NCBI GenBank assembly: GCA_028868715.1
Contig: JAGWUB010000001.1
Location: forward strand, 183,206-247,205
Origin: Patescibacteria group bacterium
GTDB taxonomy: Bacteria > Patescibacteriota > Minisyncoccia > Phycocordibacterales > UBA9973
DNA: 64,000 nucleotides
Direction of reading: 5' to 3'
Shown: positions 1 through 64,000 of the stretch, piece by piece
How the letters are laid out: each line of letters starts with the position of its first letter
How positions within the stretch are numbered: position 1 is the stretch's first letter
The notes under the pieces: model-generated
Databases searched by the model: none
What the model was told of the DNA's origin: nothing
What the model saw: only the letters and a program-made list of their open reading frames with translations
Translations under genes and position numbers: made by a program

Positions 1-1
1 T

Positions 2-571
2 TCAATTGGGCCATCAGTCGGTCGTGAGCTTACTCGAAAAGCAATTTTGGCTATTATTTTAATTTCTCTGGCGATAATCCTTTTTATTGCTTTCGCTTTT
101 AGAAAAGTTTCCAAACAAGTTTCATCTTGGAAGTATGGAGTTATTGCTATAATTACCCTTTTACATGATGTGACTATACCGATCGGGCTATTCATCGTCC
201 TCTCTCACTTTTATGGAGCCGAATTGGACACTCTGTTTGTGGTGGCCGTGCTTACTATCCTCGGTCTTTCGGTTTCAGACACGATAGTTATCTTTGATCG
301 AATTAGAGAAAATTTAAGAAACCTACCAACAAACTCCGATGTGAATTTTAGTGAAATAGTTGGTAAAAGTTTAGAGCAATCTTATGTGCGTTCTATCTGT
401 ACATCCTTGACTGTCATTATTGTGCTACTTGTCTTGTTCTTTTTCGGCCCAGCGACTACAAAATATTTTGCTTTGATGTTGACGACCGGAATGTTCTTCG
501 GCACGTACTCTTCAATCTTCCTAGCTTCACCACTTTTGGTGTGGGTAGAAGAATGGCAAAAAAAGAGCTAG
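2..571 (+). CDS. secF: Protein-export membrane protein SecF, C-terminal part (5' end off-window)
   Basis: The reading frame is open from base 2. It contains the SecD/SecF C-terminal motif 'SVSDTIVIFDRIRENLRN' and several TM helices. The upstream frame translates as 'IGPSVGRELTRKAIL', which is typical of SecF. Confidence 0.7.
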   Translation, partial: SIGPSVGRELTRKAILAIILISLAIILFIAFAFRKVSKQVSSWKYGVIAIITLLHDVTIPIGLFIVLSHFYGAELDTLFVVAVLTILGLSVSDTIVIFDRIRENLRNLPTNSDVNFSEIVGKSLEQSYVRSICTSLTVIIVLLVLFFFGPATTKYFALMLTTGMFFGTYSSIFLASPLLVWVEEWQKKS

Positions 572-604
572 TATTTTTCACTTTTTTGTGGTACAATATA
601 ACAC

Positions 605-1153
605 ATGAAATACATTTTTATTATTTTAGGTGTCTTGGTTTTGTGGGTAGTCTTTATTTATAATAGTTTTGTTACGTTGGTTAATCGCACTAAGGAAGCT
701 TGGGCAGATATTGAAGTGCAATTAAAAAGGAGATATGATTTGATCCCAAATTTAGTAAACACTGTAAAAGGGTATGCCGCACATGAATCTAGTGCTTTTG
801 AAAATGTAACTAAGGCTCGAGCTATGGCTTTGGGTGCTTCGGGCGTAGCTGAAAAAGGGCAGGCAGAAAATATGCTAACTGGCGCGCTCAAATCCGTATT
901 TGCAATTGCTGAAGCTTATCCAGAATTAAAAGCTAACCAAAATTTTCTAGCTTTACAACAAGAGCTCTCTGATACAGAAAATAAAATTCAATCAGCTCGC
1001 AGGTTTTATAATGGCAATGTTCGTGATTTAAACATAAAAATGGAATCTTTTCCTGCAAACATTCTCGCAAGTATTTTTCATTTCTCTAAAATGGAATTCT
1101 TTGATCTCGCAGAAGGTGATGCTGCCCAAAATCCCGTAGCAGTAAAGTTTTAA
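605..1153 (+). CDS. lemA: LemA family protein
   Basis: N-terminal TM helix followed by a 'LVNRTKEAWADIEVQLKRRYDLIPNLV' LemA-type core. Length 182 aa. Confidence 0.8.
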   Translation: MKYIFIILGVLVLWVVFIYNSFVTLVNRTKEAWADIEVQLKRRYDLIPNLVNTVKGYAAHESSAFENVTKARAMALGASGVAEKGQAENMLTGALKSVFAIAEAYPELKANQNFLALQQELSDTENKIQSARRFYNGNVRDLNIKMESFPANILASIFHFSKMEFFDLAEGDAAQNPVAVKF

Positions 1154-2040
1154 TGGCTAGTTTATATACACAACAATCGAAAAATGTTACAAAAACTTGG
1201 TTGCTAATGACCGTGTTTTTTGTGGTTATTATTTTATTTGGTTGGTTCTTTAGCTTTTATTACGGCAATCCAAACATTCTATATTTCTTTGTTATCTTTA
1301 GCATTTTAATGAATATCTTTTCCTACTGGTTTTCAGATAAAATTGTACTCAAGCTCGCCGGCGCCAAAGAGGCCAAAAGGGAAGAGTACTTTGACCTATA
1401 TACCAGCGTAGAGAATCTTTCTATTACGGCTGGCCTGCCAATGCCAAAAGTTTACGTGGTGCAAGATGAGGCGCCAAATGCCTTTGCGACTGGGAGAGAT
1501 AAAAATCACGCAGTGGTTTGCGCCACTACTGGGCTCTTAGCAATTTTAGATAAAACAGAGCTAGAAGGTGTGCTGGCACACGAACTTTCCCATATTGGCA
1601 ATCGTGATATGTTGCTTTCCACTGTCGTCGTAGTTTTAGTTGGCTTTATTACTATCCTGGCGGATGTATTCACCCGCAGTTTATTTTTTGGTGGCAACTC
1701 GAGAGATAGAGAAAATAACGGGGGAGCTATATTAATGATTGTTGGAATTATTCTTTCAATTTTAGCGCCAATCTTTGCTATGCTTATCCAGCTCGCAATT
1801 TCTAGAAAGCGTGAATTTTTGGCGGATGCTTCTGGGGCACTACTTACTAGGTATCCAGAAGGACTCGCCAACGCGCTCAAAAAAATAGGACAGTACTCAC
1901 AACCAATGGTGCGTCAATCGACAGCGATTGCTCACCTTTATATTGCTGATCCCAAAGGATCAAATCTCGGTAAAAAAATCAGTGGCCTTTTTGCGACCCA
2001 TCCACCGATAGAGGAAAGAATCAAGGCTCTAATTGGTTAA
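1153..2040 (+). CDS. htpX: Zinc metalloprotease HtpX (M48 family)
   Basis: HEXXH motif 'AHELSHI', four TM segments and a C-terminal 'ATHPPIEERIKAL' signature. Confidence 0.85.
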   Translation: MASLYTQQSKNVTKTWLLMTVFFVVIILFGWFFSFYYGNPNILYFFVIFSILMNIFSYWFSDKIVLKLAGAKEAKREEYFDLYTSVENLSITAGLPMPKVYVVQDEAPNAFATGRDKNHAVVCATTGLLAILDKTELEGVLAHELSHIGNRDMLLSTVVVVLVGFITILADVFTRSLFFGGNSRDRENNGGAILMIVGIILSILAPIFAMLIQLAISRKREFLADASGALLTRYPEGLANALKKIGQYSQPMVRQSTAIAHLYIADPKGSNLGKKISGLFATHPPIEERIKALIG

Positions 2041-2077
2041 ATAGAAATTTTCTCCTTAGTTTGCTATACTTTCTCGT

Positions 2078-2350
2078 ATGGATATTAAAGACGTAGAGAA
2101 GCTGGCGGAGCTGGCGAGAATTGAGCTTTCTGCTCCCGAAAAAGAGTCAATGCTTCATGACATGAAGGGCATTTTGGACTATGTGAAAGTCATAGAATCA
2201 GTTGAAGTTGAGGATATATTGCCAGATTATAAATTACACAATGTATGGCGAGAAGATAAACATATACCAAGAGAATTCTCCCATGATTCTATAATAGAAC
2301 AATTTCCAGATTCGCAGGATGGATTTTTGAAAGTAAAAAAGATCTTATGA
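2078..2350 (+). CDS. gatC: Asp/Glu-tRNA amidotransferase subunit C
   Basis: Encodes 90 aa and sits immediately upstream of gatA with overlapping stop/start. The N-terminus is GatC-like. Confidence 0.75.
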   Translation: MDIKDVEKLAELARIELSAPEKESMLHDMKGILDYVKVIESVEVEDILPDYKLHNVWREDKHIPREFSHDSIIEQFPDSQDGFLKVKKIL

Positions 2351-3762
2351 TTGATTTAAAAAAGTTAACAATTGAAAAAGCGCACCAGAGTCTTTTAAAT
2401 GGAGAATTTACTTGCCGAGAACTGACAGCAGCGTATCTGGAAGCTATCGATAAAAAAAATCCTGAACTGAATGCTTACCTAGAAATTTTTAATGATGCTC
2501 TTCTGCAGGCCGATCTTGCCGATAAAAAATTTAAAGACAAAACTGCCACCCTGCTTACCGGCATACCTTTTGCTATTAAGGACAACATTTTAATACAAGG
2601 TAATATTGCTTCGGCTGGTTCAAAAATTTTAGAAAATTATAAGGCGAGCTATGATGCGACGGTTATCAAAGATTTAAAAAAAGCTGGAGTAGTATTTTTA
2701 GGGCGCACAAATATGGATGAATTCGCCATGGGTTCTTCTACTCAAACTTCTGCCTATGGAGTGACTCGTAACCCCATAGATACTTCTAGAGTCCCTGGAG
2801 GGTCCTCTGGTGGTTCTGCAGCGGCGCTAGCCGGAGATATTGCTTTGGCTGCTCTAGGGACTGAGACCTGTGGTTCGGTTCGTGAACCTTCAGCCTTTTG
2901 TGGATTAGTCGGATTAAAGCCTACCTATGGAGCAGTTTCTAGGCATGGAATAATTGCTATGGGGAATTCTCTTGATCAGGTTTCTCCATTTGGAAAAGAC
3001 GTGCGGGATACCGAAATAATTTTTGATCTCTTGTCTCGACACGATGAAGAAGATAGTACTTCAGTTCCGGAAGATTTGCGTAAGGTAACAAATAAAACAA
3101 ATTCTAAAAAGATCGGTGTGCCTTGGCATCTCTTCTCCGAGGGAGTGGATAAAGAAGTAGCAGAGAATTTTAAAGAGTCCATAGAAAAACTCAAAAAAGC
3201 TGGGTATGAAATAGTGGATATAGAAATTCCATATTCAAAATATTCCTTGGCAGCATACTATATAATAATGCCAGCAGAAGTTTCTACAAACCTAGCTCGC
3301 TTTGATGGAATTCGCTATGGCTTTAGTTCTCCAGGGAAGGATTTAATGGAAGTTTATAAAAGTAGTCGAGCCAAAGGTTTTGGCAAGGAGGCTCGCCGAC
3401 GTATCTTGCTCGGTACCTATGTACTTTCTCATGGATATTATGACGCCTATTACAACAAGGCTATAAAAGTAAGAGAAAAAATAAAAGCTGAAATTATGAC
3501 TGCCTTCCAAAATGTTGATTATATTCTTACCCCGACGGTGCCAATGACAGCATTTAAGCTGGGTGAAAAAATGGATAACCCGGTGTCTATGTATCTGTGC
3601 GATATATTTTCGGCTCCAGCCAATTTGTCTGGAGTGCCCTCTATTGCTCTGCCTTCAGGCCGGTCAACCGAAGGCCTACCTTTCTCGATCCAGTTTATGG
3701 CACCACATTTTCGTGAGGATCTGCTATTTGAGATTGGTAAAAAATTTGAGGAAATTCAATAA
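2347..3762 (+). CDS. gatA: Glutamyl-tRNA(Gln) amidotransferase subunit A
   Basis: Amidase signature 'GGSSGGSAAA' with the GatA catalytic core. Length 471 aa. Confidence 0.9.
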   Translation: MIDLKKLTIEKAHQSLLNGEFTCRELTAAYLEAIDKKNPELNAYLEIFNDALLQADLADKKFKDKTATLLTGIPFAIKDNILIQGNIASAGSKILENYKASYDATVIKDLKKAGVVFLGRTNMDEFAMGSSTQTSAYGVTRNPIDTSRVPGGSSGGSAAALAGDIALAALGTETCGSVREPSAFCGLVGLKPTYGAVSRHGIIAMGNSLDQVSPFGKDVRDTEIIFDLLSRHDEEDSTSVPEDLRKVTNKTNSKKIGVPWHLFSEGVDKEVAENFKESIEKLKKAGYEIVDIEIPYSKYSLAAYYIIMPAEVSTNLARFDGIRYGFSSPGKDLMEVYKSSRAKGFGKEARRRILLGTYVLSHGYYDAYYNKAIKVREKIKAEIMTAFQNVDYILTPTVPMTAFKLGEKMDNPVSMYLCDIFSAPANLSGVPSIALPSGRSTEGLPFSIQFMAPHFREDLLFEIGKKFEEIQ

Positions 3763-3799
3763 AACAAAGAGAAATAAAGCTGTGTTATACTAATAGAAC

Positions 3800-4447
3800 A
3801 TGAATCCACCACAAACGTTTGATCAAAATAATATACTCCAAGGTACATTTTTGGGTTCAAAATATTTCAATCCATTTTATTTATTTGATCAAGGATATTT
3901 ATTTTTTCAGAATCTCTATTATATTATCACTAGCAATCAAGTTAGAAATCTTTATTACTTTATTATTTTTTTGCTGGCAACATTTTTTCTAACATTGATT
4001 ATCTATTGCATAATTAGATTATTTGAAATCAGGAAAAAAGAGCAAGCGCACTTGGAGCATGAGATTGCGGAATATGCTCACCACAAAGCTGAACGTGAGA
4101 AAAAAATGCAGGCAGGGGAAGGGGGAGTGTCTGACAATCCTAGATGGATGGAGACTTTAAATTATCTTTTCTCAAATAATCCAAGTGACTGGAAGCTCGC
4201 CATTATGGAAGCTGATTCAATGCTTGATAGTTTATTGGACCAACTAGGGTTCAGAGGTGAGAATCTCGGCGAAAAATTAAAGTCGGCTACGCAAGATAAG
4301 TTTCGAAATTTAAGTGCCGCATGGGAAGTACACACGATAAGAAACAGAATAGCCCACGAAGGCCTATCTTATGAAATATCGCAACATGAAGCCAAGAGAG
4401 TGATTGCTCTGTATGAGAGAATCTTTCGAGATTATGGTTTTATTTAG
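3800..4447 (+). CDS. Hypothetical membrane-anchored protein with C-terminal HEPN-like Rx4H motif
   Basis: N-terminal TM segment. The C-terminal helical domain ends with 'TIRNRIAHEG', matching the R-x4-H HEPN pattern. Confidence 0.4.
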   Translation: MNPPQTFDQNNILQGTFLGSKYFNPFYLFDQGYLFFQNLYYIITSNQVRNLYYFIIFLLATFFLTLIIYCIIRLFEIRKKEQAHLEHEIAEYAHHKAEREKKMQAGEGGVSDNPRWMETLNYLFSNNPSDWKLAIMEADSMLDSLLDQLGFRGENLGEKLKSATQDKFRNLSAAWEVHTIRNRIAHEGLSYEISQHEAKRVIALYERIFRDYGFI

Positions 4448-4472
4448 TTACTTTGTTGCCAAGGGCAGACCA

Positions 4473-4506
4473 TAGAGCCGAATCGAACGGCCGTCTTAAG
4501 GTTATG
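4473..4506 (-). repeat. Tandem partial copy of the tRNA-Met 3' half (anticodon loop to T-arm)
   Basis: 31 nt of 4476..4506 is identical to the corresponding part of the adjacent tRNA. It lies 12 nt from the tRNA 3' end. Confidence 0.6.
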
Positions 4507-4514
4507 AATTATTG

Positions 4515-4585
4515 TTGCGGGAGGCCGAATCGAACGGCCGTCTTAAGGTTATGAGCCTTACGAGATACCTCTTCTCCATCCCGCT
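4515..4585 (-). tRNA. tRNA-Met (anticodon CAU); CCA not encoded
   Basis: Hand fold of the minus strand gives acceptor AGCGGGA/TCCCGCA with a 1:72 mismatch and D-stem GAGA/TCTC. The anticodon stem is TAAGG/CCTTA with loop CTCATAA. The T-arm is GGCCG-TTCGATT-CGGCC. Confidence 0.6.
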
Positions 4586-4645
4586 ACGTTAGGCGTATAT
4601 TACCTCAATTTTGATTAAAAATCAAGTTTAATATATAATTGCGTC

Positions 4646-4879
4646 ATGAGTATATTTATCTCAATTTTGATTATCGTTGCTTCGATTTGTTTGATCATAG
4701 TGTCTATCCTGTTAATCACAGTCCTACTGTATATTTTAGCTCTTATTTTTACCTTGAAAGGTATTTTAGAAAAAATGGAAAAAAATATTGGTTTTGCGAC
4801 TAAAACAGCCTTAAAAACTTTTTCTGAAATAAAAAATAGCCGAGCAGTCAGATTTCTTCTAAATAAGAAAAAGAAGTGA
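4646..4879 (+). CDS. Hypothetical small membrane protein
   Basis: 77-aa ORF that is hydrophobic at the N-terminus and lysine-rich at the C-terminus. It lies between two tRNA genes. Confidence 0.3.
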   Translation: MSIFISILIIVASICLIIVSILLITVLLYILALIFTLKGILEKMEKNIGFATKTALKTFSEIKNSRAVRFLLNKKKK

Positions 4880-4902
4880 ATAAATATTAAAACTATAAAT
4901 CT

Positions 4903-4991
4903 TGGCGGAGAGAGCGAGATTCGAACTCGCGGTCCTTTTAAGGGACGACAGTTTAGTAAACTGTTGGTTTAAGCCACTCACCCATCTCTCC
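4903..4991 (-). tRNA. Type II (Ser-like) tRNA with unusual anticodon loop TTACTAA (ACU); CCA encoded
   Basis: Minus strand reads GGAGAGA...GCGAG-TTCGAAT-CTCGC-TCTCTCC-G-CCA, with a long variable arm and G73 discriminator. The anticodon stem is ACAGT/ACTGT. Confidence 0.6.
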
Positions 4992-5009
4992 GTATCACTT
5001 GAAAGTATA

Positions 5010-5372
5010 TTAATTTTGCTTTTTTAGCAAGTCTCGTATTTCGATGAGCAATTTTTCTTGTCGGGTAAAATTTTGGACTTTATCGTCAACTTTACGAAAA
5101 GTATTTACAAATTTAACCAAGAGGAAAATACAGAAAGCAATAATAACAAAGTCGAGCGCGGCGCTAATAAAATTACCAATATTCAGCTGCCATAATTTAA
5201 GGTTACTAAATTCACTACCCTTCATAATCGGTTTTAGGGATGCGAGGACAATATCGTTTACAAATGAAGTGATAATTTTTTGAAAAGCCCCACCGATAAC
5301 AATACCGACAGCGAGGTCGATAACGTTGCCGTGCATTACAAACTCTTTAAATTCCTTAATAAAATTTTTCAT
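5010..5372 (-). CDS. mscL: Large-conductance mechanosensitive channel
   Basis: Encodes 120 aa with an 'IDLAVGIVIGGAF' TM1 and the MscL architecture. Confidence 0.85.
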   Translation of the reverse strand: MKNFIKEFKEFVMHGNVIDLAVGIVIGGAFQKIITSFVNDIVLASLKPIMKGSEFSNLKLWQLNIGNFISAALDFVIIAFCIFLLVKFVNTFRKVDDKVQNFTRQEKLLIEIRDLLKKQN

Positions 5373-5464
5373 AAGCCTATTTTAGCGTATTTTTATATTT
5401 TAGTCACTATCATGAAAAAACGCAGGAAATATGTTAAAGTAGTTAGGTTATTTAGGTAACAAAT

Positions 5465-5553
5465 GGAGCCGTGTCAGAGTGGTCTAACGTACCTCTTTGC
5501 TAAAGAGGCAGGGGCTTCAAAACCCCTCGACGGTTCGAATCCGTCCGGCTCCG
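5465..5553 (+). tRNA. tRNA-Ser (anticodon GCU)
   Basis: Acceptor GGAGCCG/CGGCTCC. Anticodon stem CCTCT/AGAGG with loop TTGCTAA. Long variable arm. T-arm GACGG-TTCGAAT-CCGTC and G73 discriminator. Confidence 0.75.
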
Positions 5554-5747
5554 CACCAGTTTTAGTCTTGAAAAAGCTCCATTTTTTTGTTATAATGGCG
5601 TTATGAACGCTAATAATAAAGATAATCAAGACGACGAGAATAGGACCAACAATCAAAACAATACTAGCGCCAATAACAAAAAAAACCCTAGTACTGGAAA
5701 TTACGAAGAAGAAGAGGAGGAGAAGGCTAAAACCGAAGAATAATTTT

Positions 5748-7196
5748 ATGTCAAAATTTACGAATAAAATACCAAAATTTTTAAAATCCAAGTGGGTGCT
5801 TGGAGCAATTGGGCTGGTCATCCTTGTTATCGGTACCTATTTTGTTTTTTTTCACAAAACTATCAAATATCAATTTATAACCGTAAATCAAGGATCTATT
5901 ACTGAATCAGTATCTCTAACAGGTAACACCACTCCTTCGCAAAGTGTGTCTTTGGCTTTTGGAAGTAGTGGAATTATCTCTAATATATATTCTTCACTTG
6001 GAAAACAAGTTCAAAAAGGACAAGTATTAGCCGAGCTTAATATGAAGGATTTAATGGCTCAATTACACAATGCCCAAGCAGGCCTTACAATCGCCAAACA
6101 AAATGCAAATACTACAGAAAGCAATCTTGTTAATATTACCGCTGAGCAAGATGCAATTGTTGCAAGTGCGCGACAAAGTTTATATGGTAATTTTGTCGCG
6201 GCGCTTTCTGGGAATGTATCTACCTCAAATGTCGCACCGACTATTTCTGGTTCGTATACTGGAACGGTTGATGGGTCATATATTGTTCAAGTTTATTCTT
6301 CAAATTCATCAAACGGTGGTTCACTTAGTTATTCTGGATTAGAGTCTGGCACTGCGTCACTCAGCACAAATACTGCAGTACCACTAGGCACTCATGGACT
6401 TTTTATAAGTTTCCCCACATCCGCCCCGATAGGTACTTACGTCAATACCACCTGGACAGTTAATGTTCCCAATACCAGCTGGAATGGATATGCATCTGCT
6501 TTAAAGAATTATCAAACTGCATTACAGACTCGGGATAAAGTTATCGCCACCGCACAAGCCAACATAGGCACGACTGATTCGTCTGTTGTGCAAGCACAAA
6601 TTGAGCAAGCCCAAGCTAGTGTTGAAAGCGTGCAAGCCAAAATACAAAATTCACAAATTATCGCACCTATTACTGGTACCATTACTCAATTTGATGCAAA
6701 AGTTGGACAGCTTGCCTCACCAAGTACACCACTTGTTTCGATTATATCCAATAATAATTATGAGATAGATGCTGGGGTCTCTGAAACCGATGTTGGGAAA
6801 ATTTTAGTTGGCAATAAGGCTACCATAACCCTCGATGCATTTCCAAATGAAACCTTTACCGGATCGGTATTTTATATAGCCCCAGCAGAAAGTAATGTTC
6901 AAGGAGTAGTAAATTATCAAACAAAAATTTCATTCGATAAACTGGACCCTAGATTAAAGAGTGGTCTTACTGCAAATATAAATATACAAACAAGGCATAA
7001 AGATAACATTTTAATCCTTCCTCAGTATGCTATTTTGCAAAATGATCAAGGTACATTTGTGGAAACACTTGAAAATAATAAAGTTAAACAAAACCCAGTA
7101 ACTTTAGGTATCTCAGATGAAAAGGGTAATGTGGAGGTCATCTCTGGGGTAACCAAAGGTGAACAAGTTTTAAATATTGGACTTAAGGTAAAATGA
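5748..7196 (+). CDS. Efflux transporter periplasmic adaptor (HlyD/MacA family) with internal S/T/N-rich insertion
   Basis: N-terminal TM followed by coiled-coil and beta-barrel regions. It is translationally coupled to the downstream ABC ATPase. An insert of about 95 aa lies at roughly 6225..6513. Confidence 0.7.
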   Translation: MSKFTNKIPKFLKSKWVLGAIGLVILVIGTYFVFFHKTIKYQFITVNQGSITESVSLTGNTTPSQSVSLAFGSSGIISNIYSSLGKQVQKGQVLAELNMKDLMAQLHNAQAGLTIAKQNANTTESNLVNITAEQDAIVASARQSLYGNFVAALSGNVSTSNVAPTISGSYTGTVDGSYIVQVYSSNSSNGGSLSYSGLESGTASLSTNTAVPLGTHGLFISFPTSAPIGTYVNTTWTVNVPNTSWNGYASALKNYQTALQTRDKVIATAQANIGTTDSSVVQAQIEQAQASVESVQAKIQNSQIIAPITGTITQFDAKVGQLASPSTPLVSIISNNNYEIDAGVSETDVGKILVGNKATITLDAFPNETFTGSVFYIAPAESNVQGVVNYQTKISFDKLDPRLKSGLTANINIQTRHKDNILILPQYAILQNDQGTFVETLENNKVKQNPVTLGISDEKGNVEVISGVTKGEQVLNIGLKVK

Positions 7197-7903
7197 TTGA
7201 GATCAATCATCTAACAAAAGAATATATTCTGGAGGAGGAAGTGCCGACCAAAGCTTTGCGTGGCGTAACTCTCTCAATTCAAAAAGGGGAATTTGTTTCC
7301 ATTATGGGTCCCTCTGGTTCTGGTAAATCGACACTTCTGCATATCATGAGTTTTTTAGATAGACCTACAGCAGGATCGTATAAATTCCAAGGGAAAAGCA
7401 TTGATGAGATGACTGACCAAGAACTGGCCCATGTTCGCAACTCAGACATGGGTTTTGTATTTCAATCATTCAATTTACTTTCTCGCTTAACGGTATATGA
7501 TAACGTAGAAATACCACTTCTGTATTCTAACGTTCCACCAACAAAACGTAAAAAACTTGTAGAAGACGCGATCAAGTCAGTGGGTCTCGAAGAAAAAACT
7601 TATATCGAGGCTGGCAAACTCTCTGGGGGACAGAAGCAACGCGTAGCTATTGCTCGAGCACTAGTGGTGGATCCTAATGTTATTTTTGCCGATGAACCTA
7701 CTGGAAACCTTGATTCACAATCAGGATTACAGGTTATGGAAATACTTGAATCACTTAATGCTAAGGGGCGTACAGTCATACTGGTTACTCACGAAACTCA
7801 AACTGCCGAATTTGCGAACCGCATAATTAAAATAAAAGATGGAGTGGTCGAAAGTGATAAAATAATTACGGCCAAACGTCAGCCTGCTGGCAATTTAAAA
7901 TAA
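7193..7903 (+). CDS. ABC transporter ATP-binding protein (MacB/LolD-like)
   Basis: Walker A 'GPSGSGKST', signature '[15 protein letters not shown]' and Walker B 'IFADEPT'. Confidence 0.9.
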
Positions 7904-7904
7904 T

Positions 7905-9155
7905 ATGCTTTTTAGAGATGCTTTTAAAACCTCAATCAGAAGTTTAACACATGGAAAAATGCGTTCTATTTTAACCATGCTAGGTGTTGTTATCGGTATA
8001 GCTTCAGTAATTATCCTTATGTCAATTGGACAATCAGCCCAAAATTTAATTTTGGGTCAAGTGCAAAGTATTGGCTCCAATCTCATTATCATCATGCCTG
8101 GGGCACCAAGTAATGGAAAATTCTCTGCTCCAGCTTCTGCCCAAGGAGTGGTTATTACTAGTTTACAAGAAAGAGATGTCGAAGCGTTAGGGCGAGAATC
8201 TTCCGTAGATGCCGCCGCTGCGCTGGTTAGTGGGCAAGCAGAAGTAGTTTATGGGAATAATAATAAAACAGTAAGCTACCAAGGGGTGAGTGCTAATATG
8301 TTTGCCGTGCGAAATTTAACGGTAGGCAAAGGTTTTATATTTTCAAAAGGGGATGTAGATTCTGTAAATCACGTGGCAGTTATTGGGCCTGATCTTGCCA
8401 CAACTCTTTTTGGTCCTGCCCTTAACCCAATTGATAAAATAATTAGAATGAAAAATGTATCTTTTAGAGTGATCGGAGTTCTTAGTAAGGGGGGTATTGG
8501 TGCCTTTGGTGTTGATCAAGGGAACATAGTGATCATTCCAATTACTGTTGCCCAAAAACAATTACTTGGATTTTCTTATTTAAATACTATTTTAGTTCAA
8601 GCAAATGCAAGTTATGATATTGATTTTGTTAAATCACGTATAACCTTTGCCTTACGCCAGAATCATGGGATAACTGATCCAAACAAAGATGATTTTAATA
8701 TACGAACTCAAGCTGATGTTCTGTCTATCTTAGGTAGTATTACTTCTATTCTTACGTTATTTTTGGCATCCATAGCCTCTATATCTCTTGTCGTTGGCGG
8801 TATTGGTATTATGAATATAATGCTCGTCTCTGTGACTGAGAGAACTAGGGAGATAGGACTCCGTAAGGCTGTCGGCGCGACAAATGGCGATATTATAAAA
8901 CAATTTCTTATTGAGTCTGTTTTATTAACTTTTATAGGTGGTTTTGTAGGTATCACTGTCGGCGCAGGAATTGTTGGTCTTGTTTACTTTGTTCTTACAA
9001 CTTTCTTTCCTTCTTTGGGTTGGGTTTTCGCTTTTCCTATTTCATCTGTGATTTTGGGGTTGATAGTTTCCGGTATAGCCGGAATCGCTTTTGGAATCTA
9101 TCCAGCCTATCAAGCTGGTAAGAAAAATCCGATTGATGCCCTACGCTATGAATAA
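7905..9155 (+). CDS. ABC transporter permease (MacB/FtsX family)
   Basis: N-terminal TM, a large periplasmic domain and a C-terminal FtsX-like four-TM bundle. Confidence 0.85.
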   Translation: MLFRDAFKTSIRSLTHGKMRSILTMLGVVIGIASVIILMSIGQSAQNLILGQVQSIGSNLIIIMPGAPSNGKFSAPASAQGVVITSLQERDVEALGRESSVDAAAALVSGQAEVVYGNNNKTVSYQGVSANMFAVRNLTVGKGFIFSKGDVDSVNHVAVIGPDLATTLFGPALNPIDKIIRMKNVSFRVIGVLSKGGIGAFGVDQGNIVIIPITVAQKQLLGFSYLNTILVQANASYDIDFVKSRITFALRQNHGITDPNKDDFNIRTQADVLSILGSITSILTLFLASIASISLVVGGIGIMNIMLVSVTERTREIGLRKAVGATNGDIIKQFLIESVLLTFIGGFVGITVGAGIVGLVYFVLTTFFPSLGWVFAFPISSVILGLIVSGIAGIAFGIYPAYQAGKKNPIDALRYE

Positions 9156-9199
9156 GTGTAGAATTTTAAGTCGTTGGTATTTTATGCTATAGTCTCTTT

Positions 9200-9688
9200 A
9201 TGACTTTTTTAGATAAAGTAAAACAGAAAATTTGGCATTTTATTTATAAATTTTTTCCAACGGTGCAGAAGTTTTTCCTTCGCTTTCACGAAAAAGGCCG
9301 ACAGCGGTATCATATTGGTTGGCTCACACCAGGTAAAACCCTAGAAGACTTAAAAAAACATTTACATAACGAGTGGGGATTTGGTAATCATTTCGTAGCT
9401 TGGCCAGATGAGGGGCAGGTTTTGAGCTGGAGAAAATTAGCAGATTTTCAAGATCAATATCATCTACGGGTTTTTAGTGATGGTGAAATTCGCGGGCACT
9501 ATGAATACACCCCCGAAGCACATCCAATAGAACATTTTGATGAAAAAGGAGAGAGCTTTCACAGAGAAGATTTTCTAAAATTTCTTGGAGAATTTGTCAC
9601 TGACAAAAAAACCCTGGGAACACATCTGACGATGGACCCCGAGGCTTATAATCCTAATTCCGAAATTGCTTTCGAAAACAAAAAATAA
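9200..9688 (+). CDS. Hypothetical protein
   Basis: 162-aa ORF with no recognisable motif. Confidence 0.4.
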   Translation: MTFLDKVKQKIWHFIYKFFPTVQKFFLRFHEKGRQRYHIGWLTPGKTLEDLKKHLHNEWGFGNHFVAWPDEGQVLSWRKLADFQDQYHLRVFSDGEIRGHYEYTPEAHPIEHFDEKGESFHREDFLKFLGEFVTDKKTLGTHLTMDPEAYNPNSEIAFENKK

Positions 9689-9691
9689 TTT

Positions 9692-10708
9692 ATGGACTTT
9701 TTTAACGATTTTGATAAATTTTCTGGGCTAGAGAAAAAATGGATAACTGCTTCATCTGAGCTTAAGGGCATAGATGGAAATAAAAAAAATATCAAAATTG
9801 AACTTATGGACGATGGCAACCCTCGAGCAGTGGCATTTTTTGATATTGATGGAACCTTGGCTCATCTAGGAGTAATACATGGCAAAGCTATAGCTAAACT
9901 TTTTCCAGACCAAGAACCTAAAGAATTAGAGCAAACTTATTATAAAGGTTTTAAACTGGGAAATTCTTTTCGAGAATTTGATCGTATGCGCGGAATCTAT
10001 ATTGACGGACATTTAGAATGGAAAGATCCTGAAGTTTACGTGAAAGATCGTTTTACTCCACATGCTGAAGAAATTGATCAACCCGGACATTCGGCACACA
10101 ATATTGCAGCAGCAATACTTGAAGAGTATGGAAAGGTTGCTGCACAAATATGCGATGAGTTATATCAAAAGAATCCAGAAGAATTTGAAAAATCAAACAT
10201 TGCTCCGATATTTAAGTTGGCACAAATGTATGCAAAACTTGGTATTCCTATGGTAGGATTTACCGCCAACGCTAAAGTATTTGTAGAAAAATTAGCGAAG
10301 TATTTAAAATTGTCAGATATATTTCTAGATATTGCCACAGATGAAACTATGGCTGGTGGTGGAAAAGAAATAGCAATACAGCATCTCATTAGTACATTAG
10401 AATCTAAAGATATTCCAATACCTGAAGGTAAAATGATATTTGTCGGTGATTCTCTGAGGGGAGATATTGGTACAAGTTTGACAGCTCGGGATAAAAATAA
10501 AGGAATTTTTGGGCAAGGAATTTTAGTCTTGAAAGACAAAAATGCATTGATTGAAATAGAGAAACAAATAAATGCTGACCCAAAATTAAGACACATTGTC
10601 GACAGCATTGATGTAAATGCCTTTGTAGTTGAAGATGTACCTCTTGATGAAAGAGGTAATCCCATGATGCTTTCCAGGTTTCGTAAAGATTTTTTAAAAA
10701 AATTATAA
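9692..10708 (+). CDS. HAD superfamily hydrolase
   Basis: HAD motif I 'FFDIDGTLAH' and a late 'FVGDSLRGDIG' motif, with a large cap insertion between them. Confidence 0.6.
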   Translation: MDFFNDFDKFSGLEKKWITASSELKGIDGNKKNIKIELMDDGNPRAVAFFDIDGTLAHLGVIHGKAIAKLFPDQEPKELEQTYYKGFKLGNSFREFDRMRGIYIDGHLEWKDPEVYVKDRFTPHAEEIDQPGHSAHNIAAAILEEYGKVAAQICDELYQKNPEEFEKSNIAPIFKLAQMYAKLGIPMVGFTANAKVFVEKLAKYLKLSDIFLDIATDETMAGGGKEIAIQHLISTLESKDIPIPEGKMIFVGDSLRGDIGTSLTARDKNKGIFGQGILVLKDKNALIEIEKQINADPKLRHIVDSIDVNAFVVEDVPLDERGNPMMLSRFRKDFLKKL

Positions 10709-10712
10709 TTTA

Positions 10713-11900
10713 TTACTTTATCTTTGACTCTGGCATTACTAAATCCCATAGCTTGGCGGCCACGTTTACTGGTTTTCCAAATAGGGGATAATGATGTAGG
10801 TCTATAAAAGGCAAACTGTTGCACTCAATTATTCCGCAATGTTGTTCTTCCTTCCAAGATTTAGTTATATCTTCAATTATAAAATCTACTCCGATAAGAG
10901 AATCATTTAAAAATCTACCGACATGCTCTAACATTTCTATGTTGTCAGGATGGGTGATGTTGGTGACTTCGGTGGTAGTTCCACCGCAACCGCGACTGGT
11001 TTTTTGCGAAAACGTAATCACTTTATCTTTTTCTGGCACATCTTCTAATTTTATATTTTGCCTTTTCAACTCTAGCTCTGCTTCATTGTCTATCATTATT
11101 TTGTGAAAGATTGGCCCGCTTCGCTCTGTTCTTTTATTTTCTTCCTCCAATAACTCTCGCAGGGTGTGTACTCCATCGCCGATTACTTCTGGTTGATCAC
11201 GTTTAACGACTGCAATTAATTTTCTATCTATTAATGTCCCCCTAAATAGACTTCCTCTAAGTTCTTCTTCAATGATCACCAGCGGAGAGATTTTCTTAGC
11301 TTTTTTAAATCCTAGAACTAATTCCTCCGGGGTATTTATATGTATCGTGGTGTGTCGACTTCTGGAGCCGAGGTTAGGCTTAGCGATGACTGGCTTGTTG
11401 ATACTATTAAAAATTTTTAAGGCTTTTGACTTGGTAAAAGCGACTCCGCCAGTGGCCACTGGTAATCCTTCCTTTTGAAATTTTTCTTTCATGATGCCTT
11501 TGTTGTCCATCCACACCAAGGCGGGCGAGATAGTTTTTTCTGATCTGGGCAAGCCATCAAAAATTATTCTTTTCCCCTTAAACTCTGCGACAAAAGCGTT
11601 ATCTATTGGACCAAAATGAAATTCATACATTTTTATCCCGCGTTTCTCGGCCTCCTCCCAGAAACATCTGGTGCGATAAGTATCACTTGCTTCTGGCTTG
11701 TATGAAAAATGCCCAAGCTTTAAAAAAACCATTAATTTGAAAAATGGTAGCGAAAACCAATCCGCTATTCGGTCGGCCGTATTTCCAAAAATATGTTCCA
11801 TTAAGTTAAAAAATGGTTCGTCTATCCAACCCAGCACTACAGAAGTATAGGCTACAAAATGATTTTCTTGCGCTGGTTCACAATCTTTACAATGTCGCAT
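10713..11900 (-). CDS. ATP-grasp domain protein (cyanophycin-synthetase/RimK-like fold)
   Basis: The C-terminal half has ATP-grasp-like beta-strand motifs ('VIAKPNLGSRS', 'GIIECNSLP'). Confidence 0.5.
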   Translation of the reverse strand: MRHCKDCEPAQENHFVAYTSVVLGWIDEPFFNLMEHIFGNTADRIADWFSLPFFKLMVFLKLGHFSYKPEASDTYRTRCFWEEAEKRGIKMYEFHFGPIDNAFVAEFKGKRIIFDGLPRSEKTISPALVWMDNKGIMKEKFQKEGLPVATGGVAFTKSKALKIFNSINKPVIAKPNLGSRSRHTTIHINTPEELVLGFKKAKKISPLVIIEEELRGSLFRGTLIDRKLIAVVKRDQPEVIGDGVHTLRELLEEENKRTERSGPIFHKIMIDNEAELELKRQNIKLEDVPEKDKVITFSQKTSRGCGGTTTEVTNITHPDNIEMLEHVGRFLNDSLIGVDFIIEDITKSWKEEQHCGIIECNSLPFIDLHHYPLFGKPVNVAAKLWDLVMPESKIK

Positions 11901-12537
11901 AAAATAATTTCCAGTCCTTTTTAAATATAAATTTACAAATATGAAAGATGGTATAAGTTATAAAGAAAGCAGCCGCCACGTCGATAGAATAATGAAGATG
12001 CCCCAGAAGTACAACAACTGCAAAAATAATAGAAAAACTTAGAAAGACGTAACGTAATGTCTTATCATCCCAAAACATTAGGGCCATAAGAAAAGGCAAA
12101 CCAGTGTGCCCTGAAAAGAAGAGATCATTCCCAGTAAAGATATTGTTTAGATATTTTCCAAAATACACCGTGCTGATAGCTACGTGGGGATAATATGGAC
12201 TGACATGTGTCAGAATAATAAAAAACGATCTAATTACCACAAAAACTGCAATGCTTTTTAAAGCAAAGGGAAAGTATCTAGGACGGACGACACCTATAAA
12301 AAGCATCACAAAACCCATAAAGATAGCACCGTATACAAATATAAGATCTACGTCATAGACTCGAGTGTTGGAAAGGATGATGTCAGTAACAGGCTCACTG
12401 GCTATACGCGTGGCGTAATTGATAGCAAAGTATTGTATAAAGATACTTATTCCGAGCAAAAAAACACCAGTCAAAAAAGAGATAATGAACTTTTTATCCT
12501 TAAAATAGATAGAATAACTTTTTTTCATTTTATCCAT
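11887..12537 (-). CDS. PAP2-family membrane phosphatase-like protein
   Basis: Polytopic membrane protein carrying the PAP2 motifs 'FSGHTG' and 'HYSIDV'. Confidence 0.5.
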   Translation of the reverse strand: MDKMKKSYSIYFKDKKFIISFLTGVFLLGISIFIQYFAINYATRIASEPVTDIILSNTRVYDVDLIFVYGAIFMGFVMLFIGVVRPRYFPFALKSIAVFVVIRSFFIILTHVSPYYPHVAISTVYFGKYLNNIFTGNDLFFSGHTGLPFLMALMFWDDKTLRYVFLSFSIIFAVVVLLGHLHYSIDVAAAFFITYTIFHICKFIFKKDWKLFYATL

Positions 12538-12568
12538 GGTATTATGTTATGATAACACAATATTTAAA

Positions 12569-13249
12569 ATGAATAAAATTTCTTGTATAATCTGCGCTTT
12601 CAATGAAGAACCGAGGATAGGGGCAGTCTTAAACGCCCTCAAGGAGCATCCGTTATTGGATGAAGTAATAGTTGTCGACGATGGATCAACTGACGGCACA
12701 AAAAAAATTATAGAACAAAATGAATGGATCAGACTAATTTCTCACCCAAAGAACTTGGGCAAAAGCGCCGCTATGTGTACGGGAATATTAAACTCCAAGA
12801 ATGACCTGCTATTGTTTTTAGATGCGGATTTAAAAGACATATCGGCCGAAGATGTGACCGCGCTAGCTATGCCAGTTTTAGAAAATAAAAGTGATGTAAG
12901 TATTAGTACTCGCAAAAACAGTTTGTTGATATATAAAATACTTGGGTTTGATTTTTTTTCTGGCGAGAGGATTATTTCCAAGAAATATTTAATTGATCAT
13001 ATAGAAGAAATAGGCAAACTTCCCGGTTATGCGATTGAAACCTATATTAATACCATAATTGTTGATAACAAATTGCGGGTTGCTATTGTGTATTTGAAAA
13101 ATGTTATCCATACGATGAAAGCGGAAAAAGTTGGACTGTGGAAGGGAATAAATTTAGAAATTAAAATGGCACTGGAATTAGTTAAATATAGTTCCTTGAT
13201 GGGAATTCTAAAACAGAATTATAAACTACTAAAGTTAAGAGTGGATTAA
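12569..13249 (+). CDS. Glycosyltransferase family 2 (polyprenol-phosphate sugar transferase-like)
   Basis: Contains 'ISCIICAFNEEPRI' and 'VVDDGSTDGT' (DxD context). The start was set at the internal Met at 12569. Confidence 0.75.
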   Translation: MNKISCIICAFNEEPRIGAVLNALKEHPLLDEVIVVDDGSTDGTKKIIEQNEWIRLISHPKNLGKSAAMCTGILNSKNDLLLFLDADLKDISAEDVTALAMPVLENKSDVSISTRKNSLLIYKILGFDFFSGERIISKKYLIDHIEEIGKLPGYAIETYINTIIVDNKLRVAIVYLKNVIHTMKAEKVGLWKGINLEIKMALELVKYSSLMGILKQNYKLLKLRVD

Positions 13250-14245
13250 ATTATCTATAAATTCTTGCGTCGAGACATCCCAAGAATATGTCAGAGCTTT
13301 TTTTCTGCCAGCTTCTCTTGAAAGTTTTAAACATTGCAATGCGGCAAATTCTAAATTTTTATCTAAAAATCCATCAACTCCATGAGAGATTACATCTCCT
13401 GGTCCGATGACATCGTGGGCAGCCACCGGCAGACCACAAGCCATAGCCTCAATAATAGTTAATCCAAAAGTATCAGTTTCAGATGGAAAAACGGCGACAT
13501 CACAAGAAGCCAGAATATCTACCAACTCTTGGCCCTTTTTATATCCAACGAATATTGCGCTATCTTTGTATTTTCTTTCTAAAGCATGGCGAAGTGGTCC
13601 GTCGCCAATGATAAGTTTGGTCCCAGGCAAGGAACACCTCAAAAACTCTTCAAGATTTTTTTCTATAGCTATACGACCAAGATAAACAAAAATAGGTCGT
13701 TGGTATGGCAGAGAAAAATTTCCGTTATTAGGCTTAAAGAGATCTGTGTCAACTCCGGCAGGCCAGATGGTAAGATTTTTTTTAAATCCTCTTTGCTCAA
13801 GTTTAGATTTTAAACTTTTAGTATGAATTATAGTTTTCTCACCACCATCATGAAACCACCTTAAGTATCGGTAAGAAGTATCAGCAAAAAACCCAATTCT
13901 AATTTCAATATATAAAGGCAAATCGGTACAGTAAGAAGTAGTAAACTTTAAGTTATTTTTTCTACAAGCATAGCGTGCCCAAAATCCCAAGACACTCTCA
14001 GTCATGATGTGAATGTAGTCAGGTTTTTCTTGCATGATAATAGATTCTACTTTTCGTTTTGTAAAAAAAGGTATGCGAACCTCTCTGTAAAATGGTAGAG
14101 GAAAAGTGGGGAAGAGACCAGGGTGGATTATAACGACTTCAAATCCCTTTTCTTTTAACCGAGGGATTAAATTATTTAAAATAGTTAAAACTCCACTGGC
14201 GACTTGTGGATACCAAGCATCAGTGACAATTAAGATTTTTTTCAT
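13235..14245 (-). CDS. Glycosyltransferase family 4 (GT-B fold)
   Basis: C-terminal 'FPSETDTFGLTIIEAMACGLPV' EX7E motif region. Confidence 0.8.
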   Translation of the reverse strand: MKKILIVTDAWYPQVASGVLTILNNLIPRLKEKGFEVVIIHPGLFPTFPLPFYREVRIPFFTKRKVESIIMQEKPDYIHIMTESVLGFWARYACRKNNLKFTTSYCTDLPLYIEIRIGFFADTSYRYLRWFHDGGEKTIIHTKSLKSKLEQRGFKKNLTIWPAGVDTDLFKPNNGNFSLPYQRPIFVYLGRIAIEKNLEEFLRCSLPGTKLIIGDGPLRHALERKYKDSAIFVGYKKGQELVDILASCDVAVFPSETDTFGLTIIEAMACGLPVAAHDVIGPGDVISHGVDGFLDKNLEFAALQCLKLSREAGRKKALTYSWDVSTQEFIDNLIHS

Positions 14246-14838
14246 ACAGTATCTTTAAATGCATTTTTCTTGATATAACTCTTAATGAAAAAATATCCAG
14301 CTATTAATATGACGGAGACCAACAACCAAACGTAAGAAAAATAATCTACATATTTAGTTGAAGTGGAAATAGTTTTTCCAAAGTAATAACCAATTGTCAT
14401 AAATAAAATAATTTTAGGGATGCTTCCTAGCATATTGTATTTCATAAACCTTAGATATTTTAATTTAACAATTCCGGCCACAAAAAGAATAAGGGAACCA
14501 ATCGGCTGAGTTTTACCGAATAATAAAATTCTGCCATCAAAGGTATGAAATTTTTCCGTTAGAGAACTTACCCTTGCTGGAGTCGCTCCGATATATTTTC
14601 CAAAATTTCTCACAAACCATTCTCCGGCATAACGGCCCAAGAGGTAATACATTGTGTCTCCGACAACGTCTCCCATCACTAGAACAAAAAAAACAATAAA
14701 AGCATTAAATATTTTCAAGGAGACTAAAAATCCAGAAATTAAAGATATCGTTGGCCCTTCCATAATAGCAACCGGAAAAACGATCCAGTAGCCGTAGTGG
14801 ATAAAAAGTTGGGTAATAGTTGCAAAGTCTGCAGTCAT
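14242..14838 (-). CDS. DedA/VTT-family membrane protein
   Basis: 'HYGYWIVFPVAIMEGPTISLISGFL' DedA core. Confidence 0.75.
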   Translation of the reverse strand: MTADFATITQLFIHYGYWIVFPVAIMEGPTISLISGFLVSLKIFNAFIVFFVLVMGDVVGDTMYYLLGRYAGEWFVRNFGKYIGATPARVSSLTEKFHTFDGRILLFGKTQPIGSLILFVAGIVKLKYLRFMKYNMLGSIPKIILFMTIGYYFGKTISTSTKYVDYFSYVWLLVSVILIAGYFFIKSYIKKNAFKDTV

Positions 14839-14839
14839 A

Positions 14840-15820
14840 TTAATTTTTTACTTCTGAATTTTTAATGGACCTTTGTTTATTTTCAAGGGCTGTCAACACT
14901 TTCTCGGCAGCGCTAGTATACTGTTCTGGTTTGGTATTCAGGTCACCATGACCTCCTTCTACTGAGTAAAATCCGTCAATAATTTCAGAAATTTGTAATT
15001 CTTCGGGATTGCCAGATTTTTTTTGTTCACTAATATTTTTTTGTACATCCTTCATCGGAAATACTTTATCATCCACCCCATGCACTATAGAAATTCCAAT
15101 CCCATGATTTTTAATTTCTCGAAGAAATTGATAAGTTTCCGATTTAGCTATATCATTGATTTCTTTTGTGCTTAAAATTGGAGTTTTAAGTACCCACTTC
15201 ATGAATTCCTTTGTACCCCATTCCACTTGCTCCTTACCGAGAGCAGAGACCAAACCTGCTTTTTCACGTTCTTTAAAAGTTTTACCTTCAGATATTCCAG
15301 TATTCAAAAACCTAATTCCAAGTAAGGCCGTATTTATTTCCTTGACTAGACCACCAGAGTCTACCAGAACAAGATTTTCAAATTTATCTGGATATAAATG
15401 CGCAGCTGCTAGGGTTACAATGCCACCCCTTGATTCTCCAATAACCGAAACTTTACCAACTCCCTTTTTTTCTAAAACTAAATTAATAGCATTTACTTGT
15501 TTTAAGATAGAATCTCGTAAATTTTCTGTTTTTGGGTTATCACTTTTCTGGTCAATTCCATGCGGACTCTTAACAGCAATTACTCTTCTGCCTTGCTTAA
15601 CTAATTCCAGTATATTTGTTTTCCTGCCCTCTGGGGAACCATCACCATATCCAGAAATAAACAATACAGGTGCACCTTGCTTTAGCTCTTTTGGCGCTAT
15701 ATCCAGAATTTCTATTTGCTCACCCGACACATTTAAAGTTTCTCTTTTTTTGAATTCTTCTTCAAACCATTGTTCAATAGTATTTTTTTCTGATTTTAGG
15801 CTATTGGGGAAAGTTTCCAT
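14840..15820 (-). CDS. Alpha/beta-fold hydrolase
   Basis: Nucleophile elbow 'GESRG' with a downstream His in 'HGVDDKVF'. Confidence 0.6.
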   Translation of the reverse strand: METFPNSLKSEKNTIEQWFEEEFKKRETLNVSGEQIEILDIAPKELKQGAPVLFISGYGDGSPEGRKTNILELVKQGRRVIAVKSPHGIDQKSDNPKTENLRDSILKQVNAINLVLEKKGVGKVSVIGESRGGIVTLAAAHLYPDKFENLVLVDSGGLVKEINTALLGIRFLNTGISEGKTFKEREKAGLVSALGKEQVEWGTKEFMKWVLKTPILSTKEINDIAKSETYQFLREIKNHGIGISIVHGVDDKVFPMKDVQKNISEQKKSGNPEELQISEIIDGFYSVEGGHGDLNTKPEQYTSAAEKVLTALENKQRSIKNSEVKN

Positions 15821-15848
15821 ATTGATATAAGTATACCAAAAATCAATT

Positions 15849-16520
15849 TTAATGCGCTACCGTAAAAGCGACAACTTTTCTCGCCCCAGCTTTCCTCAAA
15901 ACTCTTCGGGCTTCGGTCAATGTCGCTCCGGTGGTGAGAATATCATCTATTAAAATTATATTTTTCTTATCGATTACTTCAGGATTTTTTACAGCGAAAG
16001 ATCCGATGATGTTTTTCAAACGTTCCGACCTGTTCCTAATACGGGCTTGGTGTTCGGTATCCTTTGGTTTGATCAAAACACCTGTTTCCAATCCTAGATC
16101 TACGCCATGGCGTAGATTGTTTATTTTGATTAACTCTTTGGCTATCAATTCTGCTTGGTTGTATCCTCGTTCTTTGTATCGCTTCTTTGATAAAGGAATG
16201 GGGATCAAAATAGGGGAGCGAAAATTTTCCATAATACTTAATTCTGAAAGTTCTTCCAAAAGTTTACCGTATAGAACCTCAGCAAAAGTTTCAGCTAACT
16301 TTTTTTTGTTTTTATACTTCAGTAGCCACAGGGCTTTCTTTACTGGTGGATGGCGATAGTCAAATACAGGGAAAATCCACTTTGCGCTTTCACGTTCTGC
16401 TGGTGGAAATTCCGAAATACACGAGAGGCACACATAAGCCCCATTTTTACCACAAGCTACACAAGTCACAGGGAAAACTATATTCAGCAGTTTACTTATA
16501 ATGGTGTTTAAAAATGGCAT
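15849..16520 (-). CDS. comFC: ComF family phosphoribosyltransferase-domain protein
   Basis: N-terminal CxxC zinc finger ('CVACGKNGAYVCLSC') and a C-terminal PRTase motif 'IILIDDILTTGATL'. Confidence 0.75.
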   Translation of the reverse strand: MPFLNTIISKLLNIVFPVTCVACGKNGAYVCLSCISEFPPAERESAKWIFPVFDYRHPPVKKALWLLKYKNKKKLAETFAEVLYGKLLEELSELSIMENFRSPILIPIPLSKKRYKERGYNQAELIAKELIKINNLRHGVDLGLETGVLIKPKDTEHQARIRNRSERLKNIIGSFAVKNPEVIDKKNIILIDDILTTGATLTEARRVLRKAGARKVVAFTVAH

Positions 16521-16544
16521 TTATGCTATAATATTAGCACAAAA

Positions 16545-17675
16545 ATGGACAATCCTTTTTCAAACATCCTTGGGAATATAAGCAAGCTCGTGGCCGGCAC
16601 AAAGGATACCGCTGTAGGTATTGATATCGGTTCCTCCGCTATTAAAATAGTTGAAATAAAAAGAAAAGGGAGCAAGGCAGTGCTCGAAACATACGGAGCT
16701 ATAGCCCTTGCACCTTATGACAATCAGGACGCAGGACGTATTGCCAATCTTCCGGTTGAAAAAATCTCCGAAGCCCTGACAGAAGTTTTGAAACAATCTG
16801 CGGTAGTTACAAAAGATGCGGCTTTCTCTATTCCAATACAATCAAGTTTGATTTTTACCATTGATTTGCCTTCTACTATTAAAGAAGGTGAAATGTCCAA
16901 CATTGTCTCCACAGAAGCTCGGAAGTATATTCCAGTACCGATAGGGGAAGTGTCAGTCGATTATTTTATGCTACCTAAAAAAGAACCATCTTTTTTGGAT
17001 ATGAATAGTAGCATGCCACAATCTGCTGCCTCAAATGAAAAAATAAATGTTCTAGTTGTAGCTACTCAAAATGATGCAGTAGCTAAATACCGTTCTATTG
17101 TTTCGGGAGCTAACCTTAGCCCAGCTTTCTTTGAGATCGAAGTATTTTCTTCAATTAGAGCTAATTTTGAACATGAGCTTTCTCCTGTTTTGTTAATAGA
17201 TTTTGGTGCCTCACGTACCAAGCTTTCAGTTGTTGAATACGGTATGATTAAAAGTTATCACACTATAAACCGAGGCGGTGTAGATATTACTGACTCAATT
17301 TCCAAGTCTCTAAGCATCCCTTTTTCTGAAGCGGAGAAAATGAAGAAAGAATTCGGCCTTTTTGGCAATCCTACTGAAAAAAATCTAGCTGATATCATCA
17401 AAATCCACATTGACTATATCTTTTCTGAAACCAATAATGTATTATTAAGTTATGAAAAGCAGTATAATAGTATTATTAGCAAAGTAATATTTACTGGCGG
17501 TGGATCTCTCTTGAAAGGACTTACGGAAGTAGCAGCTAATAATTTTCGGGCAGAGATAGAAATTGGACATCCATTTTCTAAAATCAATGCTCCGGTGTTT
17601 TTAGAGAAAGTTTTAGAAACTATGGGGCCAGAGTTTGCAGTTGCACTAGGTTTGGCATTGCGAAAATTGCAATAA
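16545..17675 (+). CDS. pilM: Type IV pilus assembly protein PilM
   Basis: Actin-like fold with an N-terminal 'GIDIGSSAIKIVE'. Confidence 0.85.
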   Translation: MDNPFSNILGNISKLVAGTKDTAVGIDIGSSAIKIVEIKRKGSKAVLETYGAIALAPYDNQDAGRIANLPVEKISEALTEVLKQSAVVTKDAAFSIPIQSSLIFTIDLPSTIKEGEMSNIVSTEARKYIPVPIGEVSVDYFMLPKKEPSFLDMNSSMPQSAASNEKINVLVVATQNDAVAKYRSIVSGANLSPAFFEIEVFSSIRANFEHELSPVLLIDFGASRTKLSVVEYGMIKSYHTINRGGVDITDSISKSLSIPFSEAEKMKKEFGLFGNPTEKNLADIIKIHIDYIFSETNNVLLSYEKQYNSIISKVIFTGGGSLLKGLTEVAANNFRAEIEIGHPFSKINAPVFLEKVLETMGPEFAVALGLALRKLQ

Positions 17676-17697
17676 ATGAGATAATAAATAAATAAAT

Positions 17698-18333
17698 ATG
17701 GAACCAAATTTTCAAACATCCTTCATACCTAAAAAACCAATGGTAGAAGAGCACGTCCGCGCGCCACGACCAATTGGGCTGTTGACCATTATTTCTATAT
17801 TTATTTTATTTACTGTACTTTTGGCATCTGGCGCCCTTTATTTTTACAAGGGAATCATGACTAGAAATATTGAAGGCATGAAAGCAAATTTACATTTGGC
17901 TGAACAACGTTTTGAACCATCAAAAATCACGGAATTACAGAAACTAGATAAACGACTAGGTGCGGCTAATCAAGTTTTATCTAAGCACATTGCAATCACT
18001 CCTATTTTTCAAGCACTACAGGCTGTTACTATGAAAAGTGTTAGCTTCACTAATTTTAGTTATGATTTTGGGGAAGGAGCAAATAGCAAAATAAATATTA
18101 AAATGTCAGGAGTTACGTTAGGCTATAGCAATCTTGCCCTCCAGTCTGACCTCTTTGCTAAGAATAAAAATTTCATTAATCCAGTTTTTTCCAATCTGAC
18201 ACTTAACGATAAAGGCAATGTTGCCTTTGATTTAAATTTTTCGGTCGACCCTTCTTTTGTAGATTACAAAACCATGCTCTTAACAGAAAATCAAGACAAC
18301 GGCAATCCTCAGATTCCACAGCCGGGTACTTAA
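17698..18333 (+). CDS. pilN: Type IV pilus assembly protein PilN-like
   Basis: Single N-terminal TM and sits directly after pilM. Length 211 aa. Confidence 0.55.
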   Translation: MEPNFQTSFIPKKPMVEEHVRAPRPIGLLTIISIFILFTVLLASGALYFYKGIMTRNIEGMKANLHLAEQRFEPSKITELQKLDKRLGAANQVLSKHIAITPIFQALQAVTMKSVSFTNFSYDFGEGANSKINIKMSGVTLGYSNLALQSDLFAKNKNFINPVFSNLTLNDKGNVAFDLNFSVDPSFVDYKTMLLTENQDNGNPQIPQPGT

Positions 18334-18343
18334 ATAAATTTTT

Positions 18344-18940
18344 ATGATCAGATTCATTATGCCAATTATCTTTGTAGGAATTGCGATCACAGGTTTTTTT
18401 GTGTTCACCCAACCCCTGTATCAAGACATTGCCGCGCTTAGGGTAGATGCCGATTCTTACAATCAAGCGCTGGGTAATTCTAAGTCATTAGAAAATGAAC
18501 GAGATAAATTGACCTCCAAATACAACACCTTTAGTCAAAATGATTTAGATAGATTGCAAAAACTTTTACCAGACAACATTGATAATATTCGCTTGATTCT
18601 GGAAATAGAAAAAATAGCTGCACCTTACGGCATGGTCTTAAAAGATATAGTCTATACCGCTGACTCACAGGCAAATGCCACTCCTGCAGCAGCTACCGCA
18701 CAAGGTGGGGCAGCACTTACCACAACCACAGCAACAGATTTTAACACTTTGAATATGAGTTTTTCGGTAATGGGTACTTACAATAATTTTCTTAATTTCA
18801 CCAAAGACCTAGAGAGCAATCTTCGAATCGTGGATATATCTTCAGTTACATTTTCATCTGCTACAGTAGATATAAAAAACAACCCGACTGGAATTTATAA
18901 GTATGATTTTAAAATTAAAACTTACTGGCTAAAAAATTAA
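18344..18940 (+). CDS. pilO: Type IV pilus assembly protein PilO-like
   Basis: N-terminal TM followed by a coiled coil, in the pilMNO position. Confidence 0.5.
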   Translation: MIRFIMPIIFVGIAITGFFVFTQPLYQDIAALRVDADSYNQALGNSKSLENERDKLTSKYNTFSQNDLDRLQKLLPDNIDNIRLILEIEKIAAPYGMVLKDIVYTADSQANATPAAATAQGGAALTTTTATDFNTLNMSFSVMGTYNNFLNFTKDLESNLRIVDISSVTFSSATVDIKNNPTGIYKYDFKIKTYWLKN

Positions 18941-18941
18941 A

Positions 18942-19421
18942 ATGTTAAAACCAAAAAACATCATAATATTCGCAGTAGTTGGTATAGCCCTTGTTTTAAT
19001 TTATGTGTTTTTTATAAACAAGGCTCCAGAGCAAACTGGCTTGGTTTCAACCTCAAGCAACCCCGTAACATCTAGCACCCCTACTTCTGATGCCTCCAAC
19101 CCAAACTCCTTAGGTAGTAAAGATTTCCTAGCTGTTTTACTAAATGTCAAAACTATTAAATTAGACAATAGTATATTTTCCAATGTAGCTTTTAGTAGTT
19201 TGCATGATTCCAGTATCGTACTTACACCAGATGGAACTGAAGGCAGAATCAATCCATTTGCTCCGATAGGCTCTGATGCTGTTGTTACACCTATTAATAC
19301 TACAACAACCCCTAATCAAGCTACTCAAACCCCACCCACGACAACCCCAACGACACCAAAATCAACCAAAACAACGACGACTCCGTCTACGCCACCCTCA
19401 ACCGTAACTCCAACGAACTAA
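18942..19421 (+). CDS. Hypothetical pilus-locus membrane protein with Thr/Pro-rich tail (PilP-like by position)
   Basis: N-terminal TM and a C-terminal T/P-rich low-complexity region. Lies between pilO and pilB. Confidence 0.3.
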   Translation: MLKPKNIIIFAVVGIALVLIYVFFINKAPEQTGLVSTSSNPVTSSTPTSDASNPNSLGSKDFLAVLLNVKTIKLDNSIFSNVAFSSLHDSSIVLTPDGTEGRINPFAPIGSDAVVTPINTTTTPNQATQTPPTTTPTTPKSTKTTTTPSTPPSTVTPTN

Positions 19422-19427
19422 TTTAAT

Positions 19428-21185
19428 ATGAGTTTTCTAGAAGCATTAGTACAAAGAGGCGTAATTAACGAGAATCAAATAGGTGAAATAAAAATTCGCG
19501 CCAAAGAAAAATTCGACGGAGATATATCTCTGGCGCTAGTTGAGGCTGGAGTTAAGGAAGAAAAAATCCTGGAAGAAAAAGGAAAGTATTTAGGTATCCC
19601 AACCCAGAAAATAAATATTAAAGAAATGTCTTTTGACCTCCTCAAATATATTTCAGAAGACTCTGCTCGACACTATCACTTTGTGCCAATTGGACTCAAA
19701 GATGGAGTGCTTTCTGTGGGGGTTACTGACGGTGAAGATGTAAAGGCCATGGATGCGTTACAATTTATTTCTGCCAAGATAGGTATTCCATTTAAAGTTT
19801 TTCTTGTTTCCAGAAGTGACTATGAAAGTATTATGGAAAGCTACAAAGGTTTGACGACTCAAGTGGCTGAAGCGCTCGATACCTTGGACCAAGAGGAAAT
19901 GCTAGATACCAAGGGTTTAACAGAAGAAAATTTAAGTAAAGAAATAAAGAGTATTAAGCCTGGGGAAGAAACCAAAATAGTAGAAGATGCTCCAGTGATA
20001 AAAATTGTCGCGGTCATATTACGTAACGCCATAGAGGGAGGTGCTTCGGATATCCACATCGAGCATACTGGAGAAAAGGTAAAGGTACGTTTCCGTGTGG
20101 ACGGCGCCCTGCATACCTCTATATTGTTGCCTATAAATGTTTACAACGGAGTGGTGGCGCGAGTAAAAATTTTAGCTAAACTTCGCTTGGATGAAAAGAG
20201 AAAACCACAAGACGGATCTTTTAGCGCCATTATTGATTCACATAAAATTGATTTTCGTGTTTCCACCATGCCGGCTTATTATGGCGAGAAGGTGGTTATT
20301 AGAATTCTAGATCCCGGCAAAGGAGTTAAGACCCTAGAGGAATTGTATTTATCGCCTGCTAATTTAAAAATGATCAGAGAAGCCCTTGCCAAACCTTATG
20401 GCATGATTCTGATAACTGGACCAACTGGTTCTGGAAAATCCACTACCTTGTATTCAATGATGAATGAACTTGATAAAGAAGAAAATAATGTTATTTCACT
20501 TGAGGATCCAGTAGAGTACCACATGGCAGATGTTAGTCAGTCTCAAGTAATGCCCGAGATCGGGTATACGTTTGCAGTCGGTTTGCGTTCTATTGTTCGT
20601 CAGGACCCAGACATAATAATGGTAGGAGAAATTCGAGATAAAGAAACAGCTCAACTAGCTATCCAAGCGGCCCTGACGGGACACCTTGTTTTGTCCACAC
20701 TACATACCAACAATGCCATTGGGGCTATTCCGCGTCTGGTGGATATGGGTATTGATCCTTACCTTATTGCACCGACTCTGATCCTATCTATCGCTCAACG
20801 TCTAGCTTTGATGACTTGTGAAAATTCACGCAAACTTGTGCCCATGGATCCAAGTATTAAAATTCAAATTGATGAACTTACCAAAGATTTACCAGATGAA
20901 TTTAAAAAAGAAATTAAAGAGCTGGAAAATAAAAATGAAATGTATGACACTGTTCCGTCCGCGGAGTGCCCTTCAGGGACTCGGGGTCGGATGGCAGTTT
21001 TTGAAATGTTTACCGTAGATAAGGAAATGCAGGATGTCATACTTAAAAATCCGACGAACGATGCCATTTATAGCGTGGCTCGCAAGAAGGGTATGCTAAT
21101 GATGCGAGAAGACGCTATGTTGAAATCTTTAAAGGGCTTAATTCCTTACAAAGAAGTTTATAATTTTAGTAATGAGAGCGAGTAA
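19428..21185 (+). CDS. pilB: Type IV pilus assembly ATPase PilB (GspE family)
   Basis: Walker A 'GPTGSGKSTTL', Asp box, His box and a tetracysteine-like C-terminus. Confidence 0.9.
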   Translation: MSFLEALVQRGVINENQIGEIKIRAKEKFDGDISLALVEAGVKEEKILEEKGKYLGIPTQKINIKEMSFDLLKYISEDSARHYHFVPIGLKDGVLSVGVTDGEDVKAMDALQFISAKIGIPFKVFLVSRSDYESIMESYKGLTTQVAEALDTLDQEEMLDTKGLTEENLSKEIKSIKPGEETKIVEDAPVIKIVAVILRNAIEGGASDIHIEHTGEKVKVRFRVDGALHTSILLPINVYNGVVARVKILAKLRLDEKRKPQDGSFSAIIDSHKIDFRVSTMPAYYGEKVVIRILDPGKGVKTLEELYLSPANLKMIREALAKPYGMILITGPTGSGKSTTLYSMMNELDKEENNVISLEDPVEYHMADVSQSQVMPEIGYTFAVGLRSIVRQDPDIIMVGEIRDKETAQLAIQAALTGHLVLSTLHTNNAIGAIPRLVDMGIDPYLIAPTLILSIAQRLALMTCENSRKLVPMDPSIKIQIDELTKDLPDEFKKEIKELENKNEMYDTVPSAECPSGTRGRMAVFEMFTVDKEMQDVILKNPTNDAIYSVARKKGMLMMREDAMLKSLKGLIPYKEVYNFSNESE

Positions 21186-21258
21186 TTCCAGATAAATAAA
21201 AGTAGAGTTATCCACAGTTTGATCTATTACAAGTCATTTTAATAGTACAATTAACTAT

Positions 21259-21657
21259 ATGGAAGGGGACAAGAAGAAAATTTTAATAGTTGATGACGAT
21301 AACTTCCTTTTGGATATGTATGCTCTCAAGTTCAGTCAGAGCAATTTTGAAGTTTACACAGCCCCAGGTGGAAAAGAAGCGATAGATAAGCTCACTGGTG
21401 GTCTAGCCCCCGATGTTATTTTAATGGATATAATTATGCCTGAAATGGATGGTTTTGAGATGTTAGAAAAAATAAATAAAGATAACTTGTCCAAAAATTC
21501 TATAAAAATTATTTTATCCAACAAAAGTGAGCAAAAGGATGTCGACCGAGGCAACGAGCTGGGGGTATCTGGATATATTGTAAAAGCAAATTCTACTCCT
21601 AGAGAAGTAATTGAGCAGGTAAATAGTATTTTATCCCAAAAGGTTACTTCTGTGTAA
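21259..21657 (+). CDS. Response regulator receiver protein (CheY-like, stand-alone)
   Basis: 'ILIVDDD' followed by a phospho-acceptor Asp in 'DVILMDIIMPEMDG'. Confidence 0.8.
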   Translation: MEGDKKKILIVDDDNFLLDMYALKFSQSNFEVYTAPGGKEAIDKLTGGLAPDVILMDIIMPEMDGFEMLEKINKDNLSKNSIKIILSNKSEQKDVDRGNELGVSGYIVKANSTPREVIEQVNSILSQKVTSV

Positions 21658-21741
21658 TTTGAACCCCCTTAGAAATAGCATAAACGCCAAAGACGGGTTA
21701 TAATAGTTAGGTATTAATAATTAAAATAAATTTCTAACGGG

Positions 21742-22800
21742 ATGGATTATAAAAAAGTATTTGAAGAACTAGTTTTAACAGTTATCCGAGAAGGTGGATC
21801 TGATTTACATTTGGGCACAGGAAGAGTGCCAATTATTCGTGTTTCTGGTGAGTTGATATCTCTGGTAAAGCATTCAGTTCTTACTGCTGAAGATATGCTT
21901 GGAATTTTGAATGAAATTCTAGACAAAGCTAAAGTGGATCGATTTATCTCGGACCAAGAAATAGATTTTTCTTATGATTTTCGTGGGGAGGCGCGACTTC
22001 GAGGTAATGGCTTTTTCCAAAAAGGATTGATCAATGTTGTTTTTCGACTAGTTCCAAAAGTTAAAACTTTAAAAGAATTACATTTGCCACCTATTCTCGC
22101 AGAATTGACTCGCAAAAAACAAGGATTTTTCCTAGTTGTTGGGCCTGTCGGACAGGGTAAATCTACGACGCTGTCGGCAATGGTTAACCTTATAAACAAC
22201 GAACAAGCACGGCACATTGTAACGATTGAAGATCCGATTGAATATGTCTATGCTCAAAATAAATCTATCATCAATCAACGAGAGGTGGGCATCGATACTA
22301 GGGACCCTCACATGGCCCTCAAATCTGTCTTTCGCGAAGATGTGAATGTGATACTTATCGGCGAGATGCGTACACCAGAGACCATAGCCACAGCAGTTAC
22401 AGCTGCCGAGACTGGGCACCTTGTATTTTCAACCTTACATACCAACAATGCTGCTCAGACCATAGACAGAATTATTGATTCCTTCCCAGGCACTCAACAA
22501 GATCAGATTCGTGCTCAACTTTCCTCATCCTTGCTAGGTATTTTTTCTCAGAGATTAATTCCGAGGATTACTGGTGGACTTGTTCCTGCCTATGAACTAC
22601 TCTTGAACAACAATGCTGTCTCAAACTTAATCCGCGAAAAACGCACTCACGAAATAGACGTGGTGATAGAGACAGGCATGGAGTCTGGCATGGTGGACTT
22701 GAATCATTCCTTGATAGAGCTTGTTCGCGCTGGAGAGATTTCCATAGAAAATGCTCGGCAATATTCACTAAATCCAAAAGGACTAGAGCGAATGATTTAG
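21742..22800 (+). CDS. pilT: Twitching motility ATPase PilT
   Basis: Walker A 'GPVGQGKSTTL' and a PilT-type C-terminus. Confidence 0.9.
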   Translation: MDYKKVFEELVLTVIREGGSDLHLGTGRVPIIRVSGELISLVKHSVLTAEDMLGILNEILDKAKVDRFISDQEIDFSYDFRGEARLRGNGFFQKGLINVVFRLVPKVKTLKELHLPPILAELTRKKQGFFLVVGPVGQGKSTTLSAMVNLINNEQARHIVTIEDPIEYVYAQNKSIINQREVGIDTRDPHMALKSVFREDVNVILIGEMRTPETIATAVTAAETGHLVFSTLHTNNAAQTIDRIIDSFPGTQQDQIRAQLSSSLLGIFSQRLIPRITGGLVPAYELLLNNNAVSNLIREKRTHEIDVVIETGMESGMVDLNHSLIELVRAGEISIENARQYSLNPKGLERMI

Positions 22801-22819
22801 TAATTGCGAATTAAAAATT

Positions 22820-24028
22820 ATGTTATTTAACTATAAAGCAGTAGATCAAGGTGGAATCAACAAAGAGGGAGAGATTGATGCTCCTAATCGTGATTTGGCG
22901 ATAAGTGGTTTGCAACACCGAGGACTCGTGGTCATTTCCATAAAGAATGAGGATGAGAAAAAATCAATTTTTGAAATGTCTTTTTTTGACAAAGTATCAA
23001 ACAAAGATGTAGTCATTCTCTCTAGGCAAATTTCAACTTTATTTGAGGCTCAAGTTTCCGCTCTAAAGGCTTTTACTATGCTGGCAGCCAACTCTGAAAA
23101 GAAAACGCTAAGTCGCACTCTTACTCAAATAGGGGATGATCTCCAAGCAGGTGTCTCTATCTCTGGAGCACTTTCTCGCCACCCAGATGTATTTTCAGAT
23201 TTTTATATCAATATGGTCAAAGTCGGTGAGGAAACCGGAAAACTCAATCAAGTGTTTTTACATTTGGCCGATTATTTAGACCGTCAATATTCTCTTACCT
23301 CTAAAACTAGAAATGCGCTTATATATCCAGTGTTCGTTATTTTTACGTTTTTCGTGGTTATGACCCTTATGTTTACGATTGTTATCCCAAAACTTTCGTC
23401 AATTATTACGGACTCTGGTCAGCCAGTACCCTTTTTTACTCAAATAATTATAGGTATTTCTAATATATTTGTTCATTATGGTTTTCTGATTCTAATTTTC
23501 TTCGTATTTTTTGGTGTTTGGATCTGGCGACTTTCAGTTACTGAAAGAGGTAAAATTTACCTAGACAGTGTCCGTTTATCTATTCCAGGTGTGGGGAATT
23601 TGTATAAAAAATTATATCTTTCTAGAATAGCAGACAATATGGATACTATGCTTTCTTCAGGGGTGCCGATTCTGCGGGTGATAGAGATTACTTCTAAAGT
23701 TGTCGGTAGTCGTCTTTATAAAACACTCTTAGAAGAAGTATCCGATAATGTCAAAGCTGGTTTATCTATCTCGGCTGCCTTTGAAAAACATCCGGAACAA
23801 ATCCCAGGAATCATGGTGCAGATGATAAAGGTGGGAGAGGAGACAGGTTCATTAGGCTCTATTTTAAAAACTTTAGCTGAATTTTATAAGCGTGAGGTAG
23901 ATGGTGCGGTGGACACCTTGGTGGGCCTAATAGAGCCAGTTATGATCGTAGTTCTAGGACTAGGAGTAGGTATCCTTTTGGTATCTATCTTAATGCCTAT
24001 TTACAACATGGCTGGAAGTATTAGTTAG
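22820..24028 (+). CDS. pilC: Type IV pilus platform protein PilC (GspF family)
   Basis: Two GspF repeats, each followed by TM segments. Confidence 0.9.
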   Translation: MLFNYKAVDQGGINKEGEIDAPNRDLAISGLQHRGLVVISIKNEDEKKSIFEMSFFDKVSNKDVVILSRQISTLFEAQVSALKAFTMLAANSEKKTLSRTLTQIGDDLQAGVSISGALSRHPDVFSDFYINMVKVGEETGKLNQVFLHLADYLDRQYSLTSKTRNALIYPVFVIFTFFVVMTLMFTIVIPKLSSIITDSGQPVPFFTQIIIGISNIFVHYGFLILIFFVFFGVWIWRLSVTERGKIYLDSVRLSIPGVGNLYKKLYLSRIADNMDTMLSSGVPILRVIEITSKVVGSRLYKTLLEEVSDNVKAGLSISAAFEKHPEQIPGIMVQMIKVGEETGSLGSILKTLAEFYKREVDGAVDTLVGLIEPVMIVVLGLGVGILLVSILMPIYNMAGSIS

Positions 24029-24039
24029 GTAGGGTTGTG

Positions 24040-24352
24040 CCCCCACACCTATTGTTTTATAGCTTTAGGTCAATTAAAATATGTATTATTTATATATTTT
24101 AAAAAGTTTAAAGGATGAAAATTTATATATAGGTTCAACAAATGACCTAAAGCGAAGACTTTTAGAACATAATAAAGGTCTTTCTATGTCTACAAAATCT
24201 AGGAAACCATTTGAATTACGTTATTACGAAGCATATCATAAGGAGGTGGACGCTAGGCACAGAGAAGGTTCTCTTAAAAAAGATGGTCGTGCCTTAGGGC
24301 AATTAAAGAGACGAATTATTAAAAGTCTTCAATAAAACAATAGGTGTGGGGG
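24040..24352. mobile_element. GIY-YIG ORF bracketed by a perfect 21-bp inverted repeat (possible small mobile/homing cassette)
   Basis: 24040..24060 (cccccacacctattgttttat) is the exact reverse complement of 24332..24352. Confidence 0.5.
24081..24335 (+). CDS. GIY-YIG nuclease family protein
   Basis: 'YYLYILKS...LYIGSTNDLKRRLLEHN' GIY-YIG motif. Confidence 0.8.
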   Translation: MYYLYILKSLKDENLYIGSTNDLKRRLLEHNKGLSMSTKSRKPFELRYYEAYHKEVDARHREGSLKKDGRALGQLKRRIIKSLQ

Positions 24353-24389
24353 TGTGGATAACCCGTTTGCTTATATATTTGTGTTCCTA

Positions 24390-24398
24390 TGATATAAT
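24390..24398 (+). promoter_or_regulatory. Extended -10 promoter element (TGaTATAAT) upstream of pilin 1
   Basis: 'tgatataat' lies about 90 nt upstream of the pilin ATG. Confidence 0.4.
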
Positions 24399-24488
24399 AA
24401 GGGTATTAAAAAACAAGTCGATTATAAATTTATAAGTCATTATTAATAATTTCCGCCTAAGGCGGATCAGCCTAGGCTGAAAAATAGT

Positions 24489-24980
24489 ATGAAAAAAATT
24501 AATTTTAAAAGAGGTTTTACGTTGATTGAACTTTTGGTCGTTGTGGCTATCATTGGTATCTTGGCTTCAGTTGTGTTGGCATCGCTTAACACAGCTCGTT
24601 CAAAAGGTGCTGATGCTGCTGTTAAAGCAAACTTAGCAAACGCTCGTGCACAAGCTGCTCTATTTTATGATGCAAACAACAATTCATACATGGGTACTGT
24701 TGGTACTGCAAATGATGTATGTTTCAGCGGAGCTTTAGCTGGAGGAGTCACTGGTATTTATCCACTTGTTCTAGCTGCTGCTAGTGCTACAGGTGCAACA
24801 ATGGGTGCTGAAAATGCTTTGGAAACTACAACCACTGCTGTATGTGACCCAGCTGCTAGTACATGGGTGGCTCAAGCCCCTCTAAAGGCTACTGCCGGAA
24901 CCTATTGGTGTGTTGACAGTACAGGTACTTCCAAGCAAGAAGCTGCTGTATTGGCTGCAAACGCAACATCTTGTCCTTAA
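24489..24980 (+). CDS. pilA: Type IV pilin (prepilin)
   Basis: Class III signal 'KRGFTLIELLVVVAIIGILA' and a C-terminal Cys pair. Confidence 0.85.
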   Translation: MKKINFKRGFTLIELLVVVAIIGILASVVLASLNTARSKGADAAVKANLANARAQAALFYDANNNSYMGTVGTANDVCFSGALAGGVTGIYPLVLAAASATGATMGAENALETTTTAVCDPAASTWVAQAPLKATAGTYWCVDSTGTSKQEAAVLAANATSCP

Positions 24981-25002
24981 TCTAATACTTAGTTTTTCCT
25001 TA

Positions 25003-25040
25003 AAAAACCACCCCTGTTTATGAACAGGGGTGGTTTTTGT
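25003..25040 (+). terminator. Rho-independent terminator after pilin 1
   Basis: aaaaaccacccctg / caggggtggttttt hairpin followed by a T-run. Confidence 0.75.
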
Positions 25041-25089
25041 TTGTATAAGTGCATGGTATAATAAAGTGGATTATAAATTAATTCATTTT

Positions 25090-25575
25090 ATGAAAAGTCA
25101 AAAAATATTTAAAAGAGGTTTCACTTTAATCGAACTTTTGGTCGTTGTGGCTATCATTGGTATCTTGGCTTCAGTTGTGTTGGCATCGCTTAACAGCGCA
25201 AGAGCAAAGGGTACTGACGCGGCAATAAAAGGCACTCTTAGTAATTCACGTTCCCAAGCTGCATTATTTTACGATGATCATACTCAAGTATTTACCGGCG
25301 TATGCGATCCTGGCGGCGGCATTCATTCGATGATCTTAAGTGCTGCAGAAAAGCTTAACCAATCATCTCCATCTGTGGGGATAAACACTGATCCTTTTGT
25401 TTACGATTCTACTGGTGCTGTAGGAGCTGCAGTGTGTCATGATAGTGATACAGCATGGGCAGCCATTGTGTCTCTAAAGGCGCCAGCGACGCCTAGTGCT
25501 GGCTGGTGCGTAGATTCCACTGGAGCTTCTAGAGAAGCTACTTCTTTGGCCGCAAGCGCTACCGTTTGTCCATAG
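25090..25575 (+). CDS. Type IV pilin paralog 2
   Basis: 'MKSQKIFKRGFTLIELLVVVAIIGILA' signal. Shares an identical 65-nt stretch with pilin 1. Confidence 0.8.
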   Translation: MKSQKIFKRGFTLIELLVVVAIIGILASVVLASLNSARAKGTDAAIKGTLSNSRSQAALFYDDHTQVFTGVCDPGGGIHSMILSAAEKLNQSSPSVGINTDPFVYDSTGAVGAAVCHDSDTAWAAIVSLKAPATPSAGWCVDSTGASREATSLAASATVCP

Positions 25576-25601
25576 TTATTACTACTTTAATTATTTACCT
25601 T

Positions 25602-26081
25602 ATGAAAAAATTTGGTTTTAAAAGAGGTTTTACGTTGATTGAACTTTTGGTGGTCGTAGCTATTATCGGTGTTTTAGCTGCAGTTGTTTTAGCTACGTTA
25701 AATAGTGCTAGGAATAAAGGTGGCGATGCAGCAGTGAAAGCAAATTTAAAAAACGCAGTCACTCAAGGAGAAGTTATTTATAGTACTAGGACTGCGAATA
25801 CAAGTACATATACTGGCGCTTGCACTACTGGGGTTATCGCTGGTGAAACTGTAATAACCGGAGTTGGCGGATTAGTTTTAGCAGCGGCCAAAGCGAATGG
25901 TCTAGCTAGTTATACCACGAATGGTACCGGGACATTAGCAACTGCAACCTGTAATGATAGTGCTAGCGCTTGGGCAGCCGAAGTGCCACTTAAAGCTGTT
26001 AGTGGTATGTGGTGTTCGGACAGTACTGGAAAATCTAAGCAAGAAGCTGGCACAATTGGTGCTGGAACCGTTTGTGCTTAA
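25602..26081 (+). CDS. Type IV pilin paralog 3
   Basis: 'MKKFGFKRGFTLIELLVVVAIIGVLA' and a C-terminal 'WCSDSTGKSK...TVCA'. Confidence 0.8.
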   Translation: MKKFGFKRGFTLIELLVVVAIIGVLAAVVLATLNSARNKGGDAAVKANLKNAVTQGEVIYSTRTANTSTYTGACTTGVIAGETVITGVGGLVLAAAKANGLASYTTNGTGTLATATCNDSASAWAAEVPLKAVSGMWCSDSTGKSKQEAGTIGAGTVCA

Positions 26082-26096
26082 CTTGTATTAATAAAC

Positions 26097-26882
26097 ATGA
26101 CCCCAATTCTCACAATTGCTTTCTTTGTTCTCGGCCTGATTATTGGGAGTTTCTTAAATGTGGTAATTTACCGCATGAATACCGCACGGTCCCTCGGAGG
26201 GCGGAGTGCTTGTATGGTTTGCCAAAGCAAACTTGCCTGGTATGAACTCATTCCAGTGTTGAGCTTTGTGGGTTTAAGGGGTAGGTGCAAAAGTTGCAAA
26301 ACCAAAATCTCGTTTCAGTACCCACTAGTAGAATTTATTACCGGCCTAGTTTTTGCTACAATTTTTTTTAAATTTCAAAACATTCTTTTTTTAAATGTAA
26401 CTGCATTTTCGGTTTATTTTCTTTACTACGCTGTAATGTTTTCGTTGCTCTTGGTTGTTGTAGTCTATGATATTAGGCATAAAATAATTCCCGATATCCT
26501 AGCTCTTATCTTTGGCGCCCTAGCTTTTATTGGCCTATTTTTCTTTCCAAATTTTTCTTTTCATATTCCACCCCTTCTAGCATTCTTGTCTGGGGTATTT
26601 ATCGCCTTGCCATTTTATCTACTTTGGTTGGTGTCGCGTGGCAGGTGGATGGGGCTAGGGGATGCCAAGCTGGCTCTCGGTCTAGGCTGGTTTCTTGGCT
26701 TTTCTGTAGCGCTCTCAGCCCTAGTGCTCGCTTTCTGGATTGGGACTATAATAGGACTAGGCCTCATTTTCTTTTCAAAAGGATACGGCATGAAAAGTGA
26801 AATTCCTTTTGCTCCATATTTGGCGCTTGGGGCCTTTATCGCATTTATTTTTGAGTTAAATATTTTTCACATTTATTTTTAA
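26097..26882 (+). CDS. pilD: Prepilin peptidase PilD (A24 family)
   Basis: Tetracysteine motif 'CMVCQ...CKSCKTKI' followed by a polytopic membrane domain. Confidence 0.85.
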   Translation: MTPILTIAFFVLGLIIGSFLNVVIYRMNTARSLGGRSACMVCQSKLAWYELIPVLSFVGLRGRCKSCKTKISFQYPLVEFITGLVFATIFFKFQNILFLNVTAFSVYFLYYAVMFSLLLVVVVYDIRHKIIPDILALIFGALAFIGLFFFPNFSFHIPPLLAFLSGVFIALPFYLLWLVSRGRWMGLGDAKLALGLGWFLGFSVALSALVLAFWIGTIIGLGLIFFSKGYGMKSEIPFAPYLALGAFIAFIFELNIFHIYF

Positions 26883-27467
26883 ATGGCACAATCAAAAAAA
26901 ATTAAAAGAAATCGAGGGATGAGCTACGTAGAGCTGATTGTAGTTTTGAGTATTTTTGCTATTATGTCCGCCATTGTTAGTTTTAATTATGGAGCGTTTC
27001 AGGCTAAAGTAGATATAAAAAGTTTAGCGAGTGATATTGCCCTAAAGATTGTCGAAGCTCAGAAATCATCTTTGTCTGGATTGCAATCAACGAGTTTTGC
27101 AGGTTCACTCAAGCCTTCTTTTGGAGTGTACTTCGACACTTCTACCTCAAATCAATTTATTTATTTTGCAGATTTAAATAATAATAATGCATTTGATCCT
27201 ATCACGGAAACCCTGCAAACAATTGCTATTCCCAAAAATGACACTATCTCTAAAATAGAAAGTTGTGTAGGTGCTCGTGTTGTTTGTACTCAACTTCCCA
27301 GTCCCTTGGCTATAACCTTTTCCAGGCCTAGTTCCAATGCAGTATTATATTCTGGAGGTGTAATATTGGCAGGTGTTTCCTATGTTCAAATCACAATTGT
27401 TGCACCCAATGGGACTTCTAGTGCTTTAATAAAAATATATCCTTCAGGTAGGATACAAGTTAATTAG
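26883..27467 (+). CDS. Minor pilin / pseudopilin
   Basis: Prepilin-type N-terminus 'GMSYVELIVVLSIFAIM'. Confidence 0.6.
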   Translation: MAQSKKIKRNRGMSYVELIVVLSIFAIMSAIVSFNYGAFQAKVDIKSLASDIALKIVEAQKSSLSGLQSTSFAGSLKPSFGVYFDTSTSNQFIYFADLNNNNAFDPITETLQTIAIPKNDTISKIESCVGARVVCTQLPSPLAITFSRPSSNAVLYSGGVILAGVSYVQITIVAPNGTSSALIKIYPSGRIQVN

Positions 27468-27468
27468 A

Positions 27469-28080
27469 ATGAAAACAGAATTTTTAAAAATAAAAAATGG
27501 GTTTACGATTATAGAGACGATGATTGCAGTTTCTATTTTCATAATTGTTATTATGATTGGGATGAATACTCTCTTGAACGCTAACCTACTTCATCAAAAA
27601 TCTCAAAATATGCGCTCCATTTTAGATAGTATGAATTTCGCTATGGAAGATATGTCTAGAAATTTGAGAGTAGGGTATACATACGACTGTATTCCAACAA
27701 ATGGAACAATTCCCGATACTACCCCTCCCTATACCCCAATTCCAACCAGTGGGCAGAATTGTGGAGGAATAATATTTAAATCTACGGCAAATAACACACT
27801 TGCCACATGGGTTTACTATATAGCCACCAATCCAAATTATCCTAGTCAATATAGTATTTTTAAAATAGTTGATGGGTCAACTTCTGTTCAATTAACTCCA
27901 GACGAAGTCAACATTGACCCTTCTTCCAGCTTTACAGTGGTAGGCGCTGAGCCACCTAGTAGCGGTAATTATCAACAACCATTTGTGACTATTAAGTTAG
28001 TTGGTACCATAAAGTATCAGAACATTACAACACCTTTTTCGTTACAAACTTCAGTTTCTCAACGAACTATAGATATTTAA
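27469..28080 (+). CDS. Minor pilin / pseudopilin
   Basis: Prepilin-type N-terminus 'NGFTIIETMIAVSIF'. Confidence 0.6.
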   Translation: MKTEFLKIKNGFTIIETMIAVSIFIIVIMIGMNTLLNANLLHQKSQNMRSILDSMNFAMEDMSRNLRVGYTYDCIPTNGTIPDTTPPYTPIPTSGQNCGGIIFKSTANNTLATWVYYIATNPNYPSQYSIFKIVDGSTSVQLTPDEVNIDPSSSFTVVGAEPPSSGNYQQPFVTIKLVGTIKYQNITTPFSLQTSVSQRTIDI

Positions 28081-28083
28081 AAT

Positions 28084-28545
28084 ATGAAATTTTTATCCAC
28101 AAAACAAAATCATGGGTTTACTTTAGTAGAAACACTTGTCGGTATTTCAATATTTACTTTTTCGGTATTGGCAGTAATGTCTGTCTTGGCATCTGGTATT
28201 ACTGATACTAGCTATGCCAAGCAAAAAATGGTTGCTGGATATTTAGCACAGGAAGGCATCGAATATATTAGAAATCTACGAGATAACGATGTTTTATATA
28301 GCTCAGTACCGCCCAATAATAATTGGAATACTTTTAAAGCTAGATTTAATCCCACTACTCATTTTATAACCACAGACAATTCTCCCAGTATAGCTAATTT
28401 CCCAGGATTTACACGCACTCTTCAAATGACTCCAATTTCTGGCACTACTGACGAAGTGACAATTTTCTCAACCGTTACCTGGACGCAGGGCTCAGGGCAA
28501 CAAAGTGTAACTTTTGCAGAGAATTTATATAATTGGGTAGAGTAA
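28084..28545 (+). CDS. Minor pilin (PilV-like)
   Basis: Prepilin-type N-terminus 'HGFTLVETLVGISIF'. Confidence 0.6.
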   Translation: MKFLSTKQNHGFTLVETLVGISIFTFSVLAVMSVLASGITDTSYAKQKMVAGYLAQEGIEYIRNLRDNDVLYSSVPPNNNWNTFKARFNPTTHFITTDNSPSIANFPGFTRTLQMTPISGTTDEVTIFSTVTWTQGSGQQSVTFAENLYNWVE

Positions 28546-28546
28546 T

Positions 28547-29539
28547 ATGACAAAAATAATTAGAAAAATAAAAAAAGAGGATGGGTTTATGATACTGTTT
28601 GCAGTTACAGTTTCGGCCATACTCTTGTCTATCGCCCTAGGTATAGCCAACATAGCATTTAAGGAATTAAAATTTAATACTTCGGTAAAAGCTTCCAACG
28701 ACGCCTTCTTTTCTGCTGACACAGGAATTGAGTGTGCTCTTATAAACGACAAATCTACCAGCACCACCTTTACCAATGGAGGATCAGGAAGGCTAAATTG
28801 TTTAGGTGTAGGTATTCAGGCAACAGGAGCTTATCCAGCTTGGACGTTTACTATGTCTAGCCTTGGTTTCACTAATCAAGGCTGCTCTGTTGTGACTGTT
28901 ACAAAATCTACAAATGTAGATGGCACTATAGCCACAAAGATTGTTTCACTTGGTTACGACACCGGAGGAGGAGCTAGTAATGTGTGTCTTCCAACAGCAA
29001 GCAGTGTGGAACGTGAAATTAATACAAATTACAATAGTGGCTCTCCCACAGCACCGTCAGCTTTTAGTGGCATCACAAACATAAAAGTAACTGTAAATAA
29101 TGGATTACAGGGCTATAGTAGGATAGTTGAAGTAGAGGCTTGGGGAAGTGGTACTAATTATGCTCTAACCGGAACAGCTTCTTCATCTGGAGATTTCTCT
29201 TCAGGGTATCCGGTTAGTTCAATCATAAATGGAGATAGGAGGGGAGTTGGATGGGGCTCTGGTACCGGTGGCTGGAATGACAATACCTCTAATTCTTGGC
29301 CCGATACTGCTACAATTACTTTCTCTTCACCTAAAACCTTAAATGAGATAGATGTGTATACCTTAGCAGATGGTTTTCCTTTGGCTAGTGATCCTGGACC
29401 CTCAGACACATTTACCCTGTATGGAATTACAAATTTTAATGTTCAATATTCAAAAGACAATGGTCTTACCTGGGCTGACGTTCCAGGGAGCCCGGTTAGT
29501 TCTAATAATTTAATTTGGAAAAAATTTACCTTGCAATAA
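28547..29539 (+). CDS. Large minor pilin-like protein (PilX/tip-associated?)
   Basis: Hydrophobic N-terminus 'DGFMILFAVTVSAILLSIALG' followed by a 300-aa Gly/Ser/Thr-rich beta domain. Confidence 0.45.
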   Translation: MTKIIRKIKKEDGFMILFAVTVSAILLSIALGIANIAFKELKFNTSVKASNDAFFSADTGIECALINDKSTSTTFTNGGSGRLNCLGVGIQATGAYPAWTFTMSSLGFTNQGCSVVTVTKSTNVDGTIATKIVSLGYDTGGGASNVCLPTASSVEREINTNYNSGSPTAPSAFSGITNIKVTVNNGLQGYSRIVEVEAWGSGTNYALTGTASSSGDFSSGYPVSSIINGDRRGVGWGSGTGGWNDNTSNSWPDTATITFSSPKTLNEIDVYTLADGFPLASDPGPSDTFTLYGITNFNVQYSKDNGLTWADVPGSPVSSNNLIWKKFTLQ

Positions 29540-29579
29540 ATATTGATTTAAATCAATAAATAGTTCAGAATCTGTATAA

Positions 29580-31625
<2,046 letters not shown>

Positions 31626-31741
31626 CCTAGTATAAATTTTCCTAAAAAAGGAGTATAATTAGGGTATAAGGATAAATAATTATAGCCGATATTAAAGGTC
31701 GAATATTATAATATTATTTATTATCACTCTAACTAGAAAAT

Positions 31742-31996
31742 ATGAATAAAAACAAAATTGGGCTTGTTTTAGGTTCTTTTGCGGGGTTGTTTCACTTGGT
31801 TTGGGGCTTACTGATTGCTTTTGGAATGGCACAAGTTTTACTTGATTTTATATATAATTTGCATTCCTTAAACAATCCATTTGTGGTGATGCCGTTCAAT
31901 TTATTGCGCACACTAGGCTTGGTCATTTTCACCTTCATTATGGGCTATATCTTTGGTTATGTTTTTGCTTTTCTTTGGAATAAATTTCATAAATAA
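31742..31996 (+). CDS. Hypothetical small membrane protein
   Basis: 84 aa with two to three TM helices. Confidence 0.35.
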   Translation: MNKNKIGLVLGSFAGLFHLVWGLLIAFGMAQVLLDFIYNLHSLNNPFVVMPFNLLRTLGLVIFTFIMGYIFGYVFAFLWNKFHK

Positions 31997-31998
31997 TT

Positions 31999-32505
31999 AT
32001 GGCAACAAATAAACAAAAAATTGCAGCAAAAAAGAATATAAAAAAGGCGCAAGCTAAATGGAAAAGTATGACTCACAGGCAACATGCCTTAGCTCAACCA
32101 CAAGGCAGGATGCGCCAGAAGCCGGGTACGACTGGCAAGGGGAAGTTTTACCGCGTAGAAGTTCGCCCTAAAAGTGATTTCACTTCATTTCGTATTCAAG
32201 ACGTGGGAAAGAAGGGTGGACTAGAAAGACTTGCTGGGAGGCGTAGCAGTGGTAGCTGGGGAACCGTAGCGTGGTTAGTCAGCAAAAAAGATGCTCACGT
32301 TACCAAGGACAAGAAACTAGTAATTGACGACATAAAAGCCAAGAGTTTCTTAAAGCAAATTCGAGGCAAGATTAAGCACGTGAAAGGAGACATTTTTAAA
32401 GCGCATCCTCTTAAAAATATAGCTGAAAGCGCTAAACCAACTCCAAAGCAACGCAAAGCACAAAAAGCTAATATTAAAAAAGCACAGAAAGCTAGATGGA
32501 AATAA
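31999..32505 (+). CDS. Hypothetical basic protein with KKAQ(K)A...W termini
   Basis: 168 aa and lysine-rich, with a repeated 'IKKAQ.KW(K)' at both ends. Its GC is intermediate between host and element. Confidence 0.4.
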   Translation: MATNKQKIAAKKNIKKAQAKWKSMTHRQHALAQPQGRMRQKPGTTGKGKFYRVEVRPKSDFTSFRIQDVGKKGGLERLAGRRSSGSWGTVAWLVSKKDAHVTKDKKLVIDDIKAKSFLKQIRGKIKHVKGDIFKAHPLKNIAESAKPTPKQRKAQKANIKKAQKARWK

Positions 32506-32951
32506 ATTCTTTTTTAAAAAATGCGGAGTCTGGTGGACGATGTTAGAACCTATTGGCAGACCACTGCGGACAGGTTTTTCATCCCCAGACTGTCATTAGA
32601 GTCAGCACAGATAGTATAGTATTTTCTGGTCTATTCAGTACAGTCCTGTACTGGTACATACCTACCAACAGTAGCACCCGTGCAACTTTTGACATATACG
32701 TGTCATATCATTGTCAGGGTGTCTTTTTGGGTCAAAGACAGTGTGCTTACTATATCCTGTTATAGCTCGGCATAACCGAATCACCGATTTTACTACGAGA
32801 GTTATACAGAAGCATACAAAAGGGCGTACTCCCGTCTCTCTTGCCCTCAATTTTGTGAAAACTGGGAATGGGTGGTGGGTGTTTTCCTTTTGACTTTTGC
32901 GCGGGCGGCGGGGACACCCTCTCCAAGTTGAGCCTTTTTACCCGAAAACTT

Positions 32952-35546
32952 TTATGCCTGGCGAACTGCTATGTCTTTTATCTGCTGAATGTCGGTTTTG
33001 AGTTTGGCGATGTCTGGTGCTGCGTGCTGAACCATCTCATCGGATTGATTATGTGCCTCTATGTACCTGCTGAACTCTTCGTGTAGTTGTTTCGCTTTAT
33101 CCAGCTTTTCACGACTCAAGCTCGCGCGGGTAGCGTTGTGCATCTGAATCTGGTCAGACCAGCGCGTAATAACTCTGCCGAAGATTCTTTCTTCAACCGC
33201 TTTCTCGACCGCTCTACGTAACATCCCGTAGGTGCCTCTGATGCCGTCCGCTTGAGCTTCGCCAGTGAGAGTTTCAAGCTCAAGAACTTTTGCCTCAACT
33301 TTTTGAATGTAAGCATCGAACTTTACCGAACCAGGATAGTAGTTTTGTGTTACCACACCGACTCTGGCGGCTTCCGAATGAAGGTCGTGAAAGGCGGCTT
33401 TGGCTGGGTCAATGTTTCCGTCATTGTTTTCAACCTGGTCGTGAAGATAACTCGCAAACATCAAGTCGTGAGTGAAAACCACAATCTGCCGCGCTTCGGA
33501 TTCTTGTACGATTCTTTTTGCGATTCTCTCTTTTCTGTCGTGGTCAAAACTTGTAGCGGGGTCATCGAAAATCACTGGTGCGTGCTCGGTTTGCATTGAA
33601 AGCTCGGCAAAGAAATCCGAGAGGGCGACGGCTTTCTGTTCTCCCTCGCTCAAGAATTGGTCTATGCCGTCCAACCCTTCCATATTCTTTGCCCGCATCT
33701 GCGAGCCGTACTCTCCGCGAAACTCAAGATTGACTCCTGGCGCGTCGAGGTCTGCCGCTTCTTTTTGAAACTGTGCTTTGAACGAATCGGATACCAATTC
33801 ACGCCAGGCTTTCTTGCCCAGGTCGGTTGTCGGCTTCGTGTTGAGTTTGTTTGCCTGCAATGGAGATGCCTTTTCTATCCACCGCTCGATTGCGATGTAC
33901 TTCTCGACTTGTGGTCGGTGTTTTGAAAACTTTTGAATGTCTTGCAGCTCCGCTATTTCCTTATCGAGTGCCTGGGACTTTTTGAAAAGGTTGCGTTGCG
34001 ACTCTTCAAGGGTTTTTATGTCCGCTTCAACTTTAGCTCTCGCTTTGCGGATGCTGGAGATAATGCCAGAGGTTTTTACTGGTTGGAACTTCTGCGGCTT
34101 CTTGTTTTTCAAAGAAGATGCCACTTTTTGAGCCAAGCTGTCAGCCTCGGTCAATGCGGCGAATGCGGTAGCGACCGTTCGCTTCTGCAAAAACTTTTCA
34201 AAATCTTCCTGTCCGTATGGAAAGTCGTCTGCAAAGGAGGAGTTCTCCAAATCGTTCAGTGCCCCGTTGAGTTTCTCCTCAACATCTTCAATGTCGGATG
34301 TTTCTTCTTCTTGGAAAAGTTCTCGGTAAAGCTGAATGAGTTTCTGTGCTCCTTTCGAGAGTTTCTGCTGGCAGTATATGCAGCGGTCATCGTCTCCTGG
34401 GTATTCGTCGTGCTCGGCGATGCGGATGTAATCCTCTCCAGCATCAATAAACTTTTCCCACTCGTCCGATTCCTTTTCCGCTATGTCGTAATCCTCAAGA
34501 GTCTTGCCCTTCTTTACTGCTTGCTTCTTTTTGAGCTGGGCAAACTTTTTTACCAAGCCGAAATACACTCTGATGTTTTGAGCGGACAAGTCGGACTGTA
34601 CTTGCGCAAGGGCATCTTCCAACGCCTTGAGTTTTTGGTTTCGCGTTCGCAGAATCTCCGACTGTTGGTCGAGATTTTGTAGTCCTTTCCTTTCTTTTGT
34701 TTTATCCGTAAGAGCTTTTTGCGCTTTTGCATCCCAGGCTGGAAGTTTATTCAAATCATCCGATTTTGTACTTGCCGTTATTCCTGCAACAAACTTTCCG
34801 ATTGAAGTTTCCTCATTGAAAATGTCGTCAATCAAAGGCTTGTCGTTCGCGGTATTCCTGATGTCTTCCGCCAGACGTTCTTGCAGCCCCTGCATTGACG
34901 TTGAGAGAGCCTGGAACAGCTCGAAGCCGTAGGGCTGGTAGGAGAAGCCGAGACTTTTATTCAAATAGATTGGGATGCACTTTCCGTCGAAAACCGCCAT
35001 CTGGTCAAAGGGAGCAAGTCTGCTTTCGCCACTCCATTGGCAGACAGTATCGGTGGCACCATTCGCATATTGTATTTTCGCTTTGCAGCGATTTTGAGAT
35101 TTTGTGCTGTGGACATTTTGCCATACGTCTTCCTGCGTTCTTGAGCCAGCAACTCTTTTGAGTATTCGTACAAAACCAGACTTGCCGCTTCCGTTCTTGC
35201 CATACACGACCGTCAGCTTCGGATGAAATGGAATCGTCGCCCCACGTTCAAGCGCATTCACACCGCTTTCGTGCTGCAAACTTTTGAGCGCAAATCCGTT
35301 CGTAGCAGCGGTTCTTTGAGCGGGTACGATTGGCGCTGCTGGCTCTGCTTCTCCAGCTTTCTTTTCCTGCAACTTGTGAACGATTAGAAACTGCTTGTAG
35401 ATTTCGTCGAGGAACGCTTCATCTGGAATCGCACGCGACAACAAAACCCTTCCGATAAGGGACTTGAGCCATTCTTCGCCGCTCTGATTTGCCAGCTCTT
35501 GCAGGTAATCATCGGCTTTCAGTTTTTTGCTTGTTGTCATAGTCAT
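32952..35546 (-). CDS. Large ABC-type ATPase with coiled-coil CxxC zinc hook and extra C-terminal domain (RloC/PrrC-like anticodon-nuclease candidate)
   Basis: Walker A 'GKNGSGKS' near residue 117, a long coiled coil and 'DDDRCIYCQQ' at mid-protein. Signature 'LSEGEQ', Walker B 'VIFDDP' and H-loop 'FTHD'. A C-terminal domain of about 185 aa carries an R-x3-E...H pattern. Confidence 0.5.
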   Translation of the reverse strand: MTMTTSKKLKADDYLQELANQSGEEWLKSLIGRVLLSRAIPDEAFLDEIYKQFLIVHKLQEKKAGEAEPAAPIVPAQRTAATNGFALKSLQHESGVNALERGATIPFHPKLTVVYGKNGSGKSGFVRILKRVAGSRTQEDVWQNVHSTKSQNRCKAKIQYANGATDTVCQWSGESRLAPFDQMAVFDGKCIPIYLNKSLGFSYQPYGFELFQALSTSMQGLQERLAEDIRNTANDKPLIDDIFNEETSIGKFVAGITASTKSDDLNKLPAWDAKAQKALTDKTKERKGLQNLDQQSEILRTRNQKLKALEDALAQVQSDLSAQNIRVYFGLVKKFAQLKKKQAVKKGKTLEDYDIAEKESDEWEKFIDAGEDYIRIAEHDEYPGDDDRCIYCQQKLSKGAQKLIQLYRELFQEEETSDIEDVEEKLNGALNDLENSSFADDFPYGQEDFEKFLQKRTVATAFAALTEADSLAQKVASSLKNKKPQKFQPVKTSGIISSIRKARAKVEADIKTLEESQRNLFKKSQALDKEIAELQDIQKFSKHRPQVEKYIAIERWIEKASPLQANKLNTKPTTDLGKKAWRELVSDSFKAQFQKEAADLDAPGVNLEFRGEYGSQMRAKNMEGLDGIDQFLSEGEQKAVALSDFFAELSMQTEHAPVIFDDPATSFDHDRKERIAKRIVQESEARQIVVFTHDLMFASYLHDQVENNDGNIDPAKAAFHDLHSEAARVGVVTQNYYPGSVKFDAYIQKVEAKVLELETLTGEAQADGIRGTYGMLRRAVEKAVEERIFGRVITRWSDQIQMHNATRASLSREKLDKAKQLHEEFSRYIEAHNQSDEMVQHAAPDIAKLKTDIQQIKDIAVRQA

Positions 35547-35569
35547 TTTGTATCTTCATAGTCGGGATT

Positions 35570-35974
35570 CTACTTTATCAATCGGCTCACTTTGCTCGTA
35601 ACTTTTTCGGGGTGTTTTTTTATGAACGACCCCCAAAACCTTACCACTTTGTACCCTTGTTTCTTGAGTATCCTGTTTTGCTTTTTGTCCCGCTCAATGT
35701 TCGCAGCTATTTTCACTTTCCAAAACGGCGGCACTTTGCCGACCCAATGTTGAAAATCCTTCCCGTGCCAGAAGTCTCCATCCGCGAAAATGGCAATCTT
35801 ACTTTTTGGAAAAACAATGTCTGGTTTTCCAGGAAGATTCTTTACGTTTTTTCTGTATCGTTCCGTACCCCAAAACACTTTGATGCACTTCGTCAGATGC
35901 GCCTCAATGTCTGTCTTCGAGCTTTTGACTCGGGACATTATGTCGCTTCTTTTTGTTTTGGTGAAAATGTCCAT
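35570..35974 (-). CDS. vsr: Very short patch repair endonuclease
   Basis: 'RSDIMSRVKS', 'LPGKPDIVFP' and 'IFADGDFWHG' Vsr motifs. Confidence 0.85.
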   Translation of the reverse strand: MDIFTKTKRSDIMSRVKSSKTDIEAHLTKCIKVFWGTERYRKNVKNLPGKPDIVFPKSKIAIFADGDFWHGKDFQHWVGKVPPFWKVKIAANIERDKKQNRILKKQGYKVVRFWGSFIKKHPEKVTSKVSRLIK

Positions 35975-35980
35975 CGCGCA

Positions 35981-37060
35981 TCATTTTATGAACCTTATTT
36001 GAAGGGTTAGCTTGATAAAAAGAGAATCATTTTCCTGGTAGACTTTTCCGAATCCGTAACGAGTGGTGCTCGGCGTATCAAAGCGTGTGTTTTTGAACAG
36101 ATATGCCCTAAAAGCGTCCGCGTTGTATACGTGATAACAAACCATCTCCCCATCTTCGCGGACTATGATGTAACCGCCGTGCGCTCGCAAAAGACCGTCC
36201 CAGGCGGTATCGGGAACCATACCGAGAGCCACGTTGTGAAGAAGACTTTTTACTTTGAACTCATAGTCGGAGCGGTCGAGGTCGAAACTCAAAATGTTGG
36301 TTTCACCATTTCCGAGGTTTGCTATCAGTTCTGGCAAACCAGAACCTTTACCGAGATAAAAAGCCAGCAATAACTGCGCGACAATTTCTGGGAGAACCGT
36401 ATCAACGCGCCGAAGATTTCTGGTGAAAGTATCCGAGCTGATGCCATAGTATGAAAAACTGCCACCAGCGGCGACAATCGCGGAAAGTCTGTCTCTTACT
36501 TTCGAGCGGGTATCAATGGCGTTTATTTTCGCAATTTGTTCTTCGCTCAAACCTTCAATCTTGTAGACAAAGTTTGTAGCTGCGGAAGGATTCAGCAACG
36601 TAGACGCGGCACCCAGCATTGATTTGATACTGAAACCGACTTCTGGTTCGGTGCCAGTAACGTGGTCGTGAATCTTCAACGTGATGTCTTCTTTTCTGGC
36701 ATTGCCAGCATTCAATCGGGTAGCGTGGAAACGAGTCATCAAAGAATCCGCTACTGGAATCGAAAAAGTTGACTCGGCACCGTCTCTTATCGCTTGGAAA
36801 ACCTCTACAACTTTTGTTTTCAAATCGGAGCTATCAACGAGTGCTACTTCCGTACCAGCCTGGATGATTTTCACCTTGTTGTCTTCGACGAACTCATAAT
36901 CCATTCTGCCAGCCGCTTCCTCTCTGATGATTTTCAGCACAGGATAGAATATGTCCTGAATCTTCTGGAGATTTTCGTCAGCACCATTGAGCTGCTTTTC
37001 CGCAAGCAGTTTGATGAAAGTGTAGAACTCGCTCCATTCTCCTTTGTTTCCTTTTATCAT
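35981..37060 (-). CDS. Type II restriction endonuclease (partner of adjacent C5-MTase; HpaII-like family suspected)
   Basis: 359 aa. Its start overlaps the MTase stop by 4 bp (ATGA). It sits between a C5-MTase and vsr, and the family assignment comes from recall only. Confidence 0.45.
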   Translation of the reverse strand: MIKGNKGEWSEFYTFIKLLAEKQLNGADENLQKIQDIFYPVLKIIREEAAGRMDYEFVEDNKVKIIQAGTEVALVDSSDLKTKVVEVFQAIRDGAESTFSIPVADSLMTRFHATRLNAGNARKEDITLKIHDHVTGTEPEVGFSIKSMLGAASTLLNPSAATNFVYKIEGLSEEQIAKINAIDTRSKVRDRLSAIVAAGGSFSYYGISSDTFTRNLRRVDTVLPEIVAQLLLAFYLGKGSGLPELIANLGNGETNILSFDLDRSDYEFKVKSLLHNVALGMVPDTAWDGLLRAHGGYIIVREDGEMVCYHVYNADAFRAYLFKNTRFDTPSTTRYGFGKVYQENDSLFIKLTLQIRFIK

Positions 37061-37941
37061 AGTAGTTGAAGTGATTTTACTATCTGTGCGGCAGTCGCCT
37101 GAATGGCGGGAACCGCGACCGCGTTTCCAAGCTGTTTCATTGCCTGGACATCCGATACGGGAAAAACAAAACTGGCTGGGAAGCCCATCATCTTCCTGCC
37201 TTCTTTCGGAGAAAGTCTACGAACCTTTCCGTCCACCATATAGGCGTCCCAATTCCTTCTGTCTTTTATGTCCGAGCCTCTTCCTCCGACCCGCAGAGTG
37301 TATCCGATTGTTTTTTCAGCTTTCCCGCCGAATATGTCGGACATTGTTTTCGTCAACTTCACGGGCTTGGGGAACTCGAAGGGTGTGTTTTTATTCTTGA
37401 ATCCGACCATAAAAAGCCGTGCACGGTGCTGTGGCACACCGTGGTCGGAAGCTCGAACTATCTGGTAGTGAAATGAGTAATCCAAGTCTTCCTCAATGAT
37501 TCTTTTTATTGTTGCGAATGTTTTACCGTCATCGTGTTTGAAGAGATGACTCACGTTTTCCAGGAAAAAGGCATCGGGTTTTTTCTCTTTGATAATCCTT
37601 ACGATGTCGTGAAATAACGTACCCCTTGAATCGGCAAACCCTTTTTTGAATCCCGCATTGCTGAACGGTTGGCAAGGAAAACCAGCGGTTAGGATATGAA
37701 AATCGGGAATCTTCTTTGCATCCACTTTGGTTATGTCTCCTGCAAAGTTTCCGTTTTTGAAAATCTCTGGTTCCACTTTTTTGAAATTGGCTTCGTAAGT
37801 TTTCCGTGCGCGGTCATCCCATTCGCTCACGAAAACACACTGCCCGCCGAGGTTATGAAAAGCCAGATGAAAACCGCCTATTCCAGCGAATAGGTCTATG
37901 AAGGTGAACTTTGGTTTTGATTGTCTTTTTGTCATAGTCAT
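37057..37941 (-). CDS. dcm: DNA (cytosine-5)-methyltransferase
   Basis: Motif I 'FAGIGG', motif IV 'PCQPFS', 'ENV', and a late 'LGNAV' motif. Confidence 0.85.
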   Translation of the reverse strand: MTMTKRQSKPKFTFIDLFAGIGGFHLAFHNLGGQCVFVSEWDDRARKTYEANFKKVEPEIFKNGNFAGDITKVDAKKIPDFHILTAGFPCQPFSNAGFKKGFADSRGTLFHDIVRIIKEKKPDAFFLENVSHLFKHDDGKTFATIKRIIEEDLDYSFHYQIVRASDHGVPQHRARLFMVGFKNKNTPFEFPKPVKLTKTMSDIFGGKAEKTIGYTLRVGGRGSDIKDRRNWDAYMVDGKVRRLSPKEGRKMMGFPASFVFPVSDVQAMKQLGNAVAVPAIQATAAQIVKSLQLL

Positions 37942-37954
37942 TGTTTATGGAGAG

Positions 37955-38131
37955 TTACTTTTTCGGTTCGCTCCTACCGTGTTTCAAGAAGTCTTTTACG
38001 TCCTGGTCGGTAAAGCGCCACTTACCGCGCTTTGAACCCTTGAGCCAACCCTTTTGTAGATACCGAAACAGCGTTCTTTCTTTCACGCCGAGTATCTTCT
38101 CCAAGTCTTGCAGTGTGTAGGTTTTTATCAT
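37955..38131 (-). CDS. Small helix-turn-helix DNA-binding protein (excisionase/AlpA-type HTH_17; possible controller of the R-M operon)
   Basis: 58 aa reading 'MIKTYTLQDLEKILGVKERTLFRYLQKGWLKGSKRGKWRFTDQDVKDFLKHG'. Not in the ORF track because it is shorter than 60 aa. Confidence 0.55.
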   Translation of the reverse strand: MIKTYTLQDLEKILGVKERTLFRYLQKGWLKGSKRGKWRFTDQDVKDFLKHGRSEPKK

Positions 38132-38208
38132 AAAAGTTTTGACTTGATGATGTCTTTATTCTACACTGGAGGTAAGAATAAGGCAACTTTTGACAGGGTG
38201 CCTTATCA

Positions 38209-38871
38209 ATGACAATGATTATGAACGACAAACTCACAAAAGTTATCGGCTTGATTCAGGAGGGACTAAAATACAGCGATGCCGAAGACAATCGGGTATC
38301 GGAAGACGGCGTGCAAGATTACGGAATTGATAAGGTTGAGCTGTACGAGGATACGCTTCGCTCGGCAGGACTATCGAGAGAAGACATTTACGGAATCTTG
38401 AAGAATCTTCGGAATGATGGAGTAATAAAACTCCAGCAGGTATTTTACGCTCCAGAACGAACACCCTCAAACTACGAGAATAGACCGAGATACAAAGTTC
38501 CAGCCGACGATGAGTACAAATTGCCAGTCTATGTTTTGCATATCAACCGAGAGAAATTGCAGCCCTCAAACTCAAACGAACCCTTCTCCTTTGACGCAGA
38601 GACTGGGCTGCTGCACTTTCAAGGTAAAACGTGCGAGTTGCCCCTCAAGCAATTTGAATACTACGTAATCAAGGCTTTGACTGCTCAACCAATCGGTAAG
38701 CACGTAGAGGAAGCAGACATCGAAGAGATAATTGATGCGCTCGGAGCGGACGGCAGCAAGTCGAGGGTCTATGACACGCGCCGCCGCATCAACAAACGAG
38801 TGAAAGAAGAATTGGGTATTGAAAACTTGGTTGGTTATTCAAACTCAACTTATTGGATAAACCAACCTTGA
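38209..38871 (+). CDS. Hypothetical protein with C-terminal OmpR/PhoB-type winged-helix
   Basis: C-terminal '...SRVYDTRRRINKRVKEELGIENLVGYSNSTYWIN'. Confidence 0.4.
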   Translation: MTMIMNDKLTKVIGLIQEGLKYSDAEDNRVSEDGVQDYGIDKVELYEDTLRSAGLSREDIYGILKNLRNDGVIKLQQVFYAPERTPSNYENRPRYKVPADDEYKLPVYVLHINREKLQPSNSNEPFSFDAETGLLHFQGKTCELPLKQFEYYVIKALTAQPIGKHVEEADIEEIIDALGADGSKSRVYDTRRRINKRVKEELGIENLVGYSNSTYWINQP

Positions 38872-38961
38872 GTAAAATCCGACTCGGAATGAGTCGGTAA
38901 GTTTCCATAGTCATAGGAATAGGCTTGAAGAAAGCCTGTTTTTATTTTGGCTTGAAAAGTT

Positions 38962-39216
38962 ATGACGATGACTGGAAACAATACAAGTGATTCGTTCCGC
39001 ACCGCAGACCTCTCACTGGTCGCGGCACTTTGCGTTTCTGGTTTTGTCGTAGAAGAGATGGAGAGAGTAAGTCCTACTCGGTCGGTCTTCATCTTCCAAA
39101 GCTCCGCCGAGCTGCACGAAACAGAGAAACGTTACTGGCGGGGAGATTTACGAATTGAGCCGCAAGCCTTCTTCAACCAACTCAAAATCTTGAAGGCGCG
39201 CATCTACGAGCGATGA
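38962..39216 (+). CDS. Small hypothetical protein (DUF5659-like pattern)
   Basis: 84 aa with a 'FRTADLSLVAALCVSGF...IFQSSAEL' pattern, recognised from recall only. Confidence 0.35.
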   Translation: MTMTGNNTSDSFRTADLSLVAALCVSGFVVEEMERVSPTRSVFIFQSSAELHETEKRYWRGDLRIEPQAFFNQLKILKARIYER

Positions 39217-39369
39217 TTTCCGAACAAGCAATAAAGGATTTCAAAGCCATCTGGAAAAAACAGTTTGGCGAAGAGATTTCGGATGAAAAAGCAACCGAAG
39301 AGGCTTTGAACTTTTTGCGCTTTCTCGACATCATCTATCGCCCTGTTCGTAAACAATGGGTCGAAGACT

Positions 39370-40311
39370 ATGACAATGGAACACATCGGCGACAACCTAA
39401 AAAAGTATAGTTTTGAGCAACCTGCGTCCCGACCGCAGGAAAGTTCAAAAAAGGAACCTGCAAAGGAGCCTTTTATTCCTTTTCCGCGTTTTCTGGTGGA
39501 GCATTACCGTAACCACCTCATAACCTATCGTGAGCTTGAGCTACATAACTGGATGCGACTTCACGCCAATATGTTCGGCATTGCGAGCGTAAATGTGCAC
39601 GCGATGCTTGATGATTTGCCGCACTTCAAAAGCGTTGACCGCATCACAAAAGTATTGAGGTCGCTGCGCCGCAAGAAGTACATACACTACCAGGAGCGAA
39701 AGGGACGCCGAGGTACATTCGAGGTGCGATTTGACCATTGGCTGCTAAAAGGCGGCAAAGTTCAGACTCTCGATAGATACTTTGAGCAGGAGAAAGTCCG
39801 AGGTGAAAGCGGAACCAAAGCCACAGGTGCAGCGGAAGCAACACCGTCTTTTAGTGGTCAAAGTCCGAGGTTGAACGAGCAGGAACACCCCGTAAATACG
39901 GGGGCAAACTCTTTTATGAACAACCGCTTTGTCCGAGGTGATAAGAACGATAATAAGATTGAAACAAAAGAAATAAAGACATCTTCGTCGTCGAGCACTT
40001 TTAGGGGGGAAGCAAAAGGAAGCAGAGTGGCAACTCGCGACTTTGTGCCACAATCCGACGCCGAAGAACGATGCAAACGAATCGCGATTGAAGTCGGCGA
40101 CGAGTACATCAATTTTATTTTGAGCAAGTTGAAACACAAGGACGGCGGCATTGAAGTTATTGAGAATGCGTTTCAAGCCTACCAAGATGTTTTGCGAATC
40201 GCCGAAGAGAAGGGCGACATTGAACCGATAAAAAACCTTCCCGCCTTTTTCAATAGGTGCGTCAAAGACGCCATAGAGGAAAACCAGATGAAAAAGTCTG
40301 GCAGATGGTAA
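39370..40311 (+). CDS. Hypothetical protein (possible winged-helix replication/DNA-binding protein)
   Basis: 313 aa with an N-terminal wH-like segment 'ITYRELELHNWMRLHANMFGIASV'. Confidence 0.35.
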   Translation: MTMEHIGDNLKKYSFEQPASRPQESSKKEPAKEPFIPFPRFLVEHYRNHLITYRELELHNWMRLHANMFGIASVNVHAMLDDLPHFKSVDRITKVLRSLRRKKYIHYQERKGRRGTFEVRFDHWLLKGGKVQTLDRYFEQEKVRGESGTKATGAAEATPSFSGQSPRLNEQEHPVNTGANSFMNNRFVRGDKNDNKIETKEIKTSSSSSTFRGEAKGSRVATRDFVPQSDAEERCKRIAIEVGDEYINFILSKLKHKDGGIEVIENAFQAYQDVLRIAEEKGDIEPIKNLPAFFNRCVKDAIEENQMKKSGRW

Positions 40312-40315
40312 CGAT

Positions 40316-41167
40316 ATGGAACTAAAGGCAATCAATCCGACTATACACACTTACCCCCTTGTCAGGTTATTACAGGGTGCTATAATGACTATGCGTCCTA
40401 CAAGTTTGAATATGTGCACAGGGTATTTGCCTTTTTATGGCTCCAATTGCGGGCTGAAAGGGGCGACTACCTCTCCACAATTGGTTGCCTTGTGCAATTC
40501 AATCTTGTGGGACGCAGAGCTCTGGTCGTCCCTTTTTGATTTTAGTGGGACGGTCAGAGAAAGAATGACTATGTCCCACTTATTGAATAAAGTTATCAAG
40601 TTTTTCAAAGAGAGCTATTCTCCGAAGTTGAGAAGAGTTCTCTTTGGGATTCTTATTTTAGGATTGGCAGGAATCTGGTTTGTTGGCAGCTATCAGCACT
40701 CAACGATTGACTCACGCATTGCAGAACGTAAAACGCAGATTGGGCAAGAACGTGAACGAAAAGAAATCGGAGCGCAACAATACTACGACGATTGCCTGCA
40801 AAGAGAATCAACAAAACCGAAAGGACAATTTTATTTCTCTCCCTGCTTCCATCCAACACTTCTGCCGCTTGAGACGGAATACCAGTACGACAAACAACTT
40901 CGCGGACTTGGAGATTTGAAAAACAATCTTGAGTCGGGATTCTTCTACTTCGTTTTTCTCCTATGTCTTGCCGCACTCACCATCGCCATACCAGTAGTGC
41001 GATTACTCTGGCTTCTGGGTAAACTTTCGTGGAGTAAAAGCAAAATAGCAACAGCCTCATTGCGTTCGGAGTCAGCGCAGATGTCGAGTTTCCAGAAATA
41101 CTCACTCGTCTTGTCGGCACTCATTTTGATTGCGCTCATAACGATGATTTTGATTTTGCTTACATAA
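40316..41167 (+). CDS. Hypothetical membrane protein (true start possibly internal Met ~40568)
   Basis: TM helices near residues 105-125 and 225-245 and at the C-terminus. Two internal MTM starts. Confidence 0.3.
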   Translation: MELKAINPTIHTYPLVRLLQGAIMTMRPTSLNMCTGYLPFYGSNCGLKGATTSPQLVALCNSILWDAELWSSLFDFSGTVRERMTMSHLLNKVIKFFKESYSPKLRRVLFGILILGLAGIWFVGSYQHSTIDSRIAERKTQIGQERERKEIGAQQYYDDCLQRESTKPKGQFYFSPCFHPTLLPLETEYQYDKQLRGLGDLKNNLESGFFYFVFLLCLAALTIAIPVVRLLWLLGKLSWSKSKIATASLRSESAQMSSFQKYSLVLSALILIALITMILILLT

Positions 41168-41278
41168 AACTATGAAAAAACAAACTGCAAAAACCAAATC
41201 AAAGAAAAAGCCGCGCAAGGATAAGAGTGCGGAGATTCAAGTCGTCTTCTTTGCGAAGCATCCCAAGAATCCAAAACT

Positions 41279-43039
41279 ATGAACAGAGCATCTGAACAAT
41301 CACGAATAAAGTTCATCGCTTACAGCCGAAAAAGCACGGAGAGCGAAGACCGCCAGGTGCTCTCTTTGAATGACCAGAAGCGCGAACTTGAAGACGTACA
41401 GGCAAAAGAGAAGCTGCACGTTGTTGAGAAGTATCTCGGAGACAAGATAGGAGAAAGCCAGTCAGCCTATAAGCGCGGCAGACCTATTTTCGGGCACGTA
41501 ATGGAGCAAATAGAGGCTGGCAAAGCCAATGGTTTGCTTGTGTGGCATCCGAACCGCCTTGCACGCAATGCTTTTGATGGTGGTTGGATTATCACGGCAA
41601 TGGACGAAGGAAAGTTGCTGGAGATACGAACTCCGCAGAAGACCTACCATCACGACAATTCCGATGATAAGTTTTTCCTTCAACTTGAGTTCGGAATGGC
41701 AAAGAAGTCATCCGACGACAACAGCACTGCCGTAAAGCGCGGACTGAAAACAAAAGTCGGGATGGGTTGGTATCCGTCATACGCCCCACTCGGCTATCTC
41801 AACACCAAAGACAAAGACCTCAAAGGCAGCAATCATATTCAGATTGACCCAGAACGCTATCAAATTGTTCGTAAGATGTGGGACTTGATGCTCACGGGCA
41901 GATACACACCTCCAGAGATTTTGAGAATGGCAAACAAGCAGTGGAAGTTGAAGACGCGGACATCAAAGAAACGCCCTCTGCCTAAAGAAATGGCACGCAG
42001 TCATATCTATCGCATTTTCACCAACCCGTTTTACTGTGGATGGTTTGAATATGGCAAGCCAGTTCTTCAAGAAGACGGTACGCGACGTAAGCCGTGGTAC
42101 AAAGGCATTCACCAGCCGATGATAACGGTGGAAGAGTACGACCTCGTACAGAAACTTCTCAAAGAGAAAGGACGACCGCGCCCGAAGCGTCATCGTTTCG
42201 CTTTCACTGGTTTGATGCGCTGCGGCAACTGTGGTGCGATGATAACAGCGGAAGAGAAGATAAAGAAACAAAAGAACGGCAACGTGCATCATTACGTTTA
42301 CTATCGCTGCACGAAACGCAAGGATGAAAATTGTCCAGAGAAAACCGTCGAGCTGAAAGAATTGTCCAATCAGATTGATGATGTAATAAAAACAATTACC
42401 GTTTCGGAAGATTTCAAAGACTGGGGACTCCAGTATCTCCACGAAGTCCGCAAGGAAGAAGCAAAGACTCACGAAGCGGTGCAGAGAAGTAAGCAGAACG
42501 ATTCGCTGCGCATCACAAAGCAACTCGACAGCCTGGTGCTCAAGTACGCATCACCAGAGAATGCCAGTGGCGAGATTATCAGCGACATTGAGTTCCAGGG
42601 CTTGAAGAAGCGGTTGCTCGATGAAAAAGCAAGAATCACTAACGAGCTGCAAGAGCAGCACAAGGTGTTTGAGGACTGGCTGGATATGAGCGAGCGCACC
42701 TTCAATTTCGCACGCTACGCGGGTCTGTGGTTCGCCCAGGGCGATATGGAAACGAAGAGAGCCGTATTTGCCTGTCTCGGTTCGCACCTGGTTATTAGCA
42801 GCCAAAAACTCAACGTGCAGCTACGCAAGCCGTTCACTATGGTGTTCAAGAAGCTCGCGGAAGCGGAGAAGGAACTTGCCCAGGTTAGAACCTCTCTTGA
42901 ACCACAAAAAGCAGAAAACGCCCTCATAAAACAAAACAATCTTGCACTTGTCGTGCAAAATTGTTCAAACTGGCGGAGGCGGAGAGATTCGAACTCTCGA
43001 TACCTTTCGGTATGCCACCTTTCCAAGGTGGTGGAATAA
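41279..43039 (+). CDS. Large serine recombinase (integrase)
   Basis: N-terminal 'IAYSRKSTESEDRQVLSLNDQ', a recombinase domain, a Zn ribbon 'CGNCGAM...C' and a C-terminal coiled coil. The last ~23 codons read through the antisense of tRNA-Ser. Confidence 0.8.
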   Translation: MNRASEQSRIKFIAYSRKSTESEDRQVLSLNDQKRELEDVQAKEKLHVVEKYLGDKIGESQSAYKRGRPIFGHVMEQIEAGKANGLLVWHPNRLARNAFDGGWIITAMDEGKLLEIRTPQKTYHHDNSDDKFFLQLEFGMAKKSSDDNSTAVKRGLKTKVGMGWYPSYAPLGYLNTKDKDLKGSNHIQIDPERYQIVRKMWDLMLTGRYTPPEILRMANKQWKLKTRTSKKRPLPKEMARSHIYRIFTNPFYCGWFEYGKPVLQEDGTRRKPWYKGIHQPMITVEEYDLVQKLLKEKGRPRPKRHRFAFTGLMRCGNCGAMITAEEKIKKQKNGNVHHYVYYRCTKRKDENCPEKTVELKELSNQIDDVIKTITVSEDFKDWGLQYLHEVRKEEAKTHEAVQRSKQNDSLRITKQLDSLVLKYASPENASGEIISDIEFQGLKKRLLDEKARITNELQEQHKVFEDWLDMSERTFNFARYAGLWFAQGDMETKRAVFACLGSHLVISSQKLNVQLRKPFTMVFKKLAEAEKELAQVRTSLEPQKAENALIKQNNLALVVQNCSNWRRRRDSNSRYLSVCHLSKVVE

Positions 43040-43058
43040 ACCGCTATCCGACGCCTCC
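42971..43058 (-). tRNA. tRNA-Ser (anticodon GGA), CCA encoded
   Basis: Acceptor GGAGGCG/CGCCTCC. Anticodon arm CCACC-TTGGAAA-GGTGG. Variable arm ATACC-GAAA-GGTAT. T-arm GAGAG-TTCGAAT-CTCTC. Confidence 0.8.
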
Positions 43059-43129
43059 AGTAAACTCCTGCTTATAATCTACATCATTTTAAGTAAAAAG
43101 AAAGTTTTATGCTATGATGATGTATCGTT

Positions 43130-43885
43130 ATGAAAAATATTTTTGTTATAAATAAAAAAGAAGGGGAAACTCCGCTTGAAGCCCTAGATAAGTTTAAAAA
43201 AAAGAATCAAAAGTACAACAACACAAAGATGACCTACGCTGGGCGACTTGATCCAATGGCGAGCGGCCTTTTACTTGTCTTGGCTGGCGAGGAAACAAAA
43301 AATAAAGAAAAATACCTCTCTTTAGACAAAGAATATGAATTTGAAGTTCTCTTTAGCTTTGCAACTGACACCTTTGATATTTTAGGGAAAGTCGTCTCTT
43401 CGGATAATTCTGCTGGAAAAGATCTAACAGAGGTGGAATTTAAGAAAAGTATTAAAAATAATTTAAAATATTTCACGGGAAAGTTTATACAGCAATATCC
43501 TATCTATTCTTCAAAGACAGTAAAAGGCAAACAACTTTTTGAATATGCTCGTGCAGGTTTAAACGTTGAGGTACCGAGTAGGTCCGTGTATGTGAAATCT
43601 TTGAAATTAATTAAACTACGCAATATTTCCAGTCGGAAGCTTTTAGCTAATGTTGAAAAAAGAATTTTAAAAGTTAATGGTGATTTTCGGCAAAAAGAAA
43701 TTTTAACTATCTGGAACAAATATTTAAATGTTGGCACGCACGACTATACAATTGCCAGTTTTAAAATTAAATGTAGTAGTGGCACCTATGTGCGGGGGAT
43801 AGCTGACAACTTAGGAAAAAGGATTGGTATTCCCGCCCTAGCATTTTCAATCAAAAGAACAAAAATTGGTAAGTGGAGTAAATAG
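43130..43885 (+). CDS. truB: tRNA pseudouridine synthase (TruB family)
   Basis: 'YAGRLDPMASGLLLVLAGEETK...LG..TDT.D..G' TruB catalytic motif. Confidence 0.65.
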   Translation: MKNIFVINKKEGETPLEALDKFKKKNQKYNNTKMTYAGRLDPMASGLLLVLAGEETKNKEKYLSLDKEYEFEVLFSFATDTFDILGKVVSSDNSAGKDLTEVEFKKSIKNNLKYFTGKFIQQYPIYSSKTVKGKQLFEYARAGLNVEVPSRSVYVKSLKLIKLRNISSRKLLANVEKRILKVNGDFRQKEILTIWNKYLNVGTHDYTIASFKIKCSSGTYVRGIADNLGKRIGIPALAFSIKRTKIGKWSK

Positions 43886-43902
43886 TATTCGAGTGTTAAA
43901 AT

Positions 43903-46881
43903 ATGGCTATGGCTAAGGAGGATATATTTGAAGAGGACTATAAAAAGTTAAATAAAGCCCAAAAAGAAGCCGTAGACACCATAGATGGGCCGGTAATGGT
44001 GGTAGCCGGCCCTGGTACTGGTAAAACGCAAATATTGGCCCTACGCATAGCAAATATACTAAAAAAGACCGATTACGGCTCTAGTAGTATTCTATGTCTG
44101 ACATTTACCAATTCTGCCGCTTTGGCAATGCGAGAAAGGCTACGTAAATATATTGGCGCAGAGGTTTCAAAAGTTAAGGTGGCGACTTTTCATAGTTTCG
44201 GGTTGGAAATGTTAGAAAAATATTATGCAGTTATAGGATTAGACGTAGAGCCAAAATTAATGGATGAAAAAGACACCATAACTCTCTGTGACGAAATTTT
44301 GCATCAAAATGATTGGGAGCATATTCGTCCTCGAGCAGATGCTTCGAGGTATTTCCACGATTTAAAAAGTTTGATTTCATTACTAAAACGAGAACGTTTA
44401 ACCCCAGACAAGTTTGAGAATGAAATAAAAAAAGAAATAAAAAATATTGAACAGGATCCCGCAAATATTTCTTCTCGAGGAGAAAGTAAAGGTAAACTGA
44501 AAAAGGAAGTAGAGAAAAAAATAGAAGGACTTTATCGAACTCTGGAGGCCGTAAAATTCTATAGTTTATATGAAGATGCTAAGCAGGAAAGAAATTTGTT
44601 TGATTACGATGATATTTTAGAATCCTTAAATAAAATAGTAGAAGAGTCCGATGAAGCCAATAGTTATATCAAAGAAAACTTTCTGTATGTATTAATAGAC
44701 GAACACCAAGATAGTAGTGGAGTGCAAAATGAATTTCTTTCCAAGGTTTGGAAAGGCTCGGAGGCACCGAATATTTTTGTAGTTGGAGATGATCGGCAAC
44801 TCATTTATGGTTTCGGTGGAGCCTCCCTAGAGTATTTTGATAATTTCAAAAGCACTTTTGGTAAAGCAAAATTAATTACTCTCACTGAAAATTATCGCTC
44901 CACCCAAAATATTTTGGATTCATCTCATAATTTGCTTCAAAGTACGCTTACCAAAGGTAAGCTGACGAGTAACCATAAAGAAAACCACGCTCTTCGTTTA
45001 ATCGAAGCATATTATCCAAGAGATGAGATAATTTTTTCAGCGCTGGAGATAAAGGATAAAATTAAACGTGGTCAGGATCCAAATGACATGGCAATCTTAG
45101 TCCCCAAAAATCGACAAGTGCGAAGTGCGGTTACAATATTAAAAACTATGGGCGTGCCTGTGGCCGGTGGAGAGTCTACAAATTTCTTTGAATCCAAAGA
45201 AGCGATTTCACTACTGCGAGTTCTAAAAATTATTGCAAACCCAAATGATGGTGTGGCACTAGCCAATTCTTTTTTTGACCCACTTTCGGGAATTTCTCCA
45301 ATCAAAGCGCACGAATTTTTACGAGATCAAAAAATGCGAGAATTCTCATTACTAAATATCAAAGAAGAGAAAAATAATTTATTTGAGAATAGTAGTGAAA
45401 TAAATGTGTGGCTCGGGAAACTAAAATTATGGTTGGAATTTTCGTCAGAATCTCTATATACTTTTATCCAAAAAGTTGGCACTGAATTTTTACTTGATAC
45501 TGCCAATAATCACGATGATTTAATTGTGCGTATTGAAGTTGTTCGTACGATACTTCACCTAGTCTTAATGCAGACAAATAAAAATTTAAAGCCAAATTTA
45601 GTTGAATTCTTAAATTTTTTAGACAGAGTTGAACAATATGGTGAAAATATACCACTTGCCATTTTTGCTCCTAACGATGGTGTGAAAGTTCTTACTTTAC
45701 ATGGATCCAAGGGCCTAGAATTTGATTATGTATGGATAGCCCACATGGACGAACGCTCTTTTTCTAGCGGGAAGGTAGGAGGGTTTTCTTTACCTGAATC
45801 CGTAAAAGTAAAAGTCGAAGTTCGTGATGAAGAGGTTTTGAAACGGCAATTATATGTTGCCATTACTCGCGCCAAAAGGTTTTGCACCATCTCCTATGCG
45901 ATCAATTCGTATGCAGGTAGGGATCAACAGCTTGCAAATATTGTGGCGGATATTGGAGACAGTTTTGAAAAACAAAATGCCGATGAAACAGAAAAAATTA
46001 TTTTAAAGAACAACGAGCTTGCTTATGTGGAAAATAAGCAGGAAGTGAATAAACATACAAACTTAAGTGACGTCATAAAGTTAGTTAAACAAGATTATGA
46101 AAACCGTAAGGTTTCCGTGTCTCTCTTGAACAACTTTTTCGAGTGTCCTTGGAAGTGGTATTTTAGAAATTTACTTCAACTGCCGGAACCAAAATCTGAA
46201 AGCTTGGAATTTGGTAATATTGTGCACGGTTCTATCGATCAAGTTTTAAAACTTACCAAAAAACCAAGTGAACAGGATTTGCATAAGATAATTTTACAAC
46301 AAGTTCAAAAATCTGGTTATGGTAACAATCGGAAGCAAAAAGAATTACTTGATTTAGCTTTTAAAATTGTCTCCAAGTGGGCAAACGAAAGACTTCCTGA
46401 AATAAGTAAAAATAGAGAAAACGAGCAAAGTGTTTCGGTCATCGATGATAATTTTCCACACCTAAATATTTACGGGAAAATAGACTTAATAGAACACTTA
46501 GATGTACAGCATATTCGAGTGACGGATTTTAAAACAGGTGGAGTTAGGAAAAAGTCTGAAATAGAAAAAATTGATGAGGAAGGGAGATTGAGCAATTACA
46601 TGCGCCAGCTAGCAATGTATTCATATTTGATCAAACAAAGCCCAAAGTGGAAAGTGGAAGTTAGTGAATCTAGGCTTGAGTTTGTGGAGGCGAAAAATAA
46701 GGCAGAGATTTTCTACAATACTATAATAAAAAATGAACAAATAAATTTAGTTGTGAAAGATATCAAAGATTATGATCAATTAGTGAAAACAGGCGAGTGG
46801 ATAGATAGGCCCTGCAACTACAATTCCTATGGTAAAAACACCGAGTGCGAATATTGCAAACTAGCTGGAATCTATAAATAA
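43903..46881 (+). CDS. UvrD/PcrA-family helicase fused to C-terminal PD-(D/E)xK Cas4/AddB-like nuclease
   Basis: Walker A 'VAGPGTGKTQ', helicase motifs, and a C-terminal 'CPWKWYFRN' and 'C..C...C' cysteine cluster. Confidence 0.75.
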   Translation: MAMAKEDIFEEDYKKLNKAQKEAVDTIDGPVMVVAGPGTGKTQILALRIANILKKTDYGSSSILCLTFTNSAALAMRERLRKYIGAEVSKVKVATFHSFGLEMLEKYYAVIGLDVEPKLMDEKDTITLCDEILHQNDWEHIRPRADASRYFHDLKSLISLLKRERLTPDKFENEIKKEIKNIEQDPANISSRGESKGKLKKEVEKKIEGLYRTLEAVKFYSLYEDAKQERNLFDYDDILESLNKIVEESDEANSYIKENFLYVLIDEHQDSSGVQNEFLSKVWKGSEAPNIFVVGDDRQLIYGFGGASLEYFDNFKSTFGKAKLITLTENYRSTQNILDSSHNLLQSTLTKGKLTSNHKENHALRLIEAYYPRDEIIFSALEIKDKIKRGQDPNDMAILVPKNRQVRSAVTILKTMGVPVAGGESTNFFESKEAISLLRVLKIIANPNDGVALANSFFDPLSGISPIKAHEFLRDQKMREFSLLNIKEEKNNLFENSSEINVWLGKLKLWLEFSSESLYTFIQKVGTEFLLDTANNHDDLIVRIEVVRTILHLVLMQTNKNLKPNLVEFLNFLDRVEQYGENIPLAIFAPNDGVKVLTLHGSKGLEFDYVWIAHMDERSFSSGKVGGFSLPESVKVKVEVRDEEVLKRQLYVAITRAKRFCTISYAINSYAGRDQQLANIVADIGDSFEKQNADETEKIILKNNELAYVENKQEVNKHTNLSDVIKLVKQDYENRKVSVSLLNNFFECPWKWYFRNLLQLPEPKSESLEFGNIVHGSIDQVLKLTKKPSEQDLHKIILQQVQKSGYGNNRKQKELLDLAFKIVSKWANERLPEISKNRENEQSVSVIDDNFPHLNIYGKIDLIEHLDVQHIRVTDFKTGGVRKKSEIEKIDEEGRLSNYMRQLAMYSYLIKQSPKWKVEVSESRLEFVEAKNKAEIFYNTIIKNEQINLVVKDIKDYDQLVKTGEWIDRPCNYNSYGKNTECEYCKLAGIYK

Positions 46882-47049
46882 ACTAAAAAAGATATCTTGG
46901 ACCGTTGTCTAGCCAGCCCAGATAGTAGCCAATGATGGCAAAAACTATTGTTAAAATAATGAAAATTATATAAGTTTTTTTCATCCTTAAATTCTATCAC
47001 AGTATTCTTTTTGCTTGAAATTTGGTTCCATTGTCGTTAAGATGAGCTT

Positions 47050-47976
47050 ATGGTTGAAGAACAGTATCAAATAATTCTTTTTTATAAATATGTGCATTTA
47101 GATGATCCGGAGGCTGTAAAGCTTTGGCAGAAAGAGCTGTGTACTAAGCTTGGCTTAAAGGGGAGATGCATCATTGCGTCTGAGGGAATTAATGCCACAT
47201 TTGAAGGTACAAAGGAAAATATCAAAGAATACGTAAAGGAGCTAGAAAAAGACAAACGTTTTCAAGGTATTCATTTTAAACTGAGCGCGGGAACTGGAAA
47301 TGCTTTTCCAAAACTTTCTGTAAAAGTCCGTAAAGAAATAGTATCACTCCATTTGGGGGTTTGTGACATAGATCCAAATCAAATCACCGGCATTCATTTA
47401 AAGCCAGAGGAGCTCCACAAGTGGATACAAGAAAAAAAAGAATTTTATATTGTAGATATGAGGAATGCCTACGAGCATAAGGTGGGGCATTTTGAAAATT
47501 CTATCCTTCCGCCCATAGAGAATTTTCGTGATCTGCCAAAAGTTGTGGAGCAAATTGCTCATTTGAAAAATAAAACCGTGCTAACTGTTTGTACTGGAGG
47601 AGTACGTTGTGAAAAAGCTTCTGGATTTTTAATTACGGAAGGATTTACGGATGTATATCAACTAGATGGGGGAATAGTCAGCTATATGGAGAAATATCCA
47701 AATGAAAATTTTCAAGGAAAACTTTATGTTTTTGACGGGAGAGTTTCAATGGGGTTCTACACCGATGACAAGAAACATAAAGTAGTGGGTAAGTGCGATG
47801 TCTGTCTAGCGCCATCAGAGAATTTTGTAAACTGCTCAAATCCAGTATGTCATAGGCACTTTATAAGTTGCGAGAATTGCTTGGCCAAAAATGAAGGTAA
47901 GGCGCTTTGCCCAGGTGGATGTGTTCTTTCTCGTCATGGTAGAAAGATTAGTCCACTTGAGGTAAATTTGATATGA
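47050..47976 (+). CDS. trhO: Rhodanese-domain tRNA U34 hydroxylase-like protein (TrhO/YceA family)
   Basis: Active-site cysteine in 'VCTGGVRCEKASGFL' and a C-terminal Cys-rich tail. Confidence 0.7.
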   Translation: MVEEQYQIILFYKYVHLDDPEAVKLWQKELCTKLGLKGRCIIASEGINATFEGTKENIKEYVKELEKDKRFQGIHFKLSAGTGNAFPKLSVKVRKEIVSLHLGVCDIDPNQITGIHLKPEELHKWIQEKKEFYIVDMRNAYEHKVGHFENSILPPIENFRDLPKVVEQIAHLKNKTVLTVCTGGVRCEKASGFLITEGFTDVYQLDGGIVSYMEKYPNENFQGKLYVFDGRVSMGFYTDDKKHKVVGKCDVCLAPSENFVNCSNPVCHRHFISCENCLAKNEGKALCPGGCVLSRHGRKISPLEVNLI

Positions 47977-48010
47977 TTACTAAAGATTATTAGTCTAATT
48001 AATTTTATAT

Positions 48011-48283
48011 ATGCCGATCATAGATATACATGGTAAAAAAGTGAGTATTCCAGAAGGAAGTGATTCTGCAAAACATGCGGCGCACTTCTTGGAAAAGAAC
48101 CCTGAAAACGCTAAAGCTTTTTTTGATGAGGCCAAACTCAATGTTTATACTGGCAGTAAAACTGGGTTAACCCATTTTACCACCAATAAACCTGGCGGAT
48201 ATCACGGAGCTACTGAGTTTACGCTGATTCACACTGGTCATGACCAGTACGAACTCAGAAAGAGAGAACACCATATTTTTTAA
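48011..48283 (+). CDS. Hypothetical protein
   Basis: 90-aa ORF. Confidence 0.3.
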   Translation: MPIIDIHGKKVSIPEGSDSAKHAAHFLEKNPENAKAFFDEAKLNVYTGSKTGLTHFTTNKPGGYHGATEFTLIHTGHDQYELRKREHHIF

Positions 48284-48288
48284 ATTGC

Positions 48289-49419
48289 TTAACGGATAGT
48301 TGCTCCGAAAATTTTTGCTGTTTCAGTCTCCAATTTTTTATGGACTTCATCTATCTCTTTTCCAGTGAGTGTCTTTTCCAGTGAGCGATAGGTGATTCTA
48401 TAGGCATAACTTACTTTTCCCTCACCAAATTTTTCAACGTTCTCATATTTATCCAAGAGTTCTACTTCTTCTATAATTCCAGGTGCCAATTCTCGGACAA
48501 AATCAAAATAATCATTTGGAACAAAATCTGTTTTGACTACAAAAGAAATATCTCTAACTATTGGAGGGTATTTACTAACTTCTTTAAATTTATTTCCAAG
48601 CTTCAGTTGTTTTTTAACGCGATCATCTTCGGACCAAAGTAATCGAATGTCTGGTAGCTGCATGCTGGCAATAGCTAAGCGCTCGAGCCCAAAACCAAAA
48701 GCCCAACCATGATAGCCCTCTAGCCCTAAATTTGATAAGACGCTTTTACGTACCATTCCACAGCCCAACATTTCAACCCATCTACCATTAATTTCTGCCT
48801 CCATTTCAAAACTAGGATCTGTATAAGGGAAGTTGTGGTCATAAAAACGAAAATTTATATTGCCAAAAATACTTGTGGCTATTTCCGAAAGAGTATTTTT
48901 TAAGTCCTCGGGGGTAATTGTTTTTTTATCATCTGGAGCTATCAGCCATCCACCAAACTGATGGAAAACATTCATGTGGTGACGATCAATTTCGTCTTTA
49001 CGGTAAACCTTACCATAACAAATAGCTCCAAGGGTTTCTTTATTTTCAATTCTCTTTTTTATATCTGGATGATTTAAGTAATAGTACCAAAAGACTGTGT
49101 CATGAGTTCGTAAAACATTTCCTTCATCTACATAATAAGTGTCGGATTTACTACGAGCTGGGTGTCCTTCGGGCATATTAAACAAATCAAACATAATATT
49201 TACCGGAATAATTTCTGGAATTTTTATATCATCAAAATCTTTAAGGCTCGGAACCTTTTTTGCTTTCTTTACAATTTCTTCGAGTGGGCTCCCAGAGGTT
49301 CGGGACAAATCCGGCATGGATAAATAGCGTTTTAAGCGGAGTGAGTATATATCCTGTTTTGAATCCAAGTCCCTTTTTAATGATTCTTCTTCGGGAGAAG
49401 TTACAATATAGTTTGACAT
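48289..49419 (-). CDS. pheS: Phenylalanine--tRNA ligase alpha subunit
   Basis: 'FNMPEGHPARSKSDTYYV' motif and class II motifs 2/3 ('GWAFGFGLERL'). Confidence 0.75.
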   Translation of the reverse strand: MSNYIVTSPEEESLKRDLDSKQDIYSLRLKRYLSMPDLSRTSGSPLEEIVKKAKKVPSLKDFDDIKIPEIIPVNIMFDLFNMPEGHPARSKSDTYYVDEGNVLRTHDTVFWYYYLNHPDIKKRIENKETLGAICYGKVYRKDEIDRHHMNVFHQFGGWLIAPDDKKTITPEDLKNTLSEIATSIFGNINFRFYDHNFPYTDPSFEMEAEINGRWVEMLGCGMVRKSVLSNLGLEGYHGWAFGFGLERLAIASMQLPDIRLLWSEDDRVKKQLKLGNKFKEVSKYPPIVRDISFVVKTDFVPNDYFDFVRELAPGIIEEVELLDKYENVEKFGEGKVSYAYRITYRSLEKTLTGKEIDEVHKKLETETAKIFGATIR

Positions 49420-49599
49420 TTCTTTAGTTTAGGGAAAAATAGCTCAAAAGTAAAGCTTGGCAAGTTAAACCAAAAATGATATACTCTCAACGTGAATCAA
49501 GGTAAACATTCAAATAAAAATTCTGCATGTTTTAGCAAATATATTTGCCCTTCAACTTTTAGAAGGCTGATATTTGCGCTGTAAAAAATTTTAAAAAAC

Positions 49600-49640
49600 T
49601 TACAACCTAAATACCAGTCTTCTAAAAAAGACTGGTATTT
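49600..49640 (+). terminator. Hairpin with T-run upstream of small ORF (terminator/attenuator-like)
   Basis: aataccagtcttc-taaaaaa-gactggtatt followed by ttgttcttt. Confidence 0.4.
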
Positions 49641-49652
49641 TGTTCTTTAGGA

Positions 49653-49826
49653 GAAAAAAACTATGTGTGACATGTATCATGTGGAGGATAATGATTTTCC
49701 TTCAAAGGAAATTGTTCTTTCAGCGGCCGAAAAAGAAGAAGCCGAAATCGAGCTCAAATCTGGTAATAACATACTAGAAAAAGACATAACTCCAAACAAT
49801 CGGGGTGACGCCTGGGGTACACCCTG
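49653..49826 (+). CDS. Small acidic protein (57 aa), own SD and terminator
   Basis: SD 'aggag' 8 nt upstream. Protein reads 'MCDMYHVEDNDFPSKEIVLSAAEKEEAEIELKSGNNILEKDITPNNRGDAWGTPWIL'. Confidence 0.35.
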
Positions 49827-49850
49827 GATTCTATAAAGTGCGGATAAAAA

Positions 49851-49890
49851 TCAAAAAATCAGGGGTTGAGTGTTATATAACACCAACCCC
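49851..49890 (+). terminator. Rho-independent terminator
   Basis: aggggttg...caacccc hairpin followed by attttttatt. Confidence 0.65.
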
Positions 49891-49971
49891 ATTTTTTATT
49901 CCATTTTGCTTAAAAAACCCTTAAAATACAAGGTAAAATTTACTAGCATCTATAATATATTTCTGCTATAA

Positions 49972-52065
<2,094 letters not shown>

Positions 52066-52068
52066 AAA

Positions 52069-53319
52069 TTATTTTTTATTTTTTATTTCCTCCAAAAGTT
52101 TTTTGAGAAGGTCTTCTTTGGGCATCTGACCAAGTTGACCGTTGTCACGAGATTCTAGAGTTATTTTTCCGGCTTCTATTTCCTTATCACCAATTACTAT
52201 CCAGTAAGGCATTTTGTTATGTTTGGCATCGCGAACTTTGGTGCCGAGATTTTCATCTTTATCATCTAACTCGGCACGAATATTATTTTCTCGAAGCATT
52301 TCATAAACCTCACGGGCATATTCGTTGTGATTTGTGCGTACAGGGATGACTTTTACTTGCACCGGTGAGAGCCAAAGAGGGAAGGCGCCTTCATATTTTT
52401 CTATAAGGAAGGCCATACTACGTTCAATAGCCCCGATAGATGAACGGTGTACCACGAAAGCAAGATGCGTTTCACCATCTTCACCAATATAATTTAAATT
52501 AAATTTACCAGGCATACAAAAGTCATATTGAACAGTGAAGGCTGTGTCTTCTTTACCATTTGCATTTTTCATTTGTATATCTATCTTTGGTCCGTAAAAA
52601 GCTGCTTCATCTTTTGCTTCTTCAAATTTACTTCCTCTTTTCTGCATCAATTTTCGAAGTAGGTCTTCGCTTTTTTCCCAAGCTTCATCATTTTTAAAGT
52701 ATTTTTCAGTATTATTTCTGTCTCCGAGAGAAAGGCGATATCTATAATCAGTATCAAGTTTTAACCCAAAGACAGAAGTAGCATATTCGATGAGGTCAAG
52801 AGCTTTACCTATTTCTTCTACTGCTTGTTCTTCGGTGGCGCAGATTATATGTGCGTCTGACAGACAGAAAGTTCTCACTCTTTGTAGGCCCATAAGCTCA
52901 CCAGATTGCTCATAACGATAAAGTTGAGCAAGCTCGGCTATGCGCATAGGTAGTTCTCTGTAACTATGTGGCTTTGAAAGGTAAAGTTCAAAGTGGTGTG
53001 GACATGTCATAGGACGTAGCATAAACTCTTCGTCATCTATTACGATAGGCGCGTACATCGAATCTTTATAATGGGGATAGTGTCCAGACTTTTTGTAAAG
53101 ATCTAACTTGGCAATATCGGGAGTGCGAACGTGTAAGTATCCTCGTTTTATTTCTTCGTCTACAATAAAACGTTCAAGTTCTCGACGTACTGTCGCCCCC
53201 TTAGGTAACCATAATGGTAATCCTTTACCCACCACGTCACTAAAGGTGAATAGCTCCATTTCTCTACCTATCTTCTTATGATCTCGGCTTTTTTCGCCGT
53301 CTTGTTCATTTTTGTCCAT
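52069..53319 (-). CDS. thrS: Threonine--tRNA ligase, catalytic core plus anticodon-binding domain only (no N-terminal TGS/editing domains)
   Basis: 'RPMTCPHH', 'RVRTFCLSDAHIIC' and 'WLSPVQVKVIPV'. Only 416 aa. Confidence 0.7.
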   Translation of the reverse strand: MDKNEQDGEKSRDHKKIGREMELFTFSDVVGKGLPLWLPKGATVRRELERFIVDEEIKRGYLHVRTPDIAKLDLYKKSGHYPHYKDSMYAPIVIDDEEFMLRPMTCPHHFELYLSKPHSYRELPMRIAELAQLYRYEQSGELMGLQRVRTFCLSDAHIICATEEQAVEEIGKALDLIEYATSVFGLKLDTDYRYRLSLGDRNNTEKYFKNDEAWEKSEDLLRKLMQKRGSKFEEAKDEAAFYGPKIDIQMKNANGKEDTAFTVQYDFCMPGKFNLNYIGEDGETHLAFVVHRSSIGAIERSMAFLIEKYEGAFPLWLSPVQVKVIPVRTNHNEYAREVYEMLRENNIRAELDDKDENLGTKVRDAKHNKMPYWIVIGDKEIEAGKITLESRDNGQLGQMPKEDLLKKLLEEIKNKK

Positions 53320-53399
53320 AAGGTCAATAATATCACATTTTTATTTTTTTTCACTCTTTATTTTGCTTTTCATCCATAATATGTTAAGCTAAGCACATT

Positions 53400-53630
53400 A
53401 TGGTAGTACGAATGAGACATACAAAATCGCATACGAAAAACCGACGTTCTCATCACGCATTGAAGAGCACGAGTTTTACTAAGTGCGAAAATTGCAAGGC
53501 CTTAAAGCGACGTCACACCGTGTGTTCGGCGTGTGGATTTTACCGAGGCAAGAAGGTTTTAGATTTGGTTAAAAAATTAGAAAAGAAACAAAAAAAAGCC
53601 AAAGCAAAGAAAGCAGAAGCAAATAAGTAG
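53400..53630 (+). CDS. rpmF: 50S ribosomal protein L32 with Lys-rich C-terminal extension
   Basis: 'HTKNRRSHHAL...CENCKALKRRHTVCSACGFY'. Confidence 0.8.
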   Translation: MVVRMRHTKSHTKNRRSHHALKSTSFTKCENCKALKRRHTVCSACGFYRGKKVLDLVKKLEKKQKKAKAKKAEANK

Positions 53631-53697
53631 TATTAGGCCCTGGGCCTTAGGCTTTAAATATTTTAAAACCTAAAACCTAAAGCCTAACGTCAAAAAA

Positions 53698-54633
53698 ATG
53701 GCAAATAGGCACCTTTCAAGATCAATAGTACTTCAAACGCTTTTTGAGTGGGATTTCCTTCCTGCCGATAAAAAAGATAATAGTTCCGCTAATGGTGAGA
53801 TAATCGAAGCGCTAAAAAGAAACCTAAAAGAATTCGCTCCAGGACTGGAGGATGATAATTTTGTGCTTGCGCTCATAAGTGAAGTCTTAAAAAATCACGT
53901 AGTTATTGACGAGATTATAGAAAAGGCGGCGCCAGATTGGCCACTGGACAAGATTTCCATCGTTGATAGAAATATTTTGAGAATTGGCCTCTATGAGCTT
54001 CTTTTTGGCGACAGGACTCAAGTACCTCCGAAGGTGGCGATCAATGAAGCCATAGAATTAGCCAAAACCTTCGGCGGAGAAAACTCCAGTAAGTTCGTCA
54101 ATGGCGTACTCGGTGCGGTTTATAAAGAAATAGGCGAACCTGGTAAGGAGCAGAAAAGTAAAATTACTAAAAACAAAAAGTCAGATGAGCCAGTAGACAT
54201 TAGTAAATTAGACATCGAAAGATTGGGTGGGGCACTAGTTTACTCAAAAAATGGTAACGAAATACTTCTCGCTTTCGTGCATGATGTTTTCGGGTATTGG
54301 ACTTTGTCAAAAGGCAAGATCAAGGAAGGTGAGGACGTAGAAGATGGTACTAAGAGAGCAATTAAGAAAGAAATAGGCCTTGATATCGTAATAGAAGAGA
54401 AGTTGGGAGAAAATGAATATGTTGCGACACATCCGTCCAACGGCAAGAGTTTGAAAAAGGTAACTTATTTTTTGGGTAGGAGTGAATACAAGGAGCTAGA
54501 GCTTGAGAAGTCAGGTGGCCTAGATGGAGCGAGATGGTTTGCGCTTTCAGCTATTGCCGAGCTTCGCATTTATAGCGACATTATCCCAATTATTGAAAAG
54601 GCGATCAAAATTATTAGTTCAGAGAATAAATAA
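53698..54633 (+). CDS. nusB: NusB-NUDIX hydrolase fusion protein
   Basis: The N-terminal 150 aa are NusB ('VAINEAIELAKTFGGENSSKFVNGVLG'). The C-terminal 140 aa carry a Nudix box 'GKIKEGEDVEDGTKRAIKKEIGLDI'. Confidence 0.75.
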   Translation: MANRHLSRSIVLQTLFEWDFLPADKKDNSSANGEIIEALKRNLKEFAPGLEDDNFVLALISEVLKNHVVIDEIIEKAAPDWPLDKISIVDRNILRIGLYELLFGDRTQVPPKVAINEAIELAKTFGGENSSKFVNGVLGAVYKEIGEPGKEQKSKITKNKKSDEPVDISKLDIERLGGALVYSKNGNEILLAFVHDVFGYWTLSKGKIKEGEDVEDGTKRAIKKEIGLDIVIEEKLGENEYVATHPSNGKSLKKVTYFLGRSEYKELELEKSGGLDGARWFALSAIAELRIYSDIIPIIEKAIKIISSENK

Positions 54634-54637
54634 TAAT

Positions 54638-55333
54638 ATGATAAATTTTCCAGAATTTGAAGAAAAAACAAAAATATTTTTTAAAGATAAAAACTTGCTC
54701 AAGCAAGCTTTTACGCACCGTTCGTATATAAATGAAAATATTGGAACAGCACTTTCGCACAATGAGCGACTAGAATTTTTAGGAGACGCAGTGCTGGAGT
54801 TGATTGTGACAGATTTTCTTTATAAAAAATATCCAAAGTACGCCGAGGGCGAGTTGACCGCGGTACGTTCAGCTCTAGTAAATGCGATCATCATCTCTGA
54901 AGTAGCTAGCAAGGCCGGCATGAATGATTATTTACTATTGTCTCGCGGAGAGGCTAAAGATCATGGTAAGGCACGACAATATATCTTAGCCAATACTTAT
55001 GAAGCTTACATCGGAGCTCTATATCTAGATCAAGGCTATGATGTGGTGGCTAAATTTTTAAGTGAAAATCTTTTACCAAAAACAGATGAGATAGTAAACA
55101 AAAAACTTTGGCGCGATGCCAAAAGTTTAGTTCAGGAAAAGGCACAAGAATTCATCCAAACTACACCCCAATACAAAGTTTTAAGCGAATCAGGGCCCGA
55201 TCATGACAAGCACTTTACTGTAGGGATTTTCTTTGGATCTGAATTAATAGCTCAAGGTAGTGGTAAGTCCAAACAAGAAGGAGAGGTTGCAGCCGCTCAA
55301 GCAGCATTAAAAATAAAAAATTGGCTAGACTAA
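54638..55333 (+). CDS. rnc: Ribonuclease III
   Basis: 'ERLEFLGDAVLELIV' and a C-terminal dsRBD. The start was set at the Met at 54638. Confidence 0.85.
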   Translation: MINFPEFEEKTKIFFKDKNLLKQAFTHRSYINENIGTALSHNERLEFLGDAVLELIVTDFLYKKYPKYAEGELTAVRSALVNAIIISEVASKAGMNDYLLLSRGEAKDHGKARQYILANTYEAYIGALYLDQGYDVVAKFLSENLLPKTDEIVNKKLWRDAKSLVQEKAQEFIQTTPQYKVLSESGPDHDKHFTVGIFFGSELIAQGSGKSKQEGEVAAAQAALKIKNWLD

Positions 55334-55348
55334 GATAATTACGAAAAT

Positions 55349-57481
55349 ATGAGACTCAAAACTTTAGAAATAAATGGCTTTAAATCTTTTGCACAAAAAA
55401 GTGTTTTAGAGTTTGAGAGTCCAATTATTTGTATCGTTGGTCCGAACGGCTCTGGAAAATCAAACGTGGTTGAAGCCTTTCGTTATGTATTGGGAGAGCA
55501 GTCCATGAAATCCATGCGTGGAAAGTCTGGCCTAGACCTTATTTTCAAAGGGTCAAAAAACTTATCCAAAGGAACTCGTGCTGCCGTAACAGTTTATTTT
55601 AATAATGCTGATAAGGTTTTTAAATTCACCAATGATACAGGAGAAGAGGTAGATTTAAATTACGATATTATTAGCATCTCTAGACAAGTTTTTCCTGATG
55701 GTTTAAATAAATATATTTTAAATGGTTCCGATGTTCGATTGAAAGATATTCACAATCTTTTAGCCTCAGTCAACATTGGCTCAAGTGGACACCACATTAT
55801 TTCACAAGGTGAAGCGGACAGAATTTTAAATGCAAATCCAAAAGAGAGGCGGGCGATGGTGGAAGACGCGCTTGGTCTTAAAATTTATCAATACAAAATA
55901 AAAGAATCCGAGAGAAAACTAGAACGCACAAATGAAAACATGAAGGAAGTTTCCTTGCTTCGCCGAGAGAATGCGCCACACCTAAATTTTTTAAGGAAAC
56001 AAGTAGAGAAATTTGAAAAAGGTAAAGTAATGCAAGGTGAGTTGGCGGCACTTTATCGAGAATACCTAAAAAAAGAATCTATATATCTAGACGAGGAGAA
56101 AGATAATTTATCTAAAGAAAGACATCAAATTGAAGTTGAACTAAAGAGCGTTAACACTAAAATATCTGAAGCTGAAGACTCTAAAAAAGAAAGTATAAAA
56201 ATTGCTGAACTACGAACTGTGGAGCAAAAGTTGAATGAAATTCGTAGAATGAAGGGCGAGTTAGATAGAAAGCTTGGCAGAATTGAGGGTATATTGGAAT
56301 CAAAAGAAAATAAAGAGAAGCTTTCTGGACGTTGTCCTATGTGCGGTAGTGTCATCAAAGAAGTGGATGAAGAGCAAAAAGAAAAAATACACAATGAAGA
56401 AAAAGAATTAGAGGAGTTAAAAAATTCACAAACGAGGACTATCGCAGAAATAAAAACATTAGAAGGAGAAGAAAAAGAAGGCAACGAAAAAGCTGAAAGC
56501 TTGAAAAAGGAAATAAATAGAGAGATGGAGGCACTGCGGGATCAAGAGCGAGAAAAGTTTACCTATAAGGTTAAACAACAAGAGCTCACTTCTCACTTGG
56601 AGCTTTTGGCAGTTAAACAAGAAAACCTAGGACGAAGCATGGAGGCATTTCAAAACGAAATCAAAGAAGGTATCGCCCTTATCGGGCAAGAGATTTTGGG
56701 CTACAAGGATGTCTTAGTGGAAGGTAGAGAGGATAGAGCCATCCAGGAAGAGACTAGAAGAAAAATTGAGCGAATTAAAATAAAACTAGAAGACGTGGGC
56801 CTCTCCGGCGGAGCCGAAATAATGAAAGAGTTTAATGAAGTCTCGGAGAGGGATAATTTCTTGGCCAAGGAAATGGAAGATTTAACCAAGAGTATCGAAT
56901 CGCTCCAAAAACTTATCGCCGACTTGAAGGAAAAAATTGATATAGAGTTCCAAGAGGGTGTTAAAAAAATTAATGTAGAGTTTCAACAATTCTTCTCACT
57001 GATGTTTGGTGGGGGAACTGGATCTCTGTCTATCGTTACCCCTAAGCCAAGAAAAAGAAAAGCTGATGAAGAGTTGGATGAAGACGAAGAGATTGAAGAT
57101 TTTGAAGATGAAGATACAGTGCCGGAGCAGGGAATAGAGATAAATGTTTCTCTGCCACATAAAAAAGTTAAAGAACTGCAAGCACTCTCTGGTGGAGAGA
57201 GGTCGCTGACTTCTATTGCTATACTCTTTGCTATGTCACAGGTGAATCCGCCACCATTTCTAGTATTGGATGAGACGGATGCTGCGCTCGATGAATCAAA
57301 CTCTAGGAAATATGGTGATATGTTAGAGAAACTTTCTAAACATTCTCAGCTTATCGTGGTCACTCACAATCGTGAGACAATGTCTCGCGCTGGAGTACTA
57401 TATGGCATCACTGTCGGCGCCGACGGCGCCTCCAAGCTCCTCTCTGTCAAATTTGAAGAAGCCACCCAAATTGCGAAATAA
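55349..57481 (+). CDS. smc: SMC-family chromosome segregation ATPase, short form with CxxC zinc hook in place of hinge
   Basis: SMC head 'MRLKTLEINGFKSF...GPNGSGKSN...RYVLGEQSMKSMRG' and C-terminal 'LSGGERSLTSIAILFAMSQVNPPPFLVLDETDAALD'. 'CPMCG' lies at mid-coil. Length 710 aa. Confidence 0.8.
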   Translation: MRLKTLEINGFKSFAQKSVLEFESPIICIVGPNGSGKSNVVEAFRYVLGEQSMKSMRGKSGLDLIFKGSKNLSKGTRAAVTVYFNNADKVFKFTNDTGEEVDLNYDIISISRQVFPDGLNKYILNGSDVRLKDIHNLLASVNIGSSGHHIISQGEADRILNANPKERRAMVEDALGLKIYQYKIKESERKLERTNENMKEVSLLRRENAPHLNFLRKQVEKFEKGKVMQGELAALYREYLKKESIYLDEEKDNLSKERHQIEVELKSVNTKISEAEDSKKESIKIAELRTVEQKLNEIRRMKGELDRKLGRIEGILESKENKEKLSGRCPMCGSVIKEVDEEQKEKIHNEEKELEELKNSQTRTIAEIKTLEGEEKEGNEKAESLKKEINREMEALRDQEREKFTYKVKQQELTSHLELLAVKQENLGRSMEAFQNEIKEGIALIGQEILGYKDVLVEGREDRAIQEETRRKIERIKIKLEDVGLSGGAEIMKEFNEVSERDNFLAKEMEDLTKSIESLQKLIADLKEKIDIEFQEGVKKINVEFQQFFSLMFGGGTGSLSIVTPKPRKRKADEELDEDEEIEDFEDEDTVPEQGIEINVSLPHKKVKELQALSGGERSLTSIAILFAMSQVNPPPFLVLDETDAALDESNSRKYGDMLEKLSKHSQLIVVTHNRETMSRAGVLYGITVGADGASKLLSVKFEEATQIAK

Positions 57482-57484
57482 GAT

Positions 57485-59434
57485 TTACACTAAAACGTAA
57501 TCAATTGTTTTTCGTTCTAAGTCAACACCACGGACTTTTATTTTAACGCGATCACCGAGACGGTATCGCTTTTTTCGTTTTTGCCCGACGAGCTCCAATT
57601 TCTTTTCATTAAAAACATAAAAATCATCTTTCATATCGCGCACGCGTACTAGTCCTTCACATTTGGTTTCCACTTCTTCCACATACAACCCCCATTCGGT
57701 GATGCCGGCAATTACGCCCTCAAATTTTTCTCCCGCACGCTTGCTCATGTATTCCACTTGTTTATATTTAATCGAAGATCGTTCGGCATCGGTCGCGCGC
57801 TTCTCTTGTTCGGATGCGATTCTAGCCATCTTTTCATAAGCATAAATATTTTCTTTTTTGATTTTCTTATGAGATAGAAAATCCTGCAGCAGTCGGTGAA
57901 CGATGATGTCTGGATAACGCCTGATCGGGGAAGTAAAGTGAGTATAATAAGGGAAGGCGAGCCCATAGTGACCAATATTTTTTGTGGAGTAAATGGCTTT
58001 GGCCATAGATTTTATTACCGCGCGATTAACCGCATCTGCCTCTGGTTTTCCAGCCAAACTCTCCAGTAACCTGTTTATTTCATGGGTTGGGATGACTCCA
58101 TCTACGAGCGATATTTTATATCCTAAATTTCTCAAAAAGAATGCCAAGTCGGTCATTTTTTCTTTAGTTGGTAAATCATGCACCCGGTAGATAGATATCT
58201 CTTTGTTTTTGGAGGTCTTAGTATCTCCAGAGATTAATTTTGCCACTTTTTTATTAGCTAAGAGCATAAACTCTTCTATCAGTCTATTTGAGTTACCACG
58301 TTCTTTTTTTATTATATCAATGGGAACTCCATACATGTTGAGTACAAATTTAACTTCTTCCTGCTCCAATGATATGGCACCTTCTTTAAATCTTTCCTTG
58401 GTAAGTTTTTTTGCTAGGTCATTTAAAATAGATAATTCTCTATGGAGTGGCGCCTTGGAATTTTTAATGGATTCTTCTGCTTCTTCATAGGTAAATCTTT
58501 TTTGAGAATGTATCACGGTGCGTCCAAACCATTCACTTTTTACCTTCGCATTTTTGTCTATAATAAAAACAGCACTCATGGTCAGACGATCCTTGTTTGG
58601 CACTAAACTGCACAAATCATTGGAAAGAATTTCTGGGAGCATGGGTATGGTTCTATCTACTAGATAAACCGAGGTCCCGCGTTCACTAGCTTCTTTATCC
58701 AAAACACTACCGACTTTTACATAATATGAAACATCTGCAATATGAATACCGATTTCATACTCTACGTCTTTTCCATTTTTTATTTCCTTAAACGATAGGG
58801 CATCATCAAAATCCTTGGCGTCACTTGGATCAATGGTAAAGGTGAGAGTTTTTCTAAAATCACGACGGTCGACATAGTCTGTTTCCTTGATACCTCGCAC
58901 TTTTATTTCTCTTGCTTCAGCCTCCACTTTTTTTGGAAGTTCTGAATCAAAACCTTTTTCCATGGCGATGGATAACATCTCGGCATTATTGTCTCCAGGG
59001 TTACCTAAAATTTTAACCACTTCTCCGGTCGGAGCTTTGCGAGCATCTTTCCATGAAATTATTTGCACAAAAACTTTTTGCCCAGTCTTGGCACCATTTA
59101 AATTTTCCTTTGGTATTAAAATATCCGTATACATTTTTGTATCGTCTGGCTTTAAAAAAATCATGCTGTCCTGCTGTTCCAGCACTCCAGCAAAGCTCAT
59201 CTTTGCCCGCGAGATTATTTTTGAAACTTCGGCAGTCTGACGCCCGCGCCCCTTTGGGTGGTAAATGATTTCTACTGTATCTCCATGCAGGGCAGTGTTT
59301 AAATGCTTAGAATCAATTTCTGGGTCCTTTAGTTTACTTTTATCCTCACCAATAGCCACATAGCCCGTACCCTTGGAGGATATGGATATAATGCCTTGAG
59401 CCCTATTGGTTTTTTTGGGCGGTTGGTGTTTCAC
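57485..59434 (-). CDS. rnr: Ribonuclease R / RNase II family exoribonuclease
   Basis: Cold-shock/OB domains, an RNB catalytic domain and a C-terminal S1 domain. Confidence 0.85.
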   Translation of the reverse strand: MKHQPPKKTNRAQGIISISSKGTGYVAIGEDKSKLKDPEIDSKHLNTALHGDTVEIIYHPKGRGRQTAEVSKIISRAKMSFAGVLEQQDSMIFLKPDDTKMYTDILIPKENLNGAKTGQKVFVQIISWKDARKAPTGEVVKILGNPGDNNAEMLSIAMEKGFDSELPKKVEAEAREIKVRGIKETDYVDRRDFRKTLTFTIDPSDAKDFDDALSFKEIKNGKDVEYEIGIHIADVSYYVKVGSVLDKEASERGTSVYLVDRTIPMLPEILSNDLCSLVPNKDRLTMSAVFIIDKNAKVKSEWFGRTVIHSQKRFTYEEAEESIKNSKAPLHRELSILNDLAKKLTKERFKEGAISLEQEEVKFVLNMYGVPIDIIKKERGNSNRLIEEFMLLANKKVAKLISGDTKTSKNKEISIYRVHDLPTKEKMTDLAFFLRNLGYKISLVDGVIPTHEINRLLESLAGKPEADAVNRAVIKSMAKAIYSTKNIGHYGLAFPYYTHFTSPIRRYPDIIVHRLLQDFLSHKKIKKENIYAYEKMARIASEQEKRATDAERSSIKYKQVEYMSKRAGEKFEGVIAGITEWGLYVEEVETKCEGLVRVRDMKDDFYVFNEKKLELVGQKRKKRYRLGDRVKIKVRGVDLERKTIDYVLV

Positions 59435-59520
59435 TCTTTAAATATAACACATAATTAGGCCATAAATCTTATTTGACAACAAGTTTTTAATGTGTTAGAC
59501 TGCCAAAAGGAGGTAGTACC

Positions 59521-59700
59521 ATGGCAAAGTTTGTTGGCCCTAATAAAGGGCTTTATGACGGCCGGCAAGAGCTGGTCGAGTATTCTCAGCCGAAAGGTTG
59601 GGACAAAAACACGACTTCGTCACTCACAGTGACGTTAGCCATTATGTTTGGAATAGGGCTAACCCTGTTCCTTGTTTTTAGGTGGTATTTTTCGAAATAA
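59521..59700 (+). CDS. Small membrane protein (59 aa)
   Basis: Strong SD 'aaaggagg' and a C-terminal TM helix. Confidence 0.3.
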   Translation: MAKFVGPNKGLYDGRQELVEYSQPKGWDKNTTSSLTVTLAIMFGIGLTLFLVFRWYFSK

Positions 59701-60013
59701 GGAAAATACCTAGGAGGTTATTTATGCCCGAACATGAACGGGAGGACATAATGTTCCTCCCAGACGACGAGCACCAAGTTGCCGATAAGCACTTATCCGA
59801 AGCTGAAGTTCAGCACCGGTTTAAACTTATTAGGAATGTTCTTCTATTCGTTTTAGTTGCCAGTGGGATCTGGTATATATGGTTACACGGCTTACCCTGA
59901 TTAAAATGGATAAGCCGAAAAATATCAGCGCCGTCGCGAGACATCTCCGACGGCGCTATTTTGTTTTTATGACGCCAATTTGCCTTTTTAGTAAATTATG
60001 TTAAGCTCTATTT

Positions 60014-60322
60014 ATGTTAAAAATAAGACTTCAGAGAATAGGCAGAAAGAATGATCCGGCTTTTCGGGTGGTTTTGACTGATTCCAAGAACAGCACCAAG
60101 AGCGGAAAATTTTTAGAAATACTCGGTAGTTACAATCCCAAGCTCGGGGTCAAAACTCTCAGCGCCGAACGCATAAAATATTGGATGGGGAACGGAGCTC
60201 AATGCTCTGATACCATGCACAATTTCTTAGTTCACGACAAAATTGTTGAAGGTAAAAAGAAAAATGTATTACCAAAGAAAAAGCCAACGATGAAAAGGAA
60301 AGAGTTGAAAGCCAAGAAATAA
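60014..60322 (+). CDS. rpsP: 30S ribosomal protein S16
   Basis: 'MLKIRLQRIGRKNDPAFRVV'. Confidence 0.9.
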   Translation: MLKIRLQRIGRKNDPAFRVVLTDSKNSTKSGKFLEILGSYNPKLGVKTLSAERIKYWMGNGAQCSDTMHNFLVHDKIVEGKKKNVLPKKKPTMKRKELKAKK

Positions 60323-60395
60323 TTCGCTATACTTACAGCAAGCAGTTACCTAGTCGCAATACTGCACGATTAAAAGATTAATATATTTTAACAAT

Positions 60396-60752
60396 ATGGA
60401 AGAAGCAGACAAGATATTTCTAGAATACGTAGTCAAGGCACTGGTTGACAATCCGAACGATGTAAAGATCGATAGAACCGTCGATGAAATGGGTGTACTA
60501 ATCAGTCTTACAGTAAACCCTGCAGATATGGGTAAAATAATCGGAAGAATGGGAAACACCGCCAAAGCTATTCGTACACTACTTAGAATTATTGGCATGA
60601 AAAACAATGCTCGCGTAAACCTAAAGATAAATGAACCAGAAGGAAGTGTCAGGCCAGAAGCTACACACTCAGCTCCACCTGCAGGTCACGGAAGCACACC
60701 TAGCTCATTCAAGACAGTCGACGAAGCAATGGATGATTTGAAAGGAATATAG
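60396..60752 (+). CDS. KH-domain RNA-binding protein (YlqC-like)
   Basis: KH 'GKIIGRMGNTAKAIRTLL'. Follows rpsP. Confidence 0.7.
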   Translation: MEEADKIFLEYVVKALVDNPNDVKIDRTVDEMGVLISLTVNPADMGKIIGRMGNTAKAIRTLLRIIGMKNNARVNLKINEPEGSVRPEATHSAPPAGHGSTPSSFKTVDEAMDDLKGI

Positions 60753-60770
60753 AAAGAATTAAAGAAACAA

Positions 60771-60800
60771 AAAACACCTTAGAAATAAGGTGTTTTTTTG
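60771..60800 (+). terminator. Rho-independent terminator
   Basis: aaaacacctta-gaaa-taaggtgttttttt. Confidence 0.7.
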
Positions 60801-60884
60801 ACAATTAATAGTAGTGGTGCTAGTCTGTATTTGGTTAGGTTATTTGTTTTTAACTTTTAAGTTTTAAGATGGATAGGAGACAAT

Positions 60885-61046
60885 ATGAAAATTCCGTATT
60901 CGTTTTACTTTGTTGGGTATCCAGTACCGATGAGCAAAGAGGAGGCCCTAAAGTTTCGGACTTCCTTTCGGAGAGATAAGGCTTTCTCAGCAGCTCTCAT
61001 CTTCTTGGGTATCATAGTTGCCCTCATGAGGGCACTACTTAACTAA
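60885..61046 (+). CDS. Small membrane protein (53 aa)
   Basis: SD 'ggagac' and a C-terminal TM helix. Flanked by terminators. Confidence 0.3.
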   Translation: MKIPYSFYFVGYPVPMSKEEALKFRTSFRRDKAFSAALIFLGIIVALMRALLN

Positions 61047-61072
61047 GTTTTGTGACCACATAACTATACAAA

Positions 61073-61112
61073 TAGCCGGCGACTTCATGTACGCCGGCTA
61101 TCTCTATTTTTA
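61073..61112 (+). terminator. Rho-independent terminator
   Basis: atagccggcg...cgccggctat followed by ctctattttt. Confidence 0.65.
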
Positions 61113-61141
61113 ATAGGTAAAATTTATGCTATAAATAATTT

Positions 61142-61783
61142 ATGCGTTTTCATATCATTACAATTTTTCCAGAGATGTTTGACTCTTATTTAAAAGAGTC
61201 TATTTTGGGACGGGCGATAAAGGATAAAAAAATATCTATCAAGTTTTACAATCCGATGGATTTTTGTAAACCTAAAGAGCGAGTAGATGCCAGACCCTAC
61301 GGTGGGGGTCCGGGAATGGTGCTACGCCCAGAATTTTTCTTAAAGGCATTTTCAAAGATAAGAATCAAAGACAAGAAGAAAACTAAAATAATTTTATTTT
61401 CTACATCTGGCAAAAAATTTACGACAAGTTATGCAAAGACGGCTGCCAAAAAATACACCGACATTATTTTAATCTCCGGTCGCTATGAAGGCATAGATGC
61501 CCGTGTGCAAAAAATTCTAAAAGCTGAAGAAATTTCAATCGGGGATTATGTGCTGACTGGTGGTGAGCTTCCAGCCATGATTTTGATCGATTCCATTTCT
61601 CGCCAAGTCAAAGGTGTTCTGGGTAAATACGAATCCTTAGAGGAAGAAAGAGTCTCAACTAGTGAAGTCTATACGCGACCAGAAATTTTGAAATACAAGG
61701 GAAAAAGCTATAAAGTTCCAAAAGTTTTACTATCTGGTAATCACAAACTTATTGAAAATTGGAAAAATAAAAGTAAAAAATAA
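61142..61783 (+). CDS. trmD: tRNA (guanine37-N1)-methyltransferase
   Basis: 'MRFHIITIFPEMF' and 'ISIGDYVLTGGELPAMILIDSISR'. Confidence 0.9.
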   Translation: MRFHIITIFPEMFDSYLKESILGRAIKDKKISIKFYNPMDFCKPKERVDARPYGGGPGMVLRPEFFLKAFSKIRIKDKKKTKIILFSTSGKKFTTSYAKTAAKKYTDIILISGRYEGIDARVQKILKAEEISIGDYVLTGGELPAMILIDSISRQVKGVLGKYESLEEERVSTSEVYTRPEILKYKGKSYKVPKVLLSGNHKLIENWKNKSKK

Positions 61784-61846
61784 AAAAAGCGGGATATGGA
61801 ATCAATGATATTCCATAATACCCGCCTTAAATTCTGCAAATTGATT

Positions 61847-62269
61847 TTAAAACTCAAAATCAAAAGGGAATGGCAGTAGCTCTTTGATTTGGAAGATTTT
61901 TATCTTACCAAATACATCTCCACAATATATCGGAACACTCCAAATACCATTGCAAAACTGCCAAATGTGCTGAAGACAGTTGCCACACGGAGTACCTCCA
62001 TCTTTAGTAACGATAGTCACAGCAGTAATGCATTTGCCTTGTGGCATTGAGGCCAACATTGCACTGATGGCACCGTATTCTCCATGACTACCTGTATACG
62101 CCGCGTTTTCGACGTTCACACCTTGGTGAAGATTGCCGTGTTCGTCTTTTATTACGGCACCAACTTTATAGCCTGAGTAGGGGGCGTAAGCTTGCGACAT
62201 GATTTTTTTCGCAAGCTTATACATTTCGTCAGGATCTTTTTCTAAATCCATTACATGAATTTCTAACAT
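61847..62269 (-). CDS. cdd: Cytidine deaminase-like zinc enzyme
   Basis: 'HGEYGAISAM' (H[AC]E) and 'PCGNCLQ'. Confidence 0.65.
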   Translation of the reverse strand: MLEIHVMDLEKDPDEMYKLAKKIMSQAYAPYSGYKVGAVIKDEHGNLHQGVNVENAAYTGSHGEYGAISAMLASMPQGKCITAVTIVTKDGGTPCGNCLQHIWQFCNGIWSVPIYCGDVFGKIKIFQIKELLPFPFDFEF

Positions 62270-62524
62270 TGCAGTCTCCTTTTTGATTTAAACAATTTAA
62301 AGGCTGGCCACAAGGTGCCCAGCAATCTTACAAAGAGCTTTAAGATCTATTGACACCCTACATAAAAATCAGTTAAATTGCAAGCAAAAAAAAATAATAA
62401 TCCACAAGGAAAATTTGACTTTTTTCTGTGTATGAGTATACTATAGTAGATTCATTGATTGAGTTTTGGATGCAATCTCCTTATTAATTAAGTAAACAAA
62501 GGCTGTAAAAGCTTTTTTTGTATT

Positions 62525-64000
62525 ATGCATACTCAATCAAGCAAATCCTCATTGCCAAAAAAGTATTTTTCTAGGTATAAAAAGCCCCTAGTACCGTTTC
62601 CAGATTTAATTGAAGCTCAAGTAAAGAGTTTTAAGTGGTTGGTGGAGACCGGTATTGGCGAGGTATTTAAGGAGTTTTCTCCTATCAACGACTATTCCAG
62701 TAAAAAATTCCAACTGGATTTTTCTTCATTTTCACTCGAAGAATGCAAATACGACGAAAGCTACGCTAAAATAAATAAACTTTCATACAATGGAACCCTT
62801 AAGGCTCGCGTAAAATTAACGAATAAAATTTTGGGCACAGTGAAGGAACAGGAAATTTTCATGTCGGAAATTCCACTGATGACCACGCACGGAACTTTTA
62901 TTATAAATGGAGTGGAGCGTGTCATCGTGCCACAGTTGGCTCGAAGTTTTGGTGTTTTCTTTACCGGTTCTGAAACTAAAGGAAATAAATACTTTGGCGC
63001 TAAAATTATTCCAGCTCGTGGAGTTTGGATAGAAATAGAGTCAGAAGCTGATGGTGCAATTTATGTAAGAATAGATAAAAAAAGAAAATTCCCAGCTACC
63101 TCTCTTTTACGTGTCCTAGGATACGAAACCAATGAAATGATTTTAAAGGCATTTGGTGGCGACTCAGCTACCGAAGAAGCTCTAAAGGCTTGCTTTGCCA
63201 AAGACACAGCCAAGACCTTAAGTGAAGCTTATGTTGAAATTTATAAACGTCTTCGCGATGGAGACATGGCGACAGCTGACAATGCCAAGGAATTCATTAA
63301 CTCATTATTCACTAAAGAGCGCTACGACCTTTCTCCAGTTGGCCGTTTTAGATTCAATCAACGTTTCTCTAAGGGAATGGATGAAAAAGAAATGGCTCGC
63401 CGAACTATCTCCAAGGAAGATTTAGTAACGGTAATAAACAATATTATTGTCTTAAACAATACACCTGGAGCTTACAGTGACGATATAGATCACTTGGGCC
63501 AGAGACGTGTACGCTTTGTCGGAGAAATACTTCAGCAAAAAGTTCGTACCGGTATGATGCAAATCAAGAGAAATATTCAGGACCGAATGTCTATCATTGA
63601 CGTCGATACCGCAATGCCAATAGCTATCATAAATCAACGTCCACTCCAAGCTCGTATTAAAGAATTTTTCACTACCAACCAGCTTTCACAATTTATGGCA
63701 CAAGAAAATGTGCTTAATGAAATGGAGCATTTGCGTACCTTGTCAGCGCTTGGGCCCGGTGGACTTACCCGTGAACGTGCCGGACTAGAAGTTCGTGACG
63801 TACATCCAAGTCACTACGGCCGAGTTTGTCCGATTCACACACCTGAAGGTCCAAACATTGGTCTTATTTTACACCTTTCTACTTATGCAAAAATTAATGA
63901 ATTTGGAATTATTGAAACTCCTTATATCAAAGTAAAAAAGGGGATGATCACTGGAGAAGTTCAATATTTAAATGCGCTAGAAGAAGAAAAATACAACATT
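62525..64000 (+). CDS. rpoB: DNA-directed RNA polymerase subunit beta (5' part; continues beyond window)
   Basis: 'GTFIINGVERVIVPQLARSFGVFF', 'HLGQRRVRFVGE' and 'GPGGLTRERAGLEVRDVHPSHYGRVCPIHTPEGPNIGLI'. The frame stays open to the window end. Confidence 0.9.
   Translation, partial: MHTQSSKSSLPKKYFSRYKKPLVPFPDLIEAQVKSFKWLVETGIGEVFKEFSPINDYSSKKFQLDFSSFSLEECKYDESYAKINKLSYNGTLKARVKLTNKILGTVKEQEIFMSEIPLMTTHGTFIINGVERVIVPQLARSFGVFFTGSETKGNKYFGAKIIPARGVWIEIESEADGAIYVRIDKKRKFPATSLLRVLGYETNEMILKAFGGDSATEEALKACFAKDTAKTLSEAYVEIYKRLRDGDMATADNAKEFINSLFTKERYDLSPVGRFRFNQRFSKGMDEKEMARRTISKEDLVTVINNIIVLNNTPGAYSDDIDHLGQRRVRFVGEILQQKVRTGMMQIKRNIQDRMSIIDVDTAMPIAIINQRPLQARIKEFFTTNQLSQFMAQENVLNEMEHLRTLSALGPGGLTRERAGLEVRDVHPSHYGRVCPIHTPEGPNIGLILHLSTYAKINEFGIIETPYIKVKKGMITGEVQYLNALEEEKYNI

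Follow-up and report, generated by a model that had tools for sequence, protein, structure and literature searches.

A partial second copy beside the initiator tRNA gene of a Patescibacteria bacterium and its interpretation as a decayed tandem pseudogene

The 64,000-nucleotide stretch of Patescibacteria DNA analysed here (the window) carries on its minus strand an intact initiator-type tRNA-Met(CAU) gene that is followed, a few nucleotides downstream, by an exact 31-nucleotide copy of part of itself. We favor a model, to which we assign a probability of roughly 55%, wherein this copy is what remains, after truncation at the 5' end, of a dead tandem paralogue of the initiator tRNA, partly homogenised with the live gene by gene conversion. 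The copy and the tail that follows it are homologous to a longer element (the D element) located downstream of the same tRNA in the closest relative, they neither fold nor score as a tRNA, the D element is patchily distributed among related genomes, and mobile DNA is absent from the locus. Beyond these observations, we infer that a deletion truncated the copy, that gene conversion maintained it, that it is co-transcribed with the live gene, and that it lacks a function.

The initiator tRNA gene and its partial copy

The intact gene occupies positions 4515..4585 of the minus strand, where ARAGORN places a tRNA with the anticodon CAT and the Rfam model RF00005 matches over its full length with 56.3 bits. 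The gene measures 71 nucleotides up to the discriminator and does not encode CCA. The 1:72 pair is an A1.A72 mismatch, and among relatives A72 is constant and stands opposite A1 or C1, or opposite U1 in one contig (L102). The D stem (G10 A11 G12 A13 / U22 C23 U24 C25) includes A11:U24, whereas the anticodon stem (A29:U41/G30:C40/G31:C39, or au/GC/GC) keeps the R:Y pattern with two G-C pairs rather than three. Both A11:U24 and the three anticodon-stem pairs are kept in the tRNA genes of all relatives. An au/GC/GC anticodon stem is a natural variant of initiator tRNAs in alpha-proteobacteria and in some mycoplasmas (PMC5389676). Furthermore, the next CAU tRNA in three relatives (L006, L007 and L115) reads GTCGGCG...CGCCGAC, with G1 and C72 paired, and so is of a separate, elongator type. 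Given the 1:72 mismatch with a constant A72, the A11:U24 pair, the naturally occurring au/GC/GC stem, and the second CAU tRNA with a paired 1:72 in relatives, the tRNA encoded at 4515..4585 is almost certainly the initiator. A preliminary description of the locus was right about the A-A mismatch and the two G-C pairs, and it left the choice between initiator and elongator open. An identical or near-identical tRNA gene is carried by 47 metagenome contigs.

A putative promoter, TTGATT-17 nt-TAATAT, can be read at 4597..4625 on the same strand. With a match of 8/12 it falls under the threshold of the consensus scan, which for this reason did not report it. The same TTGATT/TAATAT motif is kept 5' of the tRNA, or of an additional element upstream of the tRNA (a U element, described below), in four relatives (L132, L135, L140 and L143), suggesting that it may indeed function as a promoter.

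The repeated 31-mer, TCATAACCTTAAGACGGCCGTTCGATTCGGC, occurs exactly twice in the window, where shuffled sequence is expected to yield 0 occurrences. Copy 1 (4524..4554, minus strand) runs from U33 to C64 of the functional tRNA. Copy 2 (4477..4507, minus strand) is 31/31 identical to the live gene and would represent the anticodon loop from U33, the variable region and the T arm of the dead paralogue. It starts 7 nucleotides past the discriminator A73, and the intervening spacer CAATAAT (4508..4514, minus strand) forms the start of the tRNA 3' trailer and resembles CAAGTAAAT at the corresponding place in L132. Thus, the two copies are 16 nucleotides apart and have a period of 47. The complete tRNA(CAU) gene, and the exact downstream copy of its segment from U33 through the T arm, had both been recognized in the preliminary description and are confirmed by ARAGORN, Rfam and the 31-mer search. 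However, the distance between gene and copy is 7 nucleotides rather than 12, and copy 2 ends at 4477 rather than at 4473.

Identity between the copies stops sharply at C64, and the next 9 nucleotides match at 1/9 positions (TCTATGGTC after copy 2 versus CTCCCGCAA, which is the acceptor 3' strand, after copy 1). Copy 2 keeps a T-arm hairpin, including G49.U65, with no acceptor 3' strand directly after it. The 24 nucleotides that do follow (4453..4476, minus strand; TCTATGGTCTGCCCTTGGCAACAAAG) read TCTATGG and then TCTGCC-CTT-GGCAACAA, and they are a degenerate T-stem, acceptor 3' strand and trailer. When TCTGCC-NNN-GGCAACAA is compared with the end of the live tRNA, TCGGCC-TCC-CGCAACAA, 12/14 specified bases match, and this degenerate acceptor-like stretch is reached only after an insertion of ~12 nucleotides relative to the live gene. 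Homology of copy 2 to its parent accordingly extends beyond a single block, comprising the 31-mer, the degenerate acceptor strand and the trailer CAACAA.

Among the CAU tRNA candidates of the locus, the contiguous 71-nucleotide gene is the only one that scores with the tRNA covariance model. Neither copy 2 nor any of the U and D elements gives an RF00005 match at E<=10, and ARAGORN likewise finds no tRNA in them. Moreover, the 5' half of the gene cannot form a tRNA with copy 2, because no acceptor strand follows copy 2 and TCTATGG cannot pair with AGCGGGA. A single intron-bearing tRNA assembled from both segments, which had been named as the arrangement that would overturn the reading of a duplicated 3' half, is therefore rejected for the window, where the covariance model covers the contiguous gene only. 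Simple slippage was also considered and rejected, since a 47-nucleotide tandem duplication would repeat the 16-nucleotide spacer, and the spacer is not repeated.

Logan contigs (SRR32006837-39) are 100% identical to the window and end 30 nucleotides into either copy. These contigs were assembled with k=31, and the repeat is also 31 nucleotides long. The contig ends are consistent with a shared 31-mer but do not prove the tandem, because the 31-mer is also common to many co-occurring species. The junction of AATAAT with TCATAACC and that of CGGC with TCTATGG rest on the genome assembly, and the second of these is also present in another contig, L001. Conceivably, the tandem is false and arose when two strain variants were joined during assembly, or when a k-mer repeat was collapsed or expanded. 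The repeat has the length of a common k-mer, the k=31 contigs break at it, and contig L135 illustrates how such a locus can collapse, in its hybrid of the 5' half, the 31-mer and the tail of a D element, which came about either by a genuine deletion or by collapse of the assembly at k=31. However, no assembler could output the AATAAT junction with TCATAACC unless the reads contained it, L001 has the other junction as well, and the orthologous order of tRNA followed by D element was assembled independently from JGI and Logan data. We therefore regard an assembly artefact as highly improbable.

Downstream and upstream elements in related genomes

The GatA protein encoded in the window is 78% identical to that of a Candidatus Nomurabacteria MAG. 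Convergent with the tRNA gene is a conserved gene (3800..4447, plus strand) for a 215-amino acid membrane protein with a C-terminal R-x4-H (HEPN-like) motif and a weak match to HEPN_Swt1 (E=0.0085); a PDB profile search for its fold found nothing. This protein has 1011 homologues, and its gene adjoins the tRNA in 44/47 metagenome loci that share the 31-mer. The 215-amino acid protein was used to fetch the closest relatives, and its gene served as the anchor for the comparison of empty and occupied sites.

The closest relative, L132, has 79% identity in the 215-amino acid protein. In the orientation of the tRNA, the order of features in L132 is the promoter, a U element, the intact tRNA, 20 nucleotides, the D element and the stop codon of the neighbouring gene. 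L132 is a JGI contig, and its arrangement is repeated in the independent Logan contig L133. The 5' part of the D element, ATAGCGGGATGTAGAAGAGGTATCTC, corresponds to tRNA positions -2..25 with one mismatch and is followed by 16 unrelated nucleotides. The element then continues with CTCATAACCT, a GC hairpin insert, ACGGCCGTTCGATTCGGC (the T arm) and the tail TCTAATTGTCTGCCACTGGCAACAAG. Copy 2 of the window, together with its tail, aligns with the 3' part of this element, and the window tail TCTATGGTCTGCCCTTGGCAACAAAG is clearly the same sequence as the L132 tail TCTAATTGTCTGCCACTGGCAACAAG and the tail TCTATAATCTGCCTCTGGCAACAAGG found in L134/L135. The window thus appears to hold the 3' two-thirds of a dead tRNA paralogue that survives at full length in L132. 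The L132 element is itself a mosaic, in which TCTCC and GACT.ATAGCG resemble the U elements and the D loop resembles that of the tRNA.

D elements are present in the window, in L132/133 and in L134/135, and they are absent from L143/144 and L136 of the same clade, which is to say three lineages versus two in a clade taken from a rough neighbor-joining tree of the one 215-amino acid protein. They are also absent from L140, L141 and L005. Among the 94 CAU tRNA genes of the fetched loci, a downstream 3' copy on the same strand is found in the window and in L132/133 only. Likewise, a search of metagenomes for further copies of the 31-mer recovered 47 contigs that each carry one intact tRNA, with no tandem and no second copy. 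This patchy distribution fits a decaying pseudogene.

Divergence is unevenly spread along the D elements. In the window there are 0/31 differences in the tRNA-homologous block versus 4/17 plus an indel in the tail (Fisher p ~0.012), and among the three D copies 0/28 tRNA-homologous columns vary versus ~6/25 tail columns (p ~0.008), where all counts were made by eye and both p values were calculated by hand. Gene conversion from the invariant live gene would explain this mosaic pattern, with selection as the alternative.

The U elements are rearranged copies of the 5' part of the tRNA that are located upstream of the tRNA in relatives and form tandem arrays with a spacing of ~100 nucleotides. 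In L132, the starts of the U element, the tRNA and the D element are 106 and 93 nucleotides apart, and the U element and the tRNA share promoter-proximal bases. In L115 there are three tandem 101-nucleotide units, each of which combines promoter-like bases with positions 1-24 of the tRNA, and this indicates that unequal crossing-over operates at this locus. U elements also occur in L006, L007, L113/L128 and L121. Their 5' part, made up of the 5' acceptor strand and the D arm, is identical to that of their own tRNA even where genomes differ, as in L006 and as with the C1 of L115. All told, the arrays are as one would expect of a small tandem family that undergoes unequal crossing-over and gene conversion. 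The U elements also share a snap-back palindrome, ATAGCGCGAATAACC-loop-GGTTATGAGCCTAG, that is built from anticodon loop sequence, and the 3' strand of this hairpin forms an 11-nucleotide perfect antisense to the anticodon arm of the tRNA. The pairs of the U elements are invariant, and no covariation was found in them.

These comparisons suggest the following series of events for the tandem pseudogene that we favor. A unit of ~95-105 nucleotides, consisting of promoter-proximal bases, the tRNA and its trailer, would have been duplicated in tandem in the ancestor of a small Nomurabacteria subclade. The downstream copy, which is the D element, would then have been inactivated as the 5' strand of its anticodon stem was replaced, small insertions accumulated and its acceptor strand mutated. 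In the genome of the window, a deletion of ~65-70 nucleotides may subsequently have taken the 5' part of the D element up to the anticodon loop. In an ancestor resembling L132, such a deletion would, most parsimoniously, have begun a short way into the trailer (CAAGTAAAT in L132, CAATAAT here) and ended at C32/U33, where the D element resumes its homology to the tRNA. The part that still matches may have been held identical to the live gene by gene conversion from this adjacent gene, or it may have been copied anew in recent times. Since the promoter-like TTGATT-17-TAATAT upstream of the tRNA is conserved, the remnant is probably co-transcribed in the 3' trailer of the pre-tRNA and removed during 3' processing, and it probably has no function of its own.

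Some observations sit less comfortably with a truncated pseudogene. The edge of identity lies between C32 and U33, only 1 nucleotide from an intron site of relatives between U33 and C34 (see below), and the model must treat this as a near-coincidence. Tyrosine integrases often cross over at the anticodon loop, which is the region of this edge. The coincidence is softened by the fact that tRNA homology resumes at C32 also in the D and U elements of relatives. Furthermore, because D elements are known from three lineages only, the polarity of the change is uncertain, and it is possible either that the window copy was truncated or that the L132 element was extended. Finally, selection, instead of gene conversion, could account for the perfect identity over 31 nucleotides and for a T-arm block that is the same in every D copy.

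If selection is responsible, the T-arm-like hairpin in the trailer, with its anticodon-loop sequence, might be a functional cis element that mimics a tRNA, serving as a processing or stability signal, as a decoy for nucleases of the anticodon loop or as a barrier that separates the tRNA from the convergent gene for the 215-amino acid protein. This idea draws on the tRNA-homologous blocks, which, unlike the tail, show no variation among the three D copies, and on a tail hairpin, TGCC-NNN-GGCA, whose stem is kept with different loops in three lineages. In addition, conserved U elements are found in genomes that have diverged from one another, with a 5' part that changes along with the tRNA of the same genome. 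However, folding of the trailer is not more stable than that of shuffled sequence (z = -0.7, -0.9), no terminator was found in it, and there is no covariation. Moreover, the element is absent from most relatives, including members of the clade, and the window copy has lost the 5' part that is found in L132. Nothing in the window speaks positively for a function, and we consider a cis-acting role very unlikely. In a broader version of the same idea, which we consider similarly improbable, the 3' copy of the window and the D and U elements could belong to a family of tRNA mimics that is encoded in cis and conserved in Paceibacteria. Such mimics could act as decoys and protect the single essential initiator tRNA gene or its transcript, or alternatively they could be leaders and trailers that sense and autoregulate the supply of initiator tRNA. 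Decoys might be directed at endonucleases or RNases that act on the anticodon loop, for which intron homing enzymes or the neighbouring HEPN-like protein are candidates.

Introns of relatives and possible integration or breakage at the anticodon loop

The preliminary description interpreted the duplicated 3' half of the tRNA as an attL/attR footprint of integrase-mediated insertion. In this scenario, an element would have entered at the anticodon loop and brought along a new 3' half for the tRNA, the native half, now copy 2 with its tail and trailer, would have been displaced to the downstream side, and the element would then have been almost entirely deleted. The order of features is as expected, with a complete tRNA followed by a partial 3' copy and by a native-looking trailer, CAACAAAG, that is like the CAACAAG of relatives. 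The left boundary is also in the anticodon loop, which Williams's 2002 survey of tRNA integration sites reportedly includes among the sites of crossover. In addition, the same genome hosts a large serine recombinase island beside another tRNA.

However, the interpretation fails with regard to the extent of the repeat and in the searches for an integrase, an occupied site and an attP. The copies are only 16 nucleotides apart, and their identity ends before the acceptor strand, short of the 3' end of the tRNA. No integrase is encoded within 12 kb; the ORFs at 1..12.5 kb of the window are housekeeping genes, among them those for SecF, LemA, HtpX, GatCA, MscL, HlyD, MacB and similar proteins. In ~31 loci with the same convergent layout, the tRNA and the gene for the 215-amino acid protein are separated by 7-196 nucleotides, except for 2.2 kb in one weak match of 36% identity, and no island lies between the two genes. 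The alignment of related loci proposed in the preliminary description thus revealed no occupied site among these ~31, and seven further relatives have nothing larger than a D element or an intron at the site. Viral contigs yielded 0 matches for the 31-mer, for its 24-nucleotide core and for the junction of copy and tail. A BLAST search of 4440..4600 against phages and plasmids returned generic tRNA-Met only, and no viral, phage or plasmid carrier was found in these collections, all of which contain few CPR elements and thus make for a weak test. Moreover, the attR model predicts neither the 5' tRNA part of the L132 D element nor the upstream U elements, and it requires a deletion that ends exactly at the edge of the repeat. 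An integration scar is therefore quite unlikely, and the locus serves as a reminder that not every duplicated 3' half of a tRNA has been left by an integrated element. The accompanying suggestion of a hot spot has fared better, as the tandem units and the U and D elements of relatives reveal a hot spot for rearrangement. Separately, homologues of tRNA-Ser(ACU) were absent from the fetched loci outside the genome of the window.

The anticodon loop is also the location of an intron. In L138/L139, a relative at 71%, a 263-nucleotide group I intron (RF00028, 52.6 bits, E = 1.5e-12) is inserted between U33 and C34 of the same tRNA. Related introns reside at this same position in L142, L015 and L012, each ending in ...GGTAA(A)G directly before CATAACC. 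An earlier publication mentions group I introns in CPR tRNAs (PMC8172020). The four relatives with an intron between U33 and C34 indicate that this lineage is prone to breakage at the anticodon loop, and the left edge of the repeat in the window is 1 nucleotide from the intron site. The L138 intron shows no similarity to the U elements, the D elements or the fragment in the window, and we therefore rejected the possibility that any of these are intron relics. Standard finders miss initiator genes that bear such an intron, as ARAGORN found none in L138.

The intron site raises the possibility that the partial copies originated from the repair of breaks. An endonuclease cut in the anticodon loop of the intron-less gene, at the homing site between U33 and C34, if mended imprecisely or by fold-back repair, would leave behind partial copies of the tRNA with boundaries in that loop, and this could have given rise to both D and U elements in a manner that is compatible with their later existence as pseudogenes. 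The candidate enzyme might be encoded by an intron elsewhere in the population, or it might be free-standing, for example one of the small GIY-YIG ORFs that are located directly 3' of the tRNA in L006, L007 and L018. The group I introns of the four relatives (L138/139, L142, L015 and L012) are exactly at this position, and tRNA homology resumes at C32 in the L132 D element and some U elements, at A35-A37 in most U elements, and at U33 in the window. In addition, the snap-back palindrome of the U elements, CTCATAACC-loop-GGTTATGAGCC, is the kind of structure that fold-back repair, or a template switch within the anticodon arm, would be expected to leave. However, the CPR introns seen (~260-290 nucleotides) lack an endonuclease gene, the window yielded no GIY-YIG gene, and cleavage by the candidate enzymes is a prediction. 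The intron, as noted above, shares no sequence with any of the elements it would have to explain. Furthermore, the base before copy 2 is the T of the intron-less gene rather than the terminal G of the intron. On balance, we judge break repair unlikely as the origin of the D and U elements, although it is the foremost rival of the pseudogene model, or a complement to it.

Comparison with known systems

On its own, the fragment in the window is a small pseudogene remnant, and the wider picture of U elements, D elements and introns is more useful. The single initiator tRNA gene of Nomurabacteria and Paceibacteria emerges as a recurrent site of change that accommodates dead tandem copies, snap-backs, small hairpin inserts, GIY-YIG cassettes and an intron between U33 and C34. 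This intron matters for genome annotation, because standard tRNA finders miss the initiator genes that bear it.

The direct repeats created by tyrosine-integrase elements (attL/attR) are one counterpart of the arrangement in the window, in that they also repeat the 3' portion of a tRNA from the anticodon loop, downstream of a complete gene. The window differs in that the repeat falls short of the 3' end and in having no integrase, island, occupied site or attP carrier. Split and permuted tRNA genes of archaea and red algae share with the window a separately encoded half with its boundary in the anticodon loop. However, in the window the complete gene is present, and the extra half lacks both an acceptor strand and a partner 5' half.

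The introns of the relatives resemble Azoarcus-type tRNA introns by eye, and their site between U33 and C34 is 1 nucleotide from the left edge of the repeat. The tRNA-fMet gene of Synechocystis PCC 6803 carries a group I intron with the endonuclease I-Ssp6803I in the same tRNA species and in the same loop (PMC1995217). In contrast, the gene in the window has no intron, the introns of its relatives have no endonuclease, and the fragment shares no intron sequence. SegB of phage T4 is a free-standing GIY-YIG homing endonuclease that resides in a tRNA cluster. The small predicted GIY-YIG ORFs 3' of the tRNA in L006, L007 and L018 are similarly placed, and the window has none.

The parallel to which our favored model points is provided by tRNA pseudogenes and partial tandem duplicates of tRNA genes that evolve in concert with their parent. 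Like these, the copy in the window is on the same strand as its parent and beside it, is identical to it in blocks, fails tRNA models and has a patchy distribution, and units of ~100 nucleotides are found in related genomes. It differs from other tandem pseudogenes in that its parent is essential, being the only initiator tRNA gene of a reduced CPR genome. Also distinctive are the replaced 5' strand of the anticodon stem and the snap-back palindrome of the U elements, and the recurrence of such structures across diverged lineages.

Genes and promoter-like site of the initiator tRNA neighbourhood

The gene that neighbours the initiator tRNA (tRNA-Met(CAU), 4515..4585, minus strand) codes for a 215-aa membrane protein (3800..4447, plus strand). 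It adjoins the tRNA in 44 of the 47 metagenome loci that share the 31-mer, the U33-C64 segment of this tRNA, and its orientation is either convergent with the tRNA or upstream and in the same direction. The protein carries the invariant motif WEVH..RN.IAH, which has the R-x4-H arrangement of HEPN-like proteins. Its match to HEPN_Swt1 is weak, no other domain is matched and no relative was found in the PDB.

On the minus strand, the -35 region of the promoter-like site of the initiator tRNA is occupied by a perfect palindrome, TTGATT-TTT-AATCAA (4611..4625), which could serve as an operator. The palindrome is kept in four related loci (L132, L135, L140 and L143). The initiator-type tRNA of L140 (2141..2212, minus strand) has an aberrant T loop that reads CGCAATT rather than TTCGATT.

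Two serine tRNA genes lie nearby, separated by 500 nt. One is a tRNA-Ser(ACU) with an encoded CCA and the loop TTACTAA (4903..4991, minus strand; Rfam score 56.1 bits), and the other is an unrelated tRNA-Ser(GCU) (5465..5554, plus strand). The A34 of the former is unusual for a bacterial serine tRNA, and no homologues were found in the fetched loci outside the genome of the window.

A probable defence island

Over positions ~32000..43060, the GC content steps up from 38% to 46%. This region codes for an AAA_13 ATPase, a Vsr endonuclease, an HpaII restriction enzyme with a C5 methylase, and a large serine recombinase of 586 aa (41279..43039, plus strand). At its 3' end, the recombinase gene runs into a tRNA-Ser(GGA) gene on the other strand (42971..43058, minus strand), so that the two overlap. 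The region probably represents a true defence island integrated next to a tRNA.

Introns and GIY-YIG ORFs at the initiator tRNA of relatives

The initiator tRNA of four related Paceibacteria lineages is interrupted between U33 and C34 by a group I intron of ~260-290 nt that carries no ORF (L138 2268..2530, minus strand, together with L139; L142 2754..2852; L015 ~8190..8470; L012 ~4500..4720). ARAGORN did not call the intron-bearing genes of these lineages. Other relatives carry a small GIY-YIG ORF (82 aa) immediately 3' of the tRNA (L006 3509..3754; L007 10470..10703; L018 12536..12766), preceded by the inverted repeat CACTTCG.CTCGC...GCGAG.CGAAGTG. At the same spot, L099, L112, L121 and L130 have related remnants of ~100 nt that lack an ORF.

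Rearranged tRNA copies and hairpin inserts

Upstream of the initiator tRNA, related genomes carry a conserved, rearranged 5' tRNA copy, the U element (L132 ~3885..3951, minus strand; L006 3244..3318; L113 176..250; L121 3056..3130; L007 10244..10300; three tandem units in L115, 995..1295). It consists of tRNA positions 1-25, identical to those of the element's own tRNA, followed by a conserved linker and a hairpin, ATAACC-loop-GGTTATGAGCC, with a 3' strand that is antisense to the anticodon arm. In two copies the D loop contains an inserted GC hairpin, and no covariation was detected in U elements.

A hybrid locus in L135 (1300..1390, minus strand), also present at the end of L134, has the order promoter, tRNA 5' half, 31-mer and D tail, the last being the degenerate 3' end of the dead downstream tRNA copy (D element). 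The hybrid lacks an acceptor strand and no tRNA is called. It is either a real recombinant in which the gene has been destroyed or a k=31 collapse of a tandem like that of the window.

Short GC-rich hairpins, such as CCCGCCATAGGCGGG and CCTCCCCTGCTAAGGGGAGG, are inserted at varied sites, both within the tRNA-derived copies and around them. They occur in the tRNA 3' flanks of L096/L104/L110/L116/L117, L107, L114, L122, L123 and L125, in the D element of L132, and in the U elements of L007 and L115. These inserts look like miniature insertion elements.

Follow-up and report, generated by a model that had tools for sequence, protein, structure and literature searches.

A conserved tRNA-Ser with anticodon ACU in CPR bacteria, a probable dedicated reader of AGU codons

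A natural, genomically encoded adenosine at anticodon position 34 (A34) is known from the tRNA-Thr(AGU) of Mycoplasma/Mollicutes where it stays undeaminated in small AT-rich genomes, some of which are without TadA (PMC3711424). Other non-Arg A34 tRNA genes have become fixed in a bacterial lineage; these belong to four-fold boxes, replace the GNN tRNA, and in the case of Leu are modified to I34 (PMC8007984; PMC13249217). For the split codon boxes, Ehrlich et al. have described A34 tRNAs as "universally missing", on a bacterial sample without CPR (PMC8007984). Likewise, a 2026 experimental preprint holds the seven tRNA(ANN) species of the two-fold boxes to be universally absent (bioRxiv 10.64898/2026.05.15.725136). 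Both works extend the absence of split-box A34 to phages and build selection arguments on it. No description of a bacterial or phage tRNA-Ser(ACU/ACT) was found in the literature; GenBank lists one in phage 121Q.

The window analysed here (the whole 64,000-nucleotide stretch of DNA from a Patescibacteria group bacterium) carries such a gene. The tRNA is ordinary in kind, yet its isoacceptor class is treated by the field as non-existent, and it represents an overlooked exception. We regard it as likely to be a functional elongator tRNA-Ser(ACU), belonging to an old and conserved paralogous family that stands beside tRNA-Ser(GCU) and serving as a dedicated AGU reader.

The tRNA-Ser(ACU) gene and its surroundings

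The features of the window on which the comparison draws are the following.

4903-4991, minus strand: tRNA-Ser(ACU) gene (ARAGORN; Rfam RF00005; member of alignment A1)
4903-4905, minus strand: encoded CCA of tRNA-Ser(ACU) (sequence)
4955-4957, minus strand: anticodon A34-C35-U36, with A34 at 4957 (sequence; cmscan alignment; position-wise composition)
4953-4959, minus strand: 7-nt anticodon loop UUACUAA (sequence; cmscan alignment)
5010-5372, minus strand: mscL, large-conductance mechanosensitive channel (ORF list; Pfam PF01741 on the identical protein)
5465-5554, plus strand: canonical tRNA-Ser(GCU), second AGY decoder (ARAGORN; Rfam, 44.7 bits)
42971-43058, minus strand: tRNA-Ser(GGA), another Ser isoacceptor (ARAGORN; sequence comparison of identity elements)

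The original prediction of a Ser-type tRNA with anticodon ACU in a TTACTAA loop at 4903-4991 is borne out by ARAGORN (which reads act) and Rfam alike. The Rfam RF00005 match at 4906-4991 on the minus strand reaches 56.1 bits against a gathering score of 29, covers positions 1-71 of the 71-position model and flags no non-canonical pairs. Neither program returned an alternative fold or a standard anticodon, and the covariance score lies above threshold. The tRNA reads GGAGAGA-UG-GGU..ACC-A-ACAGU-UUACUAA-ACUGU-C-GUCC(CUUAAAA)GGAC-C-GCGAG-UUCGAAU-CUCGC-UCUCUCC-G-CCA as RNA, with a 7-bp acceptor stem (GGAGAGA/UCUCUCC), a 3-bp D stem and a 5-bp anticodon stem (ACAGU/ACUGU), followed in the 3' half by a 15-nt variable arm with a 4-bp stem, a 5-bp T stem within the T arm GCGAG-UUCGAAU-CUCGC, G73 and the encoded CCA. 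The 5-bp anticodon stem, long extra arm, G73, CCA, acceptor and T arm that had been noted are thus all present by sequence and Rfam. The extra arm had also been said to form an anticodon-like loop (CTTAAAA); the hairpin, a 4-bp stem with a 7-nt loop, does exist, but the resemblance to an anticodon is meaningless, the loop being unconserved in alignment A1.

The window tRNA has structural features of bacterial tRNA-Ser, namely a type II long variable arm with a stem, G73 and the pairs G1-C72/G2-C71/A3-U70, which would make it a substrate of SerRS. The acceptor/T architecture is 7/5, not the 8/5 or 9/4 of tRNA-Sec and allo-tRNAs, and it is a Ser codon that the anticodon complements. C35-U36 and A37 in the loop UUACUAA, together with the Ser meaning of the AGY codons, place the tRNA among the AGY isoacceptors. 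Hence, 4903-4991 is a genuine full-length type II tRNA-Ser gene with anticodon ACU. Two other readings of the loop were rejected. The minimum-free-energy fold also pairs U32-A38 and U33-A37, an artefact of thermodynamics that is often seen with tRNAs; the 7-nt loop is favoured by both the covariance model and the alignment of the family. A shifted CUA (amber) reading at positions 35-37 conflicts with the canonical loop geometry, and TAG ends eight of the 54 longest ORFs in the window.

The canonical tRNA-Ser(GCU) that had been predicted nearby is placed by ARAGORN and Rfam on the far side of mscL, and its anticodon stem differs (CCUCU/AGAGG). On the near side, mscL ends 19 nt upstream of tRNA-Ser(ACU) on the same strand, and co-transcription of the two is possible. 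The same adjacency of mscL and the ACU tRNA was seen by tblastn synteny in three further loci (L110, L054 and L038); in L110, a Nomurabacteria contig, the adjoining MscL is 58% identical to that of the window. Promoter-like sites on the minus strand occur only upstream of mscL (5437-5379), in a scan that overall performed no better than shuffles; the promoter and terminator scan at the tRNA-Ser(ACU) locus gave no signal above shuffles.

The window has about 38% G+C and encodes GatC/GatA, LemA, HtpX, MscL, a MacAB-type exporter, PilB, LigA, GyrB, SMC and RNase R. Both the flanking genes and the window tRNA have their closest relatives in CPR MAGs; for example, LemA and HtpX of locus L005 are about 72% identical to the window proteins (tblastn), and the identical locus is present in three short Logan contigs. 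Unlike the phage copies described below, the window copy sits among gatCA, mscL and macAB-type genes and not in a tRNA array. The locus is a chromosomal housekeeping context of a Parcubacteria-like CPR bacterium.

Two further observations concern the window itself. A hydrophobic ORF of 77 aa (4646-4879, plus strand) lies between tRNA-Met(CAU) and tRNA-Ser(ACU) and is also called in the identical Logan contigs; no homologue of it was found in any fetched locus. In addition, the segment 32000-44000, especially 41279-43058, has a G+C of 0.44-0.46 against 0.35-0.39 elsewhere. It contains a large serine recombinase (XisF/Ccr-like; 41279-43039, plus strand) whose 3' end overlaps tRNA-Ser(GGA) (42971-43058, minus strand), and an 864-aa ORF (32952-35546, minus strand) with no NCBIfam match. 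The segment looks like an element integrated at tRNA-Ser(GGA); a search for a flanking direct repeat of at least 16 nt around it found none.

Distribution and ancestry of the ACU family

One genome per GTDB species was scanned with a pattern composed of the UUACUAA loop, type II spacing, the T loop and the GGA.../G73 acceptor end. The loci were therefore ascertained through the ACU loop itself, and chance matches were estimated at about 30 for the whole collection. ARAGORN verified a tRNA-Ser(ACU) in 112 of 119 genome loci among the matches listed (at least 119 loci), with 111 distinct sequences, so the window tRNA is not a chance match. CPR names are borne by 83 of the 119 listed loci (about 70%) and include Saccharibacteria, Paceibacteria, Nomura-, Magasanik-, Zambryski-, Taylor-, Levy-, Gottesman-, Collier-, Roizman- and Woesebacteria, Microgenomates and Minisyncoccia. 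A further 19 of the 119 are TPA_asm MAGs labelled Gammaproteobacteria/Pseudomonadales. These MAGs (for example L008, L012, L019, L025, L039, L055, L061, L068, L086, L100, L114, L120 and L122, and the 'Pseudomonadales' loci) show CPR-like G+C (0.35-0.49), tRNA-Arg(GCG), CPR-type Ser/Arg tRNA clusters and single contigs of about 1 Mb; the taxonomic labels of these 'uncultured Gammaproteobacteria/Pseudomonadales' assemblies are probably wrong.

In 66 of the listed loci a tRNA-Ser(GCU) lies within the same 8-kb chunk as the ACU gene, often 100-600 bp away, which indicates that in CPR the ACU tRNA has been added to GCU and has not replaced it. Outside CPR, tRNA-Ser(ACU) was found in plain chromosomal contexts, beside DXS and isocitrate dehydrogenase in a Verrucomicrobiales genome (L010) and beside MoeA, MoaA and XdhB in two Planctomycetota genomes (L011 and L042). 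The notion that all non-CPR matches are phage contigs is refuted by these three loci, although it holds for a 'Flavobacteriales' MAG (L053) whose tRNA is identical to that of a viral locus (L262). A 'Pirellulales' contig (L103, JADHSL010000081.1), with a G+C of 0.36, is probably phage DNA that was binned into a Pirellulales MAG; besides a ClpP-type protease and a TIGR02466-family protein, it encodes a tRNA-Ser(ACU) near to the phage/'Flavobacteriales' type. As a separate case, a 3.5-kb Levyibacteriota contig (L063) carries seven tRNA genes, two tRNA-Ser(UGA) copies among them, and two divergent tRNA-Ser(ACU) copies in opposite orientation (1623-1708 and 2709-2794).

The family is strongly conserved in structure. 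In alignment A1, which holds 114 distinct ACU tRNAs, 99.8% of the 2,736 pair cells conform to cloverleaf pairing, and double-sided changes occur in 17 of 24 pairs (652 cells). Covariation scores 0.63, whereas column shuffles give 0.18 (0 of 500 reach 0.63) and slid partners about 0.1. U8, A14, G18-G19, A58 and the T loop, the last set by the search pattern, are invariant across A1, as are G1-C72, G2-C71, A3-U70, G73 and the long arm; G1, G2, A3, the matching 3' strand, G73, the 7-nt loop and the T loop were fixed by the pattern, and their invariance is no independent evidence. The variable region spans 14-20 nt with a stem of at least 4 bp. The block G30 U31 [UUACUAA] A39 C40 is invariant in 114 of 114 tRNAs, only its 7-nt loop having been set by the pattern.

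These data bear on the idea, raised in the original prediction, that the gene is a decaying duplicate, here taken as a Ser tRNA gene copy, decaying or without function, in which G34A arose by chance. The canonical GCU copy does lie only 470 bp away, and reviews describe A34 tRNAs as 'prohibited'. However, the compensatory changes and the near-complete pairing across the 114 distinct homologues rule out a decaying duplicate, and the neighbouring GCU tRNA has the lower Rfam score (44.7 bits vs 56.1). None of the marks of a pseudogene was seen: the score exceeds that of the GCU copy, there are no mismatched pairs, and the closest relative is an ACU tRNA of another genome. Outside the loop, the ACU tRNA has a mean identity of 0.61 to the GCU tRNA of its own genome and of 0.92 to the best ACU tRNA of another genome. 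When position 34 was masked, the nearest neighbour of an ACU tRNA was another ACU tRNA in 115 of 118 cases, and the mean distance was 0.069 to the nearest ACU against 0.197 to the nearest GCU. This clustering implies that A34 is a stable character of a coherent lineage and not a scatter of recent G34A mutants, and together with the identity of 0.61 it rules out a recent G34A mutation of the neighbouring GCU tRNA. Decay is thereby left as a very improbable explanation, and the reading of a functional, conserved tRNA-Ser(ACU) is retained.

Most CPR tRNA-Ser(GCU) have C30/G40, whereas the ACU family has G30 ... C40. A metagenome scan with position 34 left free returned 109 tRNAs with G34, four with A34 and none with U or C (n=113), which identifies the G30 U31...A39 C40 frame as the one that tRNA-Ser(GCU) ordinarily has in many non-CPR bacteria; non-CPR loci with this ordinary GCU stem-loop frame reach a G+C of 0.69 in the same scan. 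Judged by sequence, the CPR ACU tRNA looks like a classical GCU-type body with A34. In Microgenomates-type genomes, the acceptor and D arms of the ACU tRNA are those of the tRNA-Ser(UGA) of the same genome, and the ACU gene often lies 3-20 nt downstream of it. The arms held in common reinforce the Ser identity of the ACU tRNA. An origin from tRNA-Ser(UGA), which the frame and these arms had suggested, is weakened by the finding that the frame is that of ordinary bacterial GCU tRNAs. As a side observation, one Gottesmanbacteria locus in which an ACU tRNA is also present (L060) has a GCU tRNA (5998-6088) unusually near the ACU family, at a distance of 0.105 to the ACU tRNA of L039, compared with 0.247 to the closest other GCU tRNA; a duplicated ACU gene that reverted from A to G, or gene conversion, could account for it.

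Phages carry the family as well. The same ACU pattern was run on IMG/VR and gave at least 120 viral loci; among the matches listed, 118 of 120 hold a tRNA-Ser(ACU), with 92 distinct sequences. Four or more tRNAs are present in 64 of these 118 loci, in arrays of up to 23 that include Gln-UUG, Asn-GUU, Thr-UGU and Arg-UCU among others, and a GCU tRNA is also present in only one of the 118 listed. With positions 32-34 left free, the viral AGY-type Ser tRNAs comprised 92 GCU and 17 ACU (about 16% A34). For example, gene 131 of Escherichia phage 121Q (KM507819) is annotated in GenBank as tRNA-Ser(act), and XaC1_458 of Xanthomonas phage XaC1 is annotated as tRNA-Ser and read as act by ARAGORN. Among about 690 co-sampled CPR and viral tRNAs in the matches listed, the only other A34 species is Arg-ACG. 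Some metagenomic arrays hold other A34 tRNAs, such as Ser(AGA) and Leu(AAG) in repeated Met/Ser/Leu units (L240:284-1450), Phe(AAA) beside Arg(ACG) and a SeC(tca) call (L136:385-577), and Gly(ACC) (L207:2531-2601); these may be array pseudogenes or further exceptions.

Codon meaning, AGU decoding and the state of A34

The codons AGU, AGC, AGA and AGG occur in the window at 13.7, 7.6, 11.5 and 5.1 per 1000, respectively, and AGA is the commonest Arg codon. Their meaning was read from alignments of three window proteins, GyrB, LigA and RNase R, with their E. coli counterparts. Of 23 aligned AGA positions 12 face an Arg of E. coli, as do 4 of 6 AGG positions (16 of 29 together), and none faces Ser; AGU stands opposite Ser in 6 of 14 aligned positions. 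The genetic code is standard, with AGA/AGG as Arg and AGU as Ser. A codon reassignment, in which AGA/AGG or another codon would be read as Ser in this lineage, has its precedent in some mitochondria, where AGR is Ser (PMC8629427). Against it stand these alignments, a Codetta screen that reported no AGR reassignment in CPR (PMC8629427) and the complementarity of ACU to AGU, which is already a Ser codon; the chance of a reassignment is practically negligible.

The listed genome loci contain eight tRNA-Arg(GCG), four tRNA-Arg(CCG) and no tRNA-Arg(ACG). The absence of tRNA-Arg(ACG) from CPR has been noted by Shulgina and Eddy (PMC8629427). In six loci (L029, L055, L063, L068, L070 and L083) of Microgenomates-type genomes, a conserved cluster intermingles Ser tRNAs with tRNA-Arg(GCG) and tRNA-Arg(CCG), and tRNA-Arg(ACG) is absent from these Ser/Arg clusters, in agreement with Shulgina and Eddy. 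Similarly, tRNA-Ile(UAU), whose anticodon is also listed as missing in bacteria by Ehrlich et al. (PMC8007984), was found in three CPR loci (L015:7689-7764, L054:1780-1854 and L082:6449-6522) and in one more genome locus, which suggests that AUA is decoded without lysidine in the CPR lineages that carry it.

SerRS does not read the anticodon. For charging tRNA-Ser(ACU) it would rely on the long variable arm, together with G73 and the acceptor stem. On the ribosome, A34 would pair with U3 of the codon in Watson-Crick manner and make the tRNA a dedicated AGU reader, while the GCU tRNA would cover AGC and, by wobble, AGU. To our knowledge, no amino acid other than Ser among those of the two-fold Y-ending boxes has a synthetase that disregards position 34 (identity sets); this would account for the fact that, of the split-box ANN anticodons, ACU alone recurs. 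This main reading, a Ser tRNA with ACU that decodes AGU, agrees with the covariance score, the covariation, the coexistence with GCU and the standard meaning of the AGN codons. There is no sign of AGU co-adaptation; the U share of AGY is 0.65 in the window and 0.66 in the loci, as in other NNY boxes, and codon usage thus offers no reason for keeping a dedicated AGU reader.

Known TadA substrates, both tRNA and mRNA, have a common UACG core. In the ACU family the core U33-A34-C35-G36 is broken, as position 36 is U in 114 of 114 tRNAs (in a loop set by the search pattern), which makes inosine at A34 unlikely. The canonical I34 system is not in use in CPR, given that tRNA-Arg(ACG) is absent and GCG is used, and an ICU anticodon would be costly where AGA is the commonest Arg codon. 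A34 of tRNA-Ser(ACU) thus probably stays undeaminated. In E. coli, an orthogonal tRNA with an unmodified ACU anticodon underwent no deamination and read AGU at 9.4% and AGG at 0.36%, with AGC and AGA below detection (PMC11066159).

Alternatively, A34 may be deaminated by TadA or a retargeted relative, giving a tRNA-Ser(ICU) that would read AGU and AGC and perhaps compete for AGA. The loop U33-A34-C35-N-A37-A38 equals that of tRNA-Arg(ACG) except at position 36, and, as tRNA-Arg(ACG) is missing from CPR, a TadA retained there would need another substrate. Moreover, the split-box A34 tRNA Phe-AAA is reported to be deaminated to I34 in E. coli (bioRxiv 10.64898/2026.05.15.725136), and TadA specificity may be looser than assumed. 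Deamination is nevertheless unlikely in view of U36, of AGA codons that align with Arg and never with Ser, and of the ACU anticodon that stayed undeaminated in E. coli without reading AGC. The TadA motif H[AS]E...PCxxC had no ORF match in the window and about 0.9 Mb of loci, which is weak evidence, these partial genomes being uninformative on the point; no literature on the presence of TadA in CPR was found. A related speculation, to which we give a small chance, is that CPR, after the loss of tRNA-Arg(ACG), retain a wobble-A-modifying enzyme, perhaps a retargeted TadA or a so far undescribed enzyme, with Ser(ACU) as its sole tRNA target and I34 or a new A34 derivative as its product. If true, the split AGN box would be decoded by a rule of its own through the modified A34.

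A34 could also be kept mainly for a reason other than decoding, such as escape from an anticodon nuclease or toxin aimed at GCU, a role that has been proposed for phage tRNAs generally, or service as a Ser donor in a tRNA-dependent reaction off the ribosome. In phage arrays ACU replaces GCU, AGU usage carries no signal, and the invariant G30 U31...A39 C40 frame suggests recognition by some factor. Yet the same frame is that of ordinary bacterial tRNA-Ser(GCU), the CPR gene lies in a chromosomal housekeeping context, and an unsystematic look saw no nuclease or transferase gene consistently adjacent to the ACU tRNA. We consider such a role improbable, and it would remain compatible with normal AGU decoding.

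The ACU family among known A34 and serine tRNAs

Ser-ACU is a conserved family across a major bacterial radiation, and occurs in some PVC bacteria and in about one-sixth of the phage AGY-type Ser tRNAs. It offers natural test material for A34 decoding in a split box, for modification and for the reason behind A34 avoidance, with the cultured E. coli phage 121Q as a tractable system for such questions. The family fits a simple rule, in which the exception arises where the synthetase ignores position 34. Should its A34 be unmodified, the family would be the first natural example, at the scale of a lineage, of a split-box decoder with unmodified A34. Annotation pipelines should not discard the tRNA-Ser(ACT) calls of CPR and phage genomes as pseudogenes.

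The nearest known relative is the canonical tRNA-Ser(GCU) of the E. coli serV type. Both are type II with G73 and G1-C72/G2-C71/A3-U70, and both have the frame G30 U31 U32 U33 N C35 U36 A37 A38 A39 C40, in which position 34 is G in 109 of the 113 metagenomic tRNAs. The ACU tRNA differs in having A34 instead of G34 and in forming its own sequence cluster, and in CPR it is accompanied by a second tRNA, with GCU and a different anticodon stem. The phage tRNA-Ser(act) of 121Q and XaC1 has the same anticodon and type II Ser architecture; the phage copies, however, belong to tRNA arrays in which a GCU partner is usually missing, and their anticodon stems vary more, in some cases with C32, whereas the window copy is chromosomal and paired with GCU.

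Among A34 tRNAs, the tRNA-Arg(ACG) modified by TadA has the same loop pattern U33-A34-C35-x-A37-A38 and is the only other A34 tRNA in the sampled loci among the matches listed, but the ACU tRNA has U36 in place of G36, a Ser and not an Arg identity, and a type II body. The tRNA-Thr(AGU) of Mollicutes resembles the ACU tRNA in its natural A34; it reads a four-fold box in which misreading is harmless, whereas ACU belongs to the split Ser/Arg box, where the reading of AGR would be missense. Likewise, the non-Arg A34 tRNAs of other bacteria are, as the ACU family is, fixed in a lineage, but they serve four-fold boxes in place of the GNN tRNA, whereas ACU serves a two-fold box and stands beside GCU.

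Follow-up and report, generated by a model that had tools for sequence, protein, structure and literature searches.

In the window (the whole stretch of DNA that was analysed, 64 kb), a gene encoding a PilC-type T2SSF protein (22820..24028) is followed by a short repeat-bounded segment and then by three tandem pilin-like genes with N-methylation motifs and a prepilin peptidase gene. As stated in a preliminary description of this DNA, a perfect 21-nt inverted repeat, consisting of CCCCCACACCTATTGTTTTAT at 24040-24060 and its exact reverse complement at 24332-24352, encloses an ORF that encodes an 84-residue GIY-YIG protein, and the pairing of the two arms reaches 23 nt if one mismatch is allowed. 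This ORF is the only one of the segment, and its TAA stop codon lies inside the right arm, in agreement with the overlap between the right repeat and the stop codon that had been reported before. A 4-nt direct repeat, TGTG, which abuts both arms, was absent from the earlier account. The features of the locus are the following.

24036..24039, no strand: left copy of the target-site duplication, TGTG, in direct contact with the repeat; same sequence as 24353-24356
24040..24352, forward strand: whole element, 313 bp from repeat end to repeat end; its deletion recreates the empty site, and its relatives measure 283-356 bp
24040..24060, forward strand: left terminal inverted repeat, with the family's conserved core CCCCCACACC as its outer 10 nt and an inner part that co-varies with the right arm
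24062..24075, forward strand: 5' strand of stem B, within the untranslated leader that follows the left repeat; pairs with 24140-24153
24081..24335, forward strand: gene for the 84-residue stand-alone GIY-YIG nuclease of the Slx1/UPF0213-like branch (Pfam PF01541)
24140..24153, forward strand: 3' strand of stem B, codons 20-25 (conserved T-N-D-L-K-R motif)
24154..24164, forward strand: 5' strand of stem C, codons 25-28; its perfect 11-nt complement is at 24320-24330
24320..24330, forward strand: 3' strand of stem C, last codons of the ORF
24332..24352, forward strand: right terminal inverted repeat, holding the ORF stop codon (24333-24335)
24353..24356, no strand: right copy of the target-site duplication, TGTG, identical to 24036-24039 and adjoining the right arm
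24353..24362, forward strand: host target motif TGTGGATAAC, found at the same position in 66 of 71 orthologous junctions, upstream of a conserved TATAAT
24393..24398, forward strand: TATAAT of the presumed pilin promoter, aligned with the conserved GATATAAT/GTTATAAT of related junctions; host context, outside the element

When up to 3 mismatches were allowed, the 21-mer was found in the 64-kb window only at these two places, with 0 occurrences expected from shuffled sequences. Neither the 21-mer nor its 10-nt core had any further copy beyond chance in the window, and a tblastn search of the same 64 kb did not find a second GIY-YIG gene; the window holds one element. The other copies envisaged in the preliminary description do exist, as GIY-YIG ORFs with ends of the same type in dozens of genomes, and not as repetitions of the 21-mer within the window.

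The product of the ORF matches Pfam PF01541 with 59.8 bits (E=3.2e-16; cut-off 22.6). Among 75 homologues, conservation reaches at least 95% at each of the residues Y5, Y16, G18, R26, H30 and E50, which are invariant in two alignments (A2 and A3), and the dN/dS value relative to the closest relative is about 0.12. The AlphaFold model of the protein (mean pLDDT 79) shows the element order beta-beta-alpha-alpha-beta-alpha-alpha and the alpha/beta sandwich of the GIY-YIG catalytic domain, its best structural matches in Foldseek being 1zg2, Slx1 and I-TevI, with modest TM-scores of 0.43-0.47. The closest solved relatives retrieved by phmmer were the UPF0213 proteins 1zg2 (E=5e-4) and 1ywl (E=1.5e-3), followed by Slx1 (E=0.1), and Foldseek ordered the UPF0213/Slx1 relatives in the same way. 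Because these E-values are weak, the protein was assigned to the Slx1/UPF0213 branch and not to an orthologous group. Taken together, the intact active site, the Pfam match, the predicted fold and the low dN/dS value point to a working enzyme. No match beyond the GIY-YIG domain was obtained for the ORF in Pfam, NCBIfam or PHROGs. The 84 residues comprise the catalytic domain, and an evident DNA-binding or strand-joining module is absent.

Removal of the element together with one TGTG (24040-24356) recreates a conserved empty site, GGGTTGTGGATAACCC, which contains the motif TGTGGATAAC, and leaves an intergenic region of normal length, 143 nt, the median in 71 related junctions being 151 nt. None of the 78 related pilC-pilin junctions in which the pilC end could be read contains the ORF, and among the 71 of these that also include the start of the pilin gene, 66 carry the uninterrupted motif (TGTGGATAAC; 9-mer TGTGGATAA) at the insertion position. 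The cassette-less alleles that the preliminary description proposed to look for are thus present in relatives. The TGTG duplication leaves the host motif intact. The TATAAT at 24393..24398 presumably belongs to the pilin promoter. The 9-mer TGTGGATAA within the motif is identical to the DnaA-box consensus, for which reason a replication-origin context was considered for the locus; it was rejected on the ground that 66 of 71 related junctions retain the motif ahead of the pilin TATAAT. Any sequence of the repeat core was found in only one of the 71 orthologous junctions and, because of this, the inverted repeat is not a bidirectional terminator conserved in relatives that lack the ORF, an explanation that the preliminary description had put forward against its own reading.

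Homologous ORFs of the same layout were identified in about 44 other Patescibacteria genomes. The repeat arms of 44 distinct ORF-bearing elements share a CCCCCACACC-type core, have a mean length of 19.8 nt and contain 39 mismatches in 869 pairs; the total length of the family elements ranges from 283 to 356 bp, and the location of the stop codon within the right repeat is conserved across the family. Target-site duplications, the presence of which had been left to be checked, were confirmed both in the window (TGTG) and in the family, where identical flanks of at least 4 nt border 28 of 48 related elements (2.2 expected; maximum of 7 in 1000 shuffles). The duplication is exactly 4 nt long in 26 of the 48 elements and 5 nt long in 2, and a clean 4-nt duplication is missing in 20; these figures were obtained with trimmed repeat ends, since A/T pairs that extend the repeat confound the untrimmed count. 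The genes that neighbour the family elements form 211 clusters, and the contexts of the elements are therefore unrelated. In addition, the similarity between related loci breaks off precisely at the repeats, and different genomes carry an element at one and the same site in opposite orientations. Because the element lies at unrelated loci in other genomes, the part in pilin recombination and variation that had been suggested for it is not supported.

The insertion sites show a clear sequence preference. The 8-mer of the host motif is contained in 13 of 41 reconstructed family insertion sites (background 0.3%), and a TTATCCAC-type box is enriched about 100-fold at insertion sites; the insertion in the window uses TGTG, the usual position in the motif being TTAT/ATAA. 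Among the best 80 matches no assembly had more than one copy. The exact protein variants P0060 and P0007 were each found always in the same context, across 15-24 contigs; recent transposition was rejected on these grounds, and the current activity of the elements is accordingly low. A scan of IMG/VR gave only three matches, distant or partial, and carriage by phages was rejected as well.

The family also includes ORF-less versions of 28-190 bp. They show 4-bp duplications too, and their resemblance to the ORF-bearing elements is confined to the ends, which are the same. Some of them lie within GIY-YIG elements, bordered by a TATA duplication, and the ORF-less elements cluster beside the GIY-YIG gene. 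These relatives at other loci are MITEs by definition, whereas the element in the window, which codes for a conserved protein, is not. The window element has the terminal inverted repeats, the target-site duplication of fixed length and the empty sites in relatives that characterize an insertion sequence, but its sole ORF is GIY-YIG and does not encode a transposase of a recognised class (DDE, DEDD, HUH, serine or tyrosine). With its inverted repeats and target duplications, the element at 24040-24352 is very probably mobile.

The strong preference for a target motif, as well as the occupation of the same site in diverged lineages by elements that are more alike than their flanks, would also be expected if the ORF were a free-standing homing endonuclease gene whose product cleaves the uninterrupted TGTGGATAAC-type site and which is then copied in by repair, the repeats being incidental or structural. 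GIY-YIG is, moreover, a classical homing-endonuclease fold (PMC1564403). Nevertheless, homing needs flanking homology and leaves neither repeats nor duplications, whereas in this family the similarity stops at the repeats and 4-bp duplications are usual; insertion occurs at many unrelated sites and is also seen for ORF-less elements with the same ends. The protein, which stops at residue 84, has no I-TevI-type C-terminal DNA-binding region, and its match to TIGR01453 is limited to residues 4-40 and reaches 25.4 bits, below the cut-off of 56. A homing gene is for these reasons a distinctly improbable explanation. The preliminary description had spoken of a miniature homing or transposable cassette: the repeats, the duplications and the empty sites uphold the transposable part, and the absence of a DNA-binding domain, the score below the TIGR01453 cut-off and the bounding by repeats and duplications speak against a classical homing endonuclease.

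If the element is transposable, the GIY-YIG gene might still be cargo of a MITE that is moved by a conventional transposase encoded elsewhere in the genome. Among insertion sequences there are families with C-rich ends that duplicate 4 bp of target, and a passenger gene would be compatible with a protein that is a catalytic domain only, with ORF-less elements that resemble the ORF-bearing ones at the ends alone, and with a low copy number at positions fixed within species. However, cargo is expected to vary, and the order of repeat, ORF and stop codon within the right repeat is constant over 44 elements whose proteins are 51-90% identical. Furthermore, the ORF is under purifying selection and retains its active site, the ORF-less elements are clustered beside it, and a larger partner (0.7-6 kb, with the same ends) was not seen in the 0.99 Mb examined, which included 3 kb on either side of 80 GIY-YIG loci; a large partner element was rejected on this basis. 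We therefore regard the passenger gene as an unlikely explanation.

In nine genomes the ORF is fixed between rpsG and fusA, has no left repeat and is accompanied by ORF-less elements, and these copies look domesticated. A similar explanation could be extended to the whole family, which would then represent a RAYT-like host gene, single-copy and flanked by its own palindromic repeats, that is kept for the benefit of the host and maintains or occasionally moves a few palindromic elements, as opposed to acting as a selfish insertion sequence. The syntenic rpsG-fusA position agrees with this proposal, as do the single copy per assembly among the best matches, the position fixed within species, the strong conservation of the protein and the fact that the insertion also exists in a relative in which the synonymous sites of the flanking genes have reached saturation. 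As in REP/RAYT systems, inverted copies of the repeat lie on either side of the gene. In contrast, the gene is missing at the orthologous site in the great majority of close relatives and is found at unrelated sites in different genomes, and the palindromic elements differ from REP populations in their rarity (about 1 per 400 kb): dispersed repeat copies number none elsewhere in the 64-kb window, and one miniature element was present in 409 kb of unselected related DNA. Finally, divergence is much lower in the element than in its flanks, which points to a later arrival or to exchange. A domesticated host gene is thus improbable as an account of the family.

The window element folds as a three-way junction (z=-7.7). 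Over the 44 elements, the arms (helix 1) are 96.6% paired, with changes on both sides in 12 of the 16 pairs, and their co-variation far exceeds that of shuffled and slid controls. In the 20 elements of the clade to which the window belongs, the nine core pairs of stem B are almost always Watson-Crick, six of them with 5-9 compensatory changes, and stem C is 89% Watson-Crick, with compensatory variants such as AGGC/GCCT. Stem C is not conserved in the other clade (33.7%), and stems B and C are absent in that second clade. The three-way junction is supported by compensatory changes in the clade of the window, and six ORF-less elements of about 70 nt have the same three-way-junction architecture, with z values of -8 to -11.

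The great stability of this fold, and the compensatory changes in stems B and C that involve coding sequence, could be related to a role at the RNA level, in which the long-range stem would act as a terminator, a processing site, an insulator between pilC and pilin, or a fold-back control of translation; some insertion sequences are known to inhibit read-through transcripts by fold-back. Nevertheless, G-T pairs are not favoured over A-C pairs among the arm mismatches (9 versus 19) and are also few in the comparison of stems B and C. The mismatch counts therefore give no support to selection on the stems as sense RNA, and they weigh against the RNA stem that had been suggested to isolate pilC from pilin transcription. 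The repeats are missing from 70 of the 71 orthologous junctions and hence are not a host terminator or insulator, no terminator-like site (T-run) was found at the arms, and, given the TATAAT that relatives conserve 7-8 nt before the ATG, the element mRNA would begin past the left strands of stems A and B, with a presumed leaderless start. Rfam 15 gave no match at the gathering threshold in the window and none at E<=1 in 23950-24500, and the ORF-less elements matched no Rfam 15 family, with only sub-threshold hits to microRNA-like hairpins. As ARAGORN was negative too, a tRNA, an intron or a known RNA at the locus was rejected. Since RNA structure, in addition, leaves the duplications and the empty sites unexplained, a role at the RNA level is scarcely probable at all.

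The best explanation overall is that the locus holds a 313-bp transposable element, of a family whose members measure 283-356 bp, with the nuclease as its probable mobility enzyme. That the GIY-YIG protein itself drives the movement has, in our estimation, a slightly better than even chance of being correct. The element entered TGTGGATAAC, a host motif that is conserved a short distance ahead of the presumed pilin promoter, and duplicated TGTG. The nuclease may recognise the C-rich end of the repeat and end-like targets, such as the CCACAC part of TTATCCACAC, and would break the DNA with a 4-nt stagger at the repeat boundary, after which host repair and ligation would finish the move. The three-way fold, the Slx1-like ancestry and the lack of tolerance for G-T pairs suggest that the substrate of the enzyme could be folded single-stranded DNA rather than RNA, a detail of the mechanism that we put forward tentatively and consider rather doubtful.

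A more far-reaching proposal, which we find possible but somewhat short of an even chance, is that the 84-residue GIY-YIG nuclease would be the only element-encoded protein needed for movement, the elements constituting a new class of prokaryotic transposon and, at about 290-320 bp, the smallest one that codes for a protein. Such a nuclease would recognise the folded ends or the three-way junction in an Slx1-like manner and introduce 4-nt-staggered breaks, the joining being left to the host, and the ends would imitate a motif that the host has near promoters (GGTGTGG-ATAAC, the same as the DnaA box), directing insertion to places where it does little harm.

A description of a repeat-bounded GIY-YIG element in bacteria was not found in the full-text literature searched, including a classification paper (PMC1564403). 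The family is widespread and apparently undescribed, and it may represent a new enzymatic route for the movement of DNA. If the nuclease drives this movement, an enzyme class would be added to the short list of prokaryotic DNA transposition routes, and the lower size limit of an autonomous element would be set at about 300 bp and 84 codons. It would also follow that stand-alone Slx1/UPF0213-like proteins, which are widespread but uncharacterised, are able to act as mobile-element enzymes, and a tiny nuclease with sequence or structure specificity might become available as a tool. Patescibacteria have very small genomes that are poor in classical insertion sequences; in these bacteria the element, whose target is a conserved motif close to promoters, offers a marker by which gene flow can be followed. 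Even if the nuclease were only cargo, the family clearly shows terminal repeats and internal stems that are kept complementary by compensatory change, also within coding sequence.

Compared with known systems, the element resembles insertion sequences and MITEs in its terminal inverted repeats, short duplications and empty sites, in the single ORF that ends in the right repeat, and in the existence of nested insertions and of ORF-less derivatives common only at the ends. It differs from insertion sequences in that its sole protein is an 84-residue GIY-YIG domain and not a DDE, HUH, serine or tyrosine enzyme, and in its almost perfectly complementary, co-varying repeats and low copy number. To our knowledge, the smallest insertion sequences have roughly 600-700 bp, about twice the 283-356 bp of this family. 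The REP/REPIN-RAYT systems also have a single-copy, long-lived gene between two inverted repeats that form palindromes, with ORF-less hairpins elsewhere. RAYTs are HUH/Y1 enzymes, and REPs are present in tens to hundreds per genome and lack duplications, whereas the family described here has a GIY-YIG nuclease, rare ORF-less copies, 4-bp duplications and a locus that changes between species.

With the GIY-YIG homing endonucleases (I-TevI and the Seg proteins of T4) the element has in common the catalytic fold and the condition of a selfish nuclease gene with a site preference. Unlike them, its protein has no NUMOD or helix-turn-helix DNA-binding domain, it has no intron context, and it possesses repeats, duplications and many non-homologous sites. 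By sequence and fold the protein is closest to Slx1 and to the UPF0213 (YhbQ-like) proteins (1zg2, 1ywl, 4xlg). Slx1 is a structure-specific nuclease that cuts branched DNA (PMC1564403). Such an activity fits a folded three-way junction as the substrate. Slx1/UPF0213 proteins are described as repair or maintenance proteins, and no report of them as part of a repeat-bounded mobile unit was found in the literature searched.

The Correia elements of Neisseria are small and repeat-bounded, with short AT-rich duplications and intergenic or promoter-proximal locations, and are able to form long hairpins. The element is likewise small and bounded by repeats, as are similar orphan bacterial MITEs. Correia elements are not known to have a cognate protein and number hundreds of copies, whereas a protein-coding master copy is present here and the copy number is low. 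Finally, as in integron attC sites and the ends of IS200/IS605, intrastrand pairing appears to prevail over the primary sequence, with compensatory change as a result, the single-stranded form being in our case a proposal. The enzymes of these systems are a tyrosine recombinase and an HUH transposase, respectively, and make no duplications, in contrast to the element of the pilC-pilin junction, which makes duplications and carries a different enzyme.

The preliminary description had reported a perfect 21-bp inverted repeat around an 84-aa GIY-YIG ORF, with the right repeat overlapping the stop codon, and both statements hold: the arms are exact, and a stop codon inside the right arm is the layout of the whole family. 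It had proposed a search for target-site duplications and had missed the TGTG that abuts both arms:

24036-24039, TGTG direct repeat, directly adjoining the left arm
24040-24060, left arm, 21 nt, CCCCCACACCTATTGTTTTAT; its exact reverse complement is the right arm
24081..24335, GIY-YIG ORF, 84 aa, stop codon within the right arm
24332-24352, right arm, exact reverse complement of CCCCCACACCTATTGTTTTAT
24353-24356, TGTG direct repeat, directly adjoining the right arm

With up to three mismatches allowed, the arm sequence was found at just these two sites in the window, where none is expected by chance, and no additional copies of the element were found within the 64 kb. The ORF product matched the GIY-YIG catalytic domain (E=3e-16), and an identical protein is annotated in one Patescibacteria metagenome-assembled genome. 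The gene 5' of the element is PilC-type, and the genes 3' of it are three tandem pilin-like paralogues (24489-26081), whose N-terminal methylation and transmembrane segments are near-identical and whose C-terminal domains diverge; a prepilin peptidase gene comes directly after them.

Close relatives of the protein number in the hundreds (70-90% identity, nearly all of 84 aa), in Paceibacteria, Nomurabacteria and other Patescibacteria. In most of the best 80 homologous loci, taken from species-representative genomes, an inverted repeat was present whose left arm lay 14-57 nt 5' of the ATG and whose right arm overlapped the stop codon. The proposed search for copies elsewhere yielded termini of the same type around GIY-YIG ORFs in relatives, and no second copy of the 21-mer in the window. 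Among 44 distinct elements, the total length was 283-356 bp and the mean arm length 19.8 nt, with 39 mismatches in 869 arm pairs and perfect arms in 16 elements. The outer repeat has the core CCCCCACACC (variants include CCCGCACAC and CCCCCCACCAC), and the inner part is A+T-rich and variable among elements, yet both arms vary in step. In the alignment of these elements the outer helix was 96.6% paired, with two-sided changes in 12 of 16 pairs, and the co-variation score of the arms was 0.23, as against 0.087 for shuffled arms (none of 500 as high) and 0.04-0.07 for slid controls. Because the neighbouring genes form 211 clusters, the GIY-YIG gene lies at unrelated loci in different genomes.

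When repeat ends were set by trimming outer A/T pairs, 28 of 48 elements had flanks identical over at least 4 nt directly at the repeats, exactly 4 nt in 26 of them, as compared with a mean of 2.2 and a maximum of 7 elements in 1000 trials of shuffled pairings. The duplicated 4-mers were mainly A+T-rich (TTAT/ATAA, TTTA/TAAA, TTGA, TTCA, TATA). For the cassette-less junctions that the preliminary description had suggested comparing, a metagenome scan with the window PilC provided 80 orthologous loci (72-83% protein identity), and the GIY-YIG ORF was absent from all 78 in which the pilC end could be read. The 71 junctions that include the pilin start had a median intergenic length of 151 nt; 66 of them contained TGTGGATAA(C), after which come T-rich sequence and a TATAAT that is conserved, and just one contained repeat-core sequence of any kind. 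Removal of 24040-24356 from the window leaves a 143-nt intergenic region reading GGGTTGTGGATAACCCGTTTGC, which aligns with the closest empty junction, L082 (cccTGTGGATAACCCATTTGC). The element occupies the pilC-pilin junction in just one other lineage (L162 and L163, 90% protein identity), also with a TGTG duplication. The repeats, the 4-bp duplications, the empty sites and the unrelated loci in other genomes bear out the earlier reading as a transposable cassette, and the element is very probably a mobile unit with inverted repeats and 4-bp target duplications. In L099, which lacks the cassette and whose first 20 nt past the pilC stop codon are GGTGTGGGGGTGTGGATAAC, a solo 10-nt right-repeat core stands directly before the target motif, the arrangement found at the right junction of the window element; a deletion could have left it as a remnant or footprint, or it could have arisen by local duplication.

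The 8-mer GTGGATAA/TTATCCAC, or its one-base shift, was present in 13 of 41 reconstructed insertion sites and in 0.3% of random 24-mers. The usual duplication is the TTAT of G-TTAT-CCACA, and the target is therefore cut exactly where it starts to resemble the element end, at the boundary of TTAT and CCCCCACACC; the window insertion is atypical in having duplicated TGTG, from the opposite side of the motif. This duplication has left an intact motif and pilin promoter 3' of the element. The sequence TGTGGATAAC, which holds TGTGGATAA, identical to the DnaA-box consensus of E. coli, is found at 24353-24362 (+), with an exact second copy at 21207-21216 (-), intergenic between pilB and a response regulator gene. 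It is retained 5' of the pilin TATAAT in 66 of 71 related genomes and looks like a promoter-proximal regulatory motif in these bacteria. The pilin leader (24399-24488) is conserved among related junctions, with ATTAAAAAnAAGTCGA just past the TATAAT and, 3' of it, a pair of short hairpins, represented in the window by TCCGCCTAAGGCGGA and TCAGCCTAGGCTGA; the pilin mRNA may thus have a structured 5' UTR.

tRNA genes adjoin several elements, at the repeat ends (L029, L039, L048, L056) or just 3' of the ORF (L002, L078, L080). In L029, L048 and L056 the outer repeat nucleotides are those of the tRNA 5' or 3' acceptor end, and in L029 both flanks of the element carry an 11-nt stretch of the tRNA 5' end (GGAGGCGTGCC). 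In the window itself, ARAGORN calls a tRNA-Ser whose anticodon, ACT, is unusual (4903-4991 (-)). The window also contains a tRNA-Ser(GGA) (42971-43058 (-)); because this gene is overlapped on the opposite strand by a 586-aa ORF (41279-43039 (+)), the 3' end of that ORF is probably over-called.

The element has diverged less than its flanks. Between the window and L162, nucleotide identity was 89% for the element, 77% for pilC and 81.5% for pilT, with dS values of 0.45 (ORF, 24081-24332 vs. L162 4001-4252), 1.78 and 1.53, respectively; 17.6% of amino-acid-conserved codons were changed in the element, as against 46-50% in its neighbouring genes (Fisher p=2.5e-7), and similarity falls off exactly at the repeats. 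The same disparity was observed between L007 and L010. Possible causes are a further insertion at a hot spot, an exchange of sequence between elements, or constraint acting on the fold as a whole.

As single-stranded DNA, 24036-24356 was predicted to fold into a three-way junction (-54.3 kcal/mol, z=-7.7) with the following stems:

Stem A, the two terminal repeats paired
Stem B, 24062-24075 (leader) with 24140-24153 (codons 20-25)
Stem C, 24154-24164 with 24320-24330

Across the 20 elements of the window's clade, stem B has nine core pairs, which were almost always Watson-Crick, with 5-9 compensatory changes at each of six of them, and stem C was 89% Watson-Crick in this clade; a second clade with shorter leaders has kept stem A alone. 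Because the stem B variants (CTGAAG/CTTCAG, TTGAGA/TCTCAA, TTACGA/TCGTAA, TTGCGT/ACGCAA) are compensatory, the leader tracks the codon changes. G-T accounted for 9 arm mismatches and A-C for 19, showing no G-T preference, and G-T was likewise rare in the internal stems. A TATAAT conserved in relatives 7-8 nt before the ATG would, as judged from sequence, start the element's own mRNA 3' of the strands that form the left side of stems A and B. Since G-T is not preferred and the mRNA would start past those strands, we favour pairing at the DNA level.

Miniature relatives with the family ends and no ORF were found near GIY-YIG genes and once in unselected pilC loci. Their sizes run from palindromes of 28-47 nt through units of about 70 and 136 nt to a maximum of 190 nt, and most have 4-nt duplications. 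Six of about 70 nt likewise fold into a three-way junction, made of a 21-23-bp stem with two 5-bp hairpins at its top (z -8 to -11). Two are nested in GIY-YIG elements (L008 and L020): both interrupt the CATATAAT box in the leader of the host element and are flanked by a TATA duplication. At a site common to two syntenic genomes, a unit of about 70 nt has its interior reverse-complemented (L041 3051-3119 vs. L062 1657-1725), and the ORF-bearing element at L007 2955-3273 is opposite in orientation to those at the orthologous site in L010 (2955-3272) and L013; in-place inversion between the repeats or repeated insertion could explain such pairs.

The solved structures closest to the protein are the stand-alone UPF0213 proteins BH0048 (1zg2) and EF2693 (1ywl), then Slx1. 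The AlphaFold model (mean pLDDT 79), with its elements in the expected order, likewise matched 1zg2, 1ywl and Slx1 first and then I-TevI. A 2006 classification (PMC1564403) assigned such bacterial proteins to the Slx-1 cluster and predicted them to be repair enzymes. The 84 aa include no DNA-binding extension, and membership of the group I intron endonuclease family was rejected, the score being below the family cut-off. The GIY and YIG tyrosines, Arg26, His30 and Glu50 were at least 95% conserved in 75 homologues, and dN/dS was about 0.12 against the closest relative; the element's one conserved gene thus apparently encodes an active nuclease. Slx1-like ancestry together with the junction fold suggests that the nuclease recognises structure. 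In the mechanism that we propose, it would cut at the C-rich end boundary, on the element itself and in targets that resemble its ends, leaving breaks staggered by 4 nt, and host enzymes would complete the reaction.

An alternative is that the element is not autonomous, in line with the very small protein, positions fixed within species and a low copy number (one ORF-less element in 409 kb of unselected related DNA). Also in its favour, nine genomes carry the ORF fixed antisense between rpsG (S7) and fusA (EF-G) in the str operon without a left repeat (L038, L040-L043, L045, L052, L057 and L062, at about locus positions 3000-3500), with one or two ORF-less elements between it and rpsG; these copies look domesticated and may be so or immobilised. 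L040 also contains an Rfam DUF3800-II RNA motif, unrelated to the element (5234-5297 (+), 64.5 bits, E=3e-11, above the gathering score). No conventional transposase or larger element with these ends was found in 0.99 Mb of fetched DNA, nor was the family found on viral contigs in an IMG/VR scan, which gave three distant or partial matches only.

A full-text literature search found no description of a repeat- and duplication-bounded GIY-YIG element in bacteria or Patescibacteria. As a tentative proposal, held at somewhat below even chances, a GIY-YIG nuclease drives the element, which would then represent a new class of transposon and the smallest one that encodes a protein. It is like insertion sequences in behaviour, with MITE-like satellites, and like RAYT/REPIN systems in lifestyle, but its enzyme lies outside both groups.

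Follow-up and report, generated by a model that had tools for sequence, protein, structure and literature searches.

A Five-Gene Restriction-Modification and Vsr Operon of a Patescibacteria Group Bacterium Ends in a Long-Form RloC-Like Zinc-Hook ATPase

RloC, characterised from Geobacillus kaustophilus (804 aa) and Acinetobacter baylyi (826 aa), joins ABC ATPase motifs and a zinc-hook coiled coil to a C-terminal anticodon nuclease. The G. kaustophilus enzyme is activated by ATP and DNA and derepressed by zinc-hook mutations (PMC3458546, PMC2610378), the A. baylyi enzyme is activated by inducers of double-strand breaks (PMC3874168), and RloC has an internal zinc-hook/ATPase switch that hsd mutations of A. 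baylyi do not deregulate (PMC3874168, PMC3458546). Family members have been screened for by three features: ABC motifs, a CxxC within a coiled-coil insert, and Arg-x3-Glu-x36-52-His preceded by a Ser (PMC2610378). RloC is rarely linked to restriction-modification (R-M) at all, with type II, IIS and Eco57I-like neighbours included in the published Table S1 (Davidov & Kaufmann, 2008), and ABC-HEPN genes of the PrrC/RloC type are "often found in R-M operon" and in mobile neighbourhoods (Anantharaman et al., 2013). PrrC-EcoprrI of E. coli is likewise an ABC ATPase with a C-terminal R/E/H domain encoded within an R-M locus; physical association keeps it silent, and the phage T4 peptide Stp activates it. 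We describe here an operon from a window of 64,000 nucleotides (the whole stretch of DNA analysed) that we consider, on balance, to be a two-layer defence and addiction operon combining R-M with a putative RloC-like suicidal tRNA nuclease. NCBI labels the identical ATPase protein Patescibacteria group bacterium, in agreement with the CPR-type host proposed in a first-pass annotation of the DNA.

The operon and its carrier island

Five tightly packed minus-strand ORFs encode, in order, an HTH_17 protein, a C5 cytosine methyltransferase (MTase), an HpaII-family restriction endonuclease (REase), a Vsr endonuclease and an ABC ATPase (Table 1). The intergenic gaps are 13, -4, 6 and 23 bp from 5' to 3', the negative value being the overlap of the MTase and REase genes; both the composition and the packing (gaps of -4 to 23 bp) given at first pass agree with the ORF list and the Pfam profile matches. 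A scan of the 23-bp gap between vsr and the ATPase gene found no terminator-like site, and the five genes appear to be co-transcribed. The 58-aa HTH_17 protein, a probable operon regulator, also has a weak MAD1-like match under the NCBIfam cutoff. Its homologue (39% identity, E 3e-13) is the first gene of the R-M and ATPase operon at locus L004, and the corresponding operon at L090 likewise begins with an HTH_17 gene (L090:790-972). The MTase matches PADLOC MTase_II (2e-100) and TIGR00675 dcm (2e-82), and motifs I, IV (PCQ), VI (ENV), VIII (QxRxR), IX and X (GNAV) can all be read in its translation. The REase also matches PADLOC REase_II (5e-101), and its family membership makes CCGG the probable specificity of the cassette. 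Vsr, which repairs the T:G mismatches that 5mC deamination leaves, matches TIGR00632 vsr over its cutoff (2e-28). Trios of MTase, REase and Vsr are classical for type II CCGG systems, and the trio here corresponds at family level (DNA_methylase, RE_HpaII, Vsr) to HpaII-type R-M with Vsr, differing in an unusually short MTase, in a leading HTH_17 gene instead of an Xre-type C protein, and in the added ATPase gene.

The region of raised GC content spans about 32.5-43 kb of the window and is bounded by a large serine recombinase and tRNA-Ser(GGA), which the 3' end of the recombinase gene overlaps. The GC shift, the recombinase and the adjoining tRNA-Ser bear out the earlier view that the operon lies on a mobile element. 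As a separate observation, the island is totally without six 4-bp palindromes (CATG, CCGG, CTAG, GATC, GGCC and TTAA).

Table 1. Features of the island, operon and ATPase; positions are those of the window, and residues those of the 864-aa ATPase.
Feature	Position	Strand	Evidence or remark
Integrative island, 10.6 kb	32518..43088	.	GC 0.46 vs 0.37
Two sigma-70-like promoter matches, immediately 5' of HTH gene	38127..38186	-	Consensus matches only
HTH_17 (MerR/excisionase-type) DNA-binding protein, 58 aa, operon gene 1	37955..38131	-	Pfam HTH_17 4e-8
C5 cytosine DNA methyltransferase, compact, 294 aa	37057..37941	-	Pfam DNA_methylase 5e-82
HpaII-family type II REase, 359 aa	35981..37060	-	Pfam RE_HpaII 8e-111, full length
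Vsr very-short-patch-repair endonuclease, 134 aa	35570..35974	-	Pfam Vsr 1e-24
Rad50/SMC-like ABC ATPase, zinc-hook coiled coil, helical C-domain, 864 aa	32952..35546	-	PDC-S06, AAA_13
N-terminal extension, residues 1-84	35295..35546	-	Alignment; AF2 helices 11-22, 25-37, 43-56
Walker A GKNGSGKS, residues 116-123	35178..35201	-	G116, N118, G121, K122 invariant in alignment
CIYC zinc-hook motif, C389 and C392	34371..34382	-	Alignment, AF2, hhalign
ABC signature LSEGEQ, residues 632-637	33636..33653	-	Alignment, motif positions
Walker B / D-loop VIFDDP, residues 658-663	33558..33575	-	Alignment, motif positions
H-loop FTHD, residues 691-694 (H693)	33465..33476	-	Alignment, motif positions
C-domain, residues 715-864, beta-hairpin and helical bundle	32955..33404	-	Predicted RNase (HEPN-like) effector
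Putative catalytic R777	33216-33218	-	Conserved in 228/231 related C-domains
Putative catalytic E781	33204-33206	-	Conserved in 229/231 related C-domains
Putative catalytic R795	33162-33164	-	Conserved in 228/231 related C-domains
Putative catalytic S826	33069-33071	-	Conserved in 222/231 related C-domains
Putative catalytic H832	33051-33053	-	Conserved in 230/231 related C-domains
Large serine recombinase, 586 aa	41279..43039	+	Pfam Resolvase, Recombinase, Zn_ribbon_recom
tRNA-Ser(GGA)	42971-43058	Opposite to recombinase	ARAGORN; Rfam 51.7 bits

Family placement and architecture of the ATPase

By profile and alignment, the ATPase is a long-form RloC-like protein of the family that PADLOC lists as candidate system PDC-S06. 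PDC-S06 covers residues 1-860 (E 1.4e-128), Pfam AAA_13 scores 55 bits (cutoff 36; the match stops at profile position 586 of 713), and the BLASTP alignment with Swit_4992 of Sphingomonas wittichii RW1 (E 7e-50) runs through the R-x3-E helix. Swit_4992 was taken as YP_001260375 on its matching length (881 aa) and carbamoyltransferase neighbour; YP_001260375 is ortholog no. 30 in the RloC list of Davidov & Kaufmann (2008). PDC-S06 sub-models also match two orthologs on that list, Swit_4992 and the short-form Shewanella ANA-3 plasmid protein, and AAA_13 also marks proteins that JGI names "wobble nucleotide-excising tRNase". An hhalign comparison of the long-clade and short-clade alignments yields a probability of 97.1% over the stretch that runs from CxxC to H-loop. 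PADLOC and the 2008 list already contain the family, many CPR copies included, and the earlier suggestion that an element-borne instance of such a defence arrangement in a CPR-type host is undescribed is overstated.

All three screening features of RloC are present in the ATPase, and the Walker A, CIYC, signature, Walker B and H-loop motifs reported at first pass were all found at the expected places. C389 and C392 are invariant across 33 aligned sequences with identity down to 19%. In the AF2 model (pLDDT 83.7) CIYC lies in a loop, flanked by helices 361-376 and 398-411, at the mid-point of a ~400-residue helical insert, and hhalign pairs it with CPFC of short RloC. The N-terminal extension is a three-helix domain with an invariant W26, followed by a low-confidence linker (alignment, AF2); the NCBI record of the identical protein is 862 aa long, its start being placed at the second ATG.

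The head and coiled coil match Rad50, SMC and RecF in sequence and fold, with Rad50, SMC, LmuB and JetC as the best Foldseek matches, and on these grounds the protein could be a housekeeping SbcC/Rad50 repair ATPase or a DndD-type protein that merely lies beside R-M genes. We regard this as very improbable. A profile search, as proposed at first pass, returned PDC-S06 and AAA_13 as the best models and separated the protein from plain SbcC/Rad50 and DndD, the SbcC equivalog and DndD models giving no match among Pfam, PADLOC and NCBIfam profiles. The gene lies on a mobile island and encodes an extra conserved C-domain, and an SbcD/Mre11-like gene is absent: none adjoins the ATPase, as first noted, and the ORF list and profile searches found none elsewhere on the island.

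The C-terminal domain

About 170 residues follow the H-loop, and they carry an R/E/R/S/H set conserved at 96-99.6% in 231 sequences, with an E-to-H spacing of 48-53; the R-x3-E...H pattern first picked out in the one protein is kept across these relatives and is not a one-sequence chance. R777-x3-E781-x50-H832 together with S826 fits the published RloC motif (PMC2610378). The distance from Walker B to R-x3-E is 115 residues here, 112 in the ANA-3 protein and 120 in G. kaustophilus RloC (D572, R692) (PMC2610378, PMC3458546). The R/E/S/H residues of a third, divergent clade (P0088) align with the C-domain (hhalign 70%, E 4e-5), and the local match of that clade to short RloC is limited to the MRRxxE helix.

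The C-domain resembles the proven RloC nuclease in sequence only through these few catalytic-looking residues. Against the short-clade RloC C-domain, hhalign gave a probability of 0.1% (E 0.57), with sensitivity limited by a shallow short-clade alignment (Neff 2.8). The PADLOC PrrC model has no match to the ATPase; it stops at the Walker B region in two long-clade relatives and reaches position 314 of 372 in short RloC. No Pfam family matches consistently over 23 C-domains, nor is the canonical HEPN R-x4-6-H kept: position 827 varies, and S826 is the conserved residue. The structure comparison proposed at first pass yielded a model (C-domain pLDDT 84.9, with H832 in a loop at about 44-53), and the fold search returned non-specific matches that do not discriminate. 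The likeness to RloC architecture claimed there stands for PDC-S06 membership, Swit_4992 and the screening motif, and fails for profile similarity of the C-domain to short RloC or PrrC. With neither the profiles nor the fold search assigning the domain, its anticodon-nuclease function is inferred.

A different effector is possible, although we think it unlikely: the protein may be a Rad50-like DNA-end-sensing anti-phage ATPase whose C-domain is not homologous to the PrrC/RloC anticodon nuclease, the R-x3-E...H likeness being convergent or coincidental. The domain could then have DNase, general RNase, nucleotide-directed or some other enzymatic activity, or it could serve in signalling or in binding a partner. 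The negative comparisons with short RloC, PrrC and Pfam, the reach of the PrrC model and the non-specific fold search are consistent with this, as are the use of the tRNase name by JGI for the short clade only and the "poor" or "suboptimal" ACNase triads flagged for several long proteins (849-895 aa) of the family (Davidov & Kaufmann, 2008). The scaffold demonstrably swaps effectors, P0090 retaining it with a REase_MTES_1575/DUF2726 nuclease as C-terminus, a swap also counted in favour of the effector logic proposed below. However, the four or five near-invariant polar residues are such as metal-independent RNases employ, their order and spacing are as published for RloC, they stand as far from Walker B as in RloC, and HEPN families have little sequence in common beyond their motifs (Anantharaman et al., 2013). 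Clear homology links the ABC and zinc-hook parts of the two clades, so a shared, fast-evolving toxin domain is more parsimonious.

Proposed mechanism and comparison with known systems

In the two-layer reading that we prefer, the first layer is type II R-M of the classical kind, in which a Dcm-type C5-MTase is paired with an HpaII-family REase of probable CCGG specificity, together with its own Vsr and an HTH_17 regulator. The second layer is the long-form RloC-like last gene product, with head lobes split by a coiled coil bearing the CxxC zinc hook at its tip and a helical C-domain of ~150 residues with the R/E/R/S/H set. By analogy with RloC of G. kaustophilus and A. baylyi, a zinc-hooked dimer would hold the C-domain silent until DNA-end binding and ATP hydrolysis by the head free it, the ends coming from phage DNA being cut or not cleared by restriction, or from damaged host DNA. 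The freed domain, a metal-independent endoribonuclease in this scheme, would cleave tRNA anticodon loops, leading to a translation halt and abortive infection. The ATPase would probably be a suicidal RNase back-up to restriction.

Close CPR homologues are located 3' of three unrelated R-M cassettes. Close homologues follow a cassette at L001 (EcoRI-methylase/GmrSD-HNH) and at L004, L090 and L093 (HsdR-like and fused M-S genes), and a Methylase_S remnant at L006; others lie on elements that carry serine recombinases or ThsB-TIR. An R-M cassette is directly upstream on the same strand in 5 of about 11 distinct contexts. Among distant relatives (80 species-representative genomes), R-M genes account for 3-4 of 134 upstream neighbours, so R-M linkage is not a family property. 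The first-pass statement that RloC is usually linked to type I or III R-M misreads the literature, in which linkage is rare and type II neighbours are already tabulated, and its view of the layered arrangement as unusual is weakened by the R-M-linked ABC-HEPN genes already described. A PrrC-style guard, silenced physically by the neighbouring R-M enzyme and freed by a phage anti-restriction protein, is suggested by the PrrC precedent, by the gene's place at the end of the operon 23 bp 3' of vsr, and by the upstream cassettes. It is nonetheless improbable: ATPases 75-84% identical are found behind R-M cassettes of three structurally unrelated types and other close copies stand without R-M next to them, which is hard to square with a specific silencing interface; R-M linkage is rare among distant relatives, and RloC has its own switch, indifferent to hsd mutations. 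Since nearly identical ATPases follow three unrelated cassettes, the coupling proposed in the two-layer reading is more likely to be functional, by way of DNA ends or of co-regulation and co-transfer, than a specific protein complex of the PrrC-EcoprrI type.

Rad50/SbcC, Lamassu LmuB, Wadjet JetC and PARIS AriA share the head fold and coiled-coil architecture (Foldseek, HMM), and Rad50 also the zinc hook, but their partner genes (SbcD, LmuA, JetD and AriB) have no counterpart here, where the ATPase itself carries the putative effector as a C-terminal fusion. PrrC-EcoprrI follows the logic predicted here, a suicidal translation block backing restriction, yet it has neither coiled coil nor zinc hook and invariably accompanies type Ic hsd genes, whereas the R-M here is type II and close homologues lie behind interchangeable types. 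Characterised and other short-form RloC, such as the 746-aa ANA-3 "wobble nucleotide-excising tRNase", have in common with the ATPase the ABC motifs, zinc-hook coiled coil, AAA_13 match and a C-domain of about 150-160 residues with Arg-x3-Glu, then Ser and His, about 112-120 residues past Walker B. In contrast, the short form opens directly with the ABC strand, without the N-terminal extension, has a Glu-to-His spacing of 38-40 vs 50 here, and reaches into the C-domain of the PADLOC PrrC model, which the long form does not; the C-domain profiles of the two are not detectably related. Long-form RloC (Swit_4992; PDC-S06 sub-models PDLC04888/91/92/93) is homologous to the ATPase over its full length and shares with it the N-terminal extension, the ABC head, the coiled coil with CxxC and the C-domain with R-x3-E...S..H; the two fall in one size class (about 850-890 aa), and the long form is also found on plasmids, islands and integrative elements. 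There is no essential difference between them, the copy described here being one in a CPR genome, within a type II R-M and Vsr operon.

Operon and island

Five minus-strand open reading frames (ORFs), separated in order by 13, -4, 6 and 23 bp, make up the putative operon just as the first-pass annotation had described it, and the identities of the first four genes are concordant between Pfam, PADLOC and NCBIfam (see table). With a C5-methyltransferase (C5-MTase), a RE_HpaII-family endonuclease (REase) and Vsr in one cluster, these genes constitute a type II restriction-modification (R-M) system of the HpaII kind with Vsr; membership in the HpaII family suggests CCGG as the target of the REase. 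The HTH gene is preceded by sigma-70-like sites and no terminator-like site was seen in the gap between vsr and the ATPase gene, both of which are consistent with a single operon without proving it. An integrative island carries, tightly packed in a single string, the genes of a type II R-M/Vsr cassette and of a Rad50-like ATPase that has a zinc-hook motif and a conserved polar C-terminal domain. A protein identical to the ATPase, with its start placed at the second ATG, is recorded at NCBI from a metagenome-assembled genome with the source 'Patescibacteria group bacterium'.

Features of the operon and of the island that carries it
Feature	Coordinates	Strand	Details
Palindrome-free island	32518-43088		10.6 kb
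864-aa ATPase	32952-35546	-	PDC-S06, AAA_13
Vsr, 134 aa	35570-35974	-	Pfam Vsr 1e-24; TIGR00632 above cutoff
REase, 359 aa	35981-37060	-	Pfam RE_HpaII 8e-111, full length
C5-MTase, 294 aa	37057-37941	-	Pfam DNA_methylase 5e-82
HTH, 58 aa	37955-38131	-	Pfam HTH_17 4e-8
Remaining island ORFs	38209-41167	+	220 aa, DUF5659 (84 aa), 65 aa, 313 aa, 283-aa membrane protein; family matches weak or absent
Large serine recombinase	41279-43039	+	last ~23 codons overlap tRNA-Ser
tRNA-Ser(GGA)	42971-43058	-	overlaps recombinase 3' end

Although the C5-MTase is short, each of motifs I, IV, VI, VIII, IX and X can be read in it, and its target-recognition region (motifs VIII-IX) is unusually compact at ~70 residues. 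The starts of the ATPase and MTase genes share a 24-nt stretch that is 88% identical (35530-35553 and 37925-37948); ATGACTATGA, inside this stretch, occurs at only these two sites in the window, and a start of the form MTM... is also found in the island ORFs at 38209, 38962 and 39370. The shared stretch may mark a cassette junction or a common setting for translation initiation. Among the remaining island ORFs, none was recognised as a gene for replication, conjugation or phage structure.

The island is GC-rich (0.46 versus 0.37) and is bounded at one end by the large serine recombinase. Since tRNA-Ser(GGA) falls within the palindrome-free stretch, the island is probably integrated at or into the tRNA gene. 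No convincing att site emerged when the island ends were searched for direct repeats, as is expected with a serine recombinase, and the end opposite the tRNA gene has no long direct repeat. On the island CATG, CCGG, CTAG, GATC, GGCC and TTAA were each observed 0 times, against 31.7, 33.4, 10.8, 43.8, 22.9 and 20.6 expected; the single TTAA counted, at 32514, is at the island edge, and flanking host DNA carries ~10 of these sites per kb. Such extreme avoidance of restriction sites marks the island borders sharply. The predicted CCGG-type enzyme would thus have no target on its own island, and because five other 4-bp palindromes are also absent, the missing CCGG does not single out a CCGG specificity. 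The same purge of CATG, CCGG, CTAG, GATC and GGCC was found around four homologues of the ATPase (L004:1-11310, L090:1-8745, L091:178-8937 and L006:4911-11016), whereas in six other loci with ATPases 71-78% identical (L003, L005, L092, L095, L098 and L099) the ATPase gene by itself has 24-33 of these sites; avoidance is therefore a feature of particular elements and not of the gene family.

The ATPase as a long-form member of the RloC/PDC-S06 family

The best profile for the ATPase is PADLOC PDC-S06, a candidate single-gene phage-defence system (model PDLC04888, E 1.4e-128), with residues 1-860 aligned to profile positions 1-846 of 851. Pfam AAA_13 (PF13166) is passed at 55.1 bits (gathering cutoff 36) over profile positions 17-586 of 713 only, with further Pfam matches to SMC_N and AAA_21, and SbcC, Rad50 and DndD models (Pfam, PADLOC, NCBIfam, PDB sequences) gave generic ABC-head similarity only. 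Profile search thus ranked PDC-S06 and AAA_13 ahead of SbcC, Rad50 and DndD, in keeping with the RloC-like candidate proposed in the first-pass annotation, whose quoted motifs (GKNGSGKS, CIYC, LSEGEQ, VIFDDP and FTHD) are all in place. In an alignment of 33 relatives with identity down to 19% (A1), the Walker A, signature, Walker B and H-loop residues are invariant, as are C389 and C392 of the CxxC. The AlphaFold model (pLDDT 83.7) places in order an N-terminal three-helix domain, ABC N-lobe, helical insert, ABC C-lobe, beta-hairpin and helical C-terminal domain (C-domain); the coiled-coil insert (residues 209-599, ~400 residues) splits the head and carries the CxxC, a candidate zinc hook, in an inter-helix loop. 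Foldseek neighbours of the whole model are Rad50, SMC, LmuB and JetC. PDB sequence searches with the protein, its full-length profile and the C-domain profile returned only Rad50, SMC, AriA and ABCE1 heads, with nothing matching the C-domain and no PrrC or RloC structure.

RloC was originally screened for by a motif, Arg-X3-Glu-X36-52-His, often with Ser preceding the His, in proteins of 658-897 aa (Davidov & Kaufmann 2008, PMC2610378). The ATPase combines all three characters used there, namely the ABC motifs, the CxxC coiled-coil insert and the Arg-X3-Glu...His motif, here R777-x3-E781-x50-H832 with S826 preceding, so that the C-terminal pattern seen at first pass is both conserved and of the published form. 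Entry no. 30 of the ortholog list (Table S1 of PMC2610378), Sphingomonas wittichii RW1 YP_001260375 (881 aa, with a carbamoyltransferase neighbour), was equated with Swit_4992 (pSWIT02) from size and neighbour, and BLASTP aligned it with the ATPase at E 7e-50 over residues 85-827, a span that includes the R-x3-E helix and R795. Both published orthologs tried, Swit_4992 and the short Shewanella ANA-3 plasmid protein (746 aa, adjoining an IS200/IS605 transposase), match PDC-S06 sub-models, so PDC-S06 in essence coincides with RloC as broadly defined in 2008, its sub-models PDLC04888/91/92/93 being long and the others short. When the long and short clades were compared profile to profile, the probability was 97.1% from CxxC through H-loop, and the CxxC of the ATPase aligned with the CPFC of short RloC. 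These matches place the 864-aa ATPase in the long-form RloC/PDC-S06 family already catalogued.

JGI labels the short clade 'wobble nucleotide-excising tRNase' and the long clade 'ABC-type lipoprotein export ATPase' or 'EcfA2'. A Staphylococcus plasmid 'AAA family ATPase' (730 aa), considered as an intermediate between the clades, is a truncated long-clade copy; likewise the Acinetobacter ANC 4805 homologue (857 aa, 3' of hsdR) is long-clade and not the 826-aa A. baylyi RloC.

The C-terminal domain and its candidate activity

Within the C-domain, G730, E781, R795 and H832 are invariant and R777 and S826 nearly so among the 33 relatives of A1. Across 231 related C-domains, R777, E781, R795, S826 and H832 are each kept in 222-230 (R777 in 228, E781 in 229, H832 in 230 and S826 in 222), with a Glu-to-His spacing of 48-53. 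A third, divergent clade, represented by P0088, has RRxxE...S..EH aligning with the long-clade C-domain (70% probability, E 4e-5) and scores 3% against the short clade, where the sole local match is the MRRxxE helix.

Similarity of this domain to the PrrC/RloC nuclease, the key check for the first-pass reading, left no profile-level signal in hhalign, PADLOC PrrC or Pfam. Long against short C-domains gave a probability of 0.1% (E 0.57) in hhalign, a negative that is not decisive since the short-clade alignment is shallow (Neff 2.8). In short RloC the PADLOC PrrC model matches as far as position 314 of 372; in two long-clade relatives it extends no further than the Walker B region, and it does not match the 864-aa ATPase. 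No Pfam family consistently matches the 23 C-domains scanned. Agreement between long and short or validated C-domains is confined to motif, position and secondary-structure order. In Table S1, several long members have poor or suboptimal triads (PMC2610378), and tRNA anticodon-loop cleavage with wobble-nucleotide excision, lost on triad mutation and controlled by zinc hook, ATP and DNA, is documented for GkaRloC of Geobacillus kaustophilus and AbaRloC of Acinetobacter baylyi only (PMC2610378, PMC3458546, PMC3874168). Given that a catalytic-looking motif is conserved, that it sits at a matching position and that the scaffold is shared, we infer that the C-domain may be an anticodon nuclease.

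By analogy with GkaRloC and AbaRloC, the C-domain would be silenced by the zinc-hooked dimer and released by DNA ends and ATP hydrolysis, whereupon it would cut tRNA anticodon loops and stop translation. GkaRloC needs ATP and DNA and is derepressed by zinc-hook mutation (PMC2610378, PMC3458546), and AbaRloC is activated by inducers of double-strand breaks (PMC3874168). We lean, by a modest degree, towards this reading of the whole operon, an R-M/Vsr cassette with an RloC-like ATPase whose C-domain RNase is released by DNA ends. The same DNA-end sensor could instead bear a different effector, non-homologous to the PrrC/RloC nuclease, an appreciable though lesser possibility that draws on the missing profile-level signal against short RloC, the PrrC model and Pfam; the retained RloC motif speaks against it, as does the similar Walker B-to-Arg distance in the ATPase (115 residues), GkaRloC (120; D572, R692) and the ANA-3 protein (112).

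Searching 1.84 billion representatives with the C-domain profile gave 3,209 matches; the 150 listed are full-length ~860-aa proteins or N-terminally truncated fragments, with no PrrC-like short architecture among them. One relative, P0090 (697 aa), shares the N-terminal domain, ABC N-lobe and CxxC coiled coil, and has a REase_MTES_1575/DUF2726-type nuclease domain in place of the ABC C-lobe and helical C-domain. This apparent effector swapping supports a view of the C-domain as a swappable effector.

Neighbourhoods and relation to known systems

Close homologues in CPR bacteria (69-93% identity) occupy about eleven distinct contexts (see table). An HTH_17 gene homologous to that of the window (39% identity for L004) stands first in the cassettes of L004 and L090. 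In L093, a gene for a DUF4357/RAMA (restriction-enzyme adenine-methylase-associated) protein, a further R-M-associated accessory gene, follows the ATPase gene in the same string (L093:8605-9465).

Gene contexts of close CPR homologues of the ATPase
Locus	R-M directly upstream, same strand	Content
Window	yes	HTH_17, Dcm-type MTase, HpaII-family REase, Vsr
L001/L097	yes	HTH_3, EcoRI-methylase-like gene, GmrSD_N/HNH gene
L004, L090, L093	yes	HsdR-like gene, fused N6-MTase/S gene
L006	yes	Methylase_S remnant
L003/L099, L005, L007	no adjacent R-M	elements with resolvases or serine recombinases
L091/L094	no adjacent R-M	
L092	no adjacent R-M	adjoins ThsB-TIR gene
L098	no adjacent R-M	

Among distant relatives (~25% identity) from 80 species-representative GTDB genomes, R-M domains occur in 3-4 of 134 upstream neighbours, in line with the 8 of 72 RloC genes mapped to R-M loci (PMC2610378); a Pfam scan of these heterogeneous neighbours showed no conserved partner. 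Among cultured Proteobacteria, a long-form copy lies directly 3' of type I hsdR in Acinetobacter sp. ANC 4805 (L053:2534-8529), and the short published RloC of the Shewanella ANA-3 plasmid is divergent from an adjoining type I hsdM-S-R set (L104:10255-20386) in a region that also carries QatC/QatD and Abi genes.

Three unrelated R-M cassettes before nearly identical ATPases argue against a specific complex of the PrrC-EcoprrI type and favour an autonomous sensor, co-transferred and co-regulated with restriction; for the same reason we think it unlikely that the ATPase is a guard physically silenced by the neighbouring R-M system. A more far-reaching proposal, which we regard as doubtful, is that the ~860-aa long form is a distinct Rad50-like defence family with its own R/E/R/S/H effector and N-terminal helical sensor, which would serve in Patescibacteria as a portable 'restriction amplifier' 3' of any R-M system (HTH_17-[swappable R-M]-ATPase), turning restriction-made DNA ends into an abortive-infection signal.

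The first-pass annotation had called the R-M-linked arrangement unusual and, in a CPR-type host, undescribed. Both points are overstated. Type II linkage is not unprecedented, since Table S1 already includes type II, type IIS and Eco57I-like neighbours (PMC2610378) and PrrC/RloC-type ABC-HEPN genes are often in R-M operons and mobile neighbourhoods (Anantharaman et al. 2013); the family is catalogued (2008 list, PDC-S06) and its CPR copies are numerous in public data, with no mention of RloC together with Patescibacteria among the ten top-ranked papers of a literature search. Three points are worth keeping: the modular arrangement HTH_17-[variable R-M]-ATPase seen in CPR, the mis-annotation of the long-form clade and the palindrome purge. 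The recurrent layout would offer a natural experiment on how RloC-type sensors are coupled to restriction, probably via DNA ends and not through a dedicated partner. The long-form half of the 'RloC' family, with more than 3,000 cluster representatives, is mis-named by pipelines as ABC transporter ATPase; profile methods give its effector domain no tie to the proven anticodon nuclease, and it forms a large, widespread candidate defence family (PDC-S06). If the nuclease reading holds, ultra-small, R-M-rich CPR bacteria would have a second line behind restriction in the form of a self-contained suicidal RNase, the two travelling together on the same 10-kb element.

Against the methylation-associated defence system (MADS), the operon shows only weak similarities to MAD1 (HTH) and MAD3 (ABC head). 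MAD6, MAD7 and MAD8 are mandatory (bioRxiv 10.1101/2023.03.30.534895), and a MADS reading of the two matches was rejected because these are absent and the operon has no further genes. In SbcCD/Mre11-Rad50, an SbcD/Mre11 phosphoesterase is adjacent and there is no extra C-terminal domain, whereas the ATPase has a conserved extra C-domain of ~150 residues; no metallophosphoesterase is encoded anywhere on the island, which extends the earlier remark that no SbcD-type partner is adjacent. On both grounds identity with SbcCD/Mre11-Rad50 was rejected, and a repair SbcC/Rad50 is very improbable. Identity with PrrC was likewise set aside, given the coiled-coil insert, the type II neighbours and the unmatched PrrC model: PrrC has an ABC head without coiled coil and sits in a type Ic hsd locus, whereas the head of the 864-aa ATPase is split by its ~400-residue coiled-coil insert and its neighbours are type II genes.
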